Shown here: one piece after another, positions 1 through 61,040 of the stretch | Numbering within the stretch: position 1 is the first letter of the stretch | How the letters are laid out: each line of letters starts with the position of its first letter | Notes under the pieces: generated by a model | The model's input: the letters and a program-made list of their open reading frames with translations, nothing else | Database searches by the model: none | What the model was told of the DNA's origin: nothing | NCBI GenBank assembly: GCA_964574035.1 | Contig: CAZNLD010000006.1 | Location: forward strand, 1-61,040 | Reading direction: 5' to 3' | DNA: 61,040 nucleotides | Source: Candidatus Undinarchaeota archaeon | GTDB lineage: Archaea; Undinarchaeota; Undinarchaeia; Undinarchaeales; JALTGF01 | Translations under genes and position numbers: made by a program

Positions 1-31
1 TTTATATCTTACTTACTCTTACTTTTTACAT

Positions 32-601
32 ATGAAACATAATCTCAGAAAAGAACAGAAGGAAAATAGGGATGGTCTTGATAAAAAAGAGCGTTCTGAG
101 AAGAGCAGTAAAATTAAAGAGAAGCTTTTTAAAATGCCTGAATTCAAAGAAGCTGAAACTGTCCTATTTTATTCTTCAATTAAATCTGAAGTTGAAACAG
201 AAGATATGGTTAAGGATGCTCTTAAACTTAAAAAGAAAGTTACTCTGCCGGTTACAAATTCATCGTTCAGAACTCTGAAAGTTTTTGAATTGAAAAATTA
301 TTCTGAGCTTGAACCAGGAACATTTCAGGTTCCTGAACCAAAACAAAAAAACGAATTGGATAAAAAAGACATTGATTTGGTTATAGTTCCTGGGGTTGTT
401 TTTGATTTGAATGGGCATAGAATAGGATACGGTGAAGGCTATTATGACAACTTTTTGAGCAAAATGAATTCCGTTCCAAAAATAGGCTTATCATTTGAGA
501 TTCAGATTGTTGAAGAAATTCCGGCTGAACCGCACGATGTAAAACTTAATAAAATAGTAACTGAAAAGAGGATAATTGACTGCAATGACAAAAAATCTTA
601 A
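32..601 (+). CDS. 5-formyltetrahydrofolate cyclo-ligase
   Basis: Motifs DLVIVPGVVFD, RIGYGEGYYD and EPHDV are typical of the 5-FCL (YgfA/MTHFS) family. Confidence 0.93.
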   Translation: MKHNLRKEQKENRDGLDKKERSEKSSKIKEKLFKMPEFKEAETVLFYSSIKSEVETEDMVKDALKLKKKVTLPVTNSSFRTLKVFELKNYSELEPGTFQVPEPKQKNELDKKDIDLVIVPGVVFDLNGHRIGYGEGYYDNFLSKMNSVPKIGLSFEIQIVEEIPAEPHDVKLNKIVTEKRIIDCNDKKS

Positions 602-1205
602 TATAGCTGTACTGGCTTCAACCAGCGGAACAGATTTACAGGCAATCATTGATGAAATTGAATCCGGGAATCTTGAGAATGTAACTTTAAAATGTGTAAT
701 TGCAAACAAGGACTGCGGAGCTTTGGAAAAGGCAGGAAATGCAGGAATTGAGGGCATTTTAATTAAATCAGAAGGAAAGGAAAGAGAAGAGTTTGATAAA
801 TTAGTTGCAAAGGAACTTGAAAAAAGAGATGTTGAACTTGTTGTTCTTGTCGGCTATATGAGATATCTAAGCAAGTGGTTTGTAAATAAGTATGAAAATC
901 AAATCATGAATGTTCATCCGTCTCTGCTTCCGGCTTTTGCTGGAGGAATGGATTTAAATGTTCACGAAGAAATTTTAAACCACGGCGTCAAGGTAACCGG
1001 CTGTACTATTCATTTTGTTGATGAGGGAAAAGACACCGGTCCTATAATAATTCAGAGATGCATTCCAGTTTTAGAAGATGATACTGAAAAAACTCTGAAA
1101 GAAAAAGTTCAGGCTCTTGAAAAAGAAGCATATCCGGAAGCTATTCGATTATTCAGAGATAATAAATTAAAAGTGAAAGGAAGAAGGGTTAAAATTCTGG
1201 ACTAA
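585..1205 (+). CDS. purN: phosphoribosylglycinamide formyltransferase
   Basis: [47 protein letters not shown]; ATG at 585 chosen as start. Confidence 0.93.
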
Positions 1206-1741
1206 TCTTCCAGAGAAAATCTTCTGACTTTTATTTTGCAGTCTTTTAACATTTTTTCAGCAAGTTTATCTGGGTATTCTCCGTCGTAAATAAGCTCTTT
1301 TATTCCGGCATTAATTATCATTCTGGCGCAGACTGAACATGGTGTATTTGTACAGTACATTGTAGCCCCTTTTATTGAAGTTCCAAAAACTGCCGCCTGG
1401 ATTATTGCATTCTGTTCTGCATGCAGTCCTGTACATAATTCGTGCCTCTGTCCGCTTGGAACATTAAGCTCCTCTCTTAAACAGCCGATTTCGTTGCAGT
1501 GCTTCATTCCTTTTGGATTGCCGTTGTATCCTGTAGTTAAAAGATGTCTGTCCTTGACAATAACTGCTCCTACTTTTCTTCTGGTGCAGGTTGCTCTTTC
1601 CTTAACTAAATGAGCCATCTTCATAAAATATTCATCAGGAGTCGGCCTGCTTTCATCTAAAACGCCTGCGGGCTCTCCACCTTCAAACCAGTTTTCTTTT
1701 TCTACAAATTCATTTAGTTTTTTTTCAAAGTTTTCTGCCAT
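1202..1741 (-). CDS. dCMP deaminase (ComEB-like)
   Basis: [18 protein letters not shown], and zinc deaminase motifs HAEQNA and PCSVC. Confidence 0.92.
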
Positions 1742-1763
1742 TTTCCTCGTTTATGTTTTTAAG

Positions 1764-2243
1764 TTGAGAAAGTATTTATACTTTGGACATTATTTATTTT
1801 TCATGGTAAAAGAAATAGGCGTATCGTTGGAATTTGATAGTAAAAATGCAGTTAGAGTTAAATTTGAAGATTCTCAGGTAAGTCTTTCTTTTGCAAGCAG
1901 ATATGTAAGGCTTCTTAAGAAATATCATCAGGTTAAGTCAGGAAAAAAAGTAGGCGCTGGCCACGGTCCAATAACTTTTGCTAACTATGAATTGACCAGT
2001 AAAAAATTCGGAGAAATTGCTCTTTTAGTAAGTCCTGGTGTTTTGTATATTGTAACGGGCAAGGCAGAAAATGAAGAGAAGTTTATGGACTTTTTAATAG
2101 CAGCTTTGAAAACACTCCCAGAGGAGGAAACTATTCTCAAAAATTATTCTTTTGATATTGTTTTTAAGAATAACAAATATTTCAAATTTAAGGATATTGA
2201 GGAATACTCAACCCTGGAAAATTATGCATCGCTTGCTGATTAG
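1764..2243 (+). CDS. hypothetical protein (start may be the ATG at 1803)
   Basis: Open frame fills the intergenic gap with typical composition; no motif recognised. Confidence 0.6.
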   Translation: MRKYLYFGHYLFFMVKEIGVSLEFDSKNAVRVKFEDSQVSLSFASRYVRLLKKYHQVKSGKKVGAGHGPITFANYELTSKKFGEIALLVSPGVLYIVTGKAENEEKFMDFLIAALKTLPEEETILKNYSFDIVFKNNKYFKFKDIEEYSTLENYASLAD

Positions 2244-2286
2244 TTTTTTATATAGCTTGAATAACTTAATAAGATAGTTTATTCAT

Positions 2287-2985
2287 ATGTATTATATGGC
2301 TCAGAATTTCAAACCTTCAAATACGATGCTGGTTTTAGTACATCCTGCAACCCTTCTCAATGATTACAGTAGAGATAATACTCAAGGATCTGAAAATTTT
2401 AAAATGCTTGAAAAATTCACGAATGCCTTGCTTAAAAGCGATGTTTTGACTGTTTACTGGATTTATGATGCAAAATGGCATCTGCACTATGAAAAGCATT
2501 TCACTGAATCTTTAGAAAAAGGACCTGATCAGGTTTTCATAGAAAAAAATGTAAATGAAAAAGATAACGATGCAAAAAAGAAAGTGAGATTTTTAGAAAG
2601 AGTATGTAAAGAAGAGAATTGTAATCTTGTCGAAGCCGGCGATACAGCTTTTTTAGCAGAAAAGGTATCTAAATTAATTGATAAAAATGAAATTAAAAAT
2701 GTTTTAATCGCAGGAGGTTATTTAGAAAATTGCATAGCCAAATTTTACAGTGAATTGGAAAAAAGGGTCGGTTCTTCAAAGATTGTTGATTTTATAAAAA
2801 GAGAGGAAGGTGTTTCAGTATATCTCCTAAAAGAATTAACTGCCTCCGATACAATCCCTGAAAATAGAGAAAAATTCTATAAACAATATAAGAAAATTTA
2901 CGATCTTATAGACAAGCATTCTTTTTCTATAGGCAACGACCCTATGAAATTTTATGAGAAATATTTTAAAAAAGAGGATGAGTAA
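2287..2985 (+). CDS. hypothetical protein, possible isochorismatase/cysteine-hydrolase fold
   Basis: N-terminal LVLVHP strand and NVLIAGGYLENCI segment resemble the G-x4-C nucleophile loop. Confidence 0.5.
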   Translation: MYYMAQNFKPSNTMLVLVHPATLLNDYSRDNTQGSENFKMLEKFTNALLKSDVLTVYWIYDAKWHLHYEKHFTESLEKGPDQVFIEKNVNEKDNDAKKKVRFLERVCKEENCNLVEAGDTAFLAEKVSKLIDKNEIKNVLIAGGYLENCIAKFYSELEKRVGSSKIVDFIKREEGVSVYLLKELTASDTIPENREKFYKQYKKIYDLIDKHSFSIGNDPMKFYEKYFKKEDE

Positions 2986-2988
2986 TAT

Positions 2989-3354
2989 ATGACAACAAGA
3001 GTAAGAATTGCTAAAGCTACGGACAAGGGATATGAAGGGCTCCCAGGACCTCTTGTTGAAGATATTGAGCCTCTTGTAATATCTACTGTCAAAGACTTTT
3101 CAGGCGAAACAGATTACCGCCGTGAGCTTCTGTCGCCTCACAATATTGACCGGGGTTACTACCTTATTGTTAATTGCAAGGACAAGGAGACTGCAATTGA
3201 GTTTTCCAAGGAACTTCTTAAAAAAATTGGAAATGAACTTGGGGATGAATACAAGCGAATATATTATATTGGTATTCGTATCGGAGGAGGCTATCTGAGC
3301 AAGGGTGCTTACAGATCAATCAAGGAAGTTGCCCCAGATGATATTAAATCTTAA
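2989..3354 (+). CDS. hypothetical protein
   Basis: 121-aa ORF tightly spaced between co-oriented genes. Confidence 0.6.
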   Translation: MTTRVRIAKATDKGYEGLPGPLVEDIEPLVISTVKDFSGETDYRRELLSPHNIDRGYYLIVNCKDKETAIEFSKELLKKIGNELGDEYKRIYYIGIRIGGGYLSKGAYRSIKEVAPDDIKS

Positions 3355-3359
3355 TTTAA

Positions 3360-3956
3360 ATGAAGAAATTACTCAAACTTGGAGCAGAAGCAGAATTAAC
3401 CAGAAAAGACGGTAGAGTAGTCAAAAAAAGGATTAAAAAAGGATATAGGCTGCTTCAGATTGATTCAAAGCTTAGGAGGGAAAGAACTAGGAGTGAATCT
3501 TCTTTACTTAGTAAAGCAATCAGAGCAAAAGTAAATGTTCCAAGAGTTTTCAAGGTTGATAAAGAAAAAGCAGTAATTGAAATGGAATTTCTTTCTGGAA
3601 AAAGAATTGATTTGGTTCTTTCAAAGGAGCTTTCTAAACAGCTGGGAAGAGAAATTGCAGGACTACATTCAGCCGGCATAATTCACGGCGATTTGACAAC
3701 TTCAAACATTCTGGTTAAAGATGCTGACATATATTTCATTGATTTCGGGCTCGGCGAGTTTTCAAAATCTATTGAAAAGAGAGCAGTCGATTTAAGAGTT
3801 TTAAAGGGGGCTATCAGAGCTAACCACCCAAAAAAAGCGGACCGGTTCAATGAAGAAATTTTGAAGGCATATGAACAGAATATAGAGAACGGCGCCGAAA
3901 TATTAAAAAGGCTTGAGAAAGTAGAAAGCAGAGGGAGGTATAAGAAAAGTAAGTAG
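3360..3956 (+). CDS. bud32: KEOPS complex kinase Bud32
   Basis: GAEA, KKRIKKGYR, IIHGDLTTSN, IDFGL and AVDL motifs. Confidence 0.93.
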   Translation: MKKLLKLGAEAELTRKDGRVVKKRIKKGYRLLQIDSKLRRERTRSESSLLSKAIRAKVNVPRVFKVDKEKAVIEMEFLSGKRIDLVLSKELSKQLGREIAGLHSAGIIHGDLTTSNILVKDADIYFIDFGLGEFSKSIEKRAVDLRVLKGAIRANHPKKADRFNEEILKAYEQNIENGAEILKRLEKVESRGRYKKSK

Positions 3957-3989
3957 TTTGTGGTAAGTAGTAGGTGGTAGGTTGTACTA

Positions 3990-4346
3990 ATGACAGAAAA
4001 TAAAAATGAATGGCACGGCGAATTCAAGCAGGATGAAGATTTATTTGAAGAGCTCCAGAACTTTGCAGAAGAAAAAGAAATTAAAGAAGGATGGTTTTCA
4101 ATAATCGGAGCTGTCAAAAATTCAAAAATTGCCTTTTATAATCAGGAGGAAGAAAAATATCTTTCTATGGAATTAAATGAACCGGGAGAAATTCTGCATT
4201 GTACTGGTAATTTTAGAATGAAAGATGGGAAGCCGTTTGTTCACGCTCATATCACTCTTGGAGCTAAAAATGGAAGTGCCTATGGCGGTCATTTGATGAA
4301 GGCGAAAATTTTTAAGGCCCAGTATTACATTAAGAGGTTCAAATGA
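3990..4346 (+). CDS. PPC/DUF296 domain protein
   Basis: IGAV, EILHCTGN, HAHITLG and GGHL motifs. Confidence 0.88.
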   Translation: MTENKNEWHGEFKQDEDLFEELQNFAEEKEIKEGWFSIIGAVKNSKIAFYNQEEEKYLSMELNEPGEILHCTGNFRMKDGKPFVHAHITLGAKNGSAYGGHLMKAKIFKAQYYIKRFK

Positions 4347-4903
4347 GTAAGGTTTATTTTGCCACTTCTAATCCTTGGAAATACAGGGAGGTTAAGGAAA
4401 AGTTTGAAAAAGCAGGGCTGGAGCTGGGCCAGATTAACATGCAGCTTCTTGAAATTCAGGATGGCGGCCATGAAGAAATTGCCCTGACTTCAGCAAGAGA
4501 TGCTTTTGAAAAGGATAAAAAACCGCTGTTTGTTGAGGATGCAGGTATTCATATAAAATCTTTGAAAGGTTTTCCGGGAGAGTTCAGCGCATATGTTTTT
4601 AAGACCATAGGAATTAATGGAATACTTAAATTAATGGAAAACGTTAAAAACAGGGAAGCCGATTTTATTTCAGTAGTGGCATATAAAGATTCGAAGCAAG
4701 AAAAAGTATTTAAAGCTGTATGTAGAGGTAGTATTACTCATGAAGTTCGTGGTGAGGACGGATTTGGTTATGACCCGATTTTCAAACCAAAAGGGCATGA
4801 CAAAACCTTTGCTCAAGACTATGAATTAAAAAAGAAGCTGTCTCATCGAGTTAAAAGTACGGACATGATACTTGACTGGTTAAAAAATGACAGAAAAAAC
4901 TGA
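4343..4903 (+). CDS. rdgB: non-canonical purine NTP pyrophosphatase (RdgB/HAM1)
   Basis: FATSNPWKYRE, VEDAG, GFPG, GFGYDPIF and SHR motifs. Confidence 0.95.
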   Translation: MSKVYFATSNPWKYREVKEKFEKAGLELGQINMQLLEIQDGGHEEIALTSARDAFEKDKKPLFVEDAGIHIKSLKGFPGEFSAYVFKTIGINGILKLMENVKNREADFISVVAYKDSKQEKVFKAVCRGSITHEVRGEDGFGYDPIFKPKGHDKTFAQDYELKKKLSHRVKSTDMILDWLKNDRKN

Positions 4904-5294
4904 AAAGAAAAGCAAAACAAGTAAAAAGAAGAGTTCCAGCGGAGCTTCTCCTAAAGGAAAGGAAGCTGAGAAACTCGCAGTTAAACTTTCAAAGGAAGGA
5001 AAAAGCCCCGCAAAGATAGGAATTATACTTAGAGATACTTATGGAATTGGCGACATAAAAGAAGAAACTGGTAAAAAACTTACCAAAATTCTGGAAGAAA
5101 ATGATATTAAGCCGGAACTTCCTATTGATTTACAGGATTTGATTGACAGGGCATCAACAATTAGAACTCATTTGGAAGAAAATCCTAAAGACAAAGAGGC
5201 AAAATACGGCCTTCAGAATATTGAATCAAATTTAAGAAAATTAGCAAAGTATTACATAAAGAAAGGAAGAATTCCGGGTGATTGGAGATACTAA
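4887..5294 (+). CDS. rps15p: 30S ribosomal protein uS15 (S13e/S15P)
   Basis: IGIILRDTYGI, PIDLQDLI, HLEENPKD, IESNLRKLAKYY, PGDWRY. Confidence 0.92.
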   Translation: MTEKTEKKSKTSKKKSSSGASPKGKEAEKLAVKLSKEGKSPAKIGIILRDTYGIGDIKEETGKKLTKILEENDIKPELPIDLQDLIDRASTIRTHLEENPKDKEAKYGLQNIESNLRKLAKYYIKKGRIPGDWRY

Positions 5295-5860
5295 TGGCAA
5301 CAAAAACGGTAGATAAGTGGAAAGCAAAGAAATCTTTTGAAATAAAGGCGCCAGAAATGTTTAATAACAGGAAAATAGGCGAGACTTTTTCAGACGACCC
5401 TAAAAAAGTTCCGGGAAGGACCATAAAGGTTGACTATTCCGAGCTTCAGGGGAGAAGATCAAAAAGAACTAAAGTGAAGCTTAATTTTATGATTGATAAA
5501 TTGCAGGGAACTACTGCAACAACTAAATTTTTGGGCCACAATATAGTTTCTGATTTTGAAAGAAGTCTTTCAAGAAAAGGAACTTCCAAGATTTATGTTA
5601 ATCAAAAAATAACTTTGAAAGAAGGAAGGGAGATAAACTTAAAAGCATTTGCAATAACTCTTTCTCAGGTAAGAAAGGCAAAGCAGGAAGATATCAGAAA
5701 AGGACTTATAAAACTTCTTAAGAAAAAAACTAAAGGAAAAACACTTGAAAAACTGATTAATGAAATTCTGACAAATAACTTCGGAAAGAGCATTAAGAAA
5801 GAGCTTTCTAAAGTATATCCTTTGAAATATGTTGTTGTTCAGAAGACAGAAGTAGTTTAA
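5294..5860 (+). CDS. rps3ae: 30S ribosomal protein eS1 (S3Ae)
   Basis: DKWKAK, IKAPEMF, IGET, GRTI and VYPL motifs; ATG overlaps the uS15 stop codon. Confidence 0.9.
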   Translation: MATKTVDKWKAKKSFEIKAPEMFNNRKIGETFSDDPKKVPGRTIKVDYSELQGRRSKRTKVKLNFMIDKLQGTTATTKFLGHNIVSDFERSLSRKGTSKIYVNQKITLKEGREINLKAFAITLSQVRKAKQEDIRKGLIKLLKKKTKGKTLEKLINEILTNNFGKSIKKELSKVYPLKYVVVQKTEVV

Positions 5861-5914
5861 TTGTCTATTTTTCTTAACAAAAACTATTTTAATACCTTTA
5901 TTTACTATATTGTA

Positions 5915-5982
5915 GGGCAATGATGTCGTGAACACCCTCTGATACCGCCCAAAGATGATGAACGGTGGTAGCTGCAGAGCCC
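5915..5982 (+). ncRNA. box C/D methylation guide sRNA (candidate)
   Basis: Terminal stem GGGC/GCCC; C box ATGATG (5920), D' CTGA (5939), C' ATGATGA (5955), D variant CAGA (5975); two guide segments of about 13 nt. Confidence 0.75.
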
Positions 5983-6002
5983 GATAATGATTAAAAGATA
6001 AA

Positions 6003-6545
6003 ATGGTAAAGATATTAGGCAGGAAACACAAATTAGAAGATTTACTTCCAAAACTTGAATCTAATGGTCTTCTAAATGCCCAGAGGCGAGATACAGATTA
6101 TGTCTTTTTTGGATTAAATGTAGATGAAGATGAATTAAAAAAGTTGGATTTTAAAGTTGAGTCTTTTGGTTCTTATGGAATGGCGCACAGAAAGAAAGGC
6201 TGGCACGATTTAAAGTTGTCTTGGAAAATTCTCAATATGAAAACCGGTGAAATTATTGCCCAAAATAAAGGGGCTAAAAAAGAAGATAATCCGGAGTTTG
6301 AATCTTTTAAAGGACTTATATTGGATGGTACAACTACTCATACTTTTGAATCAGAACGGAATACAATCCTAAAAGACATCAATTTGACTCCTCTTTGTTT
6401 ACAAGTATATACTGGCCAAACGACTTTTACTGGTTTTTCGTATCGTATATATGTAAACGATTTATATCTTGAAGCCTCTGCTACAGGCGGAGAAAATGGG
6501 CAGCAAGCAGGGTTTGATTATACTTGCGAGATTAAATCTAATTAA
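6003..6545 (+). CDS. hypothetical protein
   Basis: 180-aa ORF between the C/D sRNA and the hairpin array; no family recognised. Confidence 0.65.
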   Translation: MVKILGRKHKLEDLLPKLESNGLLNAQRRDTDYVFFGLNVDEDELKKLDFKVESFGSYGMAHRKKGWHDLKLSWKILNMKTGEIIAQNKGAKKEDNPEFESFKGLILDGTTTHTFESERNTILKDINLTPLCLQVYTGQTTFTGFSYRIYVNDLYLEASATGGENGQQAGFDYTCEIKSN

Positions 6546-6621
6546 TCTATATACTAAATCACAAAAAAACTTAAATACTTCTACTTATTATAAAATAGCC
6601 CCTCAAAAAGAGGAGATAAAA

Positions 6622-7060
6622 TTGGATCAGGGTGGGAGGCAAATGTACTTTCTTCGGAAAGGAAACTTGTTGGCCTTTGCTTCGGCAAAGAACTACCTTG
6701 ATCCACTCACATCATTGGATTGGTGGGAGACAAAAGTAATAGATTCCTCCTGGGAAAACTAAACTTTTGAACACTACCAATCCACTTAAATTCGGACAGA
6801 TGGGAGAACAAGTGAGTTCTTCGGAACTTAACTGTATATCCCTCTGTCCACTATAAACTTGGACAGGTGGGAGATAGGAAAACTTTCTTCGGAAAGCGGA
6901 CCTGAACTTACCTGTCCACTCAAATTTGGAACGGGTGGGAGAACAAGTGAATCCCCCGCAGGGGATTTAACTGTATCCATCTGTTCCACTCTAATATTGG
7001 ATCAGGGGAGGGAAGCGGACTCCATTATTTTATTGGAATTCCGCTTATCTCTGATCCGCT
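6622..7060 (+). ncRNA. tandem array of six related structured RNA hairpins, unknown class
   Basis: Units start GGA at 6624, 6717, 6794, 6861, 6928 and 6999 and close with TCC(A/G)CT; 10-12 bp basal stems with compensatory changes; GGTGGGAGA-type motif; cUUCGg loops. Confidence 0.75.
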
Positions 7061-7114
7061 GCTTCTGAAAGTTTATCAGTAACTATTTTATACACTGCTT
7101 TCTTAACTGAAGGT

Positions 7115-8479
7115 ATGGATAAGATCCTGTCAAAGGTTCTAAAGAGAACGGTTCCTTCAAAAAAGGAAGAAAAGAAAATTAAAGAGTTTGCTGATTCTGT
7201 AATTTCTAAAATTAATGAATTTGGTTACGATGCCGAGCTTGAGGGTTCTCTTGCAAAAGGCACCTGGAATGCGGGAAGTCATGATGTCGATATCTTCGTA
7301 TTTTTTGATAAGGCGGTTTCGAGAAAAGACCTGGAAAAGAAAGGAGTTAAACTCGGCAAAAAGGTCGTAAGAGAATTTGATGCAGAACCTGAAATTGCTT
7401 ATGCTGAACACCCATATGTAAAAACTGAAATAAATGATTATATTCTTGATATCGTTCCTTGTTATAAACATAAGAGCCTTCACTCTCTTAAATCAGCTGT
7501 TGACAGGACTCCTTTTCATACAGAATATATCAAAAGAAAGCTTTCTGAAAAGCAGAAAAATGAAGTAAGACTTTTGAAGAGATTTATGAAGGGAATCGGC
7601 GTCTATAGTGCCAGAGAGGCAGTCCATGGCTTTTCAGGATATCTATGCGAGCTTCTAATCTTAAAATACGGAACTTTCAAAAAAGTCATCAAAGAAGCTG
7701 AAAGCTGGGGGCGTGGTTTGATAATTGATATAGAATGGTTTTATGATGATGAACAAAAGCTTAAAGAAAAATTCAATCATGCTCTGATAGTTATAGATCC
7801 AATCGATAAAAACAGGAATGTAGCAGCAGCTCTTGAAGAAAATAATTTTGATTTATTTATTTTTGCGGCTTCTGAGTTTTTGAAAAAACCAAAATTTGAA
7901 TTTTTCTATCCAAATGAAGTTGAACCTTTTTCTGAAAAAGAACTAAAAAGAGAACTAAAAAAAAGGAGCCCCATATTTTTAGTAAAATTTAAAGCCCCGG
8001 ATTTAGTTGAAGATACTTTACATGCCCAGATGAGAAGCAGTTTGCATTCATTAACTTCTGCTATTAAAAGGAAAGACTTTGAATTTATCGGTTCCTCTTT
8101 CTTTTTAAATGAAGATGCATTCTTCCTGCTTGATTTAGAATTCGATAAACTTCCGGAAATTGAAAAGTTAGAAGGCCCGCCTACTAATGTTGGAAAAGAA
8201 GCTCAAGATGCTTTCTTAAATAAATATAAAAAGTTTGAGCCCTGGCTTGAAGATGAAAGATGGTATGTAGAAGTTCCAAGAGAGTTTACAAAAGCAGAAT
8301 CTGTTATTAATCATATTTTGAAAAATCCTAGAAATCATGGTTTGGCTAAATCTATTTCAAAGCAGATTAAAAAAGGTTATACTATTATGGAAGATTTTAA
8401 GATTAAATCAGCCTATACATGCGGGTTTGAGAAGTTTTTGACTTCTTATTTAACTAAGAAAAAACCATGGGAATGGTAG
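7115..8479 (+). CDS. cca: CCA-adding enzyme (archaeal class I)
   Basis: GSLAKGTW, DVDIF, YAEHPYV, DIVPCY, SAVDRTPFH, GFSGYLCELL, IDPIDKNRNVAAA. Confidence 0.96.
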   Translation: MDKILSKVLKRTVPSKKEEKKIKEFADSVISKINEFGYDAELEGSLAKGTWNAGSHDVDIFVFFDKAVSRKDLEKKGVKLGKKVVREFDAEPEIAYAEHPYVKTEINDYILDIVPCYKHKSLHSLKSAVDRTPFHTEYIKRKLSEKQKNEVRLLKRFMKGIGVYSAREAVHGFSGYLCELLILKYGTFKKVIKEAESWGRGLIIDIEWFYDDEQKLKEKFNHALIVIDPIDKNRNVAAALEENNFDLFIFAASEFLKKPKFEFFYPNEVEPFSEKELKRELKKRSPIFLVKFKAPDLVEDTLHAQMRSSLHSLTSAIKRKDFEFIGSSFFLNEDAFFLLDLEFDKLPEIEKLEGPPTNVGKEAQDAFLNKYKKFEPWLEDERWYVEVPREFTKAESVINHILKNPRNHGLAKSISKQIKKGYTIMEDFKIKSAYTCGFEKFLTSYLTKKKPWEW

Positions 8480-8608
8480 TTAATAGTCTTCTTCGTAAGA
8501 ATATCCGTCTTCCTCCTCTTCTTTTTCAAAATCTTCTTCTTCCTCGTCTCCCCATAAATCTTCGTCTTCTTCGTCTTCTTCCTCTTCAGGAAATTCGTCG
8601 GCAACCAT
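8480..8608 (-). CDS. small hyper-acidic protein (42 aa, not in the ORF track)
   Basis: MVADEFPEEEEDEEDEDLWGDEEEEDFEKEEEEDGYSYEEDY; GGAGGT Shine-Dalgarno 6 nt upstream of ATG; stop abuts the cca stop. Confidence 0.75.
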   Translation of the reverse strand: MVADEFPEEEEDEEDEDLWGDEEEEDFEKEEEEDGYSYEEDY

Positions 8609-8675
8609 GTGAATACCTCCGGATTAATTGATTGATTGTTGGATAAAATGATTGGTTTATATAGTTTTCTGAACT

Positions 8676-8795
8676 GATAGATGTTCGACATTAGATTATC
8701 GATAATGGTTTTGTTCATGGCTGGCAGATGCTTGTCAATTTCTACAGCTTGTCCATCTGTCGATAGTCGATTATCTATTCTCTATTACCTATTAA
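8676..8795. repeat. degenerate heptamer-flanked dispersed element
   Basis: 7-mer runs (GATAGAT/ATTAGAT/TATCGAT ... TATCTAT/TCTCTAT/TACCTAT) around core CATGGCTGGCAG, similar to the other copies. Confidence 0.5.
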
Positions 8796-8797
8796 TT

Positions 8798-8820
8798 GGT
8801 GGGCCCGGTGAGATTCGAAC
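8798..8820 (-). repeat. 23-bp duplication of the tRNA-Ile 3' end (att-like)
   Basis: GGTGGGCCCGGTGAGATTCGAAC is identical to 9035-9057. Confidence 0.9.
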
Positions 8821-9036
8821 CAGCTGTGGTCAGCTGGCACCCATCCTACATTGCCCATTCGCCCAATACACTTTTTCCGGCGAAGGGCAAATAAGACTGC
8901 AAAAATGCATGAGTTTAGCGAGTCTTATTTCCGTGCATATAAATCGGAAGGTAAGCACGGAATGTAGGATTTGTTTTTACCAGATTTTTCAGGACAAAGA
9001 ATCAATTGCACAGAGAACCAATTAAAAAATCTGAGG

Positions 9037-9110
9037 TGGGCCCGGTGAGATTCGAACTCACGACCTCCCGATTATCAGTCGGACGCTCCACCAGGCTAAG
9101 CTACGGGCCC
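9037..9110 (-). tRNA. tRNA-Ile(GAT)
   Basis: GGGCCCG acceptor stem, anticodon loop CT-GAT-AA, GTTCGAATC T loop. Confidence 0.96.
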
Positions 9111-9196
9111 TAAAAAGCAAGTTTTAATATTTCTGATGATATAAATAAACTTTTCTTACCAATAAGTTTAAATTAGTTTAAAAACACATTTATTTT

Positions 9197-9835
9197 ATGA
9201 ATTTAAAATCTAATAAACTGAATTATAGTGAGGATTCAATTTTATTTTTGTTTGACCCCGGCAGTATACGGGATGAAAAAATTAAAGAAAAACTCTTAAA
9301 GTTTGCAGGAGATATTTCTGGAAAAAGCATTCCTATCGTTCATATTTATTATGTCTATAAAGGAATGGACACTACTTTTCGTCCTTTCGCGTTCTATGAA
9401 CTTAAGATAAAAATAAGAAAATATAAGCCGGTTCCCAACCCCTATAAGTTAATTGCTAAGAACTCAAGAAGCTTTATTATTCCTATTAAAACTCATAAAC
9501 TGGAAACAGAAGCAGTAAGTAAAGAATATTTCAAAAAAGCCACAGATTGTCTTTCATCCATATTAAAAAAATCAGGGAAAAATATCGTTCTTGTAGCCGG
9601 CCAAACGGCCGACGGGTGCCAGCGTGATTTTCTCAAGTTCCTTCCAAATTATATGGAAAATCCTCCTCATCTTGTTTTCTTTCCGACCTTAAGCCAGACA
9701 CTTGCTGAGGACAGAGAGGGTGCAGATGATTCTCCAGAAGAGCGAATTAAAAAGTGGATAGGCAGGTCAGAAAGAGATATATTTACCTCTGCGGATATAA
9801 TCAAGGATCCGGAATCTTTTCTTAATGGACTTTAA
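9197..9835 (+). CDS. hypothetical protein, possible isochorismatase/cysteine-hydrolase fold
   Basis: ILFLFDPG, IPIVH and IVLVAGQTADGCQ segments. Confidence 0.5.
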   Translation: MNLKSNKLNYSEDSILFLFDPGSIRDEKIKEKLLKFAGDISGKSIPIVHIYYVYKGMDTTFRPFAFYELKIKIRKYKPVPNPYKLIAKNSRSFIIPIKTHKLETEAVSKEYFKKATDCLSSILKKSGKNIVLVAGQTADGCQRDFLKFLPNYMENPPHLVFFPTLSQTLAEDREGADDSPEERIKKWIGRSERDIFTSADIIKDPESFLNGL

Positions 9836-9886
9836 GGCATCTAAACAATATTTATATAGCTTTGAATAGAATTTTGAAGAAGAACA

Positions 9887-10717
9887 ATGAGGCCAAAGAA
9901 GCTAAAAAAGTTTGGTATTGTCAGCAAGTACGAAACAAAAGAGGTTCAGAACACTGCCAGGAAAATAAAAGAGCATCTAGAAAAAAAAAGAGCGAAAGTT
10001 TATTGTTCTGAAGGCCTTGCTGAAAAGCTTGACTCTAAAAAGAAAATAAATTTTGACAAGCCGAAGGTAGATGCTATTTTAACTATTGGAGGAGACGGAA
10101 CGCTTCTTAAAACAGTAAGGGAACTGAATGGTAGCAAAGTACCAGTAGTAGGAGTAATGAGGGGCAGAGTAGGTTTTCTGACTGAGATTTCTCATAATAT
10201 TGAAAAGTACCTTGATAAGCTTCTTGAAGGAGATTATTATATTGACACCAGAAAAAAACTGGAAGTAAGTGTAAATGGAAAAAGAGCCGGAGATGTATTG
10301 AATGAAGTAGTTGTCACTACTTCAACACCTGCGAAAATGCAGATTTTTGACATCAGTGTTCACGGTGACTGGATTGACAAAATTGATGCAGATGGAATTA
10401 TTATTGCAACTCCTACTGGTTCAACGGCCTATTCAATGAGCGCCGGCGGTCCGATAATTGATCCCTGGAGCAAAACTTATGCAATCGTCCCAATGCTTCC
10501 ATTAAGATTAAGTGCAAGGTCAATTGTGGTTCCTTCAAATGCAAAAACAGTTATTCAGACAAAGACGAAGAGAAAATCAATGGTGGTAATGGACGGCTAT
10601 TATGGGCCAAAAATTTCTGATACTGATAAAGTTGAGATTAAGGAATCAAAAAATTCTGCATATTTAATTAAGTTTAAAAAAGACTTCTTCCAGAAAGTAA
10701 GAAGAAAACTCCGATGA
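9887..10717 (+). CDS. nadK: NAD(+) kinase
   Basis: GGDGT, GRVGFL, LNE, DGIIIATPTGSTAYSMSAGGP. Confidence 0.96.
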   Translation: MRPKKLKKFGIVSKYETKEVQNTARKIKEHLEKKRAKVYCSEGLAEKLDSKKKINFDKPKVDAILTIGGDGTLLKTVRELNGSKVPVVGVMRGRVGFLTEISHNIEKYLDKLLEGDYYIDTRKKLEVSVNGKRAGDVLNEVVVTTSTPAKMQIFDISVHGDWIDKIDADGIIIATPTGSTAYSMSAGGPIIDPWSKTYAIVPMLPLRLSARSIVVPSNAKTVIQTKTKRKSMVVMDGYYGPKISDTDKVEIKESKNSAYLIKFKKDFFQKVRRKLR

Positions 10718-11508
10718 AAGAAAGACATAAAGATTCTCATAAAGGAGACAATGGAACGGTTTTAGTTGTTGGAGGAAGTAAATTATACACGGGAGCCCCT
10801 GCTCTCTGCTCTCTTGCAGTTCTAAGGTCTGGAGCTGACTTAGTTTATACTGCCTCTCCTGAAAGAGCTGCAGATATGACTGCTTCTTTTTCTCCCGATT
10901 TGATTACAATTAAACTGGAGGGAACTCATTTTAAGAAGGAGCATATTGGGGAAATTAAGCCGTTTATTGAGAAGACCGATTCAGTAGTTGTCGGCCCCGG
11001 CTTGAATAATGATCCGGAAACAAAAATAGCTGTTTCCGAACTGATAAAAATCTGTAAAAAGCCAATGGTTATAGATGCTGATGCTTTGAGAGTAGTCGGT
11101 GATAATCCGGAAATAATCAAGGATAAAAAGGTGGTTTTAACTCCGCACAGGCACGAGTTTGAGGTTATTTCAGGAAAGAAAGCAGAAAAAGAAAGTGTAA
11201 GAGAATTCACTGCCAGGCTTTCTCCTGAGCATTCAGTTGTTACTTTATTGAAGGCACCTATTGATATTGTAAGCGACGGAATAAAAGTGAAAGTAAATAA
11301 AACCGGAAATTCCGGAATGACTGTCGGAGGAACTGGAGACGTTTTAAGCGGTTTGATTGCCGGCTTTATTTCTCAGGAAAACAGCTTGTTTGATTCTGCT
11401 TATTCAGGAGCCAAAATAAACGGGGAAGCAGGAGACCTATGCAGAGAAGAAATGGGATATGGTTTTACTGCATCGGATTTACTTCTAAAAATTCCAACGC
11501 TTATTTAG
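10714..11508 (+). CDS. nnrD: ADP/ATP-dependent NAD(P)H-hydrate dehydratase
   Basis: SHKGDNG, GGSKLYTGAP, VGPGL, VIDADAL, LTPH, GGTGDVLSG. Confidence 0.94.
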   Translation: MKERHKDSHKGDNGTVLVVGGSKLYTGAPALCSLAVLRSGADLVYTASPERAADMTASFSPDLITIKLEGTHFKKEHIGEIKPFIEKTDSVVVGPGLNNDPETKIAVSELIKICKKPMVIDADALRVVGDNPEIIKDKKVVLTPHRHEFEVISGKKAEKESVREFTARLSPEHSVVTLLKAPIDIVSDGIKVKVNKTGNSGMTVGGTGDVLSGLIAGFISQENSLFDSAYSGAKINGEAGDLCREEMGYGFTASDLLLKIPTLI

Positions 11509-13101
11509 TTACTCTTTTTTAGATTCAATTTCAACTTTTTCTATTAAGGGTTTTGGTTTGTTTATTTCGTGGCCAGGCTCCAGCTCTTTAATGTCTGTCC
11601 ATTTAGTTTCTTTTTCAAAACCTAACTGCTCTCTAATTTTTTCAGCAGTTTCAGGAAGGAAGGGATTTAAAAGAACGGAGACTGCATTTGTTATATTGGA
11701 GCATACATATGTAACTGTAGGCTTGATATCTTCGTTCTTCCAGGGCTCTTTTTCATTCAGATACTGGTTGCCGGTCTGAACCAGTCCCATGATTTTTTTC
11801 AAAGCTTCCATGAACTGATAGTTCTCAATTAATTCTGAAACTTCTTCTTCAACTTCTTCTATTTTATCCAGAACCTCCTGGTCTTTTTTGTCATATTTTC
11901 CAGGTTTTGGTATTTTTCCGTCAAAGAATTTCTTGTTGAAAATTAGTACTCTGTGTATAAAGTTACCTAGGACATCTGAAAGTTCATTGTTTACTCTGGC
12001 TTCAAAATCTTTCCAGGAAAAGTCCATATCTGTTTTTAATGGAGATGTAATTGTTAGATAGTATCTTAAATAGTCGGCCGGATATTTTTTCAAGAAGTCT
12101 GAAATCCAGACAACCCATTCTCTTGATGTAGACATTTTCTTTCCTTCTAAACTTAGATATTCTCCTGCAATAATTGTATTCGGAAGTTTATATTCACCGT
12201 GAGCCATCAGCATGGCAGGCCAGAAAAGAGCGTGATGGTAAATGATATCTTTTCCAATAAAATGAACTATCTTTCCGTTTTTCCAGTAGTCAAGTCCTTC
12301 TTCTCCTTTCCATTCTTCGGTTGCTGAAATGTATCCGATTGGAGCGTCCCACCAGACATACAAGACCTTCCCTTCCGAGTTTTCAGCTGGAACCGGAACT
12401 CCCCAGTCAATATCTCTTGTAATACACCAGTCTTGAAGTTTATCGAGCCAAGTTCTTGCATAGTTTTTAACATTCGGAGGAATTTCTTTTTTTGATAAGA
12501 ATTTGTCAAGCTCTTCTTTGAATGCAGTCAGTTTGAAGAACCAGTGCTTTGTCTTTTTTAATTCAGGAGTTTTTCCGCATATCCTGCATTCAGCTTCTTC
12601 TAATTTTCCAAGGACGGAGCCGCATTTTTCGCAGTGGTCTCCCCTTGCTCCCTCTGCCCCGCATTCGGGGCATTGCCCTTCCACATATCTGTCCGGAAGA
12701 AATCTCTTGCAGTTTTCGCAGTAGTACTGTTTAACCTCTTTTTCATAGATATATCCTCCTTCGTCTGCTTTTTTAAAAAATTCCTGCGCCTTTTCAATAT
12801 TGATTTTGTTTGAAGTTCTTGAAAAGTAATCAAAATGTATGTTGAGTCCTTTGAATTCTTTTTTAATTTCTTTATGGTATTTGCCTGCTATTTCAATTGG
12901 TTTTTTTCCTTCTTTTTCTGCAGTAATTGTAATCGGCGTTCCGTGTTCGTCTGTTGAACAGACAAATGCAGCGTCCTTGTTTTTTAATTTTAAATATCTG
13001 TAATAAATGTCTGCAGGCAGATAAGTTGATCTAATATGTCCTATATGCAGGGGCCCGTTTGCATATGGAAGTGCACAAGTTATTATTGTTTTGTCAGCCA
13101 T
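11509..13101 (-). CDS. metG: methionine--tRNA ligase (no C-terminal tRNA-binding appendage)
   Basis: ALPYANGPLHIGH, zinc knuckles, YVWWDAPIGY, KMSTS. Confidence 0.97.
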   Translation of the reverse strand: MADKTIITCALPYANGPLHIGHIRSTYLPADIYYRYLKLKNKDAAFVCSTDEHGTPITITAEKEGKKPIEIAGKYHKEIKKEFKGLNIHFDYFSRTSNKINIEKAQEFFKKADEGGYIYEKEVKQYYCENCKRFLPDRYVEGQCPECGAEGARGDHCEKCGSVLGKLEEAECRICGKTPELKKTKHWFFKLTAFKEELDKFLSKKEIPPNVKNYARTWLDKLQDWCITRDIDWGVPVPAENSEGKVLYVWWDAPIGYISATEEWKGEEGLDYWKNGKIVHFIGKDIIYHHALFWPAMLMAHGEYKLPNTIIAGEYLSLEGKKMSTSREWVVWISDFLKKYPADYLRYYLTITSPLKTDMDFSWKDFEARVNNELSDVLGNFIHRVLIFNKKFFDGKIPKPGKYDKKDQEVLDKIEEVEEEVSELIENYQFMEALKKIMGLVQTGNQYLNEKEPWKNEDIKPTVTYVCSNITNAVSVLLNPFLPETAEKIREQLGFEKETKWTDIKELEPGHEINKPKPLIEKVEIESKKE

Positions 13102-13139
13102 GGGCTCTTTTTTGGAATTTTAAAGTTAAATAAGTTTTG

Positions 13140-13191
13140 AAATTCAAATTAAGAGAATTTATATAAAATTCAAATTAAGAGAATTTATATA
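13140..13191. repeat. exact 2 x 26-bp tandem duplication in a divergent promoter region
   Basis: AAATTCAAATTAAGAGAATTTATATA occurs twice and includes a TATA-like TTTATATA. Confidence 0.85.
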
Positions 13192-13220
13192 TTATTTTAT
13201 CTACTTATTCATAGTAACAA

Positions 13221-14984
13221 ATGGAAAATAAAGCAATCGCCGTATTGGCTGCATTCATTTTGATAATAATTGGACTTCTTATTGCGAATTATGTATGTTC
13301 TGAATGTTTGTTTGAATTTCCTGAGTTTGAAGGAGGTTCAACAGGAGGCGGATATGTTCCTTCGCAAGGCCAACCCAGTACCGGCGTTGGCTGGGGCTGG
13401 ATACTCATCCCTATTATTATAATTGCTTTACTAATGGGTTGTAAATGGTCTGGAAAATGGCCAATTATAGAGAAAGAAGGAGTAATTAAGGGCATTGTTA
13501 CTAATAGGGCAGATCCAGATGAAGGCGTTTCAGGAGCTACAATAACCATTGAAGGAAGTGGAGGAAGTTCATTAGAAACTAATACTGGTCTTGAAGGGAA
13601 ATATAGAGTAAATGTTGAAAAAGGAACTTATATTGTCAAAGTCCATAAAAATGGCTGGAGTTTTCCTAAACCGGAATATCATGAAGTTAACGTAAAACGT
13701 AAAAAAACTTCTGAAGCCGATTTTACTCTTGAAAAAACTGGAAAAGAAGACGATCAAGGAACTATTGAAGGGAAAGCTGTGGATACTTCTGGAAATGCGC
13801 TTGAAAAAGTTAAACTTAGTTTTACAGACTCTTCGGGGAATCCTCCAAAACCTTCTTCTACTGATGCAAATGGCAAGTATTCTATAACTCTTAATGTTGG
13901 TCATTGGGTAGGGACTGCTGTTAAATCTGGTTATGATTGTATACAAATTGAGCCTTCTGACGAGGTTGATTTAAAGAAAAATAAGACAGAAGAAATGAAT
14001 TTTGTTCTTAAAAAAACAGGCAGAAAAAAGAAGAAAGGGTATAATTATCCTTTAATTCCTAGAGAAATACTTGGTGATTGGAGAAAGGAAATCTTAAGTG
14101 GAAACTACTGTGAAAAGGTTGGAAGTATTAGTGGAGATGGTTTTTCTGAGTTAATTGATAACCGATTGAATAAATCCCCATATCCTACTTATTTACTTTT
14201 CAAAGGATGGATTACGTCAGCTAAACCAGGTAATGATCGATTCCATCTTAGCTATCCACATGAGTTTTGTAGAAAACCAACTCCTACATTTGAAGATTAC
14301 ATGAGAAAAGGTCTTGCAACAGCTCTTAAGAAACATGGTACTTTTTCAAAAAGAATAAAGGGAGTGCCAAAGAATTTCTTAACAAGGATGGTTGAAGCAT
14401 ATGCCAGAGTTGATACAAAAGGAGTCGAAATTAAAGATATGAATGACAATACTAAAAAATTGTTTTCTGTCTTTGAAAAATTTGGCGGTTCTACAGATGA
14501 TTTATTTAAGGAGATTAAGGAAGTCAGGAAGGAGATGGGGGCAGATGAAGTGAGTCAAGATGTTTGGAATTTAACTTTGGAAATTCTGAATGAAGGAAAT
14601 TTTATTTCAGATGCTAATAAATTAAACAATGCATATAACTCTGCTGAAGATCAGGTGCTTGCTCTTTTGACTTTAGTTGCTGAGTTAAAAGGCGCAAAAG
14701 GAGGGTGGAGAGCCATTACGTCTGAAAATATATCTGAACGAATTCACATTGTTTCAAAAACAATAGATGAAAGTCTAGCTGCCTTTTCAGAATTCATGAA
14801 TAAAGTGATGGATGTTTTAGATAAAAAATTAAAAAAGAGCGATAAAGAGTATGAACAGGTTTTAGTTGTTCTTGATGAAATTGTCGGACCTCCTCTAAGA
14901 ATAATGGTTGGGCGGATTGGAATACTTGCTTTAGTAAGTCAATATGCAACAAAGATAAAGGGAATTGAATTAAAAGAAGTTTAA
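13221..14984 (+). CDS. membrane-anchored protein with two carboxypeptidase-regulatory-like (prealbumin-fold) domains and a helical C-terminus
   Basis: Two N-terminal hydrophobic segments; repeated G-x-I-x-G...T-x3-GKY...G-x-Y/W pattern. Confidence 0.75.
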   Translation: MENKAIAVLAAFILIIIGLLIANYVCSECLFEFPEFEGGSTGGGYVPSQGQPSTGVGWGWILIPIIIIALLMGCKWSGKWPIIEKEGVIKGIVTNRADPDEGVSGATITIEGSGGSSLETNTGLEGKYRVNVEKGTYIVKVHKNGWSFPKPEYHEVNVKRKKTSEADFTLEKTGKEDDQGTIEGKAVDTSGNALEKVKLSFTDSSGNPPKPSSTDANGKYSITLNVGHWVGTAVKSGYDCIQIEPSDEVDLKKNKTEEMNFVLKKTGRKKKKGYNYPLIPREILGDWRKEILSGNYCEKVGSISGDGFSELIDNRLNKSPYPTYLLFKGWITSAKPGNDRFHLSYPHEFCRKPTPTFEDYMRKGLATALKKHGTFSKRIKGVPKNFLTRMVEAYARVDTKGVEIKDMNDNTKKLFSVFEKFGGSTDDLFKEIKEVRKEMGADEVSQDVWNLTLEILNEGNFISDANKLNNAYNSAEDQVLALLTLVAELKGAKGGWRAITSENISERIHIVSKTIDESLAAFSEFMNKVMDVLDKKLKKSDKEYEQVLVVLDEIVGPPLRIMVGRIGILALVSQYATKIKGIELKEV

Positions 14985-15039
14985 TACTCTATATAGTAGA
15001 ATTTATATAGGTAATTATATACTAATTAATAGTTAAAGG

Positions 15040-16605
15040 ATGGAAACAAAAGGTTGGATTACAATAGCAGTATTCGCCGTTCTCATTATTGTAGGACTCT
15101 TTATCCTGCTTCCTATGTTAGGTATTGAAATGCCTGATTTTGGAGGTTATTCTTCTCCTGGAGCTTCTTATTATGGCGGAGAACCGACACCTACTGGGGG
15201 AGAAGGGGCTGGTTTTAATTGGGGGTATTTGTTAATAATTCCTGTAATTGCAGTAGTTGGTTATTTAGGATTTAGAAATTTAAAAGACAGCAAGTTTGTT
15301 CTTTGGTTTACTCCTGAAGGAAGAGAAATATTAAAAGAAGAAAGAAGAATAACCCATCTCAAGAAAAAGGAACAGCTTGAACAGCTTAGAAATTTAATGG
15401 AAAATGTTGATGCAGTATTGACAGAAAAGCTCGATAAATATAAACGAGATAAAAAAAGCTGGCCTTTATTAGAATTATATCGAAATAGGCAGAAGCCGCT
15501 AATTAATAAAGACGGCGTAGATTATATAATCAAATTGGCTAGGTATCCCAAGGGCTTAAGCAGTAAAGAAATGATTAAGTCTATTGTAAGGGCCAGAATT
15601 TCTGATTTAAAAAAGGACTGGAAATTTGGCGTTTATACTGACAGTATCCCTGATGCCATAATGGAATTTTCATTTTTAAATGCAGTTATTAGATGGGCCT
15701 ATGAGAGAATGCATCAGGGAGAGCTGCCCGAGTTGGATGAAAGTGAAGGGCGTTTAAGAGTTTTCAGGAGCTTTATGGGGAAGAAAGGAGAACTGGCAAA
15801 AGAACTTATCACTAGTAATAATCTCACCGATTCAATAAAACAAAATTTACGAAATCTTCTTGAATCGTATAATGATAAAGAAACGATGCTGTTACTGCAA
15901 AATTGTGGATTTTTACATCCTGCTGAGTTTAATATAGACCCTGATAAAAGCGCATACCCACAGGATAACAAGCCGCATGCAATGGAAAAGGTTGATGACC
16001 TCATTGGCGATTTTGGTGACAGTCCGTTCAAAGCAATAAGAGAATATACTGTCTTTAAAGGAGACTCGCCCGAAGAAAACCCGGTTAGAGATATGGTTGT
16101 CTGGTCAGTAAATAGTTATAAAAAGTTTTTACAAAAGAAGAAAAACATTCACAAGGTCATGGAGTTTCTAAGACAACAAGATACCCAGGAACTTTTAAAT
16201 GAAGCAATACAGCATAAAAAAGGTGCGCAGGCCCTTAAAAAATTCAAGAATGGCCTTTCGACTTTAGGGGGAGTTTTCCGTAAAACTTTTTCAGATGATT
16301 TAAGGGAGTTGAATAAGTTGACTAATGATCTTTATAATCTTATGGACAATACATACAGCTGGTTTTTACATAGGGAAACTGATAAGATGATAGACCATAT
16401 TCAACTTCGAACTAAATCTTTGGGTTATTCGGAGGGAAATGAAATACCTGAGGATTTCAATAAAAGACTGGCAATGTTGTATTTTTCAGTATTTATGCCC
16501 TGGATTTATGTTCTTTCAACGTATAAATTGCTCTATGTTTTGGTTCTCAAATATTTGGAAAGCGTTGAAATTATACAGGAAGCAATTAATGAATCAGGAG
16601 TTTAA
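15040..16605 (+). CDS. membrane-anchored hypothetical protein
   Basis: TM, Gly/Pro linker, TM N-terminus similar to the preceding gene; helical body. Confidence 0.7.
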   Translation: METKGWITIAVFAVLIIVGLFILLPMLGIEMPDFGGYSSPGASYYGGEPTPTGGEGAGFNWGYLLIIPVIAVVGYLGFRNLKDSKFVLWFTPEGREILKEERRITHLKKKEQLEQLRNLMENVDAVLTEKLDKYKRDKKSWPLLELYRNRQKPLINKDGVDYIIKLARYPKGLSSKEMIKSIVRARISDLKKDWKFGVYTDSIPDAIMEFSFLNAVIRWAYERMHQGELPELDESEGRLRVFRSFMGKKGELAKELITSNNLTDSIKQNLRNLLESYNDKETMLLLQNCGFLHPAEFNIDPDKSAYPQDNKPHAMEKVDDLIGDFGDSPFKAIREYTVFKGDSPEENPVRDMVVWSVNSYKKFLQKKKNIHKVMEFLRQQDTQELLNEAIQHKKGAQALKKFKNGLSTLGGVFRKTFSDDLRELNKLTNDLYNLMDNTYSWFLHRETDKMIDHIQLRTKSLGYSEGNEIPEDFNKRLAMLYFSVFMPWIYVLSTYKLLYVLVLKYLESVEIIQEAINESGV

Positions 16606-16613
16606 TAATTAAG

Positions 16614-18083
16614 ATGGCTAAAAAGAAAAATACAAAAGATAAAGAGAAGATTTTATTGAAGCCATTTTATTTATATACTGATTTAGCTGAGTCTATAAAG
16701 GAGCAGTATTCTGAATACAAAAAAACCGGTATTTATTCTCCGCTGGTTTATTTTTTCACTTACTGGGAAGATAAAGATCTTAATATGAGTATGTTTTACC
16801 TGTCTGAAGATACCTTCAAGAACGACAAAGATATTAATAAATTATTTAATGTAATTTTTAATATACCAATAGAAGACATCATAAAAAAATGGCACATCGA
16901 TCTTCCGAGTTCTTCTGCAACGGATGTAAGATTTACTGCTTTTCTTTCTTTTATTGACTCTGTTTCAGAAAATGGTTTGAAAACAAATGAAATGGAGGCA
17001 ATTCATAAAGCATTTAATGATTTTAGAACAACAAATTTGAAAGAAATTGCAAATAAACAGACTTTTCAAGAAGTTAATGAATTAATAACCGAGTTATTCC
17101 GTGATATTTATGACCAATCTAAATTCAAAGTTAATGTTTTTACTGGTACTTCTAAGAAAAAAATTGCAGATGCAATTAGATATTTAATGATTGCAAAAGA
17201 AAGTGAAGGGGGAATTTCATTCCGGCAACAGTCAAGTTGGCTTTATAAAACCAAAAAAGATTGGTCAAATATTGTCAGTGGGTTTGGAGCTTTGTTAGGA
17301 TCTATTAAGACAATATCATTAATCCCTGATATTTCAAAAAAGAATAAACTTGATGAAATTAAAACAACTGTAAAAGAAGCTAAAAAGCAATTATCTGGAG
17401 GCATACTAAGAAAGGGGCTAGAGACAAAACTTGAAGATTACTCAAAAGAAGCATTTGAAACACTTCAAATTGACTTTTTAGATAAATTGACTTCTGATAA
17501 AATTAAAAAAACACTCGAGGGGACTGAGTTCAGCGGGTTGGATGATGTTCAAATTAAATTTATAAGAACATTTTATTATACTTTAGTTGAATCTCATCTA
17601 CTTGATATTCTTGACTATTTAATTTATGCAGGAATTTTGAAATCTACTTTTAACGTCCTCAATAAAGGACCTTTACATCCGGTTGCTAAAAATAAAGTAG
17701 TTTTAAGCAAATTAAAAATTAAGAAAAAGAAAAAATCCAGTTCAAAAAAATCAGGTTTGAAGACATCGAAACGCAAGTCTAAGCAGACAAGTTCAGTAAA
17801 GAAACAAAAGCAAAAAAGTAAGTCAAAAAAGACAGGAGATACACATCCTTGTCCTCTTTGCGGGGCAGATGTCCCAAATAATGAGAGTAAGTGTCCGGCG
17901 TGTGGTGAGCCGGTAATCCAGTGTCCCGATTGTGGAACTTATATTGAGGAGTCTGAAAAGAAGTGTCCAAATTGCGGGCAGACTTTTTCAGATGAGATTA
18001 TATTTGAATGTCCCAATTGCAATTCCGAACTGGTTGGCGATTTAGATGAATGCCCTGTATGCGGGGCGGAGTTTGAGAGTTAA
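16614..18083 (+). CDS. hypothetical protein with C-terminal double zinc-ribbon repeats
   Basis: Six CPxC motifs after a Lys/Ser-rich linker. Confidence 0.8.
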   Translation: MAKKKNTKDKEKILLKPFYLYTDLAESIKEQYSEYKKTGIYSPLVYFFTYWEDKDLNMSMFYLSEDTFKNDKDINKLFNVIFNIPIEDIIKKWHIDLPSSSATDVRFTAFLSFIDSVSENGLKTNEMEAIHKAFNDFRTTNLKEIANKQTFQEVNELITELFRDIYDQSKFKVNVFTGTSKKKIADAIRYLMIAKESEGGISFRQQSSWLYKTKKDWSNIVSGFGALLGSIKTISLIPDISKKNKLDEIKTTVKEAKKQLSGGILRKGLETKLEDYSKEAFETLQIDFLDKLTSDKIKKTLEGTEFSGLDDVQIKFIRTFYYTLVESHLLDILDYLIYAGILKSTFNVLNKGPLHPVAKNKVVLSKLKIKKKKKSSSKKSGLKTSKRKSKQTSSVKKQKQKSKSKKTGDTHPCPLCGADVPNNESKCPACGEPVIQCPDCGTYIEESEKKCPNCGQTFSDEIIFECPNCNSELVGDLDECPVCGAEFES

Positions 18084-19556
18084 ATGACTAAATATATTTG
18101 GAAAGTAATCATTGATAGTAAGATCAAAAAGAAAATTTTAAAAGAATTTGCCAGTAAGGTTGATACTAAATATTCTTCCAAAGGCATGTCAATAAATAAG
18201 GCTGAATTAAAGAAGCAAGCCAATCAAAAATTCAAGGAAGAGTTCAATAATTTTAGAAATGAACTACCTTCTGCTAAGCTTAAAAAAGTAGGAAAGGGTG
18301 CAGAAATATCATTTATTTCAAAATTTAAGAGCAAAACTAAACTCAGGGACCAGTTAAAGAAAATTTCAAAGATTTTTGGAGAAAATGTAAAATTAGAATC
18401 TGTTGGCATATTTAATGAAGACAAATACAAAAAAATCCAGGCTAGATTAAAAGAAACTGCTGGTTTAGACTGGAGCATCAAACGAATTGCGGAATCTACT
18501 GATGAAGCTGTTAATTTGATTAAAAAAGCAAGAGAAGAAGCAGGAAAAAGAGAGAAACTGGAAGAAAGAGCAGATAAACTTGAAAGTACAGTAAGAGAGG
18601 TTGCTTCCGAGCGCGATAAATTACTGACCGAAAAGCAAAAACTGGAAGAAGAAAAGGAAGAACTTGAGTCCGAGAAAAGTGAAATTGAAAGCAAATTAAA
18701 GGACATTAAAGATGAAAAAGAACTTCTTGAGGGAATGCTTAAAGCTGAACAGGCTAAGAAAGAAGAACTTGAGAAGGAGAAGGATAAAATTAGAGAAAGG
18801 CTCAAAAAAGAAAAAGATTTGTCAAAGAAGGAAAAAGAAACTTTGAAGAAGCAGCTTAAAGAGAAGAATGAAGCAATGGAAGAGACAAAAAACAAAATGA
18901 GGAAAATTTTCAAGCAGGCTAATGAATTAGAAGACAAGGAAAAGGAAGTTGAAAAGAAGAAAACACAAGTTAAAGAGGAAGAAAAGAAAGTAGAGAAAAA
19001 AGAAGAGAAAATTGAAAAAGAGGAAGAGATAAGAGAAAAGAAAGCAGAAAAAGAATTATCTACATTTAAACCAAAAGAAGGAAGGGCATACTTGATTGTG
19101 GAAACTGAACTTTCTACATATTCTTTGAAGAAATTTGCAAGAATAGTAAGTGGTGGTTATAAAGGATTCTGCTTTTCTGGAAGTCCAAAAGAGTATCTTT
19201 TTGAGGAGGAGAGAGCCGGATCTGAGTTAGAAGCAGTCGAGGAAGATATTGATTTCTATTGGATCTCTTCTAGTGAGGTAAAACCAGAAAAAGGAATTTT
19301 AACTTATGAATTTGGAGAAATATTGGAAGATGCTGAAGATGACACTATTATTTTCGTTGAATTGGATAAATTGATAGAAAACACTGACGTTGACTATGTT
19401 CTAAAAGAGATAAAGGTCAATTCAGAAAAGGTTGTTGGGAAACCTTGTATTTTACTTTTCTTTGTAAGCCAGAATCCGAAACATCCCGATAAAGAAAAAG
19501 CCGAGTTCATAGCAAAAGCAAATTCATTTATTAAAGTAAAAAGTATAGATTACTGA
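18084..19556 (+). CDS. coiled-coil protein with C-terminal DUF835-like (inactive KaiC-fold) domain
   Basis: Long E/K coiled coil, then GRAYLI...GFCFS...FYWIS...IIFVELDKLI pattern typical of DUF835. Confidence 0.65.
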   Translation: MTKYIWKVIIDSKIKKKILKEFASKVDTKYSSKGMSINKAELKKQANQKFKEEFNNFRNELPSAKLKKVGKGAEISFISKFKSKTKLRDQLKKISKIFGENVKLESVGIFNEDKYKKIQARLKETAGLDWSIKRIAESTDEAVNLIKKAREEAGKREKLEERADKLESTVREVASERDKLLTEKQKLEEEKEELESEKSEIESKLKDIKDEKELLEGMLKAEQAKKEELEKEKDKIRERLKKEKDLSKKEKETLKKQLKEKNEAMEETKNKMRKIFKQANELEDKEKEVEKKKTQVKEEEKKVEKKEEKIEKEEEIREKKAEKELSTFKPKEGRAYLIVETELSTYSLKKFARIVSGGYKGFCFSGSPKEYLFEEERAGSELEAVEEDIDFYWISSSEVKPEKGILTYEFGEILEDAEDDTIIFVELDKLIENTDVDYVLKEIKVNSEKVVGKPCILLFFVSQNPKHPDKEKAEFIAKANSFIKVKSIDY

Positions 19557-19572
19557 TATTAAATTATATTTA

Positions 19573-20643
19573 TCATAATGGGCCTTTAATGCTTATGGCT
19601 TTTATTTTCTTTTTGTCTTTTGTGGATTCTATTTCTAATCTGTGCTCTCCATGTTCGTGTCCCATTTCACGCATTTTTTTAATCGTTATCCCTCTTTTAC
19701 CTTTTCTGGTTCGTGTTAGGTGAATTATTCCATCTGATAAAAATTCTTGTTTTAATAATAATTTTTTATCCAATTCGCCTGCTTCTGCAATTATAAATGT
19801 TACAAGATTATAGTCTTCAAGATCTCTCATTAATTTAATTAATTCGTGTCTTACTTTTTTTTCTGGGCTAGGAACATTTCTGTCATGCATTTCTTCAACC
19901 ATTTTTATATAAAGCGCATGTAATGAATCTATACAAAGAACCCGGAAGTTATCTCCTTCGCTTTTTTTGTATTGTTCGATAATATTTTTCTTTATCATTA
20001 CTGGATAGTCTATAGTTGCTTTAGGCTCTACAGGTTCTGTTGATTCTAAAGGCCATACTTTTACTATGTAATCATGAGGGACTCCTTCTTTTCTTAGTTT
20101 ATTTCTTGCTTCATCTGGTTTTAAATCGGAACCTTTTTTTCCAAGTTCAACAATAATAATTTCATATGCTTTTTTTAGCAAAATAAATTTTTTGAATGAT
20201 TCGTCTTCTTCTTTTGGAAATTGTTTATCGATGATTTCTTTCAATTCCTTGTAATCCTTATTATGGTGTTTTTTCATTATTTTTTTGACAATTTTGAATC
20301 TGCTTTTATGTTCCTTTACCATTTTACCTATGTCCCAGATTTCAAATCCTGCTTTTTCTCCTTTCTGTAATTGTTTTGCAAACTTCATGTTTTTGATTGC
20401 TCTCTTCAAGCTGGGTTCTGTTTGTTCAAAAGTAGCATATACCACTGTACTATTATCCGTTATTTCTAACATTTTATCCATAAAAGATAAACAAATAGTT
20501 GTTTTTAGTGTCCCAGTTCCCCCTGTTATTGACATAATATATGGTGCTTCTATAAAATTTTTCTTAAATAGTTTTCCTAAACCGGGTAAAATTCCCTTAT
20601 TTTTTATTTTAAACGGAAACACAATTGCCATTTTTCTTATCAC
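19573..20643 (-). CDS. KaiC/RAD55-like RecA-superfamily ATPase
   Basis: ITGGTGTLKTT Walker A variant, YATFEQ, CIDSL Walker B, EFLSDGIIHL, IKKMR. Confidence 0.85.
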   Translation of the reverse strand: MIRKMAIVFPFKIKNKGILPGLGKLFKKNFIEAPYIMSITGGTGTLKTTICLSFMDKMLEITDNSTVVYATFEQTEPSLKRAIKNMKFAKQLQKGEKAGFEIWDIGKMVKEHKSRFKIVKKIMKKHHNKDYKELKEIIDKQFPKEEDESFKKFILLKKAYEIIIVELGKKGSDLKPDEARNKLRKEGVPHDYIVKVWPLESTEPVEPKATIDYPVMIKKNIIEQYKKSEGDNFRVLCIDSLHALYIKMVEEMHDRNVPSPEKKVRHELIKLMRDLEDYNLVTFIIAEAGELDKKLLLKQEFLSDGIIHLTRTRKGKRGITIKKMREMGHEHGEHRLEIESTKDKKKIKAISIKGPL

Positions 20644-20720
20644 TCTTATTTCTCTTTTCCTTATTATAAATACTTTTTCGAACCGAAAAATATAGATAAG
20701 CTCCCAGTAAACTTTTTAAT

Positions 20721-21860
20721 ATGCAGTCCCTCGACTCTCATCTAGATAAACTGGCATCCAGCATAAATCGGCTGGAAAAGAAGAGAACTATACTAGGGGA
20801 TAGTATCTGCGAAATCAAGGACCAGCTGCATTTTCCTTTCAAGGATACTGACATTTTAGAAGAAAATTTTGTTTCTGAAATTGAGCCGCATCCTCTTAAA
20901 AAGCTGAGAATTTCAGCAGTTGACGGCGGAGTAGTTCAAAGCAGATACCACGGCGCCAGTCTGGTTGTTGGAAGAGCTGCAGCCGTTGTTTTTGATTTCA
21001 AAGGGGGCGAATTGGTTGAAACGGACTATTATCCGGACACTTTTCCCGCTCCTATTCCAATTTCTTATTTAAACCCAATTACTTCAAGAGAATTCCTTGC
21101 AGGAACTTCAATTGAAAGGTCAAAACTTGAAATTTCAACTGCTTTCAAGGCCGTTGAAAAATACAAGCCGGATGTAATGCTTTTAGACGGCTCTGTTATA
21201 CCCCACGGAATGACAAGACCGGACAAAGATTCTGAAGTATATGAAAGCTATAAAGAGCTGATAAAAATGTATGTCAAATTATACGAAACTGCTCAGAAAA
21301 ACAATACTCTTCTTGCAGGCGTTGTTGAGGACAGCTCCGGATTAAGATTAACTAAACTTCTAAAAGAAAAGGTAGTTCCGGGAATAATTGAAAGTAATGA
21401 GTTTTCCAAGAAAATAAACAATGCATTAGAAAGCAGCAAGGACATTCTGGATAAAACCAACGACAGCAACACGATGTATCATATTTTGGATACAGGCGAA
21501 AGAAGCTGCGTCTTTACCTTTTCAAAGGACCCAAGAAAGCATAGAATCCTCCACGATTTAGACGACTGGGCTGAATCAATCAATTCATTTTACTTAAAAT
21601 CAGTTGAATTTGATAGACCTGTAAGGGTTGATTTCTTAAACAGGGGAAAAACAAAAGAAACAGCAGACAAAATTGCATCCGTTGTTTACGCTCTTTCCAG
21701 GCATAATGAGACATACGGCTGTCCATCTATTTTAATTGAAGCAGACGCCAGAGCTAAACTAAGTGAAAAAGACATGGAAATTGTCTATCAGAGGCTGAAA
21801 GACAAGGTAGGGGATGTTCCAAGCTTGTTCAAATTAAGGAGAGAATTCCGGCCGTTTTAA
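20721..21860 (+). CDS. nurA: DNA double-strand break repair nuclease NurA
   Basis: AVDGG, LLDGS, GVVEDS, YGCPSILIEADARAK; co-oriented with herA. Confidence 0.92.
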   Translation: MQSLDSHLDKLASSINRLEKKRTILGDSICEIKDQLHFPFKDTDILEENFVSEIEPHPLKKLRISAVDGGVVQSRYHGASLVVGRAAAVVFDFKGGELVETDYYPDTFPAPIPISYLNPITSREFLAGTSIERSKLEISTAFKAVEKYKPDVMLLDGSVIPHGMTRPDKDSEVYESYKELIKMYVKLYETAQKNNTLLAGVVEDSSGLRLTKLLKEKVVPGIIESNEFSKKINNALESSKDILDKTNDSNTMYHILDTGERSCVFTFSKDPRKHRILHDLDDWAESINSFYLKSVEFDRPVRVDFLNRGKTKETADKIASVVYALSRHNETYGCPSILIEADARAKLSEKDMEIVYQRLKDKVGDVPSLFKLRREFRPF

Positions 21861-21927
21861 TTGATGGTTAAAGGTAGATATTAGATGGTGAATGGTTCTG
21901 TCCATAGCTGACAGCTACTGATTGTTA

Positions 21928-21945
21928 TTAACTGGGTTGAGTTAA
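21928..21945. promoter_or_regulatory. TTAACT-N6-AGTTAA palindromic site (copy 1)
   Basis: TTAACTGGGTTGAGTTAA followed by a TATA-like ACTTATAA. Confidence 0.65.
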
Positions 21946-21981
21946 AAAATACTTATAAGCTCCTTTTTTGATTGTTTTCAT

Positions 21982-22332
21982 ATGCAGGATTTCAGAAAAT
22001 TGGACATATATAAAGAAGCAAAAGAGTTAGCTCTTAAAGTCTACACTATAACTTATCACTATCCGGATGAGGAAAAATATGGAATGACTCAACAATTAAG
22101 GAGAGCAGTTACATCTATTGGTGCAAATATAGCGGAAGGATCAGGAAGAAAAAGCAATCAGGATTTTTCCAGATTTTTGACAATGTCTTTAGGCTCAGTA
22201 AATGAGGCTAGATATTTCATAGAAATGTCAAAAGATCTAGATTATATCTCTGGAAGTGAATATGCCTTTCTTTCGAGAAAAATAAGAATTCTAGGCGGAA
22301 AAATTTACAATTTCATTCAGGCCATCAAATAA
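21982..22332 (+). CDS. four helix bundle protein (23S rRNA IVS / bAvd-like family)
   Basis: FRKLDIY, YPDEEKYGMTQQLRRAVTSIGANIAEGSGR, SLGSVNE. Confidence 0.93.
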   Translation: MQDFRKLDIYKEAKELALKVYTITYHYPDEEKYGMTQQLRRAVTSIGANIAEGSGRKSNQDFSRFLTMSLGSVNEARYFIEMSKDLDYISGSEYAFLSRKIRILGGKIYNFIQAIK

Positions 22333-22444
22333 TGTTTACTATTACCATTTACTATTAACTATTTACCATTTTTCACCATAAACCATTTATACCTCTCAAT
22401 CTATCCATTTACCATAAACCATAAACTATTAACCATATATCGAG

Positions 22445-23995
22445 GTGTTAAAACTGGATTTAGGTACAGTAATCAGTTCGGTTGAAGGTCCGAGTCCAAC
22501 AAATTTCTCATTTGTAGTCAAAGAGAACGGCATAAGTGTGAAGAGAGACCAGTTTGTCGAACTGGACACAGCTGAGGGCCTACTTATAGGCCGTGTGAGC
22601 GATGTTAGGAAAGCAAACCGCTATTTTGAGCGGGAAGAGTCTGTCAGAGAGTACGAAAAAAAGGGCAGCAATATGGAATCAATCTTTCCCGTTGACAGGT
22701 GGGAATTCACTGTTGGAGTAGTAAAACCGCTCGGCGTCTATGTAGAAGGCAAAAAAATGATGCTGAAACCGTCTTTTCCTCCTTCTCCGGGGTCAAAAGT
22801 AAGGCTGGCATCGGATGATTTTCTTAAAAAATTCCTTGGAATAGACAACGAGGGGCTTTATCTTGGTTCTATTGAACATCATAATGTAGATGTCAAGTTA
22901 AACTTAACCAATCTTCTTCAAAAACATTTTGCCATTCTGGCTATGTCCGGAGCTGGAAAGTCATATTTGACTTCTGTAGTTATTGAAGAGCTTCTCAACA
23001 GAAATAAAAAACAGGGAAGAGTTGGTATTGTATTAATTGACGTTCACGGAGAGTACACCAGTTTTGCAGAGCCGGTTAAAGCCGGGTCAGATAAGACTGA
23101 TTATTCGAAATCCTGCAGGGTTTTGAACGGAAGCAACATCAAGATTGGAGTTCCAAATTTAAGCGGGGGGCAGATATGCAGGCTTATTGGAGGACTTTCT
23201 TCCGTCCAGACAAGAGATTTAAAGAATAAAATCCGGCAGATTCAGAAGAAATTCAGAAAAGGCGGAGGCACTTATAATTTAATTGATATTGTTAAAGAAG
23301 TTGAAAGGTCGGACAAAATGAAATCCGCAACCAAAGACGCCCTAAAGAACTGGATTTTCAGTTTGAATGCAACAGGAGTATTTTCAGATGTTGATTATCC
23401 TTCAGTCAAAACAATTGTTAAACAGGGAAAGATGTCAATCATTGATTTAAGCAGTATAATCCGCAATAAGAAAAAACAGATAATTACCAGTTATATTGTA
23501 AGTAAATTGTTTAAAATGAGAAGAAACGGGGACATTCCGCCGTTCCTTTTAATTGTTGAGGAAGCCCATCAGTTCGTTCCGGAAGGCGTAAGTTCGGATT
23601 ATGCTCTTGCCAGAAGTATCATTGAAACAATTGCAAGAGAAGGCAGAAAGTTCCATGCATCCCTCTGTTTAATTTCTCAGAGACCGAAAAGGCTTTCAAC
23701 TACTGTTTTGTCTCAGTGCAATACGCATGTAATCATGAGAATAACTAATCCCTATGATTTAGATCATATTAAACAGAGTTCGGAAGGCATTACTTCTGAC
23801 ACCTTGGATGCAATTTCCAGTCTGCCCGTAGGAGAAGGACTTGTTGTAGGCGAGGCAGTCAATTATCCTGTTTTTGTCAAAATCAGAGAAAGAAATTCAC
23901 AACCCTCAACCAAAAGCAAAGGACTTGAAGATGCTGCAATTGAATTTGAAAGTAAGAGCGACAAGAAAGATAAAGATGCAGAGTCTTTTATGTGA
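22445..23995 (+). CDS. herA: HerA helicase/ATPase
   Basis: N-terminal HAS barrel, HFAILAMSGAGKS, DVHGEY, EEAHQF, IAREGRKF, SQRP. Confidence 0.94.
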   Translation: MLKLDLGTVISSVEGPSPTNFSFVVKENGISVKRDQFVELDTAEGLLIGRVSDVRKANRYFEREESVREYEKKGSNMESIFPVDRWEFTVGVVKPLGVYVEGKKMMLKPSFPPSPGSKVRLASDDFLKKFLGIDNEGLYLGSIEHHNVDVKLNLTNLLQKHFAILAMSGAGKSYLTSVVIEELLNRNKKQGRVGIVLIDVHGEYTSFAEPVKAGSDKTDYSKSCRVLNGSNIKIGVPNLSGGQICRLIGGLSSVQTRDLKNKIRQIQKKFRKGGGTYNLIDIVKEVERSDKMKSATKDALKNWIFSLNATGVFSDVDYPSVKTIVKQGKMSIIDLSSIIRNKKKQIITSYIVSKLFKMRRNGDIPPFLLIVEEAHQFVPEGVSSDYALARSIIETIAREGRKFHASLCLISQRPKRLSTTVLSQCNTHVIMRITNPYDLDHIKQSSEGITSDTLDAISSLPVGEGLVVGEAVNYPVFVKIRERNSQPSTKSKGLEDAAIEFESKSDKKDKDAESFM

Positions 23996-24790
23996 TTAAA
24001 CGGCCATCATCATTCTAAGTGTATTTCTGGCTCCAGGTCCTAAGGTTACTGTTAAAACAGCAAATTTCAAGAAGTTTTTGAAATTATTATCAGTTTCAGT
24101 AGTGTCAATTACATACAGGGCAAGCAGAACGACTCCAAATTTTAGAGGAAACATTATCCAGGGGCCGAAGACCCCAAATAAAAAGTCGGGAATTACATGC
24201 TTTTCTAAATATCCATAATAAGAGACTCCTATAAATGTTGAGGCGGCGTCAAACATTGCAGCCGACAGGACGAATATATTTATTCCTGAAAGAATGTCAG
24301 GATACATCTTTTTCACAGCAAGGAGCATTATTGCAATTGTTATGGTAATTGCCAGGATTTGAACCACAGGAGCTATCTGGGAAACTGTCAAATGCCTTCC
24401 AAAGTAAATTAGGAGAACTAAACCGGTTAAAAACACAGGTAAATCATAGTTGTATCTGTATGTTCTTTCAATTAATATCCCTGCAAGAAGAACAATAAAT
24501 GCAATACCGAATATGAGGAGATATATCAATGGAGATACAAAAACCGGACTTTTATACACTCCTGCATCTCTTAAAACTCTTAAAACAGATGCCAGCAGAA
24601 TGAAAGGAGTTAATGAAATAAAGAAGTTGAAGTCAATTTTAATTTCAAACTTTTTTAGAATTTTATATACTCCAAATACTCCGCCGACAAGAAGAAGAGC
24701 ATAAACTATAGTATTGTATATATTATAGGCTGCATCCCCTGCATACAGCGGGTTCAGGAAATACTGACTGATGAAAGCTTCTACTGCCAT
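23996..24790 (-). CDS. DUF63 family membrane protein
   Basis: YNIYNTIVYA, RVLRDAG, FDAASTFIG, YLEKHV, LGPGARNTLR. Confidence 0.85.
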   Translation of the reverse strand: MAVEAFISQYFLNPLYAGDAAYNIYNTIVYALLLVGGVFGVYKILKKFEIKIDFNFFISLTPFILLASVLRVLRDAGVYKSPVFVSPLIYLLIFGIAFIVLLAGILIERTYRYNYDLPVFLTGLVLLIYFGRHLTVSQIAPVVQILAITITIAIMLLAVKKMYPDILSGINIFVLSAAMFDAASTFIGVSYYGYLEKHVIPDFLFGVFGPWIMFPLKFGVVLLALYVIDTTETDNNFKNFLKFAVLTVTLGPGARNTLRMMMAV

Positions 24791-24824
24791 GATGAGTATC
24801 AGTTCCTTGCTTTAATAAATATTT

Positions 24825-27200
24825 CTAACTGCCTGGTTCTGAAATAAGCTCTACTCTCGTAGGTTCGTCCTGCTCTTTGTTCCTTTTCAGCTTGTATAAA
24901 TATCCGGATACTGAACTTTCTAATCGCTGTTCATGTGTAATCAAAAATATCTGGTTAATAATTTCAGGAAGTTGCTCTTTCAAAACTTCTGAAAGCTCTT
25001 CAATTGAATTTGTATCTAAATTATGTGTCGGCTCGTCTAAAATAAGCCAGCTTAAATTAGGGGCAAGAGCAAATGAAAATGCAATTCTCAAAGCAAGAGC
25101 TGCAAGAGTTCTCTCTCCTCCTGATGCAATTCCTTCAACTTCAGACCATCCGCTTACTGTATGAACTTTTAATACATAGTCTCTGTCTTCTATCATCAAT
25201 TTCAAAGAATCGAGGTCCTGATAGGGATACAATGTTCTCCAGATTTCAGACATAACTGTATTTGCATTTTTAACAAATTCTTCTCTTAAGCTTTCCTGAG
25301 TACTTTTCAAAGCTGTTTTGAAAATCTTGAGCTGGTTCTTTTTATCTTTTAGTTTTTCAATTTTTTCCTTTGTTTTTTTCAAAAGTTCTTCTTTCTCTTT
25401 AAGCTCTTTCAGCCTTTTTTCTTTTTCTGAATGCAGATTTTTCAGTCCTTTTAAGTCTGAAGAGAGCCCTTTTTCCTTTGCAGTCAGTTTGTTGAATTCT
25501 TTTTCCTTTTCTTTCAAATTGTCAACAATTTTCTTCTTCTTTTCAATTTTTGTTTTAAGCTCTTCAAGCTCTTCTTTCAGTTTTTTAATCTTATCTTTTA
25601 ATGAATAGTATTCAGAAATTTTCCTGAACTTTTCCAGTTTTTCTCTGAGTTCCTTTTTATCTTTTTCAGGAGTTTTCTCTTCAATTTCTTTTTTCAGATT
25701 TTCAATGTTTCCAGCCAGCTTTTTCTTTTCTTTTATTTTTTCAGTTCTAGACTTGGCTTTTTCAAGAATGAGGTTTGCTTTGGTTTTCAGTTCAGCTTCT
25801 TTCTCTTCTTCTTTTTCGACTTCTTCTTCTGCCTTTTCTAATTCTATCTGAACCTGATTTAGCTCTTCCTTTAGCTCTTTCTTTCTGTTTTCAATATTTT
25901 CAATATCTTCTTTATTCTCTGAAATTATGTCTTCCTTTTTCCTTACCCTTAATTCGCTTTTACAGGTAGGACATAAATCCCCAGTTTCAAGCTCCGAAAT
26001 TATATGTCTTGAGTATTCTTGTTTTGTCAAAAGAACCTCAAGTTTTCTTTCCTTTCTCGTTATCTCATTTTTCAGTTTTTCAACCTTTTCTTTCGGGCTT
26101 TGTTTTTCTGTTTCAGTTTTCTTTTTCAAGAGCTCCGAAACTCCTGAAACAGTCAGGTTTTCAATTTCTTCAATGTTTTTGTCAAAGCCATAGGAATTTA
26201 TTTCCGCCTCAATTTTTTCTATATTTTCTTTCAGGACTTCTTTCCTGCTTTTCAGAGATGCAAGCTTTTCTTTAAGCTCTGAAACCCGTTCAAGAGTTTC
26301 TTCCAGCTTTTCAATTTCTTTTTTAATTTTCTCCAGCCTGCTTTCAGCTTCTTCTTTAGTTAGTCCAACTTTGCCGTATTCTTCAAGTGTTTCCTTAATC
26401 TGAGAAATTTTTCCTTTAATGCTGTCCTTTTTTGACTGCAATTCTTTCAGGTTTTTTTCTGCTTTGTTGAGTTTTTCAACATCTCCTGAAAGTTTTTCTT
26501 TCTTTTCATTAAGTTCTGAAAGCTTCTTGGAAAGGGAATTGACGTCCTTTTTTAGTTTTTCAGTTTCTTCTTTCAACTCTTTAATTGCCTGTCTGTCTTT
26601 TTCAGTCAAAATTTCTTCAGACATCTCCTTTTTTGATTCAAGCTCCTGCCCAATTTTATTTGCAACTGTCGTAACTTTTTTTCTTGCAGATTCAAATTTA
26701 TCTATCTGAAGTAAATTATCAATCTTCTCCATTCTTCTGCCCTTCGGCATGGTTAGAAATTCGTCAATATTGTTCTGTTCAGCATAAATTGCTCTTGAAA
26801 AAACATCATAATTTGTCTGAAGTATTTTGCTTACATATTCAGTAACTGCCTGAGAATTTTCTGCTTCTAATAAGTCTCCGTTTTTCCTTATTTCAGCTCC
26901 TGAAGTGCCTTTTCCGTATTTTATTTCTCTTTTTACTGAATAAACTTCTTTGTTTCTGATAAACTCGACTTCAACTGATGCTTGTTTCGCCTGGTTGGGC
27001 TTGTTTCTGATAATTTCATCAATCTTTACTTTTCTCTGATTTAATGCAGGAAAAGTACCAAATAAAGCAAAACAAATCCCGTCAAGAACTGAGCTTTTCC
27101 CAGAGCCCATAATACCAAGAAGGGTATTAACTCCGCCGGAAAATTTAAATTCTGAATCTAAATGAGAGCGCCAGTTTTTCAGCCTTGTTTTTGTTATCAT
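24825..27200 (-). CDS. rad50: DNA double-strand break repair ATPase Rad50
   Basis: Walker A GIMGSGKSS, coiled coil with CPTC zinc hook, SGGE signature, ILDEPT, LITH. Confidence 0.94.
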   Translation of the reverse strand: MITKTRLKNWRSHLDSEFKFSGGVNTLLGIMGSGKSSVLDGICFALFGTFPALNQRKVKIDEIIRNKPNQAKQASVEVEFIRNKEVYSVKREIKYGKGTSGAEIRKNGDLLEAENSQAVTEYVSKILQTNYDVFSRAIYAEQNNIDEFLTMPKGRRMEKIDNLLQIDKFESARKKVTTVANKIGQELESKKEMSEEILTEKDRQAIKELKEETEKLKKDVNSLSKKLSELNEKKEKLSGDVEKLNKAEKNLKELQSKKDSIKGKISQIKETLEEYGKVGLTKEEAESRLEKIKKEIEKLEETLERVSELKEKLASLKSRKEVLKENIEKIEAEINSYGFDKNIEEIENLTVSGVSELLKKKTETEKQSPKEKVEKLKNEITRKERKLEVLLTKQEYSRHIISELETGDLCPTCKSELRVRKKEDIISENKEDIENIENRKKELKEELNQVQIELEKAEEEVEKEEEKEAELKTKANLILEKAKSRTEKIKEKKKLAGNIENLKKEIEEKTPEKDKKELREKLEKFRKISEYYSLKDKIKKLKEELEELKTKIEKKKKIVDNLKEKEKEFNKLTAKEKGLSSDLKGLKNLHSEKEKRLKELKEKEELLKKTKEKIEKLKDKKNQLKIFKTALKSTQESLREEFVKNANTVMSEIWRTLYPYQDLDSLKLMIEDRDYVLKVHTVSGWSEVEGIASGGERTLAALALRIAFSFALAPNLSWLILDEPTHNLDTNSIEELSEVLKEQLPEIINQIFLITHEQRLESSVSGYLYKLKRNKEQDEPTRVELISEPGS

Positions 27201-29119
27201 TATTTATTTTTGCTCTTCCTGTTCTTTTTGGATTTTTTAGAGTTCTTCTGTTTTTTCCCGTAAATATGAATAACTTCCCATAACATACCTGGTTCTCTGT
27301 CAATTTTAACATCAAATCCGTGCTTCCTAAATTTCTTTTTAATTTCTTTATTGCTGCTCAGCCATTTTTGCGTAGGCATTACTCTGAATACGTGGTCGTA
27401 GTCAACGAAATAGACCTTTCCCTTCGGTTTTATTCTTCGATTCAATTCGTGCAGAACTTTATCTGGCTCATTTAGATACCCAATCGTTCCAATAGATACG
27501 ACTCCATCCATTTTATCTATTGCTCTGTGGAACTCATGTCTTTTGGAAGGATCTTCAAGAAGGAATATTATATTTTTATGTACATTGTGCTTCTTTGCAT
27601 GTTTTTTTGCAAAATTCAAGCTTCCCATTGAAATTTCTGTTGCATGAACTTTCCCTTTTTCTCCCACTTCTTTTGCAAGTTCTACTGCCATATTTCCTGT
27701 ACTGCATCCGAAATCAAGTATTTTTTTGCCTTTGAGCTCTCCGAGATGCGTTTTAATTTGTTTTCTTATTTTCTTGGGAACCCACATATCATATGTGTAG
27801 TGCATGAAGAAGTCAGAAATGTCAATGAACTCTTTTACAATTTTAGGTTTTGTTGACAGTGCCATTAAGTAGTACATTGGAAGCCCAAGCAGTATGAAAA
27901 ACCCTCCCATAATTATTATGTCCAGTTCAATATGGGTCATTAAAGTAAGAAGAAGTACTGTTATGAGCAAGGGAAGTATCGTTCCAAAAGGAACTTTAAA
28001 AGTCCTTTCTGCAGTCGGCTTGCTTATTCTGAGTTTTGCAACCGGCAGGATTGCTCCTATAATATACATGACTATAGCCAGAGGAAGGAGCACTTTCAAT
28101 AGGAGGAAGTAGGAGCCTGAAAGCAGAATTAATGAAGTCAATACAGTCTGAAGAATAATCGCATTTACTGGTGTTTTATATTTATGATGGACTTTGCTGA
28201 AAGTTTTTGGAAGAAGCCCGTCTCTTGACAGTGCAAAAATAAGTCTTGGAGTTGTAATTATCCAGGCGGTAGCTCCGCCGATTATATTCAGGAATATCAA
28301 AATGGCTACAAAATTAATTAGTGCAGGCGGCATGAATACCTGAGCTGCCTTAACTAATGGAGATTCAGATGCGGCAATTGTCTCCCAGGGGAGAACGCCA
28401 AGAACGACTGCGACAATTGCTATTGCAAACAGAACGACGCAGATTGTTCCATATATCATTGCCTTCGGAATAACTTTTTTTGGATTTTTTGTTTCTTCAG
28501 ATAAATATGAAACAGTCTCCCAGCCGAAGAAAGTTTCTAAAATGAAGACCATTGCTATGAAAATTTTGCCGGCTGGTACATTGAACACATTAATCAGCTG
28601 GCTTACATTTACTGAATATACTCCCCAGCTTATTAGAAACCAGAGAGCCAGAATTGTTGCAACAGCAAAGACGAGAAGGACTTTTATACTTAAATCAATC
28701 CCTCTGATGTTTACCAAATTCATTCCTACAACAAATGCAATGGCAATAATTATTCGAATATGATTTGGAATTGGAACTATTTCTGCCAGATAGCTGAAGC
28801 TTCCTACTACCAGCATTGCTACTGTTATATTGGCTACAATCCAGCCCGTCCATCCTGTTATGAATCCGGTTGTTTCTCCGAATGCATTTTTTGCATATTC
28901 ATATACTCCTCCGCATTTCGGGTATATACTTGAGAGTTCAGCAAAACACATTGCTATAAATATAGAAACTATACTGACTAAAATCCAAGAAATTATAGAC
29001 GCATTCCCTGCAACTCCTGCTGCTATAGCCGGAACGAAAAATATGCCTGTTCCAATAATTGCATTAATTGCAAGCAGGAGCAAAGGGCCGAATTTAATAT
29101 CTCTTTTAAGATCACTCAT
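27200..29119 (-). CDS. APC-family amino acid permease fused to a class I SAM-dependent methyltransferase-like domain
   Basis: IIGTGIF, FAELSS, GGVYEY, GWE...EE.KNP, ALSRDGLLP; C-terminal ILDFGCSTG motif I and LHELNRRIKPKG. Confidence 0.85.
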   Translation of the reverse strand: MSDLKRDIKFGPLLLLAINAIIGTGIFFVPAIAAGVAGNASIISWILVSIVSIFIAMCFAELSSIYPKCGGVYEYAKNAFGETTGFITGWTGWIVANITVAMLVVGSFSYLAEIVPIPNHIRIIIAIAFVVGMNLVNIRGIDLSIKVLLVFAVATILALWFLISWGVYSVNVSQLINVFNVPAGKIFIAMVFILETFFGWETVSYLSEETKNPKKVIPKAMIYGTICVVLFAIAIVAVVLGVLPWETIAASESPLVKAAQVFMPPALINFVAILIFLNIIGGATAWIITTPRLIFALSRDGLLPKTFSKVHHKYKTPVNAIILQTVLTSLILLSGSYFLLLKVLLPLAIVMYIIGAILPVAKLRISKPTAERTFKVPFGTILPLLITVLLLTLMTHIELDIIIMGGFFILLGLPMYYLMALSTKPKIVKEFIDISDFFMHYTYDMWVPKKIRKQIKTHLGELKGKKILDFGCSTGNMAVELAKEVGEKGKVHATEISMGSLNFAKKHAKKHNVHKNIIFLLEDPSKRHEFHRAIDKMDGVVSIGTIGYLNEPDKVLHELNRRIKPKGKVYFVDYDHVFRVMPTQKWLSSNKEIKKKFRKHGFDVKIDREPGMLWEVIHIYGKKQKNSKKSKKNRKSKNK

Positions 29120-30332
29120 TTGTTAAGTTTTTATACACCTCATCTGCATCTTTTTCAATGAACATTTTTAAGAGGTTGTCTACTTTATTTGTTTCCTTAT
29201 AATTTAAATCTTCTAGATGTTTTTTTAGAGTTTCCAGGCCGAGTTCTTCTACTGGAATCTGTTTTTTTCTCATTTTTTTAAGCAGTTCTTTTTTACTTAC
29301 AGACCCATAACTCAAAAGCTTTTGCCTTCCGATTCTTAAAATGAATTTATCTGAATATTTTCTTTCCAAACTGCCTACAGTTAAGTCGGACGTTTCAAAG
29401 CCTTTTTTAAGAGTTCCCTCTAAAACTATTCTAACCAACGGTTTTCTTTCTTCAGTTTCAATCCCTTTAATTGTATTTTCTATTTTCTCTTTAACTTCGT
29501 CAGGTTTCAGGTCTTTGAATTTTACTTCTTTGTAATGTTGCTTTCTTGCAGTTGAAAGTTTTTTGCTTGTTATATTTCCATTTTCAATAATCCAAATTCT
29601 TTTCGGTTTTTGACTTTCAATTTTTCTTATTTGAGTACTTACTGTTGAACCGGCGAGCAGGAAATTGTTTCCTTTCAGTTCCATCCGGTCGCTCCAGTGG
29701 ACGTGCCCGTCTATAATCAAATCAAAACCTTCTGGAAGGTCTTCTAAATTTATAACTGAATGTTCATCTTCAGAATAGACATACTGGCCTATATTTTGGT
29801 GAAGCATTAAAATGTTGTATGCATTTTCAACTGGTTTTGGGCCCCATTTTTCAAGAACAGTCCTTGCATATTTTTCAGGAACATTTGACATTCCGTGGAC
29901 TGCGATTTTTTCTCCGTTCTTTTCAAAGACTGCGGATGCCGTATGCAGATGAATTAAAAGACCGGCGTCTTCAAGGAGCTGGACTGGGTTTGTGTATCCT
30001 TTTCCTCTTCTGTCATGGTTGCCATTTAGAGAAATAACAGGAGTCCCTTTCAAAACTAATTCAGGCACTTCTTTTTTGTTCTTGCCTTCTAAAGAATTAA
30101 GTTTGACATCTGATTTTTTTGAAAGCGTTTTTCTAAAAATATTCATTGCCTTTCCAAGAACTTCTTGGTTAGGAACTCTGTCATCAAAAATATCTCCTGT
30201 AACTAAAATTATATCTGCATTTTCCTTAAGAGCTTTGTCTACTGCTTCTTCCGCCTGTCTGAACGAATCTTTAGCTCTTTCAGTATTACTGGAATATCCT
30301 AAATGCATGTCCCCAATAACTGCCACTTTCAT
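29112..30332 (-). CDS. mre11: DNA double-strand break repair nuclease Mre11
   Basis: GDMHLG, GDIFD, GNHD, LHQ and GHVH phosphoesterase motifs. Confidence 0.94.
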   Translation of the reverse strand: MKVAVIGDMHLGYSSNTERAKDSFRQAEEAVDKALKENADIILVTGDIFDDRVPNQEVLGKAMNIFRKTLSKKSDVKLNSLEGKNKKEVPELVLKGTPVISLNGNHDRRGKGYTNPVQLLEDAGLLIHLHTASAVFEKNGEKIAVHGMSNVPEKYARTVLEKWGPKPVENAYNILMLHQNIGQYVYSEDEHSVINLEDLPEGFDLIIDGHVHWSDRMELKGNNFLLAGSTVSTQIRKIESQKPKRIWIIENGNITSKKLSTARKQHYKEVKFKDLKPDEVKEKIENTIKGIETEERKPLVRIVLEGTLKKGFETSDLTVGSLERKYSDKFILRIGRQKLLSYGSVSKKELLKKMRKKQIPVEELGLETLKKHLEDLNYKETNKVDNLLKMFIEKDADEVYKNLTNE

Positions 30333-30410
30333 GCAAATGAATAAGGATTCAAAGTTTATTAACTTTTAAGAATTGACAAAGTTTTTAAATTGTTTAGTCT
30401 TAAATAGGAT

Positions 30411-31130
30411 ATGGCTTTACCAATAAATCCCTGGATAATGCTGATTCTGACATTTATAGCAGCGGTTTATTTATTTGTAGTTCTTTCAATGGCTTTCAAA
30501 GAAAAAACATTTGTTTCAAGTTTAACTCTGCTACTTGTTTTCATATTCATAATAACCTATGTTTTCAGACCTGGCTATATTGGGAGGTTTGCACTTTCAA
30601 TGAACCATATAATCGGCGGTTCTTCGTATACTTTGATAACATATATGTTTCTGCATGCAAGTATCCCGCACATCTTTTTGAATTCTCTTGCTCTGCTGTT
30701 TTTCGGATATAATATTGAGAAAGAGTTTGCCGCTCCTGTAATGTTCATGATTTTTTTAACTTCAGGATTAACCGGTGGGGCTGTTTTTCTTTTAACTTCT
30801 TCCCCTTCTGCTTCAGTTGTAGGGGCTTCAGGTTCAATTTTTGGCTTAATGGCTTATTTGACTTTGATAAGACCGTTTAAAATCAGTCCAATGCCTTTCT
30901 TAATACCTCTCCCTGTTTCTTTGGCTGCCGCGATTTATACAGTTATAGCTATTCCTCTTTTTATGACTGGTGAAATGGGGGTTGTAGCTCATAATGCACA
31001 CATCGGCGGGATGATAGGCGGAGCTTTAATGGCATTTGGAATGAATAAACAGCAGGCTTTAAAAGGACTTGTTGTATTTGTTTTCCTGCTTCTTTTGGTA
31101 ATTGTTGTACCGAGAATATTATTCGTTTAG
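30411..31130 (+). CDS. rhomboid family intramembrane serine protease
   Basis: MFLHASIPHIFLNS, GASGS, AHIGG. Confidence 0.93.
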   Translation: MALPINPWIMLILTFIAAVYLFVVLSMAFKEKTFVSSLTLLLVFIFIITYVFRPGYIGRFALSMNHIIGGSSYTLITYMFLHASIPHIFLNSLALLFFGYNIEKEFAAPVMFMIFLTSGLTGGAVFLLTSSPSASVVGASGSIFGLMAYLTLIRPFKISPMPFLIPLPVSLAAAIYTVIAIPLFMTGEMGVVAHNAHIGGMIGGALMAFGMNKQQALKGLVVFVFLLLLVIVVPRILFV

Positions 31131-31131
31131 A

Positions 31132-31992
31132 TTAGGTTGCCGCTAAAAGTCTTTGAAGTTCTAAAACAATATCAAATAAGTTCTCTTTTTGGTGTTTCTC
31201 TTGTATTTCTTCTTCTTTTTTATCCATTGTTTCAGAGCCGGTAGTTCCTAAAAGATTAGCGAGGTTATGAGGTGTATTTGATCCTTTAATTTTATTGAAA
31301 ACATCAGGACAGGTTAATGCATCTGTAAATCCAGTATAATATGCTTTTTCCATTTCTTCTTCAAGTGATTTATATCTTAATTCGTATGTTTTTTCTTTTG
31401 TTTTATTTTTATATAGTTTATCAAGAAGTTCTGAATATTTTTTTGCAGAATTATGAAAAATGGAAACTATCTCCTTTTCATCTGAGACACCGAAATTTCT
31501 TTCTTCAAACTTGTCTTTATCTTTTTGTTCATCTTTAAATTTCAGATAGTTCTTTCCAGCCTTGCTTTTTCTTCCTCCGTGTTTTTTAAGTATTAAATTA
31601 TATGCATTTATCAGGTCTTCCTGATTCAAATTTCCCTTTTCTTCATCTTCCGCCATTTTCTCAAAAACATCATATACTCCTGCTAGATAAAGAATTGATA
31701 TATATCCGTCAAATTCCTCCATCATCTTTAAAAGAAGTTTTCTTCTTTCCTCCAGCATCTCTCTAAATTTTATTTTTTGTTTTTCTTTAGCATTATCTTC
31801 TTTTTTGAAAATACCCAGCATTGCAACAGATAATTTAGGGAGCCTGCCGCCTTCAATTTCAGTACTGAGGGTGTCAATTCTCTTATCAATGGTTTTAATT
31901 AAGTTTTTTATTAATCCGAGGGGTTTTAGTTTTTCAACAGCTTTTTTATATTCCTCTTCAGAAAATTCAAGATACTTTTTTGCAACGTTCAT
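31132..31992 (-). CDS. hypothetical helical protein
   Basis: 286-aa K/E-rich ORF; no motif recognised. Confidence 0.65.
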   Translation of the reverse strand: MNVAKKYLEFSEEEYKKAVEKLKPLGLIKNLIKTIDKRIDTLSTEIEGGRLPKLSVAMLGIFKKEDNAKEKQKIKFREMLEERRKLLLKMMEEFDGYISILYLAGVYDVFEKMAEDEEKGNLNQEDLINAYNLILKKHGGRKSKAGKNYLKFKDEQKDKDKFEERNFGVSDEKEIVSIFHNSAKKYSELLDKLYKNKTKEKTYELRYKSLEEEMEKAYYTGFTDALTCPDVFNKIKGSNTPHNLANLLGTTGSETMDKKEEEIQEKHQKENLFDIVLELQRLLAAT

Positions 31993-32017
31993 GAACCTTA
32001 GTTCTTTTTGTCTCTAT

Positions 32018-32329
32018 TTATTTCTTTTTCTTGGCTTTCTTCTTAGCTTTCTTTTTGCCTTTAACCTTTTCCTGCTTGAAAATTAGATGATCGCATTCAG
32101 AACATACCAAAGTATACGGTTTCTTGAATTCGTCTTTACCGGAGTCTTCATGTCCGCATTCAGGGCAGAGGTAAGCGTATTTCATTTTGTTGCCTTCATT
32201 TTTCCTGAATAGGACAAATATGTTTTCCCTTCTGCACAAGTAGTTCGGAGAATTATCATTCCAGATATAGTCTCTAGCTTCTTTCTCTAGTTTCTTAACA
32301 GACTTCCCTTTTCCTTTTTTCTCTGCCAT
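32018..32329 (-). CDS. small zinc-ribbon protein
   Basis: CPECG and CSEC motifs with a Lys-rich tail; abuts rpl12. Confidence 0.7.
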   Translation of the reverse strand: MAEKKGKGKSVKKLEKEARDYIWNDNSPNYLCRRENIFVLFRKNEGNKMKYAYLCPECGHEDSGKDEFKKPYTLVCSECDHLIFKQEKVKGKKKAKKKAKKKK

Positions 32330-32647
32330 TTAACCGAAAAGTGCGCCAAGTCCTTCAGATGCGGCTTCTTCTTCCTGTTTCTTCTCTTCTTCAGACTTTT
32401 CTTTCTTTTCTTTTTTCTTTTCTTCGCCGCCTTCCGCAGGTGCTGCTGCAGCTGGTGCAGCTGCCGGTGCGACCGCTGCTTCTGAGATAGCTTTTTCAAT
32501 ATCAACGTCTTCAAGACTTGCAGTTAAAGCCTTAATTTTGGCTTCGTCTATATCTTCGCCTGTAGCCTTGATGACCTTTTTGAGACTAGCTTCGTCTACT
32601 TTCTTTCCTGCAGAATGCAATAGCATTGCGCCATATATATATTCCAT
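32330..32647 (-). CDS. rpl12p: 50S ribosomal stalk protein P1 (L12p)
   Basis: MEYIYGAMLLH, Ala-rich hinge, EGLGALFG C-terminus; GGAGGT Shine-Dalgarno. Confidence 0.96.
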   Translation of the reverse strand: MEYIYGAMLLHSAGKKVDEASLKKVIKATGEDIDEAKIKALTASLEDVDIEKAISEAAVAPAAAPAAAAPAEGGEEKKKEKKEKSEEEKKQEEEAASEGLGALFG

Positions 32648-32707
32648 AATTACCTCCAATAGTAGCAGTTGTAATGTAAGTACTCCTTTTTAAAGTTATT
32701 GGTGTTT

Positions 32708-32826
32708 AATGGTTAATAGTTTATGGTTATTGGTTTATGGTTAATAGTTTGATACATAGTTGGCAGCTTTTGGTTATTTAGTACCGCCTACCGCCAACCA
32801 CTTACTACTTACCGCCAACTACTAAC
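32708..32826. repeat. heptamer-flanked dispersed element
   Basis: ATGGTTA/ATAGTTT 7-mers, core CATAGTTGGCAGCTTTTGGTTATTT (same as in the 49459-49585 copy), then ACCGCCT/ACCGCCA 7-mers. Confidence 0.7.
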
Positions 32827-32844
32827 CAATTAAAAAAGGCTGAG

Positions 32845-32861
32845 GTGGGACCGGTGTGATT
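32845..32861 (-). repeat. degenerate duplication of the tRNA-Pro 3' end (att-like)
   Basis: GTGGGACCGGTGTGATT versus GTGGGACCGGTGAGATT at 32952-32968. Confidence 0.75.
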
Positions 32862-32952
32862 CCGCCCTTTTTCTTTTCGCAAAAAGAAAAAGTGCAGGTT
32901 GCCCAAAAAGAAAAGGCAGATTATAACCCATAAGTATGAAATATATTAATAG

Positions 32953-33144
32953 TGGGACCGGTGAGATTTGAACTCACGATCACTACCAATTTGTCAACCC
33001 TTAACCATTGTGCTAGTGTCGCTTCGCGAAGCGAATGCGGCACCTGTTTTCGCCAGCCTTTTCAGGATGGCGTATGTTCGCACCAGTTTACAGGTTAAAA
33101 GGCTGGCCCCAAGGTAGCATCCTCCCAAGCTAGACCACGGCCCC
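32953..33144 (-). tRNA. tRNA-Pro(GGG) with a 118-nt intron at position 37/38 (intron 32989-33106)
   Basis: Exon 1 GGGGCCGTGGTCTAGCTTGGGAGGATGCTACCTTGGGG; exon 2 TGGTAGTGATCGTGAGTTCAAATCTCACCGGTCCCA; relaxed bulge-helix-bulge junction. Confidence 0.88.
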
Positions 33145-33212
33145 AAACTTTTACACTATAATTATCCTAACAGCAAGAAATATAAATAAACACTCCTAAA
33201 TAGTTTTCTGAA

Positions 33213-33794
33213 ATGGTAAAACAAAAGGCAATTGATTTGGGCGAGCATTTTTCTGCTCATGTACACGGGATGATTCTCCACCCAAAAGCAACCATAAGAA
33301 AGATAGTCAGAGAACCTATTGACATAAAAGATTTATGGGTGCCTTTCGCAGTGGTTTTGGTTGCATCTGTAATGACTTCAATAGGCAGATATATCTGGAG
33401 CATTGCAGTAGAGCCATCAATTTTGATTTCACTGGGCCATACAATTTATTTCTTTGCAGATTTAATCTTATTAAGACCCTTTTGGATGATTTTCATTGTC
33501 TGGATTTTCACTTCACTGGTGCTTCATTTTATAGGCTCCATTGTAAGCGGACATGACATTACTGACTGGAAAATACTGCATAAAACATTAAAATTGACAG
33601 GGGTAGCCGCCTCACCGGCTTTTCTAAATATACTTCCATACTTCTTTATGTTTACGGGCTTCTGGTCATATGCACTTATCTTTTGGTCCATGAAAGAAAA
33701 TTATTCTGTATCGGATGAAGGCGCATTCGTTGTAACTGCCCCGTTCCTTGCAGGAGTAGTTTTCATAGCGCTAATAAGATTAGGCTTATTATGA
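33213..33794 (+). CDS. Yip1 domain membrane protein
   Basis: MILHPKATIRKI start, about five TM segments, LHFIGSIVSG, GVAASP. Confidence 0.75.
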   Translation: MVKQKAIDLGEHFSAHVHGMILHPKATIRKIVREPIDIKDLWVPFAVVLVASVMTSIGRYIWSIAVEPSILISLGHTIYFFADLILLRPFWMIFIVWIFTSLVLHFIGSIVSGHDITDWKILHKTLKLTGVAASPAFLNILPYFFMFTGFWSYALIFWSMKENYSVSDEGAFVVTAPFLAGVVFIALIRLGLL

Positions 33795-33888
33795 TTTGAG
33801 GAATGTTTATATTCCTCTTCATTGATTAAATGAGTTAAATTGAAGTATATTTACTATCAACCATTAACTAGATACCATCTACTAAAAT

Positions 33889-33974
33889 GCGGGAGTACCC
33901 GAGTCTGGTCTAAGGGGCAGGACTTAAGATCCTGTGGCTTAGTGCCTTCGCAGGTTCGAATCCTGCCTCCCGCA
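33889..33974 (+). tRNA. tRNA-Leu(TAA)
   Basis: GCGGGAG acceptor stem, CAGGA-CTTAAGA-TCCTG anticodon arm, long variable arm, GGTTCGAATCC. Confidence 0.96.
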
Positions 33975-34028
33975 TAAATTGTAAGGCAAGGGAGACTTGT
34001 GCAGCGACAAACTACAAGGTCTGCACAT

Positions 34029-34045
34029 TGCCTCCCGCATAAATT
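34029..34045 (+). repeat. 17-bp duplication of the tRNA-Leu(TAA) 3' end and trailer
   Basis: TGCCTCCCGCATAAATT is identical to 33964-33980. Confidence 0.85.
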
Positions 34046-34094
34046 TATTCTCTCCACTAAATTTAAATAAACAATAAAACTTAGAGTGTATGTT

Positions 34095-35543
34095 ATGGCA
34101 GACGAACCGGAACTTGTAGGAATAACTGCAAAGAAGGATGAAGACTTCAGCGAATGGTATAATCAGGTTGTTCTTAAAGCAGACCTTGCTGATTTTACTG
34201 CAATTAAGGGTTTCATGGCAATAAAACCTAATGCATACGAAGTCTGGGAGAAAATACAGGGCTGGTTCAATGAAAAAATTAAAAAAACAGGGCACAGAAA
34301 TGCGTATGCTCCGGCCTTGATACCTGAATCTTTTTTAAAAAAGGAAAAAGAGCATTTAGAAGGATTTACACCGGAGGCTTTCTGGATAACTCATGAAGGA
34401 CCTAAAGAACTGGATGAAAGATACGCACTCAGGCCCACTTCAGAAACAATAATTTATGATTCATATTCAAAATGGATAACTAGCTGGAGAGACCTCCCTC
34501 TGTTATTCAACTACTGGAATTCTGTTTTCAGATATGAAACAAAGATGACTAAACTTTTCTTAAGAACAAGAGAATTTCTCTGGCAGGAAGGACATACAGT
34601 TCATGCAACTGAAGAAGGGGCAAAGAAGGAAATGATGGACCAGATTAAACTTTACAAAAAACTGGCAGAAGATCTTCTAGCTATTCCTGTAATTACTGGT
34701 ATAAAGTCGGAAAGCGAGAAATTTGCCGGAGCTGAAACAACTACGACAATTGAAGGCTTAATGCCTGATAGAAAAGCTCTGCAGATGGGCACTTCTCATA
34801 ATTTAGGACAAAATTTCTCAAAACCATTCAATCTTAAATTTTTAGGAAAGGATGAAAAAGAAAAATATGCATGGAATACCAGCTGGGGCTTTTCAACTAG
34901 ATTAATCGGGGCTCTAATCATGGTTCACGGAGATGATAAGGGATTGGTCATGCCGCCAAAAGTGGCTCCTACGCAGGCTGTTATTGTACCAATTATATTT
35001 GAAGATACAAAAGACAAGGTTTTGAAAAAAGCTAAAGAAATTGAAGAAAAGCTCTCTGAAACTTTTTCAGTTAAGCTGGATGACAGAGAGAACTATACAG
35101 CCGGCTGGAAATTCAACGAATGGGAGCTGTATGGCGTGCCTGTACGAGTAGAGATTGGTCCGAAAGACCTTAAGAAAGGACAGGTTGTACTTGTAAGGAG
35201 AGATACCGGCGAAAAAGCATTTGTTAAAGAAAAGGATGTAACCACGGCATTAGAAAGCCTTACTAAAGATATTCAGGAGAATTTATATAGAAAAGCAGAG
35301 GAATTTTTAAAAGAAAATACTCATTTCGTCAAAAATTATGAAGAATTCAGGAAAATAATGGATGAAAAAAGAGGATTTATTAAAGCTTCCTGGTGCGGTT
35401 CTCAGGAATGCGAAGACAAAATACAGGAAGAAACTACTGCAACTGTAAGAGCAATACCTTTCAACTCAAAAAAAGGAGGGAAATGCATATACTGTGGCAA
35501 GAAAGCCGAATATAAAGAAGTCTACTTTGCAAAAAGCTACTAA
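34095..35543 (+). CDS. proS: proline--tRNA ligase (archaeal/eukaryotic type)
   Basis: DFSEWY, LRPTSET, FLRTREFLWQEGHT, QMGTSHNLGQNF, FAKSY C-terminus. Confidence 0.97.
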   Translation: MADEPELVGITAKKDEDFSEWYNQVVLKADLADFTAIKGFMAIKPNAYEVWEKIQGWFNEKIKKTGHRNAYAPALIPESFLKKEKEHLEGFTPEAFWITHEGPKELDERYALRPTSETIIYDSYSKWITSWRDLPLLFNYWNSVFRYETKMTKLFLRTREFLWQEGHTVHATEEGAKKEMMDQIKLYKKLAEDLLAIPVITGIKSESEKFAGAETTTTIEGLMPDRKALQMGTSHNLGQNFSKPFNLKFLGKDEKEKYAWNTSWGFSTRLIGALIMVHGDDKGLVMPPKVAPTQAVIVPIIFEDTKDKVLKKAKEIEEKLSETFSVKLDDRENYTAGWKFNEWELYGVPVRVEIGPKDLKKGQVVLVRRDTGEKAFVKEKDVTTALESLTKDIQENLYRKAEEFLKENTHFVKNYEEFRKIMDEKRGFIKASWCGSQECEDKIQEETTATVRAIPFNSKKGGKCIYCGKKAEYKEVYFAKSY

Positions 35544-35558
35544 TTCTTATAATTTCTA

Positions 35559-35753
35559 TTATTTCTCAAACTTGTTTAGTTCGTCAATTAGGTCGACCTG
35601 AGTTAAGAGCATTCTTCTGCAGCAGTATCTGTCTAATCCTAGACTGTCAAGAACTTCTTTCGGGTTTTCTCCCTTATCAATTCTCTTCTTAAACTGCTCG
35701 TATTCAGCTCCTATTGGTTTTCCGCATGTAAAACATCTGACTGGTATAATCAT
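35559..35753 (-). CDS. rpoN: DNA-directed RNA polymerase subunit N (Rpo10)
   Basis: [19 protein letters not shown]. Confidence 0.97.
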
Positions 35754-35760
35754 TTTAGTA

Positions 35761-36171
35761 TCACCTGTAACTCTTCTGCTTCTTTGCTCTCGGAGAAGAT
35801 CTGTTCGGCTTGTTCGGTTCTCTTTGCCTTGCGTCTCCTGAGAGTATTTTATCGTCGTAGTTTGTCAAAACCTTTTTAATTTCCTTGTCATTTGCCCAGT
35901 CAACCACTCCTCGTGCAATTGCAACTCTTGCAGCTGCCGCCTGGCTGACCTTTCCTCCGCCCCAGGTTTTAACTCTAATATTTAATTTTTTAATTGTGTC
36001 TTCAATTAATGAGAATGGATCTGCAATGATATTTCTTTCATATGTTGAGCCCCATATATTCAAAGGTTTAGAATTAATTTTAATTTCTCCTTTTCCTTTT
36101 TTAATAGTAGCTCTTGCTTTTGCCGACTTCTTCTTTCCGATTTTTACAACAACATTATTTTTCTTGCTCAT
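35761..36171 (-). CDS. rps9p: 30S ribosomal protein uS9
   Basis: [27 protein letters not shown]. Confidence 0.95.
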
Positions 36172-36587
36172 TTTTTACCGCCTAATTTCTTTGAAAGTTT
36201 TTCAAGACGTATATATCTTTTCTTTTCAACATCCCCGATTTTCGCTTCTTCTATTGTTTCCGCTTTCTTATCTTTAAATTTTTCAGGCACGCCTCTATAG
36301 GTTTTAATTCTTCCGTATGCTTCCTTGCCTCTCTTCTTTTTATATGGGAGCATACCTCTAATTGTTCTTCTTAGAATTCTGTCAGATCTTTTCGGGAAGA
36401 AAGGACCTCTGTACCTGCTTCCTATGTCCTGTCTTTTCTTATACTTTTCAAAATTAGTTTCTTTACTACCTGAAATTATTGCTTTTTCCGAATTAAGAAT
36501 GACAAACTCCTCCCCTTCCAGTGCTTCTTTAGCTATTCTGGTTGCAATCCTTCCTGCTTTTAAATTAGTTGCATCAATTACTTTCAT
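36168..36587 (-). CDS. rpl13p: 50S ribosomal protein uL13
   Basis: VIDATNLKAGRIA, GPFFPKR, RRTIRGMLP. Confidence 0.95.
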   Translation of the reverse strand: MKVIDATNLKAGRIATRIAKEALEGEEFVILNSEKAIISGSKETNFEKYKKRQDIGSRYRGPFFPKRSDRILRRTIRGMLPYKKKRGKEAYGRIKTYRGVPEKFKDKKAETIEEAKIGDVEKKRYIRLEKLSKKLGGKK

Positions 36588-36940
36588 TTTATAATTTTAA
36601 CTCCCTTTGCCTGCGGATTTTTCTTCATTAAGTCTTCAATATCCAGGCAGCTTCCTTCTGCTTTAATAATCTGTTTTTTAGCATTTTTTGTTGCATTAAA
36701 TGAATATACATCTACCTTATGGTCCATTTTTCCGCTTCCAAGGACTTTTCCGGGAATTACAACCTTATCTCCTTTTTCAGTAATTTCATTAAGCCGATCC
36801 ATGTTGATTTCAGCCCAGTTTCCTGCAGGCTTTTCCAGATTTTCGGCTAGTGCTTTCCATAGAGCTACTCCTTCTTTCTTTGAAAGCTTATACAAATCCT
36901 GTATAAGGCTGCTTATTCTTGGATTGGTTTTATTTTTCAT
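36584..36940 (-). CDS. rpl18e: 50S ribosomal protein eL18
   Basis: KTNP, VVIPGKVLGSG; conserved operon position. Confidence 0.94.
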   Translation of the reverse strand: MKNKTNPRISSLIQDLYKLSKKEGVALWKALAENLEKPAGNWAEINMDRLNEITEKGDKVVIPGKVLGSGKMDHKVDVYSFNATKNAKKQIIKAEGSCLDIEDLMKKNPQAKGVKIIK

Positions 36941-36999
36941 AATGCAGAGAATAACTATCTCATAACATGTTTTTAAACCTTTTGCTATTAAGAAAAACC

Positions 37000-37722
37000 T
37001 TATTTATTCTTTTTCAGGGCTTTTTCAAACTTTTCTTTCTTTTTTGATTTTTTTCCCATTGCCTTTGAAAGTTCTTTTCCTGTTCTTCTTCTGCTTGCTT
37101 CGTCGAACTCTTCAACCTGTTTGAAAACATCCGTTCCCAGCATTGCTATTGCAAGTATGCTTGCTAAAAGTGCAATGCCGTACCAGAATTTTGCATTTTC
37201 CGAGAAAGGAAGTGAAGTTTCTTCCTGAACCGGCCCCTCTCCAGTTGAAATCTGGTTTGTAATTTCGGCTTTCGGCTTTTCAGGTTCAATAACTGTCAGT
37301 TCAAGATTTCCTAGTGTAAAAGTTCCTTCGTTTGTGTATATTCTGTAAGGTGTTGAATATGTTTTTAGTTCAGCGTCGAGTGGAACATCTAAATAAACCA
37401 TGAATGATTTTTCTTCTCCCGGTGGAATTACTCCAATGCTTGTCGGGGCGGTGTCATACCAGCTTTCGTCAATTGTGTAGAGTTCAAGTCTTGTATATGA
37501 AACTCCGCATGAAACATTATGAATTTTTACTTCAAAAGAAGCGGTACTTCCCTGATAGATATCCATTGTTTCCGGAGCATCTATACTGATTTTGCTTCTG
37601 CAGTTTGAAGGAATGCCTACAATGTATCCGCTTATCCCGCTGCTTAGGACTACTGTACTTAAAATAACTAGTGCAACTAAAACTCCAAGTATCACTTTTT
37701 TTGCAAAAGGTTCTGAATCCAT
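37000..37722 (-). CDS. membrane protein with an Ig-like extracellular domain
   Basis: N-terminal TM, beta-rich IPPGEEKSF-type domain, C-terminal TM with basic tail. Confidence 0.7.
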   Translation of the reverse strand: MDSEPFAKKVILGVLVALVILSTVVLSSGISGYIVGIPSNCRSKISIDAPETMDIYQGSTASFEVKIHNVSCGVSYTRLELYTIDESWYDTAPTSIGVIPPGEEKSFMVYLDVPLDAELKTYSTPYRIYTNEGTFTLGNLELTVIEPEKPKAEITNQISTGEGPVQEETSLPFSENAKFWYGIALLASILAIAMLGTDVFKQVEEFDEASRRRTGKELSKAMGKKSKKKEKFEKALKKNK

Positions 37723-37802
37723 GTTTTATTTGTGTAGTCTGAAGCATTTAAACTTTTCCATCAATATTAAATGTTTTATAATGGGGCGTATTACAAATAA
37801 AT

Positions 37803-39410
37803 ATGAAAAATAAAACAACTATGTTTATTTTTGGAATTACTGCATTTATTATTTTATCAGCAGGAGTTTTAGGCTTGAGTCCTCAAGTATCATTAAAATC
37901 TCCAAAACAGGACGCTTATATTTATGAAAATGTTTCCAATTTCACTTTTTCAGTGGGGAGGATATCAGAAGTGGAGTGGTGCAGGCTTCATTTCAATGAT
38001 TCCATTTTCAAAATTAAAACCAATGCCACTGCAAATGAAACAAATACTTTCTATAATGTAACTCTCCAAAACGGTACGTGGGAATGGCATGTTGAATGTA
38101 TGGATAATTATTCAAATATAGCTGTGTCTTCTAACCGGACGGTTTATGTTCAGATAGATAGAAAAGAACCTACTATTTATGCTTATCAGATTAACAGCAC
38201 TGCAAACGGAACCGGTTATTCCTGGTTTAGATTTAAGGCAATTGATACTGCTTCAGATATAGATTTCTGCGAACTGATACTAGACGGGGAAGTGAATGCA
38301 ACGAAAGGAACAATATATAATAATTCCGAAATGTCCTTTTCTTTAAATTTATCCAGAGGTGACCATATCTGGAAAGTAAATTGTACGGATGATATGGGGA
38401 ATGAAGGAGAAAGCAATCTTGCACTAATTGAGGTCGATTTTACTCCTGCAATAAGCATTTTGGGCCCTGAAAATAATACGAGAGTTTATGACGAAAATGT
38501 CAATTTTACATATACTCCTGTAAGTTATGAAGAACTTTCTTCCTGTGTCTTAATGCTTAATAAATCAATTGATGTCCAGGGAAAGAAAATTGACAGAGGC
38601 AAACCCTATTATATTTACAACGAAAGCGATTCAGGTGTTGAAAATAACACTGAAAATTATTTTAGAAATGTTCCTTTAACAAACGGGACCTGGCTCTGGA
38701 AAGTAAACTGCAGTGATGTTAGTGGAAACAGCGGAGCGTCAAAAATGAGGAATCTTTCAGTCTGGCTTCAACTCCCTGCTTCCAGCATTACTAAAGTTAC
38801 TTTGAATTCTCCTTCGGACGGAGGAACGGATACAGATGGAATTGTTACTTTCAATTATACTCCCAGCGAAGCAGCTGAAATAGAGAGCTGTGTCCTCCTT
38901 ACAAACGGAAGCACGAGAATGAAGGATAAGAGTGTAGGGAGTGGAAGAGTAAATTCTTTTGAAAATGTTGAACTTTCAAATGGAAAATGGGATTGGGCGG
39001 TTTCATGCAGTGATGTTTATGGGGGCTCATATGCTACTAATGAAAGAACTCTTTTCGTGGAAAGAGAAACTGCAGAAATTCCTCCTGCTCAAACAGAAGA
39101 ACCAGATTTGGAAAATGAATCACTGCCTCCGTTGGCCGGAGAACAATCATATGTACTGGCAGCAGTTGCTTTTCTTTCAATAATTATCATTTTCCTTGTT
39201 TTACTTATACATGAAGATACAAGATATCATATACTTGGGAAGTATTTCACTGAAAAAGAATTTACGGAGTTGGAAAAATACATAAATGAGCACTTAGATA
39301 AAGGGTTCAGCGAAAAAGAGATTGAAGAGCAGTTGAAGGAATTCAACTGGGATCCTGATAAAATCAGATCCGCTTTTTCAAGAATTAGAGAGAAACGTGG
39401 AGAAGCATAA
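37803..39410 (+). CDS. secreted/surface glycoprotein with four Ig-like repeats
   Basis: Signal peptide; repeated C-x-L...NG-x-W-x-W-x-V-x-C-x-D units; many N-x-S/T sequons; C-terminal TM. Confidence 0.8.
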   Translation: MKNKTTMFIFGITAFIILSAGVLGLSPQVSLKSPKQDAYIYENVSNFTFSVGRISEVEWCRLHFNDSIFKIKTNATANETNTFYNVTLQNGTWEWHVECMDNYSNIAVSSNRTVYVQIDRKEPTIYAYQINSTANGTGYSWFRFKAIDTASDIDFCELILDGEVNATKGTIYNNSEMSFSLNLSRGDHIWKVNCTDDMGNEGESNLALIEVDFTPAISILGPENNTRVYDENVNFTYTPVSYEELSSCVLMLNKSIDVQGKKIDRGKPYYIYNESDSGVENNTENYFRNVPLTNGTWLWKVNCSDVSGNSGASKMRNLSVWLQLPASSITKVTLNSPSDGGTDTDGIVTFNYTPSEAAEIESCVLLTNGSTRMKDKSVGSGRVNSFENVELSNGKWDWAVSCSDVYGGSYATNERTLFVERETAEIPPAQTEEPDLENESLPPLAGEQSYVLAAVAFLSIIIIFLVLLIHEDTRYHILGKYFTEKEFTELEKYINEHLDKGFSEKEIEEQLKEFNWDPDKIRSAFSRIREKRGEA

Positions 39411-39413
39411 ATT

Positions 39414-39497
39414 GCGGGGGTGGCGGAGCGGCCAAACGTGCAAGGTTGAGGGCCTTGTGTCTTAGTGACTTCGCGAGTTCGAATCTCGTCCCCCGCA
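39414..39497 (+). tRNA. tRNA-Leu(GAG)
   Basis: GCGGGGG acceptor stem, CAAGG-TTGAGGG-CCTTG anticodon arm, variable arm, GTTCGAATC. Confidence 0.95.
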
Positions 39498-39498
39498 T

Positions 39499-39625
39499 TA
39501 ATCGTAAATGGATTTGTTCGTAGCGGGCAGCTGCTAGTGAGGCAGAACACCTCTTAAAAATAATCAAAAGCTGCCAAGTATGCACCGAACCATTAACCAT
39601 AAACCAATAACCATTAACCATTAAT
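39499..39625 (-). repeat. heptamer-flanked dispersed element (inverted copy of 49459-49585)
   Basis: About 100 bp with roughly 10 differences (manual count) from the reverse complement of 49460-49560; AACCATT/AACCATA 7-mers. Confidence 0.85.
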
Positions 39626-39629
39626 TATA

Positions 39630-39836
39630 ATGACAAAGAAAGCAAAAAAACTATATAGGTCAAGAAAAGACAGAAAGCTTGCAGGAGTCTGCGGAGGCCT
39701 TGCAGAGTATTTAGATTTAGACCCTACTCTTGTCAGAGTGGGCTGGATTATTTTTACTCTTTTTTTCGGCGGAGGTCTGCTTGCATATATACTTCTTTGG
39801 CTTATAATTCCTGAAAAACCAAAGAAAAAGAAATGA
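39630..39836 (+). CDS. pspC: PspC domain protein
   Basis: KLYRSRKDRKLAGVCGGLAEYL, LAYILLWLIIP. Confidence 0.92.
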   Translation: MTKKAKKLYRSRKDRKLAGVCGGLAEYLDLDPTLVRVGWIIFTLFFGGGLLAYILLWLIIPEKPKKKK

Positions 39837-40189
39837 AAGCATCTGTCAAGACAAAGAACTTTGAAACAGAGTGCAGAGTTGCTCTGACAGAGTGGCAGAA
39901 ATTCAAAGGATTAATGCTCAAAAAAGAAATTAAGCCGCTTCTTTTTGTTTTTGATAAAGAGAAAAGATATGCTTTTCATACTTTTTTCATGCTGGACGAA
40001 ATTGGGATTATTTTTATTAGTAAAGATAAAAAAATAGTTGAAAAAAAACTTATTAGACCATTCAAATTATTCATGAAGCCAAAAAATAAAGCAAAGTATG
40101 TTCTTGAGATTCCTTCAAATTATTTAGATAAATTTAAGACAGGCGAAAAAATAAAAATCAATTTTGACAGTGAGTATATTCAAAATTAA
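39833..40189 (+). CDS. DUF192 family protein
   Basis: KGLM, LLFVF, FHTFFM, AKYVLEI. Confidence 0.85.
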   Translation: MKASVKTKNFETECRVALTEWQKFKGLMLKKEIKPLLFVFDKEKRYAFHTFFMLDEIGIIFISKDKKIVEKKLIRPFKLFMKPKNKAKYVLEIPSNYLDKFKTGEKIKINFDSEYIQN

Positions 40190-40476
40190 ATAATTATAAC
40201 TAAACCAACATCTTCCCATAAATAACTTAAAAACTGTTCAATTTCTTTCTTTTTCCCCTTTCCTTTGCAGATTATTATTCCGCCTTCTTGTTCTAATTCT
40301 ATATCTATTCCTATTTTTTCCGCCTGTTTTCGTATTAACGGCCCCATTACCATTAATTCTGCAGCATCAAGCTTGTCTTTATTTAAATAAGCAAGTCTAA
40401 ACGCAAATTTAGTTTTAAAATGTTCTGATATGAATGCTGCAAATTTTCTCCTTAATTCTTTTATATTGTGCTCCAT
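40186..40476 (-). CDS. hypothetical protein
   Basis: 96-aa ORF convergent with the DUF192 gene. Confidence 0.55.
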   Translation of the reverse strand: MEHNIKELRRKFAAFISEHFKTKFAFRLAYLNKDKLDAAELMVMGPLIRKQAEKIGIDIELEQEGGIIICKGKGKKKEIEQFLSYLWEDVGLVIII

Positions 40477-40551
40477 AAAGTTGATAATGAATTACAGATA
40501 TATGAACCTTCTGCCGAAACTCATTTAAATAGGCACGATAAAAATTGGTTT

Positions 40552-42276
40552 ATGATTGAAAGTATATTCTTTGAAATTGGCATGGTCGTTCTAATAGCAC
40601 TTGGTTTTTCTGCATTAATGAGGGTTCTCAAGCAGCCGCTTATCATAGGCTATATATTAACAGGTATCGTTGTAGGTCCTTATTTCTTAAATGCAATACA
40701 GCACCAGTTGAGTTTGGAAATTTTTTCGTACCTGGGAATTTCATTTTTGCTTTTTATTGGGGGTCTCAGCTTAAAACCTAAACTAATAAAAAGTGTTGGA
40801 AAAATTGCTCTTGCAACCGGAATTGGACAAATGGTTCTTACATTTACTCCTGCCTATTTTATTTCTAAATATTATGGCTTTTCAACAATTGCCTCAATTT
40901 ACATTGGATTTGCAATGGCTTTCAGTAGTACAATTATAATTGTAAAACTATTATCAGACAAAAATAATTTGGAATCTCTGCATGGAAGAATTGCAATAGG
41001 TCTCTTAATTATACAGGATATCGCAGCAATTATGGTTTTAATGGCAGTTTCTTCTTTTTCAGGAGACCTTACTACAATTGGGATAACTATTGATAATATA
41101 TTAAAAGGGGTCGGAATGCTTACCATAATTACTCTGTTCAGCTTCTTTGTTCTTCCTAAACTGCATGAAAAAATAGCAAAATCCCAGGAATTTCTCCTTC
41201 TTTTTGCAATTGGCTGGCTTTTACTAATAACTTATATCTTCAAATACATGGGCTTTTCAATTGAAATTGGAGCTTTAATTGCAGGAGTTATGCTTGCTTC
41301 CTCTCCTTATTCATACGAAATATCTTCAAAAATGAAAATTTTAAGAAACTTTTTCCTTCTATTCTTCTTTGTGTTTCTTGGAACTCAAATGACTTTTATC
41401 CATATACAAACATATATCGTTCCAATAATCCTCTTTTCTCTTTTAGTTTTAATAGGTATACCAGTAATAATTTCAGCTATTATGGGATTTTTCGGTTATG
41501 CTAAGAGAATATTTTTCCTTACAGGGATATCTGTTGCCCAGATAAGTGAGTTTTCATTTATTTTGGTGGCATTGGGAGTAACATTAGGACATGTTGATGC
41601 AACTCTCCTCTCAATGGTTACTGCTGTCGGACTAATAACTTTTGTAGGTTCAGCATATATGGTTGAGCAGTCTGAAACATTGTACAAGTACTTAAAGAAA
41701 CCTTTGAAAATATTTGAAAGAAAAGGCCCAAAAGCAAAAGGAAGTTCTTTAGATCATACAGATCATTCTCATGATGTCATTATGTTTGGATGCAACAGAA
41801 TTGGAGATTCGTTAAGAAAATCTCTTGTAAAGCTGAAAAAGAGTTTCCTTATTGTTGATTTCAATCCAGATGTTATAAATAAACTTAATGAAGAAGGGTA
41901 TCATTGCAAATACGGAGATGCAAATGACCTAGAACTTTTAGATAGCATTAACTTTAAAGATGTAGAAATGGTGATTTCCACAATTCCAGATGTAGAAACC
42001 AATTTGCTTTTATTAAAATACGTAAGGGAGCGAAATAGAGACTGCGTAATAATCATGGTTTCGCATCACATAGATGAAGCTTTAAAACTTCATCAGTACG
42101 GTGCAACATATGTTCTTATGCCTTATTTCCTTGGAGCTCAGTATGCATCAACGCTAATAGAACAAAATGGAATTGATATCTCTAACTTTGTGAAACACAA
42201 AATAGAGCAAATAAAAGAACTAAATCAAAGAAAAGAAAAAGATCATAAACATCCTAAGAGAGAAGGAGATCGTTAA
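40552..42276 (+). CDS. CPA2 cation:proton antiporter with TrkA-N/RCK domain (Kef-like)
   Basis: KQPLIIGYILTG, FSSTIII, LIIQDI, QISEFSF, GCNRIG, YGDA. Confidence 0.92.
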   Translation: MIESIFFEIGMVVLIALGFSALMRVLKQPLIIGYILTGIVVGPYFLNAIQHQLSLEIFSYLGISFLLFIGGLSLKPKLIKSVGKIALATGIGQMVLTFTPAYFISKYYGFSTIASIYIGFAMAFSSTIIIVKLLSDKNNLESLHGRIAIGLLIIQDIAAIMVLMAVSSFSGDLTTIGITIDNILKGVGMLTIITLFSFFVLPKLHEKIAKSQEFLLLFAIGWLLLITYIFKYMGFSIEIGALIAGVMLASSPYSYEISSKMKILRNFFLLFFFVFLGTQMTFIHIQTYIVPIILFSLLVLIGIPVIISAIMGFFGYAKRIFFLTGISVAQISEFSFILVALGVTLGHVDATLLSMVTAVGLITFVGSAYMVEQSETLYKYLKKPLKIFERKGPKAKGSSLDHTDHSHDVIMFGCNRIGDSLRKSLVKLKKSFLIVDFNPDVINKLNEEGYHCKYGDANDLELLDSINFKDVEMVISTIPDVETNLLLLKYVRERNRDCVIIMVSHHIDEALKLHQYGATYVLMPYFLGAQYASTLIEQNGIDISNFVKHKIEQIKELNQRKEKDHKHPKREGDR

Positions 42277-42318
42277 ATTACATCAGTTTAAACGAAGAAA
42301 TTCAAACTTATTAAAACT

Positions 42319-42921
42319 TTATTTAATTAACTTTTCAAATTTCTTTGCTTTTTCTTTAAGAATTTCTGCGCCTGCAATAACCATTTCTTTTGGTTTTAAT
42401 CCGCCGTGGCTTTCTACCTTAAAATTAATCTTTTCGGGTTTGTCATAACTGTAGCTTACAAGTCCCGGCTGCCACTTTGCATGGTCTTTGCCTTTGCCTA
42501 AGACCGCAATTGCTTCCAGTTTTATTTTACGATCTTTCTCTAATTTAGTGATTGGTATTTTTTCATCTACTGCTCCAAATTTTGCAGGTCCTTTTAAATC
42601 TCCGGAATATACTGTTGAAGGTCCTTTTTTAATTAAAGTGAACTTTACCTGGCATTTTGAACATCCTTCTCCTTTGCATTTGCAGTTTTCCGGTGTCTTC
42701 ATCCCGTTTATATCTCCTTCCAGCGGGACTAGTCCAAGTCTGTGTGCAATGAATTCATCATAGAGTCCCGAATCATTTTCAAAGAAGGTAACTTCATCTA
42801 TAGCCAGATTAGAGGCTTCTGTAAGTATAGCTCTTCTTAGTGCATTTGAAAACTTTTCACTTGAGTTTTCTAGAGTAAATTTAAGTTTCTTATCAGTTGA
42901 CTGTTTTATGTTAATTTTCAT
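42319..42921 (-). CDS. rpoD: DNA-directed RNA polymerase subunit D (Rpo3)
   Basis: NALRRAIL, DEFIAHRLGLVPL, GKGKDHAKWQP. Confidence 0.95.
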   Translation of the reverse strand: MKINIKQSTDKKLKFTLENSSEKFSNALRRAILTEASNLAIDEVTFFENDSGLYDEFIAHRLGLVPLEGDINGMKTPENCKCKGEGCSKCQVKFTLIKKGPSTVYSGDLKGPAKFGAVDEKIPITKLEKDRKIKLEAIAVLGKGKDHAKWQPGLVSYSYDKPEKINFKVESHGGLKPKEMVIAGAEILKEKAKKFEKLIK

Positions 42922-42926
42922 TATGA

Positions 42927-43331
42927 TTAAACTCTCCTTCCTCTCTTTCCACCTTTCTTTCTCATCTTTCCGTGGGGAATAGGAGTGACATCTTCTACTT
43001 TTTCAACCTTTAATCCGGATCTTGTCAAAGACCTAACGACCGATTTTGCTCCCGGACCGGTTGACTTTCCATTAGTCCCGCCGGGCGCTCTCAGTTTAAC
43101 GTCTACTTTTTTGAATCCTTTATCCAAAAGTTCTGATGCGATTTGTTTTGACATTTCCATTGCAGCAAAAGAGCTTGGTTTTTCTCTTCCACTTCTTACA
43201 ACCATTCCGCCGGATAAATTAAGAATTGTTTCAGCTCCGGTTACATCAGTAGCAGTCATAATCGTATTATTAAATGATGAATATACATTAATTATTGCTT
43301 TTTTGTTTTTTCTTCTGCTTTTTTTGTTCAT
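42927..43331 (-). CDS. rps11p: 30S ribosomal protein uS11
   Basis: SSFNNTIMTATDVTGAETI, GPGA, EDVTPIPH, GGKRGRRV. Confidence 0.96.
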   Translation of the reverse strand: MNKKSRRKNKKAIINVYSSFNNTIMTATDVTGAETILNLSGGMVVRSGREKPSSFAAMEMSKQIASELLDKGFKKVDVKLRAPGGTNGKSTGPGAKSVVRSLTRSGLKVEKVEDVTPIPHGKMRKKGGKRGRRV

Positions 43332-43993
43332 TCTGATTTTTCACCTTTTTCTTTCTCTTCTTTCTTCTCTTCTTTAGGTTCCTTTTCTTTTTCCTGTTCT
43401 TTCTCTTCATTTTTTCTCTTTTTTGATGTTTCCTGCTTTTCTTTTTCTCCAGATTTTTCAGATTTTTCTTTCTTTTTTTCTTTTGTCTTCTCAGCAGGCG
43501 CTTTCGGCTTCTTTTTCAGTGAAGGTCCTACATAAGTAATTGTCTCCTCTGTATCTATAGGAATAAGCGTTCTGGGTGCAGTATGTATCCTACCGTTTAA
43601 TTCAATATGTCCGTGAAGTATAAGCTGTCTGGCCTGTTTGGGGCTTTTTGCAATTCCTTTCTTGTAAACTAATGTCTGCAATGCTCTGTCAAGAAAGTTT
43701 TCAACTTTTAATGATAATACCTCTTCAAGGTCTGCGTTCTTGTTTAAAATACCTAAATCACTGAGCTTTTCAATTAGTTCTTCCTTCTTTTTTGCTTCCT
43801 CTCCGGAAACTTCTCCTACTAATTCTCTTGCAAGACTTCTGAACTTTTCAAGAGATTTTTCGGCTTTCCAGATTTCTTTCTTGGTTTTTAAGCCGTATCC
43901 TGAAATTAATTTATTTTCATCGTCAATTCTTGTTTTAATCCATGGATGCGACGGCGTCGAATATGATTTTCCTGTTTTTTTAGTGTCCCCCAT
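43328..43993 (-). CDS. rps4p: 30S ribosomal protein uS4 with a K/E-rich C-terminal tail
   Basis: MGD...TPSHPW, YGLKTKKEIW, LQTLVYKKG, ARQLILHGHI. Confidence 0.95.
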   Translation of the reverse strand: MGDTKKTGKSYSTPSHPWIKTRIDDENKLISGYGLKTKKEIWKAEKSLEKFRSLARELVGEVSGEEAKKKEELIEKLSDLGILNKNADLEEVLSLKVENFLDRALQTLVYKKGIAKSPKQARQLILHGHIELNGRIHTAPRTLIPIDTEETITYVGPSLKKKPKAPAEKTKEKKKEKSEKSGEKEKQETSKKRKNEEKEQEKEKEPKEEKKEEKEKGEKSE

Positions 43994-43995
43994 GA

Positions 43996-44520
43996 TTACT
44001 TACCTTCACCGGGGCCTGCTCCGCCCACTTTTTTCTTTCTTTTTACACCTACACTGCTTTCCTTTCTTCCGGTGCTCTTTGTCTTCTGTCCTCTAACCTT
44101 TAATCCATGCATGTGTCTTACTCCCTTATAGCTCTTAATTTTCTTCATTCTTTCAAGGTCTTCTCTCTTTGAGAGCATTAAGTCTGCTTCAAAATTATGG
44201 GTGTCTACTCCTGTTTTAAAATCTTTTCTTCTGTTTAAAAGCCATGCAGGCAGCTTCTGTTCGTAAATATTTTCAAGAATTTTTTCAATTTTTTCAATTT
44301 CGTTGTCTTTCAGTTCGGAAAGTTTTTTGTTTTTATCAATGCCTGATTTAATTCTGACTGCTCTTGCAAGCATGAAGTTAATCCCTGTAATTCCTCTTAT
44401 ACCTCTTTCTAGAGAATGGTCTCCATTAAGGTCCTTCTTCATAATTCGGACGATATTTCTTCTTTTTTCTTTTGGTTTTCCTTTCGGAGAACTCTGTTTG
44501 TTTGAATTATCTTTTGCCAT
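43996..44520 (-). CDS. rps13p: 30S ribosomal protein uS13
   Basis: PAWLLNRRKD, SYKGVRH, VRGQKTKSTGR. Confidence 0.96.
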   Translation of the reverse strand: MAKDNSNKQSSPKGKPKEKRRNIVRIMKKDLNGDHSLERGIRGITGINFMLARAVRIKSGIDKNKKLSELKDNEIEKIEKILENIYEQKLPAWLLNRRKDFKTGVDTHNFEADLMLSKREDLERMKKIKSYKGVRHMHGLKVRGQKTKSTGRKESSVGVKRKKKVGGAGPGEGK

Positions 44521-44601
44521 TCTATAACGTGCTGTTTCTTTTCGTTTAAGTTATTTATAAAGACTTTGCTTATATTATTAAGAAGTATTAGTCCAGTTTG
44601 T

Positions 44602-44823
44602 TTATTTTTTTCTGTATTTTTCGGCCATTTCACTAATTTTTTGTGCTTCTTCGCCTTCATAGTCCTCTTCAGAAAGCATTAACAGTGCAGTTGTGTTTCT
44701 GCCCACTGCTCTTATCAGTCCTGTTTCGATACTTTCACTGCTTTCTCCGGCATAATCTGAACAAAGTTGAGCAAATGCATCAAACATGCTGTCAATTGCT
44801 TTTTTGGTTAATCTCTTTGCCAT
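44602..44823 (-). CDS. small hypothetical protein
   Basis: 73-aa ORF co-oriented with its neighbours; upstream TATA-like TTTATATA. Confidence 0.55.
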   Translation of the reverse strand: MAKRLTKKAIDSMFDAFAQLCSDYAGESSESIETGLIRAVGRNTTALLMLSEEDYEGEEAQKISEMAEKYRKK

Positions 44824-44854
44824 GTTGTTAATATGATTTTAAAACTATATAAAT

Positions 44855-45511
44855 TTAAGGCTCTTTTGGACCGAGCATTTCAAATCTGGTTCTTATATCC
44901 TGTATTCTTGCCTCGATTTCCGGCCATTCATCCAGTTTTAGTAAACTGTATGCAACTGATAAATGAGGAAGCTCTTCATTGAATATAATTCTAACAATAA
45001 AAATAGCCATATCATTCAGATTTTCCGCAGCGTTTCCAACTTTTGTTTTATGCGGATCTTCAAGTTTAACTGCTTTTTTTATTGCACTTTTACTTGTTGA
45101 AAGTATATTTTGAAGTATATTCAGCTGATGCTCAATCGCATTTCCTATAACAAGCTCGTTTTCCATTTCTTCCTGAAGTTCTTCCTCGCTTTTTCCTTTG
45201 TATTTTTCAACAAGCTCAGTTATTTTAATTTCCTTTTTTACCGAATTTAGGAGGTCTTTTGTTTCTTCTTTTAATCTTTTAACATCAGAAATAAGCTTCT
45301 CATCCTCTGTTTTAATATCTTTAAGAACCTTATCAAGTTTTTCAATTTCATTTTCCGGTTTTGTTTCCGTGATTTCCGGGATTTTTCCTTCAATTAGGTC
45401 CTCTTTCTTCTTAATTGCCGCTTTTACTTTTTTAATATGATTCAGAATAGCTTTGGTGTCTTCATCGCCGAGATCTTCCAGCATATCTTCTTTAATTCCA
45501 GGCAGTTTCAT
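44855..45511 (-). CDS. hypothetical coiled-coil protein
   Basis: 218-aa E/K-rich ORF downstream of ftsY. Confidence 0.65.
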   Translation of the reverse strand: MKLPGIKEDMLEDLGDEDTKAILNHIKKVKAAIKKKEDLIEGKIPEITETKPENEIEKLDKVLKDIKTEDEKLISDVKRLKEETKDLLNSVKKEIKITELVEKYKGKSEEELQEEMENELVIGNAIEHQLNILQNILSTSKSAIKKAVKLEDPHKTKVGNAAENLNDMAIFIVRIIFNEELPHLSVAYSLLKLDEWPEIEARIQDIRTRFEMLGPKEP

Positions 45512-45535
45512 TTTAGAAAAATAGTAATTTAAAAT

Positions 45536-46609
45536 TTAAATACTTTGGCTATTTGAAAAAACTTTTGAAATGAACCAGTTTGGAGTAAATTCAATCATAT
45601 CATCATATCCCTGTCCTGTACCAAGATAAAGTATGGGTCCTTCAGTTACATGAGCTACGCTTAAACAGGCGCCCCCTTTTGCATCAGTATCTATTTTAGT
45701 TAAAACTGAACCGTCTATTCCAACTGCTTCTTCAAAGGACCTTGCTTGTTCTGCAGCATCATTTCCTGTTAATGCATCTCCTATGAATAGTTTTAAACTA
45801 GGGTTGTTTACTCTGACTACTTTTTTTAATTCGTCCATTAGGTTTATGTTTGTGCTTGCTCTTCCTGCCGTATCTGCAAGAACTACATCAATTCCTTTTG
45901 ATTTTGCATGCTCTATTGCATCATATATTACAGCAGCTGAGTCAGCTCCTCTGTGCTGTTTAATTATTGGAACATCGACCGCTTTTGCATGCTCTTCCAG
46001 CTGTTCAATTGCTGCAGCTCTAAAAGTATCTCCTGCTGCTAAAACAACTGAATATCCTTTGTCTTTTAAGAGTCTGGCAAATTTGCCTATAGTCATGGTT
46101 TTTCCGGTTCCGTTGAAACCGAAGAAAATAATTAAATAAGGATCTTCTTTTTCATCAATTTCCTTGAAAATGTCCGGTTTTTCCTCAGATAAAATGTTTT
46201 TAATACTCTCTTTTAATGAATCTTTAATCTTATCTGAAATCTTTCTTCTTGAAACCCGTTTTCCTTCTAAATCAGATTTAATGTCGGAAGTAATCTGTTC
46301 TGCAACTTCTTTTGCAACATCATTTTCCAAAAGTGCAATTTCTAATTCCCATAGAATCGGCTCCAGGTCTTTTTCAGAAAACTGTTTTTTAGAAATCTTT
46401 GAAATAATTGAAGTTTTTTTGTCAGTGGTTTGTGGTTTGTCGTCAGTCGTTTTCTCTTTTAGTTCAGCTTTTTTCTGAACCGGCTTCTGCTCGGGTTCGG
46501 GAACAGTTTCAAGTTTTTCTTCTATTCCGGAGCCTTCGGATTCAGCTTCCAGCTGTTCTTCAGATTTTTTCAGAAATCCCTTTAGCTTGCCTTTTAGATT
46601 TTCAAACAT
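45536..46609 (-). CDS. ftsY: signal recognition particle receptor FtsY
   Basis: [38 protein letters not shown]. Confidence 0.96.
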
Positions 46610-46616
46610 TTTGCAT

Positions 46617-47132
46617 TTACTGCTTGCCGGCTGCTTTCTGCTGCATTTCTGCCTGCAGTTTTCTTAATTCAGGTTCAAGTTCAGACATTCTTTTTTTGTA
46701 TTCTTCCAAACCGTTTTCAATTTGGCTGCTTGCATTTTCAAGATCTTCTATCTGTTCTTTGATAGTATCTACTGCGTCTGAAATCGGCTTTTCCATAATT
46801 ATGTCTGAGCCGACACCAGTAAGCGCATTTTCATTGTCCTTCAGAGTAGCTTTAAGATATACATTTCCTCCGATAGGAACCATGATGTCTGACTTGTCTT
46901 TTTTGTCAATACTTTTCAGAGTAGTCTTTGAAGTTTCAAGATTTTCGATTGTAGAAGTTATTGCCTGAAGTTCCTGTGAGAGCTGCTGGGTCTGTCTCTG
47001 TAAAATGTTGTATTCGACAAATTTGCTCTGTGCATTTTGTTCTTCTGATTTTTTGTCTTTAGAACTCTTTTTCTTTTCTTTCTTATTTTTTTTGTTCTTT
47101 ACTTTAATCTTCTTTTTACTTTTCTTTGTCAT
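46617..47132 (-). CDS. pfdA: prefoldin subunit alpha
   Basis: Coiled coils around [10 protein letters not shown]...[10 protein letters not shown] hairpins; conserved position before ftsY. Confidence 0.9.
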
Positions 47133-47307
47133 TTATTTTTTCAACCTTTATTTCTTTAATTTCCCTTCTTTTTACTTTGTGATTAGAACCAATAATTGAA
47201 TACATCTTTTCAAGAGCTCTTTCCTTGTTTTCTGCAGGAAATTTTTTTGAAAATATCTGCTTGAATCCTCTTTTATCAAAACTTCCGCTTATCTTGAATT
47301 TAGTCAT
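47116..47307 (-). CDS. rplX: 50S ribosomal protein eL20 (L18Ae/LX)
   Basis: ALEKMYSIIGSNHKVKR. Confidence 0.88.
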   Translation of the reverse strand: MTKFKISGSFDKRGFKQIFSKKFPAENKERALEKMYSIIGSNHKVKRREIKEIKVEKINDKEK

Positions 47308-47879
47308 TTGTGCAGTGAAACAAAAGCCCTTCCTTCATCATCTTTTTCTATCTTAACTCTTATCTTTTTAGGGGGCTTTTTCCTCCCTTTTTCCCATATA
47401 TGCTGATTTAATTCTTGTGTAAGTATAATTTCATCTGAATCTAAATGTCCTTTAACAAATTTTTTTAATTCCTGCACTGCTCTTGCAGTTCTTCTGTTTG
47501 AAGGAACCTTGTTTTTTCTGATTGGTACAGTGTAAACTCTTTCCATAACTGTTTCAGAAGGGGTTCTTCTTCCTCCACCTATCTCTTCCGGTTCTCCTTT
47601 GAGAGTTCCCTGTGCCTTCTCCATAATGGACTTGCTTTTGCCTCCTTTCTCGGCCTTTTTCTTGCCTGAAGGAGTCTGTCCTTTTTTCTCAGCTTTTTCT
47701 TCTTTTTCAGATTTTTTGCCTTTCTTTTTTTTGCTTTTCTTAGATTTCTTCTTTTTTTTGCTTTTTTTCCCCTTTTTGGACTTTGTTTTGGACTCTGAAT
47801 TAGCTTCTTCTTTAGCTTCTTCAAGAATTTCCTTTTCTATATCTTTCTTGCTCTTTTTGCTTTTCTTTTTCTTAGCCAT
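47304..47879 (-). CDS. rpl31e: 50S ribosomal protein eL31 with a long Lys-rich N-terminal extension
   Basis: ERVYTVPIR, RTARAV, LNQHIWEKG, PPKKIRVK in the C-terminal ~80 aa. Confidence 0.9.
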   Translation of the reverse strand: MAKKKKSKKSKKDIEKEILEEAKEEANSESKTKSKKGKKSKKKKKSKKSKKKKGKKSEKEEKAEKKGQTPSGKKKAEKGGKSKSIMEKAQGTLKGEPEEIGGGRRTPSETVMERVYTVPIRKNKVPSNRRTARAVQELKKFVKGHLDSDEIILTQELNQHIWEKGRKKPPKKIRVKIEKDDEGRAFVSLHK

Positions 47880-47880
47880 T

Positions 47881-48036
47881 TTAAGCCTTTAGATTGCTTC
47901 TTCTCCAGAACCTTCTCTTTGGATGACTTCTTACCTTTCTTTTAGTCTTCATAATAACCCAAAGAGGTACTATCTTGTTCTGTTTCTTCTTCTTTGCAAG
48001 CCGTTTTTTTAAATTTAAATGTTTATTTTTTGCCAT
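47881..48036 (-). CDS. rpl39e: 50S ribosomal protein eL39 (51 aa, not in the ORF track)
   Basis: Manual translation [51 protein letters not shown]. Confidence 0.95.
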
Positions 48037-48637
48037 TTTTCCATCCTTTTACAATAGAATGATAATGTTCTGCCGGAAATATGTCAAGTTCAAGCTTTTT
48101 ATCTTTTTCCCTTAAAACTGTCCTAATTTCAGTTTCGTATTCAGAAGTTTTAGTTTTACCGGCTTTTATTGAGTCTAATATGAATAGTTTATCGCTTAAA
48201 TAGTTAATGGTTTTGTATCCAATGCCTGCCAGAGGGCTGAAATATTCAATATCATATCTGTCTTCAAGAGACCTCATTTCATTAAAAGTGACCTTTGGAG
48301 TTCTATCATCTCTTCTGCATCCGTCTGATAATAATACTTTGGGCCCGTATTTTTCAGCAGCTTTGTCAAGAACTTCATGATGAACCTTGTTAATTGCATT
48401 GTTTGGAAAGCCGTCCTTTTCTGCTGTTTCTGCGGCTTTTTCTATGATTTTTGAATCCATTTTAAGTATTTCAAATGGGTAATCAAGAACTTCGGATGCG
48501 TTTTCTGCTGTCTTAACTGCTTTCGGTTCAATTCCAAAATTGGCTGTAATTAATTTAGGTTTGTAGTCTAATTTTTCCAAAATATAGGCGGCGAGAGAAC
48601 TGTCTTTACCTCCTGAAAATAGAACATAAGATTTCAT
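48023..48637 (-). CDS. PP-loop ATPase superfamily protein (conserved in the archaeal S19e-L39e cluster)
   Basis: [36 protein letters not shown]. Confidence 0.88.
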
Positions 48638-48966
48638 CGTCTTTTAATATTGAATTCTTTTCTTGTCATATTGTTTATTTTGCTTAGAATGCCTCTGAGG
48701 TCTTCTTCAGATACCTTAATTTCAAGTTGCCCTGCCTGAACGGCCCTTAAAATTGCCTGCGCAGCTGCATATGCATTCTGCTCATTTGCAAACTTAACAT
48801 TATTCCACTTGTCCCAGGCTTTTGGAGTTAAAACTTTTCTTAAAGCTCTTTCAATCTGTGCTTTTGCCTGACTGACTTTTTCTTCCTGCTCTTCCTCAGA
48901 CTCCTGCTTTTTCTTGAGCTCTTCTAATTTTTTCTTTCTAATTTTTTCCAGTTCTTTGTCGTTCAT
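48634..48966 (-). CDS. PDCD5-like DNA-binding protein
   Basis: ELEKIRKKKLEEL, LRKVLTPKA, EFNIKRR; follows S19e. Confidence 0.88.
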   Translation of the reverse strand: MNDKELEKIRKKKLEELKKKQESEEEQEEKVSQAKAQIERALRKVLTPKAWDKWNNVKFANEQNAYAAAQAILRAVQAGQLEIKVSEEDLRGILSKINNMTRKEFNIKRR

Positions 48967-48981
48967 TTTATTAAAAGTAGC

Positions 48982-49407
48982 TTACTCTTTCCTTTTGCCG
49001 ATTTTGTAAGCAAGATTGTCAAGCAGTTTCTGTCCTTCCGGAGTTACTTTTCTCCCTTTTTTTTCTTTCTTTCCTACATAACCTGCTTTTTCAAGCTGCT
49101 GAAGAATTGTTCTAATTATTTTTCCTGAACCTTTTACATGCTTTTCAGGTTTTGAACCTCTGTTCTTTTTTCCGCCGTATTCGGTTCTTAATCTTGAAAC
49201 TCCGACAGGTCCTTTCAGGTAAATTTTCCTTAAAATAGAAGCTGTTCTGATATGCCAGAAGTCGGGCTGTTCTGGAGGCCTCTCTCTTGAAGCTCCTGCC
49301 TTTACAATTAAAGCCCATTCCGGCTGGCTGACTGCGTCGTTCTTCTTCAGTTCTTCTGTTAGTGCTTTTATCAGCTTATCAGCTGGCACGTCATATGGTG
49401 TTGTCAT
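48982..49407 (-). CDS. rps19e: 30S ribosomal protein eS19
   Basis: YDVPAD, PEWA, WHIRTASILRKIY, GPVGV, GSGKIIRTILQQLE. Confidence 0.96.
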   Translation of the reverse strand: MTTPYDVPADKLIKALTEELKKNDAVSQPEWALIVKAGASRERPPEQPDFWHIRTASILRKIYLKGPVGVSRLRTEYGGKKNRGSKPEKHVKGSGKIIRTILQQLEKAGYVGKKEKKGRKVTPEGQKLLDNLAYKIGKRKE

Positions 49408-49458
49408 GGCTTGTTTCTTTGTATAAAGTAGTTTATTAAGGTTTTGTAATTATTTGTT

Positions 49459-49585
49459 AATGGTTAATGGTTTGGTGCATAGTTGGCAGCTTTTGGTTAT
49501 TTTAGAGAGGTATTTTGCCTCATTAACAGCTGCCCGCTACGGACAAATCCATTTACGATTTACTATCTACCATTTACGATTTATA
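49459..49585 (+). repeat. heptamer-flanked dispersed hairpin element
   Basis: ATGGTTA 7-mers; GGCAGCT...AGCTGCC stem with inner GAGG/CCTC hairpin; TTTACGA/TTTACTA 7-mers; overlaps the rnp4 stop codon. Confidence 0.85.
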
Positions 49586-49897
49586 TGGATATCTCATAAC
49601 TTCTCCGCAGTCATTGCAGGTAATTATTCTTCTGGACTGTCCTTTCTTCTGTTTAAGTCTTACAGTACAGTTAACTCCCGGCTTCAGATAGTGGTGGCAG
49701 TTTTTGCATACCTTTCTTTTGTACTTCTTTGGTATGCTTACCCTGTATCTCATTCCAATATTTCTTGCCTTTCTTACATATTCATGAGCTAATTCAGGAT
49801 TTTCCGGAAAAACTTTTTCAGCTTCCTTGAAGAGAATTTCAATTCTTTCTTCGGCGGTTTTTTTCTGGCCTTTCGGTTTTCTGCCTCTGTTTCCCAT
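49574..49897 (-). CDS. rnp4: ribonuclease P protein component 4 (Rpp21)
   Basis: AEERIEILF, YVRKARNI, CKNC...PG...VRL, TCNDCG..MRYP. Confidence 0.94.
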   Translation of the reverse strand: MGNRGRKPKGQKKTAEERIEILFKEAEKVFPENPELAHEYVRKARNIGMRYRVSIPKKYKRKVCKNCHHYLKPGVNCTVRLKQKKGQSRRIITCNDCGEVMRYPYKS

Positions 49898-50046
49898 TAT
49901 CTTCCGGTAGCCAGTTTCTTCAGCTTTCTCTGCTTTTTGACTTCTTTTGAATCATAGCAGTCGTTGCAGATTCTTTCGCCTTTCCATTTTCTTGAATCTG
50001 ATTTGTCTACTTCTTTTCCGCATTTATTGCAGGTTATTTTTGGCAT
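49897..50046 (-). CDS. small C4 zinc-finger protein (49 aa, not in the ORF track)
   Basis: MPKITCNKCGKEVDKSDSRKWKGERICNDCYDSKEVKKQRKLKKLATGR; stop overlaps the rnp4 ATG (TAATG). Confidence 0.8.
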   Translation of the reverse strand: MPKITCNKCGKEVDKSDSRKWKGERICNDCYDSKEVKKQRKLKKLATGR

Positions 50047-50083
50047 AAGTATGAATTAGTGTTTAGAATTATAAAGATGTTGA

Positions 50084-50971
50084 TTACAGGCTTTTAATAT
50101 ATTCTGAATATGTTTTCCTGTTTATTCTTCCTGTCTCTTTTTCAAGTTTTTCCAATCTGTCCTCAAATTTACTTGATTTATAAAAATAAACTCCTTCTAA
50201 TTTGCCAATTAAAGCATTATATTTTTTTTCTTCAAGAAGAGTGTCTATGAGTTCCAAACCAACAGTTAAAAACTCTAATTTAACTCCTGTTTTTTGAAAT
50301 ATTTTTTCTGAAAAACCATTTAATTTCTTTTTTAATGTCCTGCGGTCATTTTTTGAATACCCTTTTACATACACTGCAAAATCAACATCTGAAAGAGTTG
50401 TGAAATAGCTCTGCTCCGGTTGAAAAATTGAGCCCTTGCCTATTACTGCAGTCAGCCCGTTAATATTAATAAGTTCGTCAATATATTTTTTTGCTGTCTT
50501 AATTCTTGACTTTCTGTATTCATCCTGTTTCGAAATCAGAATTTCTTTAGTTTTTTTACCTTTTTCAGGATGCTCCTTGTCAAAAACCAGAACTGAAGTG
50601 GGCTTGCAGGGGTCAATGTCTCTTTTTAGTGAAATATATCCTATTTTTGAACTGCTTATTAATTCTTCAATTGCAGGGCAGTAAATTTCAAAGTAAAATA
50701 TGAAGAATTCTTCATACAGATCAAGAACTTTTTCAATTTTATCTCCTGTAACTTTTGTATATCTTTTTGCAGCTGTTTTTGCGTACAGTTCTCTGCCTTT
50801 TTTATGCAGAAACACTGAAAGGTATGTAGTCAGAGCTAATCTTGCATTAACCAACTCCTGCTGTTTTGTTTCCTTCAAAAACATTGATACTGCAAGGTGC
50901 CCATTTAAAACAGCTCTGGGAAAATCTTCAAGAAAACTAATTATGTCTTTTTTTAGGGGCTCTAAATCCAT
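50084..50971 (-). CDS. hypothetical protein with a C-terminal Pol-beta-type nucleotidyltransferase-like domain
   Basis: AVIGKGS...SDVDFAV matches the hG[GS]...DxD signature. Confidence 0.6.
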   Translation of the reverse strand: MDLEPLKKDIISFLEDFPRAVLNGHLAVSMFLKETKQQELVNARLALTTYLSVFLHKKGRELYAKTAAKRYTKVTGDKIEKVLDLYEEFFIFYFEIYCPAIEELISSSKIGYISLKRDIDPCKPTSVLVFDKEHPEKGKKTKEILISKQDEYRKSRIKTAKKYIDELININGLTAVIGKGSIFQPEQSYFTTLSDVDFAVYVKGYSKNDRRTLKKKLNGFSEKIFQKTGVKLEFLTVGLELIDTLLEEKKYNALIGKLEGVYFYKSSKFEDRLEKLEKETGRINRKTYSEYIKSL

Positions 50972-51009
50972 ATTGAATATGTTGTGTGAGAATTATTTAA
51001 GGTTGTTGA

Positions 51010-51789
51010 TTATCCCTTTTCAAAATAAAATTCTGCTTTTTCCTTTTTCCATTTCTTCCATTTCAGCTGGATACCCGGGTTCATGAGTTCTTCTACTGCT
51101 TCTCTCAGTTTTGGATGAAGTCCAACGAATTGACTCTTTTTGATTTTGAACAAAGGAGATTTGGCATGAGTAAGTTCTTTAGAAGGCACTGTTTTCTTTC
51201 TGTAAAGCTCTTTTATAATTCCTACTGCATGGGCATCAACCTCATTACCCATTAAAAGAATCCTTAGGAATAATTGTTTTTCATTCCAATAGATGGGTAC
51301 TGTTTTATAGTAACCTCCTTTTTTTCTTTTTATTTCTTTGCGTCTTTTTCTTCTACCAGACGAAATGTATCTTTCACTGAGTATGTCTCTTAATACACTA
51401 TCCCAGCTCTGCCCTCCCTGGAAATTTCGGAAAGCTTCTCTTACATGCCCTGCTTCAATATTTAGCTTCTTCCCTCCATGTTCATTTATTTCTTTTACAA
51501 ATTCAGTATTAGTGACTGCCCATGGAATATTTTCCCTGAATTCAGTTAAAAAGTAAAAAAGAACGGCAGTTCGTTTGTATCTATTAGTTCCTTTAAACAA
51601 TTCAACTGCGTCTTTCCAGTCAAACTTTTTTTTCTTCAAAATTTTTAAAAATGTATCAATTTTTAATCGTCTTTCAACCGTTCTAAGAATTAATTCATGC
51701 AAGCTTGCTCTAATAGTCCCAGAGATTTTAGAGTTTAAGAAGTCGTTTATTAGTTCTTTTCTATCCTGACCTTTTCGACTAGTCTTCAT
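51010..51789 (-). CDS. hypothetical basic protein
   Basis: 259-aa ORF co-oriented with kae1; no motif recognised. Confidence 0.6.
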   Translation of the reverse strand: MKTSRKGQDRKELINDFLNSKISGTIRASLHELILRTVERRLKIDTFLKILKKKKFDWKDAVELFKGTNRYKRTAVLFYFLTEFRENIPWAVTNTEFVKEINEHGGKKLNIEAGHVREAFRNFQGGQSWDSVLRDILSERYISSGRRKRRKEIKRKKGGYYKTVPIYWNEKQLFLRILLMGNEVDAHAVGIIKELYRKKTVPSKELTHAKSPLFKIKKSQFVGLHPKLREAVEELMNPGIQLKWKKWKKEKAEFYFEKG

Positions 51790-51824
51790 AATACTTCTGT
51801 ATATTTTAAATTATAAATAATTGT

Positions 51825-52802
51825 TTACCATTCAATATCCACTTCATCAGTCCTATACTTCTGGTCTACTTTACTTTCCTTGAATTTTGTTTCAATGCCT
51901 GCTTTTAACATCAGAGCGCCGGTCCAGGCAATCATTGTTCCGTTGTCTCCGGAGTATTCTTTCGGTACTGTATAGAAATTGGCCTTTCTTTCTTCTGCCA
52001 TAATTTTAATCATTTCTTTAAACCTTGAATTGGCTGCAACTCCTCCTGTAACAATGACTTCCTCTTTTTCTGTATGAGCCATTGCCCTTTCAGTAACTTC
52101 TGTAAGCATTGCAAAGGCAGTTTCCTGTAATGAATAGGCAATTTCTTCCTTCTTTTCCCCTTCTTTGTACTTGTTCCTGCAGGCGGTTGCTAAACCTGTG
52201 AAGCTCAAATCCATTCCCTTTACTGTATAAGGAAGTTCAATGTAATTTTTTGATTTTTTGGCAAGTTTTTCAATTTTAGGGCCTCCCGGATGCTTTAAAC
52301 CCATTGTCCTAGCTACTGAGTCTAAACAGTTTCCAACTGCTATGTCTAAAGTCTCCCCGAATACTCTATATCTTCCTCCTGCAAGGGCTATTACCTGGGT
52401 ATTCCCGCCGGAGCAATACAAAACTACGGGGTCTTCAGCTTCAGTTAAAAGTTTGGCAATTTCTATATGGCCTATGCAGTGGTTAACTCCAAGAAGTGGT
52501 TTGTCGTATTTTATTGATAAGTATCTTGCAATTGATGATGAAATTCTTAGGCAGGCTCCCAATCCGGGTCCTTTTGAATAGGCGAATGCATCAATATCTT
52601 TCAGTTTTAGACCGGCTTTTTTTAATGCTTCTTTCAATACAGGAAAAGAATTCTTTGCAATGAAATCGGCCGCTTTTCTTGGCATGATTCCGCCTTTCTC
52701 TGGTTTGAATGTTTTTCTTGCGTCAGCCAGGATAGCTCCGTCTGTATCTACTATTCCAATTCCAATTGTATGGGCAGTTGATTCAATTCCTAGTACTTTC
52801 AT
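51825..52802 (-). CDS. kae1: tRNA N6-threonylcarbamoyladenosine synthase Kae1 (KEOPS)
   Basis: LGIESTAHT, GPGLGACL, VNHCIGHIE, SGGNTQ, GETLDIAVGN, GGVAAN, DNGTMIA. Confidence 0.96.
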   Translation of the reverse strand: MKVLGIESTAHTIGIGIVDTDGAILADARKTFKPEKGGIMPRKAADFIAKNSFPVLKEALKKAGLKLKDIDAFAYSKGPGLGACLRISSSIARYLSIKYDKPLLGVNHCIGHIEIAKLLTEAEDPVVLYCSGGNTQVIALAGGRYRVFGETLDIAVGNCLDSVARTMGLKHPGGPKIEKLAKKSKNYIELPYTVKGMDLSFTGLATACRNKYKEGEKKEEIAYSLQETAFAMLTEVTERAMAHTEKEEVIVTGGVAANSRFKEMIKIMAEERKANFYTVPKEYSGDNGTMIAWTGALMLKAGIETKFKESKVDQKYRTDEVDIEW

Positions 52803-52816
52803 TTTAGGAGAATTAG

Positions 52817-52863
52817 TTGTTTTTCTTATTTAGTAGTTTCTTTGATTAACTGGCTTGAGTTAA
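52817..52863. repeat. 47-bp direct repeat (left copy) ending in the TTAACT-N6-AGTTAA site
   Basis: Identical to 54144-54190. Confidence 0.92.
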
Positions 52864-52980
52864 GAAAAGCTTATAAGTGATAAAATACTTAATACAAAAA
52901 AGTGTATTACTTTATACAAAAAAGTGGAAAACTATATAAATAAAGAAATAAAATATACAAAAAAGTGGAGAGATAGTAAA

Positions 52981-53517
52981 ATGAGCTATATGAAATATAA
53001 GACTTTCAAACAAAAGAACATGATAAGGCCAATTGCCAGAGTAGAAAAAGAAAACATTCTGAAATTTCAGGAAACTGCTTACAAAGAAGACAGAGAACTT
53101 GCCGGGAAACTGGAATCAGACTTTCCCCGGTGGTCAATTGTTACAGGATACTATGCGATGCACGATATTGCAAAACTTTACATAGCAAAAACACTTTCAG
53201 AACGAATAAGCGGAAAAAATGTACATGCTGCAACTATAACTGCACTGGGCAGGGCTTTAGACGAGCCTAAGGAAAAGAAAAAGGCAGTTGAATTAATGGA
53301 GCAGGCGGAAAAAGAATATAGTAAAGTTACTAATCCAAACCCAAGGTGGATAGCTCAAAAACTCAAAAGAGCGAAGTCGGAGAGAGGAAAGGCGCAGTAT
53401 TACTCTGGTCCTAAAACCGAAAGAACAATAAAGCAGGCGAGAGATTTTAGAATTGAAGTGGTTGAACCTTTTGTTCAACTAGTAGAAAATATAATGGAGG
53501 CAGGAAATGCTGCTTGA
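52981..53517 (+). CDS. HEPN domain protein
   Basis: WSIVTGYYAMH, H in KNVHAAT, ERGKAQYY; overlaps the downstream MNT gene; start codon uncertain. Confidence 0.8.
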   Translation: MSYMKYKTFKQKNMIRPIARVEKENILKFQETAYKEDRELAGKLESDFPRWSIVTGYYAMHDIAKLYIAKTLSERISGKNVHAATITALGRALDEPKEKKKAVELMEQAEKEYSKVTNPNPRWIAQKLKRAKSERGKAQYYSGPKTERTIKQARDFRIEVVEPFVQLVENIMEAGNAA

Positions 53518-54103
53518 AACAGTACTCGGATATAAAAGCTCCTGGAGGGTCCTTGAATTAATGGCGGAAACTCCTGGAAGAAGCTACAGGAGGCAGGAGC
53601 TGAAAGAATATACTCAGCTGGGCAATAAAAGTTTAAGCTCAGCCCTTCAGAGACTTACTCTGGCTGGAATTCTCAGGAAGAAACAAGGCAGATATATTCT
53701 AAACATGTCCAGTAAAACTGTAAGTTCTCTTGTAAAAGAAATAAAATCTGCATGGGCTTTTCTTGGTCACCTGGATTACGATACTAAGATAGTTCTGAAT
53801 GAGTTTACACGAAAGACGATTGATAAATTGTCTGGCATTAGAAAAATTATTTTATTCGGCTCATCTGCAAGGGGGACAGCATCAGAGGACAGTGATATTG
53901 ATATTGCGCTTGTTATTGAAAAGCAGGACAGTGGAGTAAAAGAGAAAATGTATGAGATAACTGAAAAACTTGAGGAAAGATACGGCAGAGAAGTGCAGGT
54001 TCATTATTTTACTCCAGCTGAATTAGAAGACAAAAAGGATAAAATGGCAGAGCAGGTAAGGGAAGAAGGAAAAGATCTTTTAGGAATCCCTGAGTTTGAG
54101 TAG
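53507..54103 (+). CDS. wHTH plus minimal nucleotidyltransferase (MNT) protein
   Basis: N-terminal HTH-like segment; IILFGSSARG...DSDIDIAL. Confidence 0.88.
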   Translation: MLLETVLGYKSSWRVLELMAETPGRSYRRQELKEYTQLGNKSLSSALQRLTLAGILRKKQGRYILNMSSKTVSSLVKEIKSAWAFLGHLDYDTKIVLNEFTRKTIDKLSGIRKIILFGSSARGTASEDSDIDIALVIEKQDSGVKEKMYEITEKLEERYGREVQVHYFTPAELEDKKDKMAEQVREEGKDLLGIPEFE

Positions 54104-54143
54104 TTTACTATTGTTAACAATTGTTCACTAAAGTTAACGAAAA

Positions 54144-54190
54144 TTGTTTTTCTTATTTAGTAGTTTCTTTGATTAACTGGCTTGAGTTAA
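54144..54190. repeat. 47-bp direct repeat (right copy) ending in the TTAACT-N6-AGTTAA site
   Basis: Identical to 52817-52863. Confidence 0.92.
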
Positions 54191-54249
54191 ATTAAACTTA
54201 TAAAAATGTTTTAGCAAGATTTATATACTAATAGACAAATAAGATATAT

Positions 54250-54585
54250 ATGAATATTGGCTTAAAGGATGTAAAAAGAATAAACAAAGAACTGGGCGGA
54301 AACCTAAGGGATTCCGGCAGCCTGGAGTTTGCAATTTCTGCAGGGAAGGATAAATCTGAAAGGAGAAAGCTTGCTCTTTTATGGAGAGCAATTCTTACTG
54401 ACCATCCTTTTGATGATGCAAATAAAAGGACTGTTGAAATAATTACAAGAAAATATGCTAAAGAGAATGATTATGAAGTAGATACTGAAGCCTTAGTTAA
54501 AGAAATTATTGATATTTCAAAGAATAACATTACTAACCTTGACAAAATAGAAAGGAGGATTAAATATGCGGCAACAGGAAATTAA
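54250..54585 (+). CDS. Fic/Doc family toxin
   Basis: Doc-type motif HPFDDANKRT. Confidence 0.88.
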   Translation: MNIGLKDVKRINKELGGNLRDSGSLEFAISAGKDKSERRKLALLWRAILTDHPFDDANKRTVEIITRKYAKENDYEVDTEALVKEIIDISKNNITNLDKIERRIKYAATGN

Positions 54586-54781
54586 ATCTTTAATTGAAGA
54601 AAGCAGAAAGGAAGGCGGAATTACTGCGTTGGAAGAGTACGATAGGACCAGAAAGCTTCCTTTTCAGAAGGAAAGAGTTTCCTTTACTATAGAAAGGAGT
54701 GTTTTGGAAAAGTTCAGACAGAAATACAAAGGGAATATGTCAGAAGTTGTTGAAGAGAAAATAAGGGAAGTTGTTGATTAA
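54566..54781 (+). CDS. putative ribbon-helix-helix antitoxin
   Basis: KERVSFTIERSVLEKFR...NMSEVVE RHH-like pattern; overlaps the toxin gene. Confidence 0.7.
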   Translation: MRQQEIKSLIEESRKEGGITALEEYDRTRKLPFQKERVSFTIERSVLEKFRQKYKGNMSEVVEEKIREVVD

Positions 54782-54795
54782 CTTAACCCAGTCAA
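54778..54795. promoter_or_regulatory. TTAACT-N6-AGTTAA site, inverted and degenerate
   Basis: TTAACTTAACCCAGTCAA has 2 mismatches to the reverse complement of 21928-21945; followed by ATTAAACTTAAAT. Confidence 0.6.
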
Positions 54796-54890
54796 ATTAA
54801 ACTTAAATAGAATATATTGTTTTTAAGAAATTGATGCCGGAGCTCGGCATGACCAACACAGTAATTATGTTGTGTTGAAAGTAGCATATA

Positions 54891-54934
54891 AAATTACTGT
54901 TAAAAATAAAGACAGACTGATTATTGATGTTTAA
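54891..54934 (+). pseudogene. remnant 3' end of an AbrB-type antitoxin gene
   Basis: AAATTACTGTTAAAAATAAAGACAGACTGATTATTGATGTTTAA matches the end of 57171-57518 with 3 mismatches. Confidence 0.7.
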
Positions 54935-55008
54935 TCAGTCTTTCATATAAAAATTAAGTGGGGCCTTACAGTATTAGTGTAAAGCCTTGTTTTACTCAAA
55001 ATTCGCGT

Positions 55009-55224
55009 TTATTCTTCAGAAGCTTCTGCTTTTCTTACGTTTACTGCGTTAGGTCCTTTGTCGCTTTCTTCTTTTTCGAATTCAACTGTGTCTCCTTCTT
55101 TAGGAGTGTATCCTTCTTTAACACTGTTTACGTGGAAGAATAAGTCTTTTCCTTCTTCTGAACCATCTACGTCAATAAAACCGTAGCTTTTTTCTTTTAT
55201 GAATCTTTTTATGTTTCCTTTCAT
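55009..55224 (-). CDS. cspA: cold shock domain protein
   Basis: KSYGFI (RNP1), DLFFHV (RNP2), EGDTVEF, KGPNAVNV; GGAGGTG Shine-Dalgarno. Confidence 0.93.
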   Translation of the reverse strand: MKGNIKRFIKEKSYGFIDVDGSEEGKDLFFHVNSVKEGYTPKEGDTVEFEKEESDKGPNAVNVRKAEASEE

Positions 55225-55341
55225 GTTTAACACCTCCGTGTAACTTCGAAATAATCTCCTATAATTAGCAAAACTATCTCTTATGTTAAATTAATGTGGT
55301 AGATGGTTTAAATAGGTTGGTAATTGAAATTAATCATTAAC

Positions 55342-55359
55342 TTAACTCATTCCAGTTAA
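55342..55359. promoter_or_regulatory. TTAACT-N6-AGTTAA site, inverted
   Basis: TTAACTCATTCCAGTTAA followed by ATTAATTTTATAAA. Confidence 0.65.
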
Positions 55360-55395
55360 ATTAATTTTATAAATTAAAAATTTCAAGCTGGTTCC

Positions 55396-55770
55396 ATGGA
55401 AACATTAGATGTCAGCAGAATTGAATCATTAAGAACAAGCGTTAAGATCATATTTAATTATGGGCATATTGTAGACAACATTTTAGCTAGAGGCTTCAAT
55501 CTCTCGGCTTCTAAAATAATAGATGAAATGAAACAAGCAATTAGGAAGTTCGGAGATTTTATCCCTCATGAAAAAAGCGAAGACAAATTTTATTGCGTTT
55601 ATTTCAATGAAGAAAATGAACTTGTCACTATGCCATGCGTCTTTGAAGGAGGAAGCAGGCCAAAAATTATAGTGTTGAGTATTTTTAGAAAGGATCGGGG
55701 CTGGCTTAAACATATCTGCCAAAAAGTTAACTTTAAATATAGAAAACAACTAGGTAAAGGTGAGAAGTAA
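55396..55770 (+). CDS. putative DUF4258/RelE-like toxin
   Basis: H...ARGF start and terminal IIVLSIF strand; upstream of a YgiT-type zinc finger. Confidence 0.5.
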   Translation: METLDVSRIESLRTSVKIIFNYGHIVDNILARGFNLSASKIIDEMKQAIRKFGDFIPHEKSEDKFYCVYFNEENELVTMPCVFEGGSRPKIIVLSIFRKDRGWLKHICQKVNFKYRKQLGKGEK

Positions 55771-55771
55771 A

Positions 55772-55975
55772 ATGAAATGCGCTTACTGCGACAGTGAAGA
55801 TGTAAAGCTCAAAAAGAACGAAGAGCTTGAAGTTGAACTTAAAAATCCGGGAAAGATTGAACTTCATGCTGATTTTTATAAATGTTTAGACTGTGGAGAA
55901 AAATATTTGGATGAGAAAAATATGGAAAAGGTTGCAAAGAAAATAGACGAAGTAAGAAAAACCATCCAAGATTAA
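55772..55975 (+). CDS. YgiT/MqsA-type zinc finger protein
   Basis: MKCAYC...YKCLDCGEKYLD; AGGTGA Shine-Dalgarno. Confidence 0.82.
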   Translation: MKCAYCDSEDVKLKKNEELEVELKNPGKIELHADFYKCLDCGEKYLDEKNMEKVAKKIDEVRKTIQD

Positions 55976-56029
55976 TAACCTCTAATTATTTAGAAATGTA
56001 TTTAATTAATACAGGTGGATTACTTATTT

Positions 56030-56809
56030 ATGGATAAGAAAATTGGAATAATTGGTATTGGAAGTATGGGAGAAGTTCTTCTAAGGCATATACTGAAACA
56101 GAAAATTGCTGATCCTGAAGATGTGTATATAAGCGATCCTAAAAAAAGTAAACTGGATGAGCTTAAAGAAGAGCTTTCAATTAATACTTCTAATAACAAG
56201 GAAACTGCTGAAAGGTCAGATGTTTTAATTCTGGCTGTAAGACCTCAAGTATTGGAAGATGTTCTGTCTGAGATTAAGTCTTCAGTTACTGAACAGTTAG
56301 TGATTTCTGTTGCTGCAGGGGTGGAGACGGGCTTCATTAAGCGGTTTCTTTCAAATGCTTCCGTTGTAAGGGTCATGCCCAACCTCTTATATACGGTAGG
56401 CAGGGGTTCTGCTGTATATTGTTCTGGAGGTGTAGACTCTGAGGGAGACGAAGAGGTAGTAAAAGAGATATTTGGTACTTCCGGACTCTGTTTTAAGCTT
56501 AATGAGGATAAGATGGATTCGGCAACTGCAGTTATTGGAAGCGGTCCTGCATTTGTTAAGTATCTGGCTGATTCGTTTGTTTCTGGTGCAGAAGAACAGG
56601 GTTTTTCAAAAGAAGATGCTGAAAAGGTTGTTATACAAATATTAAAAGGAACTGCGGACAGTTTTAATGATTCTAGTGATGTTGCAACAAAAGGCGGGGC
56701 AACTATTGAAGGTTTGAAAGTTCTTGAAGAGTATAAAGTTAAGGAAGCTGTTTCTGAATGTTTGAAAGCTGTTAAGAAAAGGGCTGAAGAATTGAAGCAA
56801 AGGGAATGA
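56030..56809 (+). CDS. proC: pyrroline-5-carboxylate reductase
   Basis: IGIIGIGSMG, LAVRPQ, ISVAAG, VRVMPN, GSGPAF, VATKGGATIEGL. Confidence 0.94.
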   Translation: MDKKIGIIGIGSMGEVLLRHILKQKIADPEDVYISDPKKSKLDELKEELSINTSNNKETAERSDVLILAVRPQVLEDVLSEIKSSVTEQLVISVAAGVETGFIKRFLSNASVVRVMPNLLYTVGRGSAVYCSGGVDSEGDEEVVKEIFGTSGLCFKLNEDKMDSATAVIGSGPAFVKYLADSFVSGAEEQGFSKEDAEKVVIQILKGTADSFNDSSDVATKGGATIEGLKVLEEYKVKEAVSECLKAVKKRAEELKQRE

Positions 56810-56844
56810 AGGTTGTTTGTAGGTCGTAAGTAGTATTTATCCAA

Positions 56845-56862
56845 TTAACTCAGTTGAGTTAA
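56845..56862. promoter_or_regulatory. TTAACT-N6-AGTTAA site
   Basis: TTAACTCAGTTGAGTTAA followed by ATTAAACTTATAA, as after the site at 54173-54190. Confidence 0.7.
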
Positions 56863-56935
56863 ATTAAACTTATAAGTACTTCTGCTGATTCTCTATTTGA
56901 TAAAAAGATATATATAATGTTATAACTTTGTTAAT

Positions 56936-57187
56936 ATGAAAGATATACTCTGGACAAAACACGCCTTGAAGTCGGCATCAGAAGATAGATTTGCAACGAC
57001 TGACGTTGAAAAAAATCTGAACAATATAGTGCATCTATATTCAGAAAATGGGAAGAAAAAAGGCGTGATTAAAGTTGGAGAAAGATACTGCACCATAATA
57101 TATTGCAAAGGATCCGGTAAACTTAAGATAATAACCTGCTGGAAAAGCAGCTGGTGGGAAGTGAAAGCATATGAAAGAGAAAGGTAA
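56936..57187 (+). CDS. DUF4258-like toxin
   Basis: WTKHA...DRF, LKIITCW, WEVKAY. Confidence 0.72.
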   Translation: MKDILWTKHALKSASEDRFATTDVEKNLNNIVHLYSENGKKKGVIKVGERYCTIIYCKGSGKLKIITCWKSSWWEVKAYERER

Positions 57188-57518
57188 AAAATGCACCTGC
57201 GGTGCGAAAATGAAGAAGATTAAGACAGACATGGAATTATACGACGGCAGTATAGTAGTGAAAGATGTTGAAGCTTATTACTGCGAAAAATGCAATGAAG
57301 AAGTATTTACAAGCGAGCAGGCAGAGAAGGCGCAGAATAAAATGAAAGAAGCCTATCCTGGATTTGAGCCGTTTACTGTAGAGAAAAAGATTGCAAAGCT
57401 TGGCAATTCACTATCTATTCCTGTTTCAAAAGAAATTGCTGATTTTGTACATCTGAAGAAAGGCAAGGAAGTAAAAATTACTGTTAAGAATAAAGACAGA
57501 CTAATTGTTGATGTTTAA
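57171..57518 (+). CDS. YgiT-type zinc finger plus AbrB/MazE DNA-binding antitoxin
   Basis: KCTCG...DVEAYYCEKCNEEVFT; KIAKLGNSLSIPVSKEIA...LKKGKEV. Confidence 0.85.
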   Translation: MKEKGKKCTCGAKMKKIKTDMELYDGSIVVKDVEAYYCEKCNEEVFTSEQAEKAQNKMKEAYPGFEPFTVEKKIAKLGNSLSIPVSKEIADFVHLKKGKEVKITVKNKDRLIVDV

Positions 57519-57589
57519 TGGTTTTGAAGGTCAGTATGGAAAGGCAGTACAGAATTTTAAAGCAGAAAGATAAGTTCGTATCTTTGGAT

Positions 57590-57624
57590 GAATTGAAGCA
57601 AAGGGAATGACTGGCTTGAATGAA
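57590..57624. repeat. 21-bp copy of the proC 3' end fused to a degenerate site
   Basis: GAATTGAAGCAAAGGGAATGA equals 56789-56809 and continues into ACTGGCTTGAATGAA. Confidence 0.75.
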
Positions 57625-57634
57625 TTTATATTTT

Positions 57635-58219
57635 CTAAACTATTGTCATTAAAAGAACAAATAAATTGCCGGCTAAATGGACTAGGATAGGAGCCGTTAT
57701 GTTTCTGTCGTTTGCCAGGTATGCATATCCAAAGATTGTGCCTCCGAAGAATTTTAAAAGAATCTGCTCTGGTGCAAAGTTTCCGTGGACCAGGACAAAT
57801 AATAGGGAGGAAATGATTAAACCTAATGCAGTTTCTGCGTTTTTGTTTTCTAAATACCTGTTGAAAAACAGCAGAAGCAGAGATAAAACAACGCCTCTGA
57901 AGAAGAGTTCTTCTGCAATTGGTCCGAGAGTAACTGCATCTAAACTGCAGAGAATATGGCTGAAACCCTGAAACGGAGTGTTGAACAAAGAAGTCACGGC
58001 AGTTTTCAGGAGTAGTATTAGTATTATTGAAAGAAGAATAGTTTTCAGATTTATGCTGGTTCTTGGAATTAAAGATTTGGAGATGTATTTTTTATATTTG
58101 GTTTTTGAAATCGGAAAAAACTCTATAAAAGGCGGAGCTATGAACAAAGCTAAAAGAGATGCAACTATGAACAAGAAATCCCATCCGATTGTATTTATGA
58201 AGCATAAAGGGAGTGCCAT
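57635..58219 (-). CDS. CPBP (CAAX/Abi) family intramembrane metalloprotease
   Basis: PIAEELFFRG, FVLVH, ILVHLAGN. Confidence 0.92.
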   Translation of the reverse strand: MALPLCFINTIGWDFLFIVASLLALFIAPPFIEFFPISKTKYKKYISKSLIPRTSINLKTILLSIILILLLKTAVTSLFNTPFQGFSHILCSLDAVTLGPIAEELFFRGVVLSLLLLFFNRYLENKNAETALGLIISSLLFVLVHGNFAPEQILLKFFGGTIFGYAYLANDRNITAPILVHLAGNLFVLLMTIV

Positions 58220-58403
58220 GGAGAGGAATAAGGGGTTGGAGTATTAAAATAATTGGTATAGAGGAAGATATTTAAGAAATAATATTTAGAATTGAAGTAC
58301 TGTGTGAATCTCAAAACAGCACTCTTTTTGAAAAAATTGCCGTCAAAAAACAAGTATAAAACAAATTATTCTAATCCAGTATAGACTATATTTGAAGCGC
58401 CTC

Positions 58404-58658
58404 TTATAAGTCGTCAGTGTCGCCGCTTGCTTTGGGTTTTTTACTCTTTAGAAACTTAATATATAACTTCTCTGCAGCTTTGCCGTCTATTTCTTTCTCG
58501 GTCAGTACATAAATCCTATTATCTGCATGATAAAAGGAATTCATAGATGGAGAAACCTCGTACTCTTTAACAAAATCGTCTATTGCATATTTTAGGTCTT
58601 TACTAACTATCTCCGGTTTGTCTTCTTTCCAGTCAAATTCAACTATTGTATATTTCAT
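58404..58658 (-). CDS. small hypothetical protein
   Basis: 84-aa ORF flanked by CGTCAAAAAA(A)CAAG short direct repeats. Confidence 0.55.
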   Translation of the reverse strand: MKYTIVEFDWKEDKPEIVSKDLKYAIDDFVKEYEVSPSMNSFYHADNRIYVLTEKEIDGKAAEKLYIKFLKSKKPKASGDTDDL

Positions 58659-58724
58659 AGTATACTAATCTGTGTGTTTGTATTTAATATTATCCCAGTT
58701 TACTTCTCTCGTCAAAAAAACAAG

Positions 58725-58808
58725 ACTTTCACTCAATTACTTCCAGTTCTACTCTTTTCAGAGTTCTTCTTTCGGAATGAACTAATGAGATGTACTTTTC
58801 AGGATGGT
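58725..58808. repeat. 84-bp direct repeat of the 3' end of the JAB/MPN gene
   Basis: Matches 60424-60507 with one mismatch. Confidence 0.92.
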
Positions 58809-58949
58809 TTACCAGCGGCGCCTCAGAATGTAAATGGGTGCCCCACCAAAACTTTACAGGTAGCGAATATGTTCCTAAATAGAAAGGTATATATAGTAAA
58901 AGAACATGTTCTTATACTAAGCAGTATATATAATAAAAACACATATAAA

Positions 58950-59585
58950 ATGAAGGGCTGGAAAAAAGAACGGATAATACGGGTATTGTTGAACCATCCA
59001 GACGGCAGTCTGACAATGTACAGGGTGGCAAAAGAAGCCGAAACCCATCACAGTTGGGCTATTAAAGTTATTAAACGATTAGAAAAAAAGAACCTGCTTA
59101 AAGGAACCAAAGTAATTGATCCGCGCGGGCTGTTTGATCATTGGGTTAGCATACACAAAAGACCGAAGCATCGGGATTATAATGTAAGGGACCCTCCCCA
59201 GCTTTTAAGGCAGGGAGGCAAAAAAGGACTGGAATATGCCTTAACTACATACGCTGCAGAAAGCTCTGTCCAAAAGTATCTTTTCCTTTCGCGCTATGAC
59301 CTTTATATAAAGGATTTAGACCAGTGGCACGAACTAGCCATTGAAAGCGGAGTAAGGGGTGGCGGGAATTTCAGGATTTTATATGATGCCGATCCGCACA
59401 TTTTTTACGGTGTCCATACTACTGGTCTGAGATTATCTCATAACAAAGAAAAAGGTCCTGCTCTAACTCTTGGCACGCTCCCCGTGGTTTCTATCCCGCA
59501 ACTAATCCTTGACCTTATGGTAGAGGGTGGGCCCTGCACGGAAGCCGCAGAACTACTAATTAAAAGGCATTTGGAGAGGCGATAA
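58950..59585 (+). CDS. wHTH protein, AbiEi-like (type IV TA) antitoxin candidate
   Basis: N-terminal HTH (MYRVAKEA...KRLEKK), YALTTYAA, VVSIPQLILDL...EAAE; ATG at 58950 follows a TATA-like tract. Confidence 0.7.
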   Translation: MKGWKKERIIRVLLNHPDGSLTMYRVAKEAETHHSWAIKVIKRLEKKNLLKGTKVIDPRGLFDHWVSIHKRPKHRDYNVRDPPQLLRQGGKKGLEYALTTYAAESSVQKYLFLSRYDLYIKDLDQWHELAIESGVRGGGNFRILYDADPHIFYGVHTTGLRLSHNKEKGPALTLGTLPVVSIPQLILDLMVEGGPCTEAAELLIKRHLERR

Positions 59586-60382
59586 TGTACGAAAAGTTTG
59601 AAACGGACACTTCAGAAAAATATTTGAAGCAGGTCATTAATGCGCTTGAAAAACCAGTTTGTCTCATGGGTGGTTGGAGTGTAAGATACTATGTAAACAA
59701 GCGGTTCAAAAACGAAATGGGTAGAGATTATCTTGGCTCAAGAGACATTGACCTTGGCTTCCGAATCAAAAAAGATTGGACCTTGAAAGAACTAAAAAAT
59801 TCCGATTTTGCAAAAGCAATGACGGTCCTGGAGAAGCAGATTGGCTTTGAATTGCAGGGATTCAGAATGCTTAAACAAATAGAAAGAGAAACGGGAAGAG
59901 AACTGACAAGCGGTGAAGCAAAAGAAATAATCTTGCCCAATTTATTTGATTTGTATGTTGACTTGATGATAAGTGAAGTGCATCCTAAATTTAGGGAAGC
60001 GTTTGGATTTATTCCTGCCGAGGAATTTCTGCTTCAAGAAGTTTTTTCAAATGCAATAAACAGAAAAGAACTTGAATTATCTGGAAAAGTAATTTACATG
60101 CCGTCAGTAGAAATCCTAATTGCTATGAAACTCAATTCAGTTGTAAACAGAGACAAGGAGCATAAGCAGATAAAGGATTTGTACGATATTGTTGCGCTGG
60201 CGCTCTATTATACTCGCACCGTGGACAAGGAAACACTGAATGGCTTGTACTCGCCCAGTATGGAAAGCAGAAAAAAGCTTGACAATATTCTGAATGAAAA
60301 ATGCACGGACGAGCTATGGCGTCCGAATTTTGGTATTCCCGGGGAGACGGCTAAAAAAACGATTCAGAAGTTACTGGATTAA
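59585..60382 (+). CDS. nucleotidyltransferase, AbiEii-like toxin candidate
   Basis: LMGGWSV, SRDIDL, LIAMKL...R...KDLYDI. Confidence 0.78.
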   Translation: MYEKFETDTSEKYLKQVINALEKPVCLMGGWSVRYYVNKRFKNEMGRDYLGSRDIDLGFRIKKDWTLKELKNSDFAKAMTVLEKQIGFELQGFRMLKQIERETGRELTSGEAKEIILPNLFDLYVDLMISEVHPKFREAFGFIPAEEFLLQEVFSNAINRKELELSGKVIYMPSVEILIAMKLNSVVNRDKEHKQIKDLYDIVALALYYTRTVDKETLNGLYSPSMESRKKLDNILNEKCTDELWRPNFGIPGETAKKTIQKLLD

Positions 60383-60427
60383 AATCAGGAGTTATATTAA
60401 GAAAACATACCTTTTTTCTTTATACTT

Positions 60428-61006
60428 TCACTCAATTACTTCCAGTTCTACTCTTTTCAGAGTTCTTCTTTCGGAATGGACTAATGAGATGTACTTTTCA
60501 GGATGGTCTAAATATCTCTTTAAAATTCCTTTGTCAACTTCTCCTATCTTGTTCCATTTATCCTGCATGTTTTTTTCAAGTTCAATAAGATTAGAATACC
60601 TGGATGCCTCCGGATCGCCTAACATTATTTTAACTTGTTTTGTTGTTAATGCGTATTCTTTAGGCATCTGAATTACGCCGTAAATTCTGCTGTCTTTAAG
60701 CCCCAGCTCTTTAAGGAATTCATGAGTAACTATTGCATCGCCCATGTGCGGAGGCGAGTCGTCTAAGTGAGAATGCATGATTAAAACTTCCTGGTTTTTT
60801 TCCAGTTTTATTTTTGAATTCATTAAGCCGTCTAAAGGAGGACCTATTGGCCCGCCGGTTTCTCCATGCAGAGGGATTCCTTTAACTGCTGTATAATTAG
60901 GTCCTTCTTTTTCAAGAATTAATACTCCCAGAAACTCTTTAGGTGCTTCTTCTACTGCCTTTTTTAATAAAGGTTTTAGAACTTCTTTTAATGCAGTTAC
61001 TTTCAT
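60428..61006 (-). CDS. JAB/MPN (JAMM) domain metalloprotein
   Basis: PKEFLGVL catalytic Glu and MHSH...P...D metal-binding motif. Confidence 0.7.
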   Translation of the reverse strand: MKVTALKEVLKPLLKKAVEEAPKEFLGVLILEKEGPNYTAVKGIPLHGETGGPIGPPLDGLMNSKIKLEKNQEVLIMHSHLDDSPPHMGDAIVTHEFLKELGLKDSRIYGVIQMPKEYALTTKQVKIMLGDPEASRYSNLIELEKNMQDKWNKIGEVDKGILKRYLDHPEKYISLVHSERRTLKRVELEVIE

Positions 61007-61040
61007 AGGTTTAAGGTAGGTTTTTTGGTTTATTAAATTA

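What the first reader, a model, noticed from the sequence alone, without database searches (positions are those of the whole stretch)
6622..7060. Tandem array of six structured RNA hairpins upstream of the CCA-adding enzyme gene
Seen in sequence: six units start GGA at 6624, 6717, 6794, 6861, 6928 and 6999 (periods 93, 77, 67, 67, 71). Each has a 10-12 bp basal stem, e.g. GGAUCAGGGUGG/CUACCUUGAUCC, GGAUUGGUGG/CUACCAAUCC, GGACAGGUGGG/CUUACCUGUCC and GGAACGGGUGGG/UCCAUCUGUUCC. The stems differ in sequence but keep pairing. Units share a GGG-AGA internal-loop motif, variable upper stems (four cUUCGg tetraloops), and short linkers of the form ACU-N-AAAUU. G-U pairs and UUCG loops point to a + strand RNA, and a BRE/TATA-like AAAAAACTTAAATA lies near 6564-6577. 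This does not fit CRISPR, tRNA, C/D or canonical H/ACA RNA. Inference: a polycistronic precursor cut into a family of small RNAs. Options are minihelix or acceptor-stem mimics (G1G2...C-C-A discriminator) handled by RNase P/Z and the adjacent CCA enzyme, a guide or antitoxin array for the unknown 180-aa protein upstream, or a protein-binding sponge.
Basis: partly seen in the sequence, partly recalled or inferred. Interest (0 to 1): 0.9.

Follow-up and report, generated by a model that had tools for sequence, protein, structure and literature searches.

The report
Tandem ribosomal-protein-L1 binding-site RNA array
Six neighbouring RNA hairpins in a tiny archaeal genome each copy the spot on ribosomal RNA where ribosomal protein L1 binds, so this looks like a separate small-RNA gene that could soak up several L1 molecules, an arrangement I could not find described.

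Summary
Six divergent hairpins lie head to tail at 6624-7057 on the + strand, each far more stable than shuffles, with strong compensatory change among 13 aligned units from four genomes.

The array is a single-locus feature with its own TATA-like box. It lies directly upstream of cca in 5 of the 12 order genomes (Undinarchaeales-like DPANN archaea) whose cca locus I read. Unit number varies: 6, 6, 3, 4 and 2.

It matches no Rfam family, tRNA, H/ACA, C/D, CRISPR or dispersed repeat.

The conserved core of each unit is a helix top GGUGG paired with CUACC-like, then GA, then a second helix starting with G, and an unpaired A before the returning strand. This is the architecture and partly the sequence of the uL1 site in this organism's own 23S L1 stalk. 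The predicted uL1 operator in its rpl1 leader has it too.

Best reading (about 0.5): an independently transcribed RNA of tandem uL1-site mimics that binds several uL1 and competes with the rpl1 operator as a decoy or buffer. Binding and function are inferred, not shown.

Short contigs from two RNA libraries lie wholly inside the array.

The acceptor-stem-mimic and 180-aa-protein ideas are not supported.

The parts
6570..6577 (+). TATA-like box (CUUAAAUA) of the array's own transcription unit; the start is expected about 23-25 nt downstream, near 6597-6601
   Evidence: Sequence. Similar (C/U)UU(U)AAAUA boxes sit at the same distance before the arrays of G001, G002, G004 and G011 and before rpl1. 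The start site is inferred, not mapped.
6601..6613 (+). Small 5' hairpin (4 bp, A5 loop) before the first unit
   Evidence: Global fold. A small hairpin also lies between the TATA-like box and the first unit in G001, G002, G004 and G011 (read).
6624..6707 (+). Unit 1: 12-bp basal stem, GGUGG-GA-GGC junction, two upper UUCG hairpins, then ACU. It is the most rRNA-like unit of the window.
   Evidence: shares the 8-mer GGUGGGAG with the own 23S L1 stalk and the rpl1 leader.
6717..6786 (+). Unit 2: 10-bp basal stem, GGUGG-GAGA, one upper stem, 3' junction AACA, then ACU
   Evidence: R3 37.2 bits.
6794..6852 (+). Unit 3: 11-bp basal stem with one bulge, GGGAGA, UUCG hairpin, 3' junction GUAUA, then ACU
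   Evidence: R3 71.3 bits. One DNA contig of run X5 skips 6790-6860, which is this one unit.
6861..6920 (+). Unit 4: 11-bp basal stem, GGUGG-GAGA, UUCG hairpin, 3' junction GAA, then ACU
   Evidence: U-G in G000 becomes C-G in G001 at pair 15/44. R3 71.9 bits.
6928..6990 (+). Unit 5: 12-bp basal stem, GGUGG-GAGA, 9-bp upper hairpin, 3' junction GUA, then ACU
   Evidence: C-G becomes U-A in G001 in the upper hairpin. R3 47.8 bits.
6999..7060 (+). Unit 6: 10-bp basal stem, GGGGAGGG junction, 7-bp upper stem with a 9-nt loop, then GCU. It is the most degenerate unit.
   Evidence: only 12.7 bits with R2.
7085..7092 (+). AUUUUAUA: TATA-like box of cca, about 23 nt before its ATG, so the mRNA is probably leaderless. 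Its U4 run may also end the array transcript.
   Evidence: Sequence. A TATA-like box 22-25 nt before the cca ATG is also seen in the other order genomes, with or without an array. Inferred, not mapped.
7115..8479 (+). cca, archaeal class I CCA-adding enzyme (neighbour, not shown to be part of the system)
   Evidence: Pfam tRNA_NucTransf2 5.2e-40, CAA_C 1.1e-31, NTP_transf_2 3.7e-11.

Best explanation
The array is an independently transcribed non-coding RNA. From its own TATA-like box it would be about 450-500 nt long. It consists of six tandem hairpins, and each hairpin imitates the binding site of ribosomal protein uL1 (L1). In each unit the top of the long basal stem stands for helix 77 (P1), the GA that follows stands for junction J1-2, the upper stem stands for helix 78 (P2), and the short A-rich 3' junction ending in an unpaired A stands for J2-1 (loop B). 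The RNA would therefore bind up to six uL1 molecules. In bacteria and archaea, uL1 in excess over rRNA represses its own operon by binding an rRNA-like site on its mRNA. In this lineage the predicted site covers the Shine-Dalgarno sequence of rpl1. A multi-site decoy would compete with that operator and buffer or store free uL1. Shown here: the anatomy, its conservation and covariation, its single locus, its likeness to the own 23S L1 stalk and rpl1 leader, and its presence in RNA libraries. Inferred: uL1 binding, stoichiometry, competition with the operator, and any physiological role.
For: 1) Own 23S L1 stalk. Rfam's archaeal LSU structure laid on G000's 23S reads: helix GGUGG paired with CCACC, junction GA, next helix starting G-C, then a 12-nt loop ending ACA before CCACC. 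The units read: stem top GGUGG paired with CUACC, UUACC, CCAUC or CAACC, then GA, then G, then an upper stem, then a short A-rich junction.
2) The 8-mer GGUGGGAG occurs 9 times on both strands of the 858-kb genome. Four are in the array, one is in the 23S L1 stalk, and one is 8 nt before the rpl1 start codon. The other three are two coding-looking places and one other RNA candidate.
3) rpl1 leaders of the 11 order genomes in which an rpl1 gene was found (11 of 13 searched) share a covarying hairpin (CCAC/GUGG, ACUGC/GCAGU, CUAAUCC/GGAUUAG, CUACC/GGUAG). In 10 of the 11 the hairpin is followed by GA-GG; G004 reads AGGA there. Upstream lies an (A)UCC that can pair with the GG(A)(U). An A precedes the hairpin in all 11. 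This is the same four elements in permuted order.
4) The base just before the returning strand of the basal stem is A in 21 of 21 units. GGAG lies at the junction in 17 of 21 units.
5) The two G011 units also carry the 10-mer UGGAGGCGCC, which lies in the 23S between helix 78 and loop B, in the same order relative to GUGGGAG.
6) Literature. The L1 site is two helices P1 (H77) and P2 (H78) with junctions J1-2 and J2-1, and J2-1 is short in mRNA sites (PMC5689012, passages). The consensus is a 6-12 bp stem with an internal bulge holding a possible G-A pair and an unpaired A (PMC3616713, passages). A 36-nt mRNA fragment and domain I alone suffice for binding (PMC2175363, text read in part).
7) The structure is real. 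In the 13-unit alignment 97.9% of cells are paired, 15 of 20 pairs change on both sides, 0 of 500 shuffles reach this, and slid controls give 27-53% paired.
8) It is its own transcription unit. There is a TATA-like box before the array, and another 22-25 nt before the cca ATG in all loci read.
9) Contigs from two metatranscriptome runs of two studies (264 nt at 6743-7007 and 153 nt at 6859-7007) lie wholly within the array, and none covers the flanking genes.
10) The genome has one canonical rpl1 gene.
Against: No binding was tested. Covariance models built from the units did not find the 23S L1 stalk or the rpl1 leader: R2 with filters off over L016 and L017 gave no hit at those places at E up to 10. 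Rfam's LSU model did not hit the array or the G011 units at E up to 10. The likeness therefore rests on a short motif plus architecture that I compared by eye.

Four of 21 units lack GGAG (G1u3, G4u1, G4u2, G4u3). The rpl1-leader site is itself only predicted, and its GA-GG overlaps a Shine-Dalgarno sequence, which alone could explain part of its conservation.

The strongly conserved GG...CC ends, the ACU tail (19 of 21 units) and the constant place next to cca are not explained by uL1 binding. The covariation alignment was fitted to the model and its rows are related by descent. RNA-library contigs can come from contaminating DNA and show neither ends nor abundance. The array is missing from the cca locus in 7 of the 12 order genomes whose locus I read, so it is dispensable.
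Confidence: 0.5

Rival explanations
1. The units descend from, or converge on, an L1-stalk-like fold but now bind another partner or have another role. They might scaffold something, or dock tRNA for the neighbouring CCA enzyme as the real L1 stalk docks the tRNA elbow. uL1 would then not be the functional ligand.
For: The place directly upstream of cca is constant in 5 of 5 arrays. The GG...CC-ACU ends are conserved beyond what uL1 needs. The L1 stalk is a known tRNA-elbow docking module (PMC3664808, passages).
Against: The elbow-docking part of the L1 stalk is the double T-loop (AG..A before helix 77, UG..A in loop B; PMC3664808). The own 23S has AGCGUA and UGAAA there. I did not see these elements in the units, which carry UUCG loops and short junctions instead. 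What is conserved is the part that domain I of L1 contacts. The same gene order S3Ae, C/D sRNA, cca exists without an array, so vertical inheritance of an insertion site explains the neighbourhood.
Confidence: 0.2
2. One reading: a polycistronic precursor cut at the GG / CC-A ends by tRNA-processing enzymes into minihelix-like small RNAs that the CCA-adding enzyme extends or tags.
For: 20 of 21 units start with GGA, all end with CC, and A follows in 19 of 21. Basal stems are 9-14 bp, near the 12 bp of an acceptor/T stack. The array is next to cca in 5 of 5 cases.
Against: ARAGORN finds 0 tRNA-like genes in 6400-7300. Rfam tRNA hits lie elsewhere in the window. There is no T-loop. The idea does not explain the conserved GGUGG-GA-G motif or the unpaired A. 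A 264-nt RNA-library contig spans about four units, so uncut multi-unit RNA (or DNA) exists. cca has its own promoter-like box.
Confidence: 0.1
3. The array is a cis-acting 5' leader that controls cca expression, by uL1 or otherwise.
For: Same strand as cca, ending 57 nt upstream of its start codon, and this adjacency is conserved.
Against: A TATA-like box lies 22-25 nt before the cca ATG in genomes with and without the array, which implies a leaderless cca mRNA. U-runs follow the last unit in G002 and G004. RNA-library contigs do not reach cca (contigs only, weak). Seven of the 12 order genomes whose locus I read run cca without it.
Confidence: 0.08
4. It is a dispersed repeat (MITE or REP), a CRISPR-like array, or a type III antitoxin-like repeat array.
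For: Head-to-tail units of similar size followed by a gene.
Against: It is one locus only in the own genome (BLAST; model R2) and in relatives. Units are 65-94% alike rather than identical, and TRF finds nothing. The downstream gene is an ordinary CCA enzyme. The upstream ORF is not conserved.
Confidence: 0.02

Closest known systems
uL1 (L1) autoregulatory operator on L1/L11-operon mRNAs of archaea and bacteria
   Same: It is a small hairpin-type rRNA mimic: a 6-12 bp stem, an internal bulge with a possible G-A pair and an unpaired A, and a second helix (PMC3616713 passages; PMC5689012 passages). The units have a 9-14 bp stem, GA after the stem top, an unpaired A before the returning strand, and a second helix. 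Two sites in one transcript are known in Firmicutes (PMC3616713).
   Different: Known sites sit in the rplK/rplA leader or early coding region and act in cis. Here 2 to 6 sites stand on a separate RNA on another contig from rpl1 (C6 against C4), next to cca, with no reading frame to control. No array of more than two sites turned up in my searches.
L1 stalk of 23S rRNA (helices 76-78)
   Same: The 8-mer GGUGGGAG spanning H77, junction and H78 is shared, and a returning strand is preceded by A. Unit 1 and the G002 and G011 units also have a further hairpin, as the stalk does, and the G011 units share UGGAGGCGCC.
   Different: The units lack the two T-loops and the 12-nt loop B. Their helix 77 equivalent runs on into a long closed stem. 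They are not part of an rRNA. Models built from the units do not find the stalk.
Protein-sequestering small RNAs with many binding sites, such as CsrB/RsmZ for CsrA (from general knowledge, no call)
   Same: A stand-alone RNA that repeats the binding motif of one RNA-binding regulator many times and competes with mRNA targets.
   Different: A different protein, motif and domain of life. The analogy is functional only and untested here.
Archaeal multi-hairpin H/ACA guide RNAs
   Same: One to three hairpins in tandem, each with a conserved trinucleotide right after the lower stem.
   Different: There is no pseudouridylation pocket (internal loops are 2-5 nt) and no K-turn or K-loop that I could place. 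The tail is ACU, not ACA. The Rfam HgcG match is 9.6 bits against a cut-off of 77.
Type III toxin-antitoxin RNA arrays (ToxI-like; from general knowledge)
   Same: A promoter, tandem RNA repeats, then a downstream gene.
   Different: Those repeats are near-identical and short, and are cut by the downstream endoribonuclease toxin. Here the units are divergent and the downstream gene is a housekeeping-type CCA enzyme.

Membership tests
uL1-binding RNA site (rRNA H77/H78 junction and L1 mRNA operators) | Two helices (P1, P2) joined by a short 5' junction and an A-containing 3' junction | tested here: met
   MFE folds of 21 units: a basal stem of 9-14 bp, an internal loop or junction, and an upper stem. 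Covariation supports both helices.
uL1-binding RNA site (rRNA H77/H78 junction and L1 mRNA operators) | Conserved G-GA-G at the P1 end, J1-2 and P2 start, as in the organism's own 23S | tested here: met
   GGAG is at the junction in 17 of 21 units and GGUGGGAG in 11 of 21. The own 23S has GGUGG-GA-G. Four units deviate.
uL1-binding RNA site (rRNA H77/H78 junction and L1 mRNA operators) | Unpaired adenosine at the end of the 3' junction | tested here: met
   A immediately precedes the returning strand in 21 of 21 units. The same holds in the own 23S (ACA before CCACC) and in all 11 rpl1 leaders read.
uL1-binding RNA site (rRNA H77/H78 junction and L1 mRNA operators) | Specific binding of uL1 | not testable with these tools
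   No RNA-protein prediction or assay is available here. It needs a gel-shift or filter-binding experiment.
uL1-binding RNA site (rRNA H77/H78 junction and L1 mRNA operators) | Location in the leader or start of the L1/L11 operon mRNA (for operators) | tested here: not met
   rpl1 is on contig C4 and the array is on C6 upstream of cca. The array is therefore not an operator in the classical sense.
uL1-binding RNA site (rRNA H77/H78 junction and L1 mRNA operators) | Detectable by a profile of known sites | tested here: inconclusive
   No Rfam family matched the rpl1 leader. The LSU model does not hit the arrays. The unit model R2 does not hit the stalk or the leader.
tRNA / tRNA-like minihelix | T-arm with T-loop, cloverleaf or acceptor/T stack recognised by tRNA finders | tested here: not met
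   ARAGORN finds 0 genes in 6400-7300. The 3 Rfam tRNA hits of the window are elsewhere.
Archaeal H/ACA guide RNA | Pseudouridylation pocket, K-turn or K-loop, and ACA after the lower stem | tested here: not met
   Internal loops are 2-5 nt. The tail is ACU in 19 of 21 units. HgcG scores 9.6 bits against 77.
CRISPR array / dispersed repeat | Near-identical repeats; many loci, or cas genes nearby | tested here: not met
   Repeat families are 65-94% alike. It is a single locus. The neighbours are r-proteins, Ham1, cca and NAD kinase.

The most novel reading that the evidence does not exclude
A trans-acting 'ribosomal-protein sponge': a stand-alone archaeal RNA carrying up to six decoy sites for uL1. 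It would set the level of free uL1 and thereby tune translational feedback on the L1-L10-L12 operon. This would be a CsrB-like logic applied to ribosome biogenesis, with site number evolving quickly (2 to 6 units among relatives, and a one-unit deletion in an environmental variant).
Probability: 0.3. Interest if true: 0.8.

Novelty: new variant of a known kind. Interest (0 to 1): 0.68.

Why it matters
As far as I know, feedback control of ribosomal proteins has been described only as cis-acting rRNA mimics inside the regulated mRNAs. A separate RNA that multiplies such a mimic would add a trans-acting layer (titration, buffering or storage of a ribosomal protein). It would also be a rare functional lead for a non-coding RNA in DPANN archaea, whose small genomes are otherwise poorly understood. 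The hypothesis is directly testable with one recombinant protein and short transcripts. It also supplies a predicted uL1 operator over the rpl1 Shine-Dalgarno sequence in this order. If uL1 does not bind, the array remains a conserved, covarying structured RNA of unknown function beside the CCA enzyme gene.

Tried and rejected
Rfam. At gathering score the whole window gave only 3 tRNAs elsewhere. At E up to 10, region 6400-7300 gave 5 weak chance hits, the G011 array gave 2 chance hits and no LSU, and the rpl1 leader gave 1 chance hit.

Repeat finders. TRF gave no row in the array.

K-turn, C/D, H/ACA and loop-E readings. I tried to place them by eye on the junction. The GA positions do not fit a K-turn on either strand and no boxes are present. 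This was inspection only.

MAFFT alignments of units (A1, A2, A5) were not structurally coherent and were not used for models. My local MAFFT trials were previews only.

Models. R1, built from unit 4 of two genomes, was too specific. R2 and R3 do not detect the two- and three-hairpin units at significant scores. Unit 1 of G000 gave only partial local hits with R2 and no R3 hit at E 0.01 or better. G1u1 reached 32.4 bits with R3. G2uB was aligned only in part, at 25.2 bits. G11u1 and G11u2 scored 11-13 bits. Model-based absences therefore hold only for single-hairpin units.

Wider searches. A metagenome scan with the cca protein matched 587 pattern stretches, none a relative. A genome contigs pattern scan gave 69 loci, about the number expected by chance. 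Only 2 of them carry units by R3: L077, which is G001-like, and L048, which is G002. BLAST of the G011 array against 5 genomes gave only short hits, the two I read being in coding-looking sequence.

Does u1 pair with u6 to close the whole array? It is possible in G000 and G001, but I judged by eye that it is not conserved in G002 or G004, and the global MFE keeps six separate hairpins.

A C/D sRNA guide targeting the units: the units hold no 9-nt or longer match to either guide.

The stop of both RNA-library contigs at 7007 is unexplained. A 16-nt repeat shared by the starts of units 1 and 6 ends there, but it is shorter than the assembler's word length, which I recall as 31.

Parts of the stretch without contig cover prove nothing.

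Supplements of papers were not consulted. The alignments of L1 sites in the supplement of PMC3616713 could bear on the membership test.
Full report
THE OBSERVATION

Six units begin with GGA at 6624, 6717, 6794, 6861, 6928 and 6999.

- Each unit folds on the + strand into a hairpin with a 10-12 bp basal stem. MFE is -24.6 to -32.9 kcal/mol and z is -4.39 to -5.45, and none of 200 shuffles per unit folds as well.
- The - strand folds are weaker in 6 of 6 units.
- The whole stretch 6597-7095 keeps six separate hairpins plus a small 5' hairpin, with z -9.8.
- The units are too divergent for Tandem Repeats Finder. Direct-repeat families are 65-94% alike.
- The short ORFs across the region are not conserved. 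The same-genus array differs by indels of 1 and 2 nt.

WHAT IT IS NOT

- No Rfam family reaches its cut-off in the window except three tRNAs elsewhere. At E up to 10 the region gives only chance hits, the best being 16.8 bits against a cut-off of 50.
- ARAGORN finds nothing.
- The array is a single locus in its own 858-kb, 29-contig genome, which is 84% complete (BLAST; model R2).
- The upstream 180-aa ORF has no Pfam match. It is unrelated to the ORF at the same place in the same-genus genome and absent from the other arrays' loci.

RELATIVES

BLAST over 61 genomes found the array in G001 (same genus, 92% identity) and G002 (same family). I then fetched the cca locus, found in 12 of the 13 order genomes, and read the upstream DNA.

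- Arrays lie directly upstream of cca, on the same strand, in 5 genomes: G000 (6 units), G001 (6), G002 (3), G004 (4) and G011 (2).
- I saw no array there in the other 7 (G003, G005, G006, G007, G008, G009, G012). Several of these keep the order S3Ae, C/D-box sRNA, cca.
- Units can carry one, two or three upper hairpins, mostly with UUCG loops.
- A public record that holds the G001-like array is titled Candidatus Undinarchaeales archaeon.

Covariance model R3, built from 13 single-hairpin units of four genomes, hit only those four genomes among the 17 of the phylum and among 151 archaeal genomes, always at the cca locus. It misses the G011 units, so absences hold only for single-hairpin units. 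A pattern scan of 185,579 species genomes gave 69 loci, of which only two (G001-like and G002) hold units. A metagenome scan with the cca protein found nothing.

STRUCTURE IS UNDER SELECTION

On the 13-unit alignment 97.9% of cells pair and 15 of 20 pairs change on both sides. No shuffle out of 500 reaches the observed values, except for the count of further pair types (2 of 500). Sliding the partner by 1-3 columns drops pairing to 27-53%.

Two caveats apply. The alignment was fitted to the model, and the rows are paralogues and orthologues, so they are not independent. Several stem positions are mostly G-U, which fits only the + strand.

THE KEY LIKENESS

The conserved core is not the upper hairpins but the junction: GGUGG at the top of the basal stem, then GA, then G. 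I looked for this in the organism's own RNAs.

- The 8-mer GGUGGGAG occurs 9 times in the genome on both strands. Four are in the array, one is in the 23S rRNA, one is 8 nt before the start codon of rpl1 (the uL1 gene), one is in another small-RNA candidate, and two are in coding-looking sequence.
- The 23S copy is in the L1 stalk. With Rfam's archaeal LSU structure laid on it, it reads: helix GGUGG/CCACC (helix 77), junction GA, helix 78 starting G-C, and a 12-nt loop ending ACA before CCACC.
- The units read the same way: stem top GGUGG paired with CUACC, UUACC, CCAUC or CAACC, then GA, then G, an upper stem, and a short A-rich junction.
- The base just before the returning strand is A in 21 of 21 units. 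GGAG is at the junction in 17 of 21.
- The two G011 units also share UGGAGGCGCC with the 23S segment between helix 78 and loop B.

THE rpl1 LEADER

An rpl1 gene was found in 11 of the 13 order genomes. In all 11 the leader has a covarying hairpin (CCAC/GUGG, ACUGC/GCAGU, CUAAUCC/GGAUUAG, CUACC/GGUAG). In 10 of the 11 it is followed by GA-GG (G004 reads AGGA), with an upstream (A)UCC that can pair with the GG(A)(U). An A precedes the hairpin in all 11.

These are the same four elements in permuted order, with P1 capped by a loop and P2 formed by the flanks, and they cover the Shine-Dalgarno sequence. I read this as the lineage's uL1 operator. That is a prediction, and the Shine-Dalgarno sequence alone could explain part of the conservation.

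WHAT IS KNOWN ABOUT L1 SITES

I read passages of these papers, not whole texts, except part 1 of PMC2175363.

- L1 binds 23S rRNA and, when in excess, an rRNA-like site on its own mRNA. The affinity for mRNA is more than ten-fold lower. A 36-nt mRNA fragment and domain I alone suffice (PMC2175363).
- The recognised core is two helices, P1 (helix 77) and P2 (helix 78), with junctions J1-2 and J2-1, and J2-1 is much shorter in mRNA (PMC5689012).
- The consensus of bacterial sites is a 6-12 bp stem with an internal bulge holding a possible G-A pair and an unpaired A. Two sites occur in one operon in many Firmicutes (PMC3616713).

The units fit this description and look like mRNA-type sites. Unit 1 and the G002 and G011 units are more rRNA-like.

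TRANSCRIPTION

A TATA-like CUUAAAUA lies at 6570-7. Matching boxes stand before the other four arrays and before rpl1. The expected start, near 6597-6601, is followed by a small hairpin. A second TATA-like box lies 22-25 nt before the cca ATG in genomes with and without an array, so cca is probably leaderless with its own promoter. All of this is inferred from sequence.

Of 12 runs that hold part of the stretch I laid four.

- Two metatranscriptome runs from two studies each give one contig that lies wholly within the array: 264 nt at 6743-7007 with 18 differences, and 153 nt at 6859-7007 with 5 differences. Their differences match the G001-type sequence. Neither run covers the flanking genes. 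A second contig of the same run (219 nt) fits only 30 nt, at 6677-6706, and then runs on unlike.
- This fits an expressed small RNA, but contigs show neither ends nor level, and DNA can be present in RNA libraries.
- Both contigs end at 7007, which I cannot explain.
- Two DNA runs from other habitats hold diverged arrays. One contig skips 6790-6860, which is exactly one unit.

MECHANISM PROPOSED

The array is a separate RNA that presents six uL1 sites. It would bind free uL1 and compete with the single operator on the rpl1 mRNA, so it would act as a decoy, buffer or store. The anatomy and its conservation are shown. Binding and the regulatory effect are inferred.

AGAINST THIS READING

- The unit models do not find the L1 stalk or the leader, and Rfam's LSU model does not hit the arrays. 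The likeness therefore rests on a short motif plus architecture.
- Four units deviate at the motif.
- The conserved GG...CC-ACU ends and the constant place beside cca are not explained.
- Seven of the 12 order genomes whose locus I read lack the array at the cca locus.

RIVALS

- The fold was recruited for another partner, possibly linked to tRNA or cca (0.2). The T-loops that dock tRNA on the real stalk are not seen in the units.
- Minihelix-like small RNAs processed and CCA-tagged (0.1).
- A cis leader of cca (0.08).
- A repeat element, CRISPR array or antitoxin array (0.02).

NOVELTY

The motif belongs to a known kind, the uL1-binding rRNA mimic. A stand-alone tandem array of 2-6 such sites away from rpl1 did not turn up in my searches. 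Those searches cover open-access papers and preprints only. I therefore file it as a new variant of a known kind, with moderate confidence in the ligand and low confidence in the physiological role.

Noticed in passing
window 5916-5980 (+): Probable C/D-box sRNA: AUGAUG at 5920, CUGA at 5939, AUGAUGA at 5955, CAGA at 5975. It is conserved between the S3Ae gene and cca (or the array) in most order genomes. The guide before the internal CUGA has a 10-nt match in the own 23S rRNA (C7:7201).
   Followed up: partly
G000 contig C9:20117-20215 (L018 1118-1215, +): An intergenic RNA candidate of about 100 nt with a TATA-like box and a U-run, z -3.5. BLAST finds it in 13 of 13 order genomes, with a core GGGAGGUGGGAGAAUGGCAU. 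It has no Rfam hit. It shares GGUGGGAGAA with the array units, but in some families that stretch is fully paired, so it need not be a uL1 site. Function unknown.
   Followed up: partly
G000 contig C4:60440-60480 (L017 about 1420-1460); L114-L123: Predicted uL1 operator in the rpl1 leader: a covarying hairpin followed by GA-GG (AGGA in G004) that covers the Shine-Dalgarno sequence, seen in the 11 order genomes in which rpl1 was found (11 of 13 searched). No Rfam family matches it.
   Followed up: partly
window 6003-6545 (+): A 180-aa ORF without a Pfam match. It is unrelated to the ORF in the same position in the same-genus genome and absent in the other families, so it is either a lineage-specific gene or not a gene.
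   Followed up: partly
window 6743-7007: Contigs from two RNA libraries of different studies both end at 7007, nine bases into unit 6. A 16-nt repeat shared by the starts of units 1 and 6 also ends there. It could be an assembly effect or a real RNA end. Unexplained.
   Followed up: no
L007 about 700-1200 (G004, upstream of its array): Two near-identical copies of a stretch of about 100 nt ending in CUGAGCAA-like motifs lie upstream of the G004 array. They may be duplicated C/D sRNA genes.
   Followed up: no

Follow-up and report, generated by a model that had tools for sequence, protein, structure and literature searches.

A short palindrome built into archaeal promoters ahead of toxin-antitoxin cassettes and DNA-repair genes is a probable operator

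In a contig from a Candidatus Undinarchaeota archaeon, several unrelated toxin-antitoxin (TA) type cassettes are headed by the same 18-bp palindrome, TTAACT-N6-AGTTAA. Does this palindrome move the cassettes or control them? The original prediction allowed both: a site at which a recombinase acting in trans shuffles cassettes, as in pdif modules or integrons, or the binding site of one transcription factor whose regulon covers unrelated TA modules. We examined the palindrome in the window (the whole stretch of DNA analyzed, 61,040 nucleotides), in the whole assembly to which it belongs (G000) and in related genomes.

Occurrence of the palindrome and its place in the promoter

Five exact copies were found in the window (at 21928, 52846, 54173, 55342 and 56845) against 0.01 expected, and none of 100 shuffled sequences reached five. 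The site at 54778 carries one mismatch, and that at 57607 matches at 14 of 18 positions and shares a 10-nt run, ACTGGCTTGA, with the copies at 52846 and 54173, so all of the window sites listed previously do exist. In the whole genome (858 kb), the scan that had been proposed returned 19 exact copies, above the background of 0.30 expected from base composition, and a reversed-pattern control in the same genome gave no match. The features of the two loci are as follows.

21928..21945, + strand: exact palindrome (putative operator) TTAACTGGGTTGAGTTAA; TATA box TTATAA at 21953-21958, putative leaderless ATG at 21982
21982..22332, + strand: four-helix-bundle gene (23S rRNA IVP / TIGR02436, E 1e-32) behind the 21928 palindrome
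52817..52863, + strand: 47-bp perfect direct repeat, copy A (100% over 47 nt), ending at the right edge of the palindrome 52846-52863
52846..52876, + strand: putative operator, 7-nt BRE-like element and TATA box (52871-52876), promoter of the HEPN-like/MNT cassette
52981..53517, + strand: putative HEPN-like toxin, 178 aa, family unconfirmed
53507..54103, + strand: MNT-type nucleotidyltransferase (MntA-like) with an N-terminal extension (NTP_transf_2, E 3e-13)
54144..54190, + strand: 47-bp perfect direct repeat, copy B, including the palindrome 54173-54190
54173..54203, + strand: putative operator, BRE-like element and TATA box (54198-54203), promoter of the Doc cassette
54250..54781, + strand: Doc-like toxin (54250-54585; TIGR01550, E 5e-6, below cut-off), then a small RHH/CcdA-like partner (54566-54781)
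54778..54808, + strand: decaying putative operator with one mismatch and a TTAAAT box
54890..54935, + strand: remnant of a YgiT-AbrB gene 3' end, 93% identical to 57474-57519
55342..55372, + strand: putative operator, BRE-like element and TATA box (55367-55372), putative leaderless ATG at 55396
55396..55975, + strand: 124-aa protein of no recognized family (55396-55770), then a 67-aa YgiT/MqsA-type zinc ribbon (55772-55975)
56030..56809, + strand: proC (pyrroline-5-carboxylate reductase), a core gene flanked by two cassettes
56845..56875, + strand: putative operator, BRE-like element and TATA box (56870-56875)
56936..57518, + strand: 83-aa DUF4258-like protein (weak) and a 115-aa YgiT zinc finger fused to an AbrB-like tail
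57587..57624, + strand: 24-bp copy of the proC end (57587-57610) running into the degenerate palindrome 57607-57624 (14/18)

The gene families named in the original prediction fared unequally. The MNT and four-helix-bundle assignments held, as did that of the 115-aa YgiT protein (YgiT_finger, 28.6 bits, above its cut-off). The Doc-like toxin, the AbrB-like tail (doc_partner, E 3e-5) and the 67-aa YgiT/MqsA-type zinc ribbon (TIGR03830, E 9e-6) fell below their cut-offs, and the DUF4258 match of the 83-aa protein was weak (E 0.013). The HEPN assignment was not confirmed: the 178-aa protein had no Pfam, NCBIfam or PDB match, the Atlas offered a lead, as 14% of the nearest cluster carried HEPN, and the AF2 model was unusable (pLDDT 39.7).

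At all 19 exact sites of the genome, a TTWWAW box lies exactly 7 nt beyond one arm, and only one, where the background frequency is 0.010 per position. An ATG follows 36-39 nt downstream in 13 of the 19 (36 nt in ten, 37 nt in two and 39 nt in one). The layout therefore reads palindrome, 7 A-rich BRE-like nucleotides, TTATAA, about 23 nt and ATG, with the palindrome directly upstream of BRE/TATA and spanning approximately -54 to -37 from the start. Because of the fixed TATA distance and the recurrent position of the ATG, we conclude that the palindrome is a fixed component of a mostly leaderless archaeal promoter, held in the register with BRE/TATA and start that marks an archaeal transcription factor operator. 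A TATA-like sequence had been noted as usually following the site, and the observed spacing is stricter than that. Two sites, 54778 and 55342, had been called inverted; this is true of their spacer letters only, and the direction relative to the TATA box is the same at all window sites. No RNA run was found to contain this sequence, and it is from the geometry that we infer that starts are leaderless, that the genes are co-regulated and in which direction control acts.

From these observations, the palindrome is likely to function as an operator, bound by a single dimeric DNA-binding regulator and integrated in a standard archaeal promoter. Could it instead be an extended basal promoter element, read, for example, by a variant TFB/TBP or by a chromatin protein, and marking strong or constitutive leaderless promoters? 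Such an element would share the fixed register with BRE/TATA, and the downstream genes are functionally mixed, transporters and secreted proteins among them. However, a dyad with half-sites 12 bp apart points to a dimeric regulator more readily than to a monomeric basal factor, as does an N16 variant (longer by 10 bp) found in one genus, and only 11 of the 221 putative leaderless promoters in the genome have the palindrome. The upstream region of 209 leaderless promoters without any palindrome is featureless. We regard a basal element as very unlikely.

Cassette boundaries and recombination

Inverted arms around a 6-nt spacer ahead of many accessory cassettes are also what would be seen if an Xer/pdif-like or integron-like site-specific recombinase used the palindrome as its core site to insert, excise or invert these cassettes. 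Consistent with this, the HEPN-like/MNT cassette has on either side the 47-bp perfect direct repeats, whose ends coincide with the palindrome edge, the Doc cassette has different contexts in G000 and in the sister genome G001, with homology beginning at the palindrome, and G001 encodes one integrase-like protein of 430 aa. However, the breakpoints do not fall at the site: all four cassettes that are absent from G001 leave empty sites without any palindrome, and on their left side the breaks are found 68, 161, ~10-16 and 229 nt upstream of the palindrome. The four-helix-bundle cassette (21861-22440), for instance, is missing whole from G001. Tyrosine-recombinase strand exchange requires matching spacers, whereas the 19 exact sites have 16 different spacers, mostly with G or C at both ends, so that the asymmetric 6-bp spacer proposed earlier is not a defined core. 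Each arm measures only 6-7 bp, a constant 7-nt spacing from the TATA box has no role in recombination, and the site is kept ahead of the core genes for RadB, RPA and MCM across families.

A recombinase acting on the site, as had been envisaged, was not found: neither tyrosine (PF00589) nor serine (PF00239) recombinases had a match in the 84%-complete assembly, and the 430-aa integrase of G001 has no homologue there. Among relatives, PF00589 had one match in G001 and two in G002, the latter on contigs of 2.5 and 1.2 kb. Rfam gave no match, and there was no attC-like long hairpin at the sites. No joints at palindromes were seen in the contigs of four runs, a weak observation, as contigs hide rare forms. 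The sites resemble pdif/Xer sites and the attC sites of archaeal integrons (PMC9668308) in their short inverted arms and in lying with small accessory cassettes, TA pairs among them. They differ from both in the lack of a detected recombinase, of a common spacer and of the motif at empty sites. An integron attC is an imperfect inverted repeat of 55-141 nt that folds single-stranded and lies 3' of mostly promoterless cassettes (PMC9668308), unlike the 18-bp dyad with BRE/TATA that is found 5' of the genes here, with no folded 55-141-nt attC. A recombinase core site is thus extremely improbable, and the operator travels within the cassette as part of its promoter, not as an edge marker. Of the two readings in the original prediction, the pdif/integron-like shuffling site does not survive the breakpoints, the spacers and the recombinase search, while the regulon stands.

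An additional role, which does not exclude that of an operator, would be for the dispersed 30-50-bp promoter modules to provide short stretches of homology to RadA-type recombination or to gene conversion. If so, promoters would be the preferred places for the gain, loss and re-ordering of TA cassettes. Several details of the TA island are compatible with this. One cassette lies between the two copies of the 47-bp perfect duplication, which stops at the palindrome, and the degenerate palindrome at the end of the proC-end repeat has the same spacer, GGCTTG. The Doc block, 84% identical to the G001 block that has another genomic context, has promoter modules at its borders in both genomes and is inverted relative to csp, and a decayed promoter lies beside the gene remnant (54778-54935); the G001 orthologue of the 54778 site is exact and drives two genes. 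However, the evidence comes from one island only, the four clean presence/absence cases break away from the palindrome and leave an empty site without the module, and the shared modules are short (~32 bp, 88-94% identity), a poor substrate for homologous recombination. We therefore consider this additional role unlikely, though less so than a recombinase site.

The 47-bp duplication, the duplication of the last 24 bp of proC and the AbrB remnant are most plausibly by-products of recombination within the TA island. Counting against a purely regulatory palindrome, the breakpoints near it, namely the 47-bp repeat at its right edge and the proC-end repeat running into the degenerate copy, hint that it may also favor recombination.

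Genes behind the proposed operator in the genome and the order

The operator proposed above is not confined to accessory genes. It had been noted that the site was not seen ahead of core genes, and the genome-wide scan overturned this: it precedes RadB-PyrD, MCM, an OB-fold gene with TctA and, with one mismatch, RPA-RadA/ScpB. The accessory genes behind it in this genome are TA cassettes, four-helix-bundle, PIN and LAGLIDADG genes; outside the cassettes described above they include RHH with ParE, DUF7557 with MazF and a 114-aa protein paired with DUF2283. About a dozen TA, PIN and LAGLIDADG modules are headed by it in this genus, and three diverged IVP paralogues (38-55% identical) all retain the site.

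In the sister genome, 11 exact sites were found, seven of which head orthologues of site-bearing genes here, with different spacers. The oriented pattern of operator plus TATA box had 21, 12, 6, 11, 8, 3, 12, 5 and 3 matches in nine of the 13 genomes of the order, which is probably the Undinarchaeales (DPANN), and its reversed control had none in any of the 13. Outside the order, no exact site was found in 28 genomes. RadB promoters have a recognizable operator at the same TATA distance in all 11 genomes examined, variants included: with N6 spacing and at most two mismatches in six, with three mismatches in two, with N16 spacing in G003 and G010, and in G008 in a degenerate form that was read by eye and has a weaker TATA box. 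For RPA, the operator is upstream in seven of ten promoters, and for MCM in several. Thus, ahead of orthologous RadB, RPA and MCM genes the arms are conserved and the spacers free, as in a transcription factor operator. In relatives, the 42 ORFs that come first behind the operator include IVP (7), TctA (4), RadB (3), RNase J (2), OB-fold (2), LAGLIDADG (2) and RPA (1). The conserved members of the regulon across the order are RadB, RPA(-RadA), MCM, RNase J, TctA and the four-helix-bundle (IVP/Avd-like) genes. The transcription factor reading is thus supported by the fixed TATA/start distance and this conservation, and is wider than originally proposed.

Candidate regulator and comparison with known systems

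Most likely, a single regulator would switch DNA-repair genes and many TA cassettes together in these tiny archaea. Bound just upstream of the BRE, a host regulator would help or hinder the recruitment of TFB and TBP, and replication/recombination genes and nuclease/toxin modules would thereby change together. Because the operator sits upstream of the BRE, we lean slightly toward activation rather than hindrance. Possible signals are DNA damage, replication stress and the cell cycle. Among winged-helix candidates in this genome, none of the 17 examined has the operator upstream, i.e., there was no sign of autoregulation. Two operator-headed candidates, an 86-aa/110-aa pair and LAGLIDADG, were rejected on account of their sporadic distribution across the order.

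Known archaeal operators just upstream of BRE/TATA include the glycolytic motif TATCAC-N5-GTGATA of Thermococcales (TrmBL1/Tgr), the TFB-RF1 site and the Ptr2 upstream sites. The palindrome shares with them a 6-N5/6-6 dyad, a fixed place by BRE/TATA and a regulon of unlinked promoters, and in each case it would be the position relative to the TATA box that decides the effect. It differs from them in sequence, in its uncultivated DPANN lineage and in a regulon that mixes replication/recombination genes with mobile toxin/nuclease cassettes.

As in LexA/SOS regulation, one palindromic operator stands ahead of recombinase and repair genes (RadB, the RPA-RadA operon and MCM) and of several unrelated TA modules. 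SOS-controlled TA modules reportedly include E. coli RelE homologues induced by stress (PMC2814082) and higBA of Caulobacter (PMC13384398). By this analogy, the operator might define an inducible stress regulon in Undinarchaeales that is functionally equivalent to bacterial SOS, a reading that we put forward only tentatively. Unlike the bacterial case, a search for a LexA-like Peptidase_S24, the mark of an SOS-type self-cleaving repressor, gave no match here, the promoter is archaeal, the operator lies upstream of the TATA box and not over it, and damage induction is putative. If the analogy were true, RadA, RadB, RPA and MCM would be controlled in concert with many mobile genes for nucleases and toxins (TA modules, PIN, LAGLIDADG and IVP/Avd-like genes). 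The mobile cassettes would have captured the operator of host repair genes, so as to fire upon chromosome damage or invasion, and the dispersed promoter modules would also seed cassette rearrangements.

The DNA-damage regulon of Sulfolobus Orc1-2 is likewise an archaeal DNA-transaction regulon marked by a common promoter motif. There, an Orc1/Cdc6 paralogue binds a hexamer, whereas the origin boxes beside orc1/cdc6 in the present genome are unrelated to the palindrome. Finally, in archaeal viruses, conserved regulatory sequences reportedly head unrelated anti-defense genes (PMC11065993), a similar placement of unrelated accessory genes under one promoter-linked sequence. Unlike those viral early promoters, the operator proposed here is chromosomal and also serves core genes across the order.

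The palindrome and its position in promoters

Exact copies of TTAACT-N6-AGTTAA were found at five positions in the window (21928, 52846, 54173, 55342 and 56845), where 0.01 would be expected; in 100 shuffles the count always stayed below five. One base of the 54778 site departs from the pattern, and the site at 57607 is degenerate: 14 of its 18 bases match, among them a stretch of 10 nt shared exactly with the copies at 52846 and 54173. These results bear out the sites listed in the original prediction. In the whole assembly (858 kb, 29 contigs, ~36% G+C; the window is one entire contig), 19 exact palindromes were observed versus 0.30 expected from base composition, and a reversed-pattern control gave no matches anywhere in the genome. 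Across the 19 sites, 16 distinct spacers were seen, usually with G or C at each end.

The TATA-like sequence that had been described after the site was confirmed throughout the genome: all 19 exact sites have a TTWWAW hexamer, mostly TTATAA, exactly 7 nt past exactly one arm, against a background frequency of 0.010 per position. Orientation relative to the TATA box was identical for all copies in the window. The ATG opening an ORF lies 36 nt after the palindrome in 10 sites, 37 nt in two and 39 nt in one, and at 59-117 nt in the remaining six. With the hexamer 7 nt after the arm and the ATG at 36 nt, the TATA box starts 29 nt before the ATG; in archaea this is the usual distance from the TATA box to the transcription start, and most palindrome-headed genes would therefore be leaderless. 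A crude scan for ORFs preceded at that same distance by a TATA-like box yielded 221, only 11 of which carry the palindrome, indicating that it is an add-on to ~5% of such promoters; in 209 promoters lacking it, no feature stands out in the sequence that precedes the A-rich BRE. The palindrome occupies roughly -54 to -37, abutting the BRE, and on this architecture it is part of a promoter.

Target genes and conservation across the order

In the original prediction no site had been noticed ahead of core genes in the cassette orientation; in the genome-wide scan the palindrome also heads RadB, MCM and OB-fold/TctA.

Genes headed by the palindrome in the genome under study
Window: HEPN-like(?)/MNT pair
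Window: Doc-like/RHH-like pair
Window: decayed unit, after the decaying promoter at 54778
Window: 124-aa protein and YgiT zinc ribbon
Window: DUF4258-like protein and YgiT-AbrB fusion
Window, site 21928: four-helix-bundle gene
Elsewhere: two further four-helix-bundle genes
Elsewhere: RHH and ParE
Elsewhere: DUF7557 and MazF
Elsewhere: PIN
Elsewhere: 114-aa and DUF2283 pair
Elsewhere: LAGLIDADG gene
Elsewhere: 86-aa and 110-aa pair
Elsewhere: three membrane or secreted proteins
Elsewhere, core: RadB, then PyrD
Elsewhere, core: OB-fold protein, then TctA
Elsewhere, core: MCM
Between the RPA-RadA operon and ScpB: one-mismatch site, RPA ATG at 36 nt

The four-helix-bundle paralogues (38-55% identical) have kept the site in all three cases; relatives of cassette genes without it are two MNT-like genes, one RHH gene and one LAGLIDADG gene.

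The same-genus sister genome (G001) has 11 exact sites, a genome of the same family (G002) has five, and four other genomes of the order have 4, 2, 1 and 1; 28 genomes from outside the order have none. In the sister genome, seven of the 11 precede orthologues of site-bearing genes (RadB, OB-fold/TctA, a secreted protein, RHH and ParE, the 86-aa pair, Doc and MCM), and at these shared sites the spacers differ and the ATG distance is the same where the gene is leaderless. The oriented pattern YWAACY-N6-AGTTAA-N7-TTWWAW was searched in the 13 genomes of the order and matched in nine (21, 12, 6, 11, 8, 3, 12, 5 and 3 matches), with no match to its reversed control in any of the 13.

All 11 RadB promoters examined have a recognizable operator at constant distance to the TATA box; the closest RadB relative in a named collection is from Candidatus Undinarchaeales (90% identical). 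Six of these operators have at most two mismatches and the N6 spacer, two have three mismatches, and that of one genome (G008) is degenerate, recognized by eye, with a weaker TATA box. In two genomes of one genus (G003 and G010), the arms lie 16 nt apart instead of 6 at the RadB, MCM and RPA promoters (L128, L126, L113, L114 and L063), a spacing that adds one helical turn and has a conserved AAGTRT in mid-spacer. The operator stands ahead of RPA in seven of 10 promoters and ahead of MCM in several families, and its left arm varies with lineage (TTAACT, TAAACT, CTAACT or TTAACC), as does the spacing (N6 or N16). Among 42 sites examined in relatives, the first downstream ORFs include 23S_rRNA_IVP (7), TctA (4), Rad51/RadB (3), RNase J (2), OB-fold (2), LAGLIDADG (2) and RPA (1). 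This pattern of conservation marks a probable protein-binding operator under selection, with a predicted core regulon of replication and recombination genes, to which toxin-antitoxin (TA) modules are mainly a genus-level addition.

Several observations concern individual targets. The 178-aa putative HEPN-like protein had no match in Pfam, NCBIfam, PADLOC or PDB, so that the HEPN assignment is unsupported by these searches, and its single-sequence AF2 model (pLDDT 39.7) was unusable. Its MNT partner bears an N-terminal extension. Downstream of the TATA box and ahead of the HEPN-like gene are three direct repeats of ~16-29 nt (52891-52982, core TATACAAAAAAGTGGA), probably the cassette's own operator for the MNT partner, and immediately past the MNT stop codon an overlapping palindrome around GTTAACAATTGTT (54103-54138) may serve as a terminator or as a further operator. 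Translation by eye suggests that a small RHH-like gene with its own promoter (C5 ~54380-54640; 2990-3250 of stretch L007, minus strand) converges on the operator-headed PIN gene of contig C5; it could be an opposite-strand antitoxin. A conserved protein of 59-66 aa (MGNLPDFKAVTKVGDKRW...; contig C4:12475-12657, relatives at L170, L145 and L160) is without a family match and is operator-headed in four genomes from three families.

Recombination-site reading and local rearrangements

It had alternatively been proposed that the palindrome is the core site of a pdif- or integron-like shuffling system with a recombinase acting in trans, to be judged by whether cassette presence/absence breakpoints lie in the spacer. 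Four cassettes are missing from the sister genome with flanks that align cleanly.

Left breakpoints of four cassettes missing from the sister genome
Window, 21861-22440: four-helix-bundle cassette, 68 nt upstream of the palindrome
Contig C2: four-helix-bundle cassette, 161 nt upstream
Contig C5: PIN cassette, ~10-16 nt upstream
Contig C12: MazF cassette, 229 nt upstream

None of the four breakpoints fell in the spacer; they lay ~10 to 229 nt upstream. The palindrome is missing from all four empty sites, showing that it is carried within the cassette, where it belongs to the promoter. As for the recombinase, searches of the 84%-complete assembly detected neither a Phage_integrase nor a Resolvase domain; the sister genome has one integrase-like gene, with no homologue here. 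The sites have no spacer in common, an Rfam search of the element returned neither attC nor other RNA families, and the element lacks a long attC-type hairpin, the attC criteria being those of PMC9668308. With breakpoints outside the palindrome, differing spacers, no recombinase found in the 84%-complete assembly and no attC hairpin, the palindrome is almost certainly no dif, pdif or attC site, which removes a tempting false lead, that of an archaeal pdif- or integron-like system.

Rearrangements have nevertheless taken place near the sites. The HEPN-like/MNT unit lies between 47-bp perfect direct repeats (52817-52863 and 54144-54190) that terminate exactly at the right edge of the palindrome. 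The last 24 bp of proC are repeated at 57587-57610, leading into the degenerate palindrome, and past the decaying promoter at 54778 lies a 46-bp remnant of a YgiT-AbrB gene. The Doc block has an 84%-identical counterpart in the sister genome, with homology beginning at the palindrome; there, the block sits between two exact sites, with different neighbour genes, and is inverted relative to csp. The repeats, the remnant and the Doc block show a dynamic TA island. These rearrangements do not require a dedicated recombinase, and they allow a secondary role for the promoter modules as short homologies.

The stretch was present in only four DNA runs, all from one study, with no RNA run listed, and the run contigs break at the 47-bp repeat. 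Their sole joint links 52166 to 58271, with 21 nt on one side, and cannot be relied on; cross-matching of the promoter at C5:53890 accounts for the loose ends at 55342 and 55373, and the one at 54190 carries sequence not in the genome. Contig depth in one run (X2), 15.7 over the HEPN-like/MNT cassette versus 20.9 and 20.7 alongside, is not usable as evidence.

Short degenerate repeats in inverted arrays flank both four-helix-bundle (23S rRNA IVP) cassettes absent from the sister genome (window 21861-21927 and 22333-22440; C2 ~15588-15748 and 16157-16380), a layout suggestive of a mobile unit that brings its own ends.

Candidate regulators and related systems

The architecture, target list and conservation stand on the counts reported here. 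As for mechanism, a dimeric regulator would bind the dyad adjoining the BRE and modulate recruitment of basal factors. Archaeal activators typically sit upstream of the BRE, and the palindrome would work like archaeal operators of this placement; occlusion of the BRE by the bound regulator is also possible. Damage, replication stress and the cell cycle are candidate signals. The content of the regulon resembles that of the bacterial SOS regulon, which includes TA modules, but it is without LexA (no S24 peptidase was found in the genome) and its promoter logic differs.

No account of this motif or regulon was found in the literature searched. To our knowledge, DPANN archaea are uncultivated and their gene regulation is almost wholly unknown; the operator provides a precise, testable DPANN cis-element, with a register to TATA box and start codon, and a set of targets across the order, with RadB, RPA-RadA and MCM at its centre. 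In one genus, mobile TA and nuclease cassettes use the operator of host replication and recombination genes, an arrangement that, as far as we know, has not previously been described in archaea. The lineage changes of left arm and spacing can be matched to the recognition helix of a candidate protein, offering a route to the regulator.

Orc1/Cdc6 was rejected as the binder because the palindrome bears no relation to the origin boxes that precede orc1/cdc6 (C5:38500-39137). The operator-headed 86-aa and 110-aa winged-helix pair (in only six of 13 genomes, multi-copy in some and missing from some operator-bearing genomes) and, as binder or cutter, the LAGLIDADG protein (two-motif monomer type, homologues in only two of 13 genomes) were rejected as too patchy across the order. 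A scan for autoregulation found the operator upstream of none of 17 winged-helix genes in the genome. Candidates include at least six genes of the TrmB type, at C18:907-1110, C14:5812-5997, C2:101551-101742, C5:21737-21883, C1:55944-56063 and C3:67484-67624, and one of the Lrp type, at C1:11531-11683, all without the operator.

The cluster at C5:38500-39137, of origin-recognition-box-like repeats (TTCCACTTGAAATGA...GGTGTG type) upstream of orc1/cdc6 and then DNA polymerase genes, is likely a replication origin. A second LAGLIDADG gene (C11:27166-27762) has no operator; upstream of it, in the same frame, is sequence resembling by eye the 5' half of a tRNA, and neither ARAGORN nor Rfam detected a tRNA beside this gene. 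Finally, a winged-helix gene (58950-59585; MarR_2-like, weak match) is preceded by a tandem 37-bp repeat (window 58865-58938), each copy of which contains the palindrome GAAYATGTTC and a run of TATATA; the GAAYATGTTC motif also adjoins the Doc promoter in the sister genome.
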